Below are positions 1 through 10,127 of a DNA stretch of 10,127 bases, one piece after another. Position 1 is the stretch's first letter. Each line of letters opens with the position of its first letter. Origin of the DNA: Bacteroidetes bacterium ADurb.Bin234 (GTDB lineage Bacteria; Bacteroidota; Bacteroidia; Bacteroidales; WCHB1-69). A program made the position numbers and the translations under genes. Under the pieces are notes generated by a model. The model made no database searches. It was not told where the DNA came from and was given only the letters and a program-made list of their open reading frames with translations. The DNA lies in NCBI GenBank assembly GCA_002069895.1, contig MWCE01000044.1, positions 1 to 10,127 on the forward strand. The letters run 5' to 3'.

Positions 1-2534
1 GCTGACACTTGTGGATTTTTCTCTTTTTCAGTAATAAGATATAAACGCTCTTCGGCACGTGTATATGCGACATAGTCGACATTTAAGGCATCCAGTTCTT
101 TTAACTTATTCTCTTCTTCATATAAATAAACATAATCAGTATTGTTTAAATTATTTCCTAATTTAATATATGCAATATCTATGGGATATTCGTCTTGATT
201 GAGGTTTAACCAAGCATAGCTAGGATTGGACAGGTTTTCTTTTTGGTGGGGGTAAATCACTACAGGAAACTCCAATCCTTTGGCTTTATGAATGCTCATC
301 ACATTAACGGCATCCATTCCTTCGGGATTGGAGAGGGAAAAACTATTCCCGTTGGCTTCCCAAAACTCCATAAAATGCAAATACTGTTTGCTTGCATTGA
401 TTTGAAATTGCATGACCACACCCATAAATGCCATTACAAAAGGATTGTTTTTGTTTTGAATGTCGAAAATTCCGATTAAACGTTCCGTTAATTCATACAC
501 ATTCAAATGCGCAAGTTTAGAAGGCATGAAATGAAAACCGAAATCCGACAAGGTTTTAATAAACAATGAATTCGTTTTAACTACAGAGAGGTATTCCTCA
601 AAAGGAAGTTGTTTTAATTTACAAATATATTTTATAATAATGGCACGCGATAAACTATTGTCAGGAGTATAGATACACGACAGGCATGCTAAAAGCAAAG
701 CCACATCTGCATCGTATTGTAAAAGAAGCGAATCGACCGATATAACAGGAACAGCGTTTTCAGAAAGATATTTGTTGATAAACGACCCCATTTCGTTCTT
801 TCGTGTTAAAATAGCGATATCAGAAAAATTGTAACCATCGGAAAGAAGTAGTTTAATAATCTCCAAACATCGTAAAGCCACGTAATCATTGTAAGTCATT
901 TCTCCAAGATTATCCTTAGAAATAGTGGATAAACACAATCCCCCGCCCTTGTTATTCGTCATTGGATTTTGTTTTAAATCCTTATACATTGAAAAGACAT
1001 AAGAATCATTCTCTTTCTGATTTTGACGCCGGTATTCAAAAAAATCATTGTTAAAAGCTACAATTTCTTCGCGCGAACGGTAATTAACGCCCAAGTGAAT
1101 TTCATGAAACTGTTCTTTTAATTTTTGTTCTCTTTCATTTATTATCCTATTATGTTCGCTACCTTCGACAGCAGGTAAGCGTTGAAACTGACGCACATCA
1201 CCTCCACGAAAACGATAAATAGCTTGTTTCACATCCCCAAACACGGCAGCTTTACCTGTTTCACCATGGAATGTTTCGGTTGATAATGCCTCGCTAATTA
1301 ATGGCAATAGGTTTTGCCATTGTAATATGGATGTATCTTGAAACTCATCGATAAAAAAATATTTATAGCGATCACCTAATCGTTCATAGATATAAGGAAT
1401 TGCCTCGGTTTGCACGATTTTAGCAATGTATTGATTGGTTTCGCTTATGTGCATGGTTTGCTCTTCTTGTTTCATATTATCCAACTCATGTTTGATTTGA
1501 TGTAACAATGAAACGGAAAAAATAGAATCGTTAATGGACTTATAGATTTGATATTTGGTAAAGTATTTTTCTTTATATGTCTGCAATTCATTAAACACTT
1601 GTATCAGTTGAGGAGCAATTGCATGTATCTTTTCTGTTATCAGCGGATCGGTTGTTTTGGCTGTCCATTGTTGTTGATTAATGGCAGCTTCAACATAAGA
1701 ATTATGACCGATAGCGTCCATTCCATTGTTTGATAATTTCAAAAACCAACAACCTATACCACTCTTAGCATGAAAGAAACTATCGAGAGAGATATCATTA
1801 GTCAGAATAATATCAACGGCTTCTTGTGCTTTGTACTTTACCCAATCATCGATTTCATGTATGGATTCATTTAGTTGTTTCCGTATTACTTTGAAATCTT
1901 GCAGACTGTATTTTTTCAAGACTTCTAAAGCAGCTATCGATTCTTCTTTATACACTTCTTTCCCTTTATCAAGCAAATCGGCATCAATTCTCCAATGCTT
2001 ATTTGCATCCATGCGATTAAAAGCATAATTAATAATTGTATCGCTGAGATCGGGTTCATGTCCGAGCTTGGAAATGAGCATATCAATAGCCTGTTTCATC
2101 AACAAATTATCATCCAGTTCCAACTTATGATTAAAGGGTAATTTTAGATCGAAAGCAAAAGTACGCAACAGGCGTTCAAAAAAACTATCGATGGTAAAAA
2201 CAGAAAAATTGCTATAATCATGATGAATGAGCTTCAACAAATCAGCGGCATAAACCTTCACTTGTTCCGGTTTGAGGATTTCGGTAAAATGCGACATCAA
2301 TTCGGTATCTTCTCCTTCGGAGAGAAGTTGAAGGAAAAGCAAAATACGCGATTTCATCTCATTAACCGCTTTATTGGTAAAGGTAATTCCCAATATTTTG
2401 CGATAAATAAATTTATCTTTATCAAAATGTGAAAAACAAATATTAAGATAAGCTTTTGCTAAATTAAAAGTCTTGCCCGAGCCGGCCGAAGCTTTATAAA
2501 CAAGAAATGAAGCGTTATTAAATATATTATTCAT
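1..2534 (-). CDS. UvrD/REP-type superfamily-1 DNA helicase, AddA/RecB-like. This is the N-terminal ~845 aa; the gene continues past the left edge of the window
   Basis: Rev-comp translation from the ATG at 2534-2532 gives MNNIFNNASFLVYKASAGSGKTFNLAKAYL... Helicase motifs are present in order: I (ASAGSGKT), Ia (TFTNKAVNEM), II (FIDEFQDTS), III (VFGDVKQAIYRFRGGDV), IV (NYRS), V (VMSIHKAKGLEFPVV) and VI (VAYTRAEERLYL). The frame is open to position 1. It is absent from the ORF track because no stop codon lies inside the window. An in-frame TGA sits 10 codons upstream of the ATG, so the start is well bounded. Confidence 0.85.
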   Translation of the reverse strand, partial: MNNIFNNASFLVYKASAGSGKTFNLAKAYLNICFSHFDKDKFIYRKILGITFTNKAVNEMKSRILLFLQLLSEGEDTELMSHFTEILKPEQVKVYAADLLKLIHHDYSNFSVFTIDSFFERLLRTFAFDLKLPFNHKLELDDNLLMKQAIDMLISKLGHEPDLSDTIINYAFNRMDANKHWRIDADLLDKGKEVYKEESIAALEVLKKYSLQDFKVIRKQLNESIHEIDDWVKYKAQEAVDIILTNDISLDSFFHAKSGIGCWFLKLSNNGMDAIGHNSYVEAAINQQQWTAKTTDPLITEKIHAIAPQLIQVFNELQTYKEKYFTKYQIYKSINDSIFSVSLLHQIKHELDNMKQEEQTMHISETNQYIAKIVQTEAIPYIYERLGDRYKYFFIDEFQDTSILQWQNLLPLISEALSTETFHGETGKAAVFGDVKQAIYRFRGGDVRQFQRLPAVEGSEHNRIINEREQKLKEQFHEIHLGVNYRSREEIVAFNNDFFEYRRQNQKENDSYVFSMYKDLKQNPMTNNKGGGLCLSTISKDNLGEMTYNDYVALRCLEIIKLLLSDGYNFSDIAILTRKNEMGSFINKYLSENAVPVISVDSLLLQYDADVALLLACLSCIYTPDNSLSRAIIIKYICKLKQLPFEEYLSVVKTNSLFIKTLSDFGFHFMPSKLAHLNVYELTERLIGIFDIQNKNNPFVMAFMGVVMQFQINASKQYLHFMEFWEANGNSFSLSNPEGMDAVNVMSIHKAKGLEFPVVIYPHQKENLSNPSYAWLNLNQDEYPIDIAYIKLGNNLNNTDYVYLYEEENKLKELDALNVDYVAYTRAEERLYLITEKEKNPQVS

Positions 2535-2554
2535 TACTGATTGAATTACGCATG

Positions 2555-2562
2555 CAAAAATA
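2555..2562 (-). promoter_or_regulatory. Candidate Bacteroidota -7 box (TATTTTTG on the minus strand) for the helicase gene
   Basis: The plus strand reads caaaaata, whose reverse complement is tatttttg, matching TAnnTTTG. It lies ~20 nt upstream of the ATG at 2534, in the divergent intergenic region. Confidence 0.3.
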
Positions 2563-2596
2563 CATCAATTTCTTTTGCTATTATCTATAAAAACAC

Positions 2597-2604
2597 TATC
2601 TTTG
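2597..2604 (+). promoter_or_regulatory. Candidate -7 box (tatctttg, matching TAnnTTTG) for ogt
   Basis: The motif lies 39 nt upstream of the ATG at 2643. It is the divergent partner of the helicase promoter. Confidence 0.3.
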
Positions 2605-2642
2605 CCAACCTATAAATAATTAACAACAAGCACAACTTTTCT

Positions 2643-3200
2643 ATGGTAAACATAAACATAGTTACAACTGAAGAGATTAAAAATAAAGGCAAAGGCATAT
2701 ATTTTTATTATGGATTTGGTAATAGTCACGTCGGCAGATGTTTTATGGTGTATTCCGAACGAGGTATAAGTTGCTTGCAGTTTACTGACATGCTAACAGA
2801 GACCTGTCTTAGCAAACTACAAAAAAAGCTGTCGTCAGCTATATTTATCGAAAACAACAACAACATTCAATTAATAGTGAGTAAAGTGTTTTCTTTAAAA
2901 AACAAACATTGCTTCGAACTTTGGATAGAAGGCACCTCTTTTCAAATAAAAGTTTGGCAAACATTATTGCAAGTTCCGTACGGCCAACTCATTTCCTATG
3001 AAAGCCTTGCTCAACAAGCCGGATATCCGCAAGCCGTAAGAGCGGTCGCTTCGGCCGTTGCACGTAATCCGGTAGCTTATCTTGTGCCTTGCCATCGCAT
3101 TGTCAGAAAAAACGGCGACATCGGTAATTATCGTTGGGGAAAGGAAACAAAGAAAGCAATAATCAAATGGGAAAATAAAAATTTAAATATTGATATATAG
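2643..3200 (+). CDS. ogt: Methylated-DNA--protein-cysteine S-methyltransferase (O6-alkylguanine-DNA alkyltransferase)
   Basis: The 185-aa product carries the C-terminal signature VWQTLLQVPYGQLISYESLAQQAGYPQAVRAVASAVARNPVAYLVPCHRIV. PCHR[IV] is the alkyl-acceptor cysteine motif and the protein has a helix-turn-helix DNA-binding domain. An N-terminal Ogt-type domain (GNSHVGRCFMVYSERGISCLQF) is also present. Confidence 0.9.
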   Translation: MVNINIVTTEEIKNKGKGIYFYYGFGNSHVGRCFMVYSERGISCLQFTDMLTETCLSKLQKKLSSAIFIENNNNIQLIVSKVFSLKNKHCFELWIEGTSFQIKVWQTLLQVPYGQLISYESLAQQAGYPQAVRAVASAVARNPVAYLVPCHRIVRKNGDIGNYRWGKETKKAIIKWENKNLNIDI

Positions 3201-3283
3201 ATCTTTAACAAAGCATTTGATGTAAAAGCATAAGTTTAATCGATTTTTATTATCAAAAGGATTGCATTTGATATATTTTTTAT

Positions 3284-3291
3284 TACTTTTG
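3284..3291 (+). promoter_or_regulatory. Candidate -7 box (tacttttg) for the 308-aa lipoprotein gene
   Basis: Matches TAnnTTTG, 46 nt upstream of the ATG at 3337. A TTTG lies 14-17 nt upstream at 3267-3270. Confidence 0.35.
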
Positions 3292-3336
3292 CAAAAAATA
3301 ATTAATAGTATAAATAATTAAAAACATTATTGCATC

Positions 3337-4263
3337 ATGAACAAGCATCAATTTTTAGCGACAATTATTTTGTCATTTGCCGTATTATTTACAGCATGTA
3401 AAAAAGAAGGAGTTTATAATCCTAAAGAAAAAATCAGTAAAATCTACAATCAATTTTCCAATGATTCCGTAACAGGAGATATAGGATTGATTGAAAAATG
3501 GACATGGGACGGAAACAAGCTTTCGAGAATTGATTATTTAGATGAAGGATGTTATGAAACATTTGAATATAAAGGGAGTCAAATTATTGGAGTTTCCGGT
3601 AATAACAAGGGAAGTTTCTACTACATTGCTTTCATTTATGGGGATAAATCATTATTACAAAAAATCGATTATTATGTAGGAGGAGAATTAGGAAGCACCG
3701 TTGATATAACCTACAATAATGATAAAATCTCACAAATGAAAATAAAAGTAGGAGAAAACCTATATTATTCATCAAAAAGCATGGATCAAATAAATGGATT
3801 ATCTCATATAATACGTTTTATCGTTTCCGAACAATTAGCCGAAAGGATGCAACAGCAAATTCAAAAAGCCGAATCTTCATATACAATAATTTCATTTGAA
3901 TACGAAGGGAATAATATCAAAACCGAAACATGGACCAATTCCGAAAGTGCCGATTCGAAAACGGTTTATACTTACGTTTACGATACTAAGAAAAATCCTT
4001 TCTATCATGCTTTAAGTTATAATTTCGGTTCGTTTATGTGTTTATCTGAAAACAACATAACAGGTATTACCAAAACCATGATTTATGCAACCATCTCAAA
4101 AATAGAGAAAACGGAATATAATTACACTTACGAAGGAGATTTCCCCTCTCAAAGGGATTATAAACATTTTGTTAAGACTGAAGTATTTAATCCTGAAACA
4201 TCTGAATATGAAACAAAAAATGATTATATTTTCACGGAATCATTACATTACGAATATAAATAG
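3337..4263 (+). CDS. Lipoprotein with degenerate YD/DUF4595-like repeats; function unknown
   Basis: Type II signal peptide MNKHQFLATIILSFAVLFTAC with lipobox LFTAC. The mature 287-aa part is Tyr-rich with repeated Y/W-x-[YW]-[DE]-x-x-[NK] motifs (WTWDGNKLSRIDY, ITYNNDKISQMKI, FEYEGNNIKTETW, YTYVYDTKKNPFY, YTYEGDFPSQRDY), as in YD-repeat/DUF4595 lipoproteins. It has its own promoter-like motif and a downstream terminator. Confidence 0.75.
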   Translation: MNKHQFLATIILSFAVLFTACKKEGVYNPKEKISKIYNQFSNDSVTGDIGLIEKWTWDGNKLSRIDYLDEGCYETFEYKGSQIIGVSGNNKGSFYYIAFIYGDKSLLQKIDYYVGGELGSTVDITYNNDKISQMKIKVGENLYYSSKSMDQINGLSHIIRFIVSEQLAERMQQQIQKAESSYTIISFEYEGNNIKTETWTNSESADSKTVYTYVYDTKKNPFYHALSYNFGSFMCLSENNITGITKTMIYATISKIEKTEYNYTYEGDFPSQRDYKHFVKTEVFNPETSEYETKNDYIFTESLHYEYK

Positions 4264-4293
4264 ATAGATAGATTATAAATATTACATATAGTT

Positions 4294-4324
4294 AGAGACG
4301 AGGCATACCTTGTCTCTTTTGTTT
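4294..4324. terminator. Bidirectional rho-independent terminator between convergent genes
   Basis: The sequence agagacgagg-cata-ccttgtctct forms a 10-bp stem with one G-U wobble and a 4-nt loop. It is followed by tttgttt on the plus side and an A/T-rich run on the minus side. It sits between the lipoprotein stop (4263) and the rnz stop (4326). Confidence 0.6.
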
Positions 4325-4325
4325 A

Positions 4326-5240
4326 CTATATATCTAATACCATCCCTTCTTCAGCGGCAATGGTATGAGGAAAAATAGCACGGGCTTCGTTAAGCAAAGG
4401 TTCTAATGAAGCGTAGCGGGCAGAATAATGGCCAATGAGTAAACGTTTCACATTTGCCGCTTTAGCAATAGTCGCCGCTTCCGATGCAGTAGCATGGAGT
4501 TTATCGTGTGCAATATTTTTCATATTTTCCATAAAAGTAGCTTCATGATAGAGTAAATCTACATTTTTAATATAAGGAATAACCGATTCGGTATAAACCG
4601 TATCCGAACAATAAGCAAAGCTCTTTGGTTTATAAGTAGAAGGAGATGTAATTTCTTGATTTGATAAACAATTACCATCCTCATCCACAAAATCTTCACC
4701 GGCTTTGATTCTCAGTATCCACTCTACACTCGGATCGTATTTTTCTATGAAGTCTTTATTCAAATTCGGTTTGTGAGGTTTCTCTTTAAATACAAAACCG
4801 GAAGTAGGAATGCTATGGACTAATGGTATGGTTTCGATTGAAATCTCATCGTCATGGTAAATCAAGGAATGTTTATTTGCTTTTATTTTGTGAAAATGTA
4901 AAGGAAAGCTTAGGTGAGTATTTCCGGCTTTCATTTGTATATCGATAATCTTCTTTAAAAGATTAGGACCGTAAATATGAATAGGTTCCGTTCGACCGAA
5001 AAGATGAAGAGACGACAGCAAGCCAATAAGACCGAAATAGTGATCACCATGTAGATGACTAATAAATACCCGACTTATCTTCTGCATACGAATACCATTG
5101 GCTTTCATATGCATTTGAGCCCCTTCGCTACAATCAATCAGAAAGAATTCATTTTCTTTACGTAGGGCAAATGCGCTGGATATACGTTGACCGACCGGCG
5201 TAGCCGAACCGCATCCTAAAACATGTAATTTCAACGACAT
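4326..5240 (-). CDS. rnz: Ribonuclease Z (tRNA 3'-processing endonuclease, metallo-beta-lactamase fold)
   Basis: The 304-aa product begins MSLKLHVLGCGSATPVG and carries the HxHxDH zinc motif (ISHLHGDHYFG). Its length and order of motifs are typical of short-form RNase Z/ElaC. It starts 12 nt downstream of the flotillin stop and is probably co-transcribed. Confidence 0.9.
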   Translation of the reverse strand: MSLKLHVLGCGSATPVGQRISSAFALRKENEFFLIDCSEGAQMHMKANGIRMQKISRVFISHLHGDHYFGLIGLLSSLHLFGRTEPIHIYGPNLLKKIIDIQMKAGNTHLSFPLHFHKIKANKHSLIYHDDEISIETIPLVHSIPTSGFVFKEKPHKPNLNKDFIEKYDPSVEWILRIKAGEDFVDEDGNCLSNQEITSPSTYKPKSFAYCSDTVYTESVIPYIKNVDLLYHEATFMENMKNIAHDKLHATASEAATIAKAANVKRLLIGHYSARYASLEPLLNEARAIFPHTIAAEEGMVLDI

Positions 5241-5252
5241 TGATAATGGTTA

Positions 5253-6731
5253 TTATTTTTTATTTGTATGTTTCTCAGTTTTGTCTTCCTTTTTTATATC
5301 ATTAATATCTTTATCAACCTCTTCGTGACTTGTATCAAGCATTTCCTGTTTCTCTTTTCCAAGATAATCGGGCAATTTCATCCCTGCCATATTAAATAAA
5401 TCATTTAAAGGAGGAACGGAATTCATTAATCCTGAAACGAAATTAGCGGTCGTTGTTTTATCACCTTTCGAATTATTACCGTCCCAAACAGTAATTTTAT
5501 CAATTTTAATATTTTTAATCGCCTCAACTTGGGTTTTAACCAATTCAGGAAGTTTCTCGGCAATGAGATAAGTAACGGCATTTTTGGTATCGCCTCCGGC
5601 AGCATTCACCAATTGTTTATAACCTTCGGCTTGTTTAGAAAGAATTTCGAAAATACCTCTACCTTCGGCTTCCATTTTAGCGAAAATAGCATCGGCTTCA
5701 CCTTTAGCTTTTCTACGGAAAGTTTCGGCTTCGGCTTCTGCATCAATAATAGCTTTCTCTTTTTCAATTTCGGCTTTCACCACCACATTTGCTTTTTGAG
5801 TTGCCTTTTCACGATCGGCACGGGCTATTTCTGCTTGTCTTTCTGCATCATATGCTTCTTGAAGTGCTTTAGCTTGTTGTACTTTTTCGGCTGCAACAGC
5901 TTTTTTCATAGCTTCAGCTTCGCGTTCTCTTCGTTCGGCATCGGAATTGGCAATTACAATTTTAGATTGATTTTCACCCGAAACAGCAGTAGCATTTGCA
6001 TCAGCAGTTCGAATACGAGTGTCTCTAACGGTTTCGGCAATACGAATATCTTTATCCCTGTTTGCCTCTGCTTTACCGATTTCACCGAAGCGTTCTTGCT
6101 CGGCAACGCTTTTCTTTGCTTCGTTAATAGCTTTAGCTGCAGCTTCCTTTCCCAATGCTTCTATATAACCCGATTCGTCACGAATGTCGGTAACGTTAAC
6201 GTTAATTAATTTCAATCCGATTTTACGCATTTCTTGTTCAACATTCTGACTTATGTTAATCAAAAATTTATCTCTATCGGCATTAATTTCTTCAATATCC
6301 ATGGTAGCGATAACCAAACGCAACTGACCGAAAAGAATATCTTTGGCCAATTCTTGAATTTGTTCCGATTTGAGTCCGAGTAAACGTTCGGCCGCATTGG
6401 TCATGTTATCGGGTTCGGTCGATATACCTACCGTAAAACGACAAGGCACATCCACACGTATATTCTGACGACTCAAAGCATTGGTTAAATTACACTCTAT
6501 AGAAATAGGGGTTAAATCCAAGAAAGCATAATTTTGAAAAACCGGCCAAATAAAAGCAGCACCACCGTGAATACATTTTCCCGAGCTATGACCTCCGCCG
6601 GCATTTTTACCTGTTTTTCCGTAAACCACCAAAATTTTATCCGAGGGACAACGTTTGTAACGACTCAATATAGCCGCAAAAGTAATAAAGAAAACGGCAA
6701 CAATAATTATTATTAAAGCAGTAAGACCCAT
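5253..6731 (-). CDS. Flotillin-family SPFH/band-7 protein (YqiK/FloT-like)
   Basis: The 492-aa product has an N-terminal membrane anchor (LTALIIIIVAVFFITFAAIL) and an SPFH domain. These are followed by a long Glu/Ala/Lys-rich coiled-coil flotillin domain (AEQERFGEIGKAEANRDKDIRIAE...EAEAETFRRKAKGEADAIFAKMEAEGRG). The gene lies immediately downstream of an NfeD gene, the classical yqiJ-yqiK / yuaF-floT pairing. Confidence 0.9.
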   Translation of the reverse strand: MGLTALIIIIVAVFFITFAAILSRYKRCPSDKILVVYGKTGKNAGGGHSSGKCIHGGAAFIWPVFQNYAFLDLTPISIECNLTNALSRQNIRVDVPCRFTVGISTEPDNMTNAAERLLGLKSEQIQELAKDILFGQLRLVIATMDIEEINADRDKFLINISQNVEQEMRKIGLKLINVNVTDIRDESGYIEALGKEAAAKAINEAKKSVAEQERFGEIGKAEANRDKDIRIAETVRDTRIRTADANATAVSGENQSKIVIANSDAERREREAEAMKKAVAAEKVQQAKALQEAYDAERQAEIARADREKATQKANVVVKAEIEKEKAIIDAEAEAETFRRKAKGEADAIFAKMEAEGRGIFEILSKQAEGYKQLVNAAGGDTKNAVTYLIAEKLPELVKTQVEAIKNIKIDKITVWDGNNSKGDKTTTANFVSGLMNSVPPLNDLFNMAGMKLPDYLGKEKQEMLDTSHEEVDKDINDIKKEDKTEKHTNKK

Positions 6732-6751
6732 AATGTTTAAATTTTATATGA

Positions 6752-7330
6752 TTAATTAATTTTCTCTACTAATAGTAAATTTCCTTCTAATACACTTAAC
6801 ACCTTAACGATATTTCCTGTTTTCAAAGCCTCGCCCTCGGTCATGGCATCATATTCTCTCACACTGTTTTGAACACTGATTTGAATTTTTCCTTTACCTT
6901 CCTTATGAGCCGGAATAGGTATATAAACACTCGCTGTTAATCCAACCGCTTGAGAAATAGAAATATTTCCGTTTTCTTCCATTTTACTTAATGCCACAAA
7001 AATAAACATGACTCCTGCAACAACAAAAAGACCTATTAAAACAGAAATAAAAATAATCCAAAACTGACTTTGCAGCATTCCTGAAAACACGATATAAGAC
7101 CAACTAAAGCCAAGAAAGAAGTTAATAAAATTTCTAAATGTAAAAAGTTGAAAAGGGGTAGATGTTGTTTCACTAATGGAAGGATCTCCCATATCGACTG
7201 AAAAATCGGCATTGGAATCCATGCCTATAAAAGTCATAATCATCTGTATGACAAATATCAAACTAGTAATTAAAGCAATTACCCATGCTATTTGTAGCAT
7301 TATATCCATTGAACTCCACCAAGTTTCCAT
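6752..7330 (-). CDS. NfeD-family membrane protein (YqiJ/YuaF-like), flotillin partner
   Basis: The 192-aa product has three predicted TM helices followed by a C-terminal OB-fold-like beta domain (GLTASVYIPIPAHKEGKGKIQISV...GEALKTGNIVKVLSVLEGNLLLV). Its stop is 20 nt upstream of the flotillin start on the same strand. Confidence 0.85.
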   Translation of the reverse strand: METWWSSMDIMLQIAWVIALITSLIFVIQMIMTFIGMDSNADFSVDMGDPSISETTSTPFQLFTFRNFINFFLGFSWSYIVFSGMLQSQFWIIFISVLIGLFVVAGVMFIFVALSKMEENGNISISQAVGLTASVYIPIPAHKEGKGKIQISVQNSVREYDAMTEGEALKTGNIVKVLSVLEGNLLLVEKIN

Positions 7331-7371
7331 TATATTTTGTTAGTTAATTTTTACTTAAAATTTTTATAGGG

Positions 7372-7379
7372 CAAAAGTA
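7372..7379 (-). promoter_or_regulatory. Candidate -7 box for the nfeD-flotillin-rnz operon
   Basis: The plus strand reads caaaagta, whose reverse complement tacttttg matches TAnnTTTG. It lies ~42 nt upstream of the nfeD ATG at 7330. Confidence 0.35.
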
Positions 7380-7724
7380 AACAATTTTAAACTATAAATA
7401 ATATTATTTGTTGATAAAATTCATTTTAATATTAAAAGAATAATTCTTTATTAAAATTGAGTATTGATGATTTATAAAAAACATCGATATGGTCTATTAA
7501 AGAATTGTAATAGTTCAAAACATTATAATTGGGTTTCGTTTTTGATTTCCGGTTTTCACAAAAAAGCTTCCAGAATCACACTTTATAAAAAGAGGATTAC
7601 ATATAAAAATCCATTTAATAATCTTATAAAATTTAAAAATTTCATTTCATTTGCTTGATTATATGACATATAAAAAATATTAACGTTTTTTTTTTGTTTT
7701 TTTAGCTATTTATAATAAAAAGTA

Positions 7725-7732
7725 TAATTTTG
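7725..7732 (+). promoter_or_regulatory. Candidate -7 box (taattttg) for the first small Cys lipoprotein gene
   Basis: Matches TAnnTTTG, 48 nt upstream of the ATG at 7780. A T10-G-T7 tract lies over the upstream (-33) region at 7686-7703. Confidence 0.45.
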
Positions 7733-7779
7733 CAGTCGTTAAATAAACATAAATAATTATTAATTTAAAAGTAATCGAA

Positions 7780-7986
7780 ATGAAAAAATTAGTTTTAATT
7801 GTAGCTGCATCATTAGCAGTAGTCAGTTTCAGTGCTTGTAAAAAAACTTGTACTTGTACTCCTTATGCATTAGGCGTTGCCGGAACAGCAGAAGAAGTTG
7901 AATTAACAAAAGACTTCGAAAGTTGCGCAGACATGTCAACTGTTGCAGAAATTGATGGGAAAAAAATCGGTCTTGAATGTAAATAA
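7780..7986 (+). CDS. Small four-cysteine lipoprotein, paralog A; 68-aa precursor with a ~48-aa mature peptide; uncharacterised
   Basis: Signal peptide MKKLVLIVAASLAVVSFSAC with a lipobox, then KKTCTCT...ESCADMS...DGKKIGLECK. The gene has its own TAnnTTTG promoter and a perfect 13-bp-stem terminator immediately downstream. The Cys framework is shared with the downstream paralog. Confidence 0.75.
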   Translation: MKKLVLIVAASLAVVSFSACKKTCTCTPYALGVAGTAEEVELTKDFESCADMSTVAEIDGKKIGLECK

Positions 7987-8007
7987 TTTACATTTAATAA
8001 ACCAGAT

Positions 8008-8047
8008 AAAGCATCATTAGCAAAAACTAATGATGCTTTTTATTTAT
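8008..8047 (+). terminator. Rho-independent terminator of small lipoprotein gene A
   Basis: The sequence aaagcatcattag-caaaaa-ctaatgatgcttt forms a perfect 13-bp stem with a 6-nt loop, followed by ttatttat. It begins 22 nt after the stop codon. Confidence 0.7.
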
Positions 8048-8250
8048 ATAATCTCAATATTATTAATTTTATTTAAACAAGCATTCTTTTCTTTTTTTGT
8101 AAAAACGAATAAAAATCATTCCATTTTTTTTTAATTTTTTTTAAAGTATACGCAAATACTTTTTAATAGAACCTTTTATCAACCTGATTTCTCGAAATAT
8201 ACATTTTATACTTTTTTAACATAAATTTTATTAATTATTAAAAATAAATA

Positions 8251-8258
8251 TATTTTTG
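8251..8258 (+). promoter_or_regulatory. Candidate -7 box (tatttttg) for the second small Cys lipoprotein gene
   Basis: Matches TAnnTTTG, 37 nt upstream of the ATG at 8295. Confidence 0.45.
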
Positions 8259-8294
8259 CATTGTAAATATTTTTTAATTTAATAATAAATAAAG

Positions 8295-8504
8295 ATGAAA
8301 AATTTGTTTTTAATTTGTATTATGGTTGTTGTGGCAATGATTACTTTTAATTCATGCATTAAAACTTGTTCATGTAAAGAAGTTGAAGAAGATGCTGTTA
8401 TTTCTACGAGTGAACAACCTATGGTAAGAGGGATTCAATGTGAAGATTTAAGTTCATATTCAACCAGTACCGATGGTAAGAAAACAGGCACTATTTGCGA
8501 ATAA
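8295..8504 (+). CDS. Small four-cysteine lipoprotein, paralog B; 69-aa precursor; uncharacterised
   Basis: Signal peptide MKNLFLICIMVVVAMITFNSC with a lipobox, then IKTCSC...IQCEDLS...DGKKTGTICE. The framework matches paralog A: C(lipid)-x-K-T-C-[ST]-C-(21-22 aa)-C-[AE]-D-[ML]-S-(~8 aa)-DGKK-x-G-x-x-C-[KE]-stop. It has its own promoter and terminator. Confidence 0.75.
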   Translation: MKNLFLICIMVVVAMITFNSCIKTCSCKEVEEDAVISTSEQPMVRGIQCEDLSSYSTSTDGKKTGTICE

Positions 8505-8527
8505 TTAAATATTCGTAATTACGTTAT

Positions 8528-8562
8528 AAAGTCATTGGAGTTTTTCAATGACTTTATTTTTT
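8528..8562 (+). terminator. Rho-independent terminator of small lipoprotein gene B; it overlaps the first annotated ATG of menA
   Basis: The sequence aaagtcattg-gagttttt-caatgacttt forms a perfect 10-bp stem with an 8-nt loop, followed by atttttt. The ORF-track start at 8548 lies inside the 3' arm of the stem. The next in-frame ATG at 8563 follows the T-tract. Confidence 0.6.
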
Positions 8563-9552
8563 ATGTTAAAAACAATACTATTTTGGTTACACAATGCACG
8601 TCATGTTGCATTACCACAGAGTTTATTGCCCTCTATTATGGCAGTTTGTTTGGCGATGCAAACCGACAGTTTTTCACTTTGGCTTTCCATTGCAGCCATT
8701 GCCGGTATAACAATGGTTCATCTCGGAGCTAATCTAACGGATGATTATTTTGATTATAAAAAAAACAAACAACAAATCGAACAACAAAATCATCCGAGCA
8801 AATCACCCTTACGCAAAGGGAAATGCAATTACTTAATAAATGGAACTGTAACCGAAAAACAATTATTGTCGGTTATTTCATTTTTATTTTTATTAGGATT
8901 TATTTTTGCCGGAATTATTTTTTATTATAGAGGTGCTATCATATTATATTATATTTTGATAACTGGATTTTTAAGCATTACTTACTCTGGCTTTCCTTTG
9001 CGTTTAAGTTATTACGGATTAGGAGAAATCAGCATAGGCATTATATTTGGTCCTTTATTAGTTTCAGGAGTGTTTTATGCTTCTTGTGGTTCTTTTACCT
9101 CTGAAATGTGGACACTTTCATTCATTATAGGAATGTTGGTTTTAAATATATTATATATTCATTCGGTTATGGATTACGAAGCGGATAAAAGTGTGAATAA
9201 GAAAACATTGGCTGTATTAATAAAAAACAAAAACATTATGTTAGCCGTAGCCGCCCTACCTGTCTTCACACCATTTATATTCATTTTAGCAGGGATTTAT
9301 TTACAATATTTGAATTATTACTATTTCGTTTTACTTGCTTTATTGCCATTAGCAATTGTACTATACTATTTATTAATACAATATATCAAGCATCCCGACA
9401 GAATTTACAAACCACATTTTTGGATGGGACCTATGGAACAATGGGATGTCATTACAAAAGCCGGTATAGATCAATTTATGATACGTTGGTTCTTAGCAAG
9501 AAACCTTACTGTTTTCTTTTGTATATTAAGCATCATTGTAAGTTTTTTATAA
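8548..9552 (+). CDS. menA: 1,4-dihydroxy-2-naphthoate polyprenyltransferase (UbiA superfamily, MenA-type)
   Basis: The product is polytopic with two Asp-rich motifs, NLTDDYFDYKKN (NDxxDxxxD-type) and MDYEADKSVNKKTL. Other MenA-like blocks are present: WLHNARHVALPQSLLPSIMAV, PLRKGK...TEKQLL and GLGEISIGIIFGPLLVSG. The biological start may be the in-frame ATG at 8563 (MLKTILFW...), because 8548 is buried in the upstream terminator hairpin. Confidence 0.8.
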   Translation: MTLFFMLKTILFWLHNARHVALPQSLLPSIMAVCLAMQTDSFSLWLSIAAIAGITMVHLGANLTDDYFDYKKNKQQIEQQNHPSKSPLRKGKCNYLINGTVTEKQLLSVISFLFLLGFIFAGIIFYYRGAIILYYILITGFLSITYSGFPLRLSYYGLGEISIGIIFGPLLVSGVFYASCGSFTSEMWTLSFIIGMLVLNILYIHSVMDYEADKSVNKKTLAVLIKNKNIMLAVAALPVFTPFIFILAGIYLQYLNYYYFVLLALLPLAIVLYYLLIQYIKHPDRIYKPHFWMGPMEQWDVITKAGIDQFMIRWFLARNLTVFFCILSIIVSFL

Positions 9553-9555
9553 AAA

Positions 9556-9924
9556 ATGCTACGAATAGTTATAATTATCGCAGGTTGTTTATCCTTGGCA
9601 CTCGGAGTTATCGGAATTTTTATCCCGGTGCTCCCCACTACTCCATTTCTATTATTGGCTTCTTATTTGTTTTTAAAAAGCTCAATGAGATTACGCAATT
9701 GGTTGATGAATCATAAATATTTAGGAAGTTATATACAAAACTTTCAAATACATAAAGCCATCCCTTTGAAAGTAAAAATCTCTTCCGTTGCATTATTATG
9801 GGTTACCATATTAACTTCCGCTTTTCTTTTTGTTGATAAAACATGGCTCCGCTTAATATTAATAGGAATTGCCATTGCGGTAAGCCTACATATATTATCA
9901 TATAAGACCTTAAAAAAAGAATAA
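9556..9924 (+). CDS. ybaN: DUF454/YbaN-family inner-membrane protein
   Basis: The 122-aa product [43 protein letters not shown] is near-collinear with E. coli YbaN ([43 protein letters not shown]...). Its start is 3 nt after the menA stop, so it is probably co-transcribed. Confidence 0.85.
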   Translation: [122 protein letters not shown]

Positions 9925-9964
9925 AGCATTTCACTTCTATATAAATTAAGCGATTTATTTTATG

Positions 9965-9972
9965 TAATTTTG
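9965..9972 (+). promoter_or_regulatory. Candidate -7 box (taattttg) upstream of the uvrA-like gene
   Basis: Matches TAnnTTTG, ~90 nt upstream of the ATG at 10061. A palindrome lies between the box and the start. Confidence 0.3.
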
Positions 9973-10011
9973 CATTCGTCAATAGCAAAGTCTATCAAAC
10001 TAAAAAACAAC

Positions 10012-10038
10012 TGTTTGAAATACTGATTTATTCAAACA
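10012..10038. promoter_or_regulatory. Inverted repeat TGTTTGAA-N11-TTCAAACA in the uvrA-like leader; possible operator
   Basis: Perfect 8-bp arms (10012-10019 and 10031-10038) lie 23 nt upstream of the ATG. No T-tract follows, so this is not a terminator. Confidence 0.3.
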
Positions 10039-10060
10039 TAACGCAAGAGCATAAAAAAAG

Positions 10061-10127
10061 ATGTCGATAGCAGAAGAAAATTTAGAAATTTGGGGAGCAA
10101 AGAAGCATAATTTAAAAGATGTTAATC
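10061..10127 (+). CDS. uvrA: Excinuclease ABC subunit A-like protein, N-terminal 22 codons (partial; continues past the right edge)
   Basis: The product begins MSIAEENLEIWGAKKHNLKDVN. The block [IV]x[IVW]xGA[KR]xHNLK[ND][IV] is the characteristic UvrA N-terminus (IEVRGARTHNLKNI). Only 67 nt are available, so the call is tentative. Confidence 0.5.
   Translation, partial: MSIAEENLEIWGAKKHNLKDVN

Follow-up and report, generated by a model that had tools for sequence, protein, structure and literature searches.

Positions 7780 to 7986 (gene A) and 8295 to 8504 (gene B) hold two separately promoted genes whose products belong to a large Bacteroidales family of mini-lipoproteins that has no name. 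Both lie on the forward strand of the window, by which we mean the whole stretch of 10,127 nucleotides that was analysed. Comparison with relatives at the DNA level shows, in addition, that the half of the gene encoding the mature peptide is swapped as a sharply bounded unit, both between strains and between species. We tentatively propose that A and B are exported, disulfide-locked binding modules apposed to the membrane, whose loops are exchanged between strains and whose partner varies by strain, a reading that we would place just short of probable.

Genes A and B and Their Family

Gene A encodes a precursor of 68 amino acids, with a signal peptide at residues 1 to 19 and the lipobox cysteine, Cys20, encoded at 7837 to 7839; in the 69-residue precursor of gene B, the equivalent residue is Cys21 (codon 8355 to 8357). 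The initial annotation had placed both reading frames correctly, and its view of them as paralogues is borne out by BLASTP, which aligns A and B along their full length at 31% identity (E = 4e-9). The shared motifs that it quoted are also right: the mature N-terminus is CKKTCTC in A and CIKTCSC in B, the first variable segment is 22 residues long in A and 21 in B (given as 21–22), the middle motif is CADMS in A and CEDLS in B, and the C-terminal motifs DGKKIGLECK (A) and DGKKTGTICE (B) are followed directly by the stop codon. Two of its lengths need adjustment, since the mature peptides, put at about 48 residues, are both of 49, and the second variable stretch has 5–6 residues rather than about 8. 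Charged residues number 9 acidic and 6 basic in A, and 9 acidic and 5 basic in B.

A protein identical to A (P0001) is found on at least 20 contigs, and the orthologues of B are P0005–P0007. That both genes are real, and not noise among short reading frames, had been argued before, and two further observations agree: the cysteine framework is invariant in relatives, and the dN/dS of B is 0.11–0.22. As these ratios hold at dS values of up to 1.5–2.4, B must be a real coding gene.

The family is defined here by a lipobox Cys, Lys at +3, Cys at +5 and +7, Cys-[SA]-[DE] 18–25 residues later, a Gly-x-x-Cys-[KE] C-terminus, and a length of 64–75 amino acids; A and B carry every one of these elements. 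With the framework written as lipid-Cys-x-Lys-x-Cys-x-Cys ... Cys-[SA]-[DE] ... Gly-x-x-Cys-[KE]-end, the family comprises at least 174 clusters at 50% identity (E ≤ 1e-3) across the Bacteroidales, of 64–75 amino acids or near, and every annotated member is named hypothetical protein. A family HMM, whose alignment included A and B, scores them at 83 and 66 bits, respectively. The cysteine framework is invariant over 90–106 aligned members; exactly these five cysteines are present in 200 of the 209 proteins retrieved, and Lys stands at +3 in 194 of those 200.

Pfam, NCBIfam, PADLOC, and PHROGs gave nothing above threshold for A, for B, or for the relatives scanned with them, up to 90 in number. 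The initial annotation had recognised no named family in the framework, and the Pfam and NCBIfam models all score under their cutoffs; where it had reckoned with a match to a known family, or with homologues that lose the cysteines, we find no model match above cutoff and cysteines that do not vary. The duramycin B-like lantibiotic model (PF19398) is matched by A alone, at 15.4 bits (E = 0.024) against a gathering threshold of 26.6, and was rejected. A full-text literature search did not find the motif SCKKTCTC. Signal-peptide patterns run against genome contigs returned unrelated Alistipes lipoproteins and one Chitinophagales look-alike, and a 30-nt query of signal-peptide DNA against metagenomes returned only 3 contigs. 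The phage and plasmid collections contain no relatives of the family, and a phage or plasmid origin for A and B was rejected on this result.

Expression Signals and the Downstream Gene

As had been claimed, each gene has a Bacteroidetes −7 box of its own. A pattern scan places the box of gene A, TAATTTTG, at 7725 to 7732 on the forward strand, 47 nt before the ATG, and that of gene B, TATTTTTG, at 8251 to 8258 on the same strand, 36 nt before the ATG; the distances had been given as 37–48 nt. The box of gene A is invariant in four lineages, though their flanking genes have diverged to a dS of about 2. Across the whole window, the motif is not enriched (18 found, 16.9 expected). Enrichment is found by position, in that the motif lies 25–76 nt upstream in 15 of the 20 family genes of the fetched loci, with roughly 0.05–0.08 expected.

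The terminator hairpins described 3′ of each gene are equally well founded, as no shuffled sequence folded as well as either. The intrinsic terminator of gene A (8008 to 8044, forward strand) has a 13-bp stem and a T run; its hairpin, at 8008 to 8039, folds at −16.1 kcal/mol (z = −5.6), and the stem is conserved in loci L013 and L007. The terminator of gene B (8526 to 8563, forward strand) has a 14-bp stem (hairpin 8526 to 8557, z = −4.2) and a T run that abuts the start of the next gene. No Rfam family reached its gathering score in the search for RNA genes, and no tRNA was found; Qrr (E = 0.035) and CrcZ (E = 0.041) are weak matches that stay far under threshold, each of them overlapping the terminator region 3′ of a lipoprotein gene.

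The next gene (8563 to 9552, forward strand) encodes a MenA-like prenyltransferase of the UbiA superfamily (Pfam UbiA, 101.6 bits). Its start is taken from relatives, which begin MLKTILFWL, corresponding to window position 8563. The name menA, given to it earlier, is not borne out: no MenA equivalog cutoff is reached, the best of these models giving 97.1 bits where 264 are required and TIGR00751 giving 52.6 where 102 are. On these model scores, the gene is assigned at the level of the UbiA superfamily only. It is a conserved downstream neighbour in this clade alone. It had also been argued that the terminator speaks against co-transcription, a point that loses much of its force once the distances are considered: the hairpin of gene B reaches to 8557, homology places the UbiA start at 8563, and no −7 box lies between them. 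The UbiA gene probably depends on read-through of the terminator.

Exchange of the Mature Module

In relatives, the slot upstream of the UbiA gene contains A, A and B, B′ and A, or C and B, and close relatives have one copy only; the allele or paralogue types are A1, A2, A3, B, and C. Two of these loci, L010 and L013, match at 99–100% across 10 kb, apart from a stretch of about 200 nt that covers the mature part of A, where identity falls to 55%. The corresponding module of gene B, 165 nt at 8373 to 8537 on the forward strand, is 100% identical to that of locus L033, with flanks that are 55–70% identical, and of its breakpoints, one lies at the CxKTCxC-coding motif and the other in the stem of the terminator. 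Several independent samples and runs show each allele within the same flanks, and an assembly chimera was rejected for this reason. A diversity-generating retroelement was likewise rejected, given a 9-nt indel, mismatches at many positions, and no reverse transcriptase called in the loci.

The initial annotation regarded the peptides as fast-evolving. For the mature part, however, dN/dS is 0.17–0.77 in A and 0.11–0.22 in B, and B diverges about as fast as the neighbouring genes. Positive selection is rejected, the ratio being below 1 in 16 of 16 pairwise comparisons; since it never exceeds 1, what was taken for rapid evolution points instead to old alleles that have been exchanged. The diversity of the mature peptides thus looks like a set of old paralogue or allele lineages moved about by recombination. 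Cassette exchange of this kind is often seen at recognition or conflict loci. On the other hand, other recombination tracts are found in the same 10 kb, so the exchange of the module may be no more than a neutral consequence of recombination that is frequent here.

Predicted Anchoring, Orientation, and Fold

The lipoprotein signal peptides proposed for both genes were compared with a PROSITE-type lipobox rule, [LIVMFWSTAG]2-[LIVMFYSTAGCQ]-[AGS]-C, together with N-terminal basic residues and a hydrophobic core. A fits the rule fully, and B deviates by Asn at −2 alone, a variant that recurs in several aligned family members; the strict rule fits 164 of the 200 members. Both precursors have the sequence features of SPII lipoproteins, and cleavage and lipidation are predicted for both.

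The optimum for surface exposure in Bacteroidota is C-X-K-(D/E)2 within +2 to +6 (PMC5080379). A and B do have Lys at +3, but it is followed by Thr at +4 and Cys at +5, and the acidic export signal at +2 to +5 is lacking (KKTC in A, IKTC in B), as had been noted. Within the family, 34 of the 200 members have D/E at +2 to +5, and the other 166 do not. Measured against the C-X-K-(D/E)2 rule, this lack of acidic residues makes a periplasm-facing orientation the better prediction for A and B.

AlphaFold models of the mature domains have a pLDDT above 90 for A and of about 85 for B. The two models have a common strand-strand-helix-strand-strand order and form a small β-sheet with one short helix; no solved structure resembles the confident model. 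The CxC pair lies on strand 1, one Cys is at the start of the helix, and one is penultimate. The four invariant cysteines would most likely form two disulfides, the rival arrangement being a Cys4 metal site.

MauE–Thioredoxin Neighbours and Named Systems

In loci L028 and L029, the family gene is followed after 49 nt by the start of a MauE-domain gene, and in L035, such a gene lies 10 nt after a tandem family pair; the other flanks of L028/L029 and of L035 are unrelated. A further MauE-domain gene is 2.4 kb from the three-gene family array of L025. Adjacency is thus seen in 2 of about 7 independent contexts, with 1 more case nearby. Two motifs are invariant in the MauE proteins, CxCFG in the membrane part and CxxC in the C-terminal region, which in one of them is weakly thioredoxin-like. 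The 10–17 kb context of this organism contains no MauE–thioredoxin gene, and a literature search on MauE returned no relevant paper. The adjacency in two unrelated lineages suggests a dedicated route of disulfide formation. It also lends independent support to a link with periplasmic thiol oxidation that the initial annotation had offered as speculation.

A precedent is the mau cluster, in which MauE and MauD serve disulfide formation in the cysteine-rich small subunit of methylamine dehydrogenase. The family loci likewise combine a small Cys-rich periplasmic protein with MauE and a thioredoxin-like partner, the last two being fused here. The clients, however, are not homologous, and the association is found in some lineages of the family only, with none in this window.

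PG1828 is a small triacylated, TLR2-activating lipoprotein of Porphyromonas gingivalis, and its family (NF050142), also of small Bacteroidales lipoproteins, provides the best-scoring named model, matched by 35 of 90 family members at E ≤ 0.01. However, A scores 15.5 bits, B 19.2, and the best of 20 other members 29.6, where the cutoff is 50, and the matches end at positions 23–44 of the 59 in the model; they consist largely of the signal peptide, extend at most some 23 residues beyond it, and in no case include the C-terminal part of the model. Compared through the NF050142 model, A and B are therefore not PG1828 family members, as the scores lie under the curated cutoff and the alignments do not span the model.

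The bacteroidetocins (class IIf) are also four-Cys Bacteroidales peptides, of 40–50 residues. To be active, these toxins need two co-encoded proteins, a multi-pass membrane protein and a thiol oxidoreductase; in the authors' proposal, the latter makes the disulfides, in Bacteroides stated to be without general disulfide machinery (PMC6671954). This enzyme parallels the MauE–thioredoxin neighbour of the family genes. Bacteroidetocins, however, are basic, hydrophobic peptides that carry a double-glycine leader and rely on an ABC transporter/peptidase for export, whereas A and B are acidic, begin with a lipoprotein signal peptide, and lie in a region without a transporter gene. With a leader of the lipoprotein type and no ABC transporter/peptidase in the 10–17 kb context, A and B were not retained as bacteroidetocins or other class II bacteriocins.

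A Model and Its Alternatives

In the model that we prefer, A and B would be exported by Sec and then lipidated and cleaved at the lipobox Cys, leaving an acidic domain of 49 residues that starts 3–4 residues past the lipid anchor. Because the domain begins so close to the anchor, it would sit flat on the periplasm-facing leaflet of the membrane. It would fold into the small β-sheet with one short helix and be locked by the four invariant cysteines, most likely as two disulfides, which a dedicated membrane oxidoreductase of the MauE–thioredoxin type would make. We infer a dedicated enzyme because Bacteroides is reported to be without general Dsb machinery and because such a gene lies directly 3′ of family genes elsewhere. 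The loops between the cysteines would carry specificity and exist as old, divergent allele or paralogue types. Recombination moves these from strain to strain as one unit, which is cut at the CxKTCxC-coding motif and at the terminator. The mature domain would then be a membrane-apposed binding module for a strain-variable partner in the envelope. A dN/dS below 1 is no direct sign of diversifying selection, an observation that speaks against the binding-module reading. The small share of contexts with MauE–thioredoxin adjacency, and its absence around A and B, also count against the model. A broader proposal, which we regard as doubtful, is that the mini-lipoproteins are natural clients or partners of an unrecognised, quinone-linked MauE–thioredoxin pathway of disulfide formation in the Bacteroidales and that, in addition, their mature domains are specificity cassettes, kept by balancing selection as ancient alleles and traded between co-resident species, which determine a strain-specific envelope interaction, such as recognition or protection against phages or toxins.

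It is unlikely, in our view, that the four cysteines remain reduced and bind one Zn, Fe, or Cu, for buffering, delivery, or a metal-stabilised structure. Their absolute invariance, CxC pair included, would fit such a site, as would the reported lack of general disulfide machinery in Bacteroides and an anoxic periplasm, the source being apparently an anaerobic digester, going by database sample names. Yet the MauE–thioredoxin genes beside family genes point to thiol redox chemistry, conserved His/Asp ligands and CxxC knuckles are absent, and no metal-handling genes are found nearby in the loci examined. The CxC pair might, instead, be redox-active and shuttle oxidising equivalents between the MauE–thioredoxin/quinone system and envelope proteins, so that the lipoprotein would be a carrier and not a mere client. 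Mia40 has a CPC redox site comparable to the CxC of the family, in which this pair is invariant; a membrane protein with CxCFG adjoins family genes in two lineages, and the MenA-like prenyltransferase adjoins A and B in this one. We nevertheless hold such a carrier to be very improbable, given that a core carrier should be conserved and single-copy, while in this family the loops are free to diverge and the slot differs in gene content between relatives, and that in the models the CxC lies on a β-strand, which we judge unusual for a redox-active pair.

A conflict module would give strain-specific protection, as a receptor blocker acting from the periplasmic side or as immunity to periplasm-acting toxins, and the balancing selection acting on it would explain both cassette exchange and variable copy number. 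The replaced and horizontally shared alleles of the mature domain, the variable content of the slot, and the tandem arrays of diverged copies are all in keeping with it. The phage-encoded lipoproteins Llp (of T5) and Cor block an outer-membrane receptor from the periplasmic side. They are small, similar in size to A and B, and face the periplasm from the outer membrane, and they are the top matches among PDB sequences and PHROGs (Llp, PDB 8a60_B, E = 0.066; Cor, PHROG 1119, E = 0.17). These matches are not significant, however, and are confined to the signal peptide region, and the A/B family is chromosomal. As dN/dS is below 1 throughout, the neighbours in the loci examined are housekeeping genes, toxin, phage, and defence genes being absent next to the family genes, PADLOC gives no matches, and the phage and plasmid collections no relatives, we think a conflict module rather unlikely. 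A toxin/antidote pair of lipoproteins in the manner of entericidin A/B, an analogy drawn by the initial annotation, has in its favour the arrangement of two adjacent small lipoprotein genes. That analogy fails and is barely credible: close relatives have a single copy, one gene being dispensable there, and relatives differ in which copies they carry and in what order; A and B share a predicted fold and a framework; their chemistry differs from that of the entericidins, the mature peptides being acidic globular domains and not short amphipathic helices; and no sequence match was found, the Entericidin Pfam model giving none even at E ≤ 10.

Implications

The small envelope proteins of the Bacteroidales are largely uncharted, and this family, widespread in the order, is without a name, a domain model, or a structural relative. 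A four-Cys periplasmic family in an order reported to be without general disulfide-forming enzymes poses the question of how its disulfides would be made, and the MauE–thioredoxin protein and the mini-lipoprotein are a candidate enzyme–client pair for the oxidation of envelope cysteines in these anaerobes. The exchange of cassettes, in turn, could mark an interaction at the level of strains in digester and gut communities.

Genes A and B and their products

Gene A (7780-7986, + strand) and gene B (8295-8504, + strand) are ATG-initiated ORFs for 68 and 69 amino acids, and over their full length the products share 31% identity (BLASTP, E = 4e-9). All the motifs quoted in the initial annotation are found in the two proteins: the mature N-termini read C20-K-K-T-C-T-C in A and C21-I-K-T-C-S-C in B, a variable stretch of 22 (A) or 21 (B) residues leads to the fourth-cysteine motif, CADMS or CEDLS, respectively, and the C-terminal motif, DGKKIGLECK or DGKKTGTICE, is followed directly by the stop codon. 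Two lengths given there are corrected here, that of the mature part from about 48 to 49 residues and that of the second variable stretch from about 8 to 5-6. The lipobox of B, F-N-S-C, carries an Asn at -2 that breaks the strict PROSITE-type rule; the same variant recurs in the aligned relatives.

A family of five-cysteine lipoproteins

Word-indexed searches with A and B return close relatives only. A profile of seven sequences, searched against 1.84 billion cluster representatives, matches 174 proteins at E <= 1e-3, of which 21 also pass E <= 1e-10; with few exceptions they are 64-75 residues long. C-x3-C-x-C is present in 203 of the 209 proteins retrieved, and 200 of the 209 have exactly five cysteines from the lipobox Cys onward. 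Lys occupies +3 in 194 of 200 family members, the fourth Cys is followed by [SA] and then [DE], a Gly stands three residues ahead of the last Cys, and the last Cys is the penultimate residue in 151/200, the final one usually being K or E. When 90 or 106 members are aligned, no column other than the five cysteines is invariant. The hosts are Bacteroidales, Prevotella sp., Paludibacteraceae, and unclassified Bacteroidota genomes, and the source annotations read 'hypothetical protein' throughout.

One subfamily has a short C-terminal tail past the last Cys, ending in -QLF or -KLF (e.g., CTPQLF). It comprises the retrieved proteins P0021, P0042, P0068, P0075, P0103, P0132, P0133, P0154, and P0184 and the tandem pair at 5001-5453 of L035, one of the loci fetched for comparison, where the pair adjoins a MauE-thioredoxin gene. 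A small lipoprotein of a Chitinophagales MAG (L024, 4001-4210) has a related but different cysteine pattern, SCKKTWTCQC ... C ... C, in which five residues precede the CxC; its sequence hints that a larger superfamily may extend through Bacteroidota, past Bacteroidales.

Neither A nor B has a Pfam match above threshold, DurB-like for A lying below it (15.4 against 26.6 bits), and no Pfam match is common to 90 family members. The sole recurrent NCBIfam match is PG1828_fam_lipo (NF050142), seen in 35 of these 90 at E <= 0.01 (best 8.7e-7); PG1828, a lipoprotein of P. gingivalis, is small and triacylated and acts as a TLR2 activator (PMC13466725, PMC10126205). With the cutoff at 50 bits, A reaches 15.5 and B 19.2, and scores in the family as a whole stay at or below about 30; the matches span the signal peptide and at most about 23 further residues, ending by model position 44 of 59. 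The likeness is general in kind and does not amount to membership. PADLOC gives no matches for the family proteins, and the phage and plasmid collections contain no relatives. PHROGs and PDB sequences yield only non-significant matches, to Cor and the T5 Llp lipoprotein, whose likeness to the family is limited to the signal-peptide region.

The locus and its relatives

Protein A is identical to GX612_10155, a hypothetical protein of an uncultured Bacteroidales (GCA_012514455.1), and protein B matches GX612_10150. The gene order of the window, namely a divergent NfeD-like/Band-7/metallo-beta-lactamase operon, A, B, a UbiA-family gene, DUF454, and UvrA, is shared by at least six contigs that derive from different samples. 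Within the window's clade, what fills the slot separating the NfeD-like operon from the UbiA gene varies: L010-L015 carry only A, the window has A followed by B, L007 has a B-like gene ahead of an A-like one, and in L033/L034 a third type, C, precedes B. In L033 (5483-6679 and 7774-12080), a DDE transposase stands in place of the NfeD/Band-7 operon upstream of the slot, and UbiA and UvrA appear as split or shortened calls, which suggests pseudogenes or assembly frameshifts.

Three other ORFs of the window deserve mention. A 64-aa TTG-initiated ORF (7464-7658), set in AT-rich intergenic sequence ahead of A, has no Pfam match on record and is probably spurious; a 63-aa product is called at the matching place on some contigs (L002-L004). 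A predicted lipoprotein of 308 aa (3337-4263), without a Pfam match, lies beside a 304-aa metallo-beta-lactamase-fold protein (4326-5240) whose precomputed best Pfam match is Anti-Pycsar_Apyc1; the latter could be no more than a housekeeping enzyme of the RNase Z type.

Outside the window's clade, the neighbours of family genes are unrelated: a peptidyl-prolyl isomerase and an acetyltransferase in L026 and L037, an ABC-F gene in L036, and DUF1573 genes in L038. One complete genome (GCA_942493315.1, OW818690.1; L025, 5677-6460) carries three tandem, strongly diverged members, so the window is not alone in having diverged copies side by side.

Genes for MauE-domain proteins recur beside the family. 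One of 294 aa (L028, 6265-7149) starts 49 nt after the family gene in L028/L029, another of 295 aa (L035, 5463-6350) starts 10 nt after the tandem pair, and a third (L025, 2367-3275) lies 2.4 kb from the three-gene array; apart from the MauE gene, the flanks of L028/L029 and L035 are different. The three are membrane proteins of about 295 aa. A CxCFG motif in their membrane portion and a CxxC in their C-terminal region are both invariant; that region has a weak thioredoxin likeness in the L025 protein only, and their nearest NCBIfam model, BT_3928_fam, is far under its cutoff. The association amounts to two adjacent and one nearby case among about seven independent contexts, a small sample, and no MauE-thioredoxin gene is present in 10-17 kb of context for the window organism. 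Bacteroides is stated to be without general disulfide-forming machinery, and bacteroidetocin loci encode their own thiol oxidoreductase together with a multi-pass membrane protein (PMC6671954), a parallel to the MauE-thioredoxin gene beside some family genes. From the adjacency, the lack of general machinery, and the bacteroidetocin precedent, we infer that the family cysteines may be oxidised by a dedicated MauE-thioredoxin-type enzyme. The MauE-domain proteins of L025, L028, and L035 are candidate dedicated disulfide oxidoreductases of Bacteroidales.

Promoters, terminators, and probable read-through

Pattern matching places the -7 box of A, TAATTTTG, at 7725-7732 (+ strand) and that of B, TATTTTTG, at 8251-8258 (+ strand). 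The motif shows no overall enrichment in the window (18 found, 16.9 expected), yet a box lies 25-76 nt upstream of the ATG in 15 of 20 family genes in the fetched loci, against roughly 0.05-0.08 expected; it is informative by position and not by count. Among the genes without one are those in second or third position in two tight arrays (L025, L035). The terminator hairpins proposed after A and B are both confirmed, with folding energies far below those of shuffled sequence (z = -5.6 and -4.2, respectively).

The initial annotation had named the next gene menA and taken the intervening terminator as an argument against co-transcription. The name is unproven, as the UbiA-family product misses every MenA equivalog cutoff (97 against 264 bits; 52.6 against 102 for TIGR00751). 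The longest UbiA ORF starts at an ATG at 8548, inside terminator B (8526-8557 plus T run, + strand), and relatives begin the protein at MLKTILFWL, which in the window falls at 8563, right behind the T run. A pattern scan finds no -7 box between B and UbiA, and the same layout of gene, terminator, and next gene at once also precedes the MauE gene in L028. Strict transcriptional isolation is less likely than partial read-through at terminator B; since no -7 box intervenes, UbiA-DUF454-UvrA probably rely for their expression on read-through from the lipoprotein promoters.

Exchange of mature domains

The description of the peptides as fast-evolving is unsupported. Whole-gene dN/dS is 0.04-0.16 for the neighbours and 0.16-0.78 for A; for the mature part, it is 0.17-0.77 in A and 0.11-0.22 in B, never above 1. 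Against L007, dN is 0.26 for B, akin to UbiA (0.29) and the metallo-beta-lactamase gene (0.27).

The pattern of divergence is mosaic. L010 and L013 are 99-100% identical over 10 kb except for about 200 nt, between the signal-peptide end and the terminator loop, where identity drops to 55% and a 9-nt indel occurs; dS is 0-0.008 in the flanking genes and 0.63 in A. Conversely, the window and L033 are 55-70% identical in the B promoter, the B signal peptide, and UbiA, whereas the tract 8373-8537 (+ strand), comprising mature B and the 5' arm of the terminator, is 100% identical. Between the window and L007, the A promoter, 5' UTR, and first 30 nt are near-invariant, while the flanking genes have a dS of about 2. 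In its behaviour, then, the gene falls into three modules, the first made up of promoter and signal peptide, the second of the mature domain, and the third of the terminator, with breakpoints at the conserved CxKTCxC-coding motif and the terminator stem. Every allele reappears, its flanks unchanged, in several independent sequencing runs; therefore, assembly chimeras are an unlikely source of the mosaicism.

Less divergent recombination tracts occur elsewhere in the same 10 kb. Between L010 and L013, tracts of 87-97% identity lie at 2100-3100 and 8190-9090 (L010 coordinates), in genomes otherwise identical, so recombination has made the population mosaic in general. The lipoprotein gene is not unique in being exchanged, only in how deeply its alleles diverge.

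Structure, orientation, and possible function

AlphaFold, given the family alignment, predicts the mature part of A at pLDDT above 90, with strands 23-30 and 38-41, helix 49-52, and strands 56-58 and 61-67; B (pLDDT about 85) has the same order of elements. Since the first strand begins 3-4 residues past the lipid Cys, leaving essentially no tether, the modelled domain would lie against the membrane.

The Bacteroidetes lipoprotein export signal has been defined experimentally as C-X-K-(D/E)2, its acidic residues being essential (PMC5080379). A and B keep the +3 Lys but have Thr and Cys at +4 and +5, and 166 of 200 family members have no D/E at +2 to +5. An orientation facing the periplasm, as proposed earlier for A and B, is therefore the better prediction. 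B also carries K-E-V-E-E-D (window 8376-8393, residues 28-33, +8 to +13) directly after the CxC, resembling KKEVEEE, the atypical export signal of C. canimorsus MucG; position effects reported in the same work (PMC5080379) suggest that it would not act as an export signal there.

The best-supported description of the family is one of membrane-apposed, cysteine-locked, periplasm-facing mini-lipoproteins whose loop types are old, divergent, and exchanged among strains. We favour, at somewhat less than even confidence, a reading in which a MauE-thioredoxin-type enzyme would make two disulfides in the mature domain, which would serve as a binding module for an envelope partner varying between strains. 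The main rivals, both rather improbable, are that the four cysteines form a Cys4 metal site and that the proteins protect or confer immunity in conflicts with phages or toxins; the latter overlaps with the binding-module idea. A role as redox carrier is decidedly unlikely, and an entericidin-like toxin/antidote pair very unlikely indeed.

Cysteine-stabilised small envelope lipoproteins are a known kind in bacteria; the libraries and literature searched contain no counterpart of the present family, nor of its fold, its exchange in cassette fashion, or the MauE-thioredoxin partner that it occasionally has. The family is well established and widely distributed, and it opens a testable way into the question of how Bacteroidales form disulfides.
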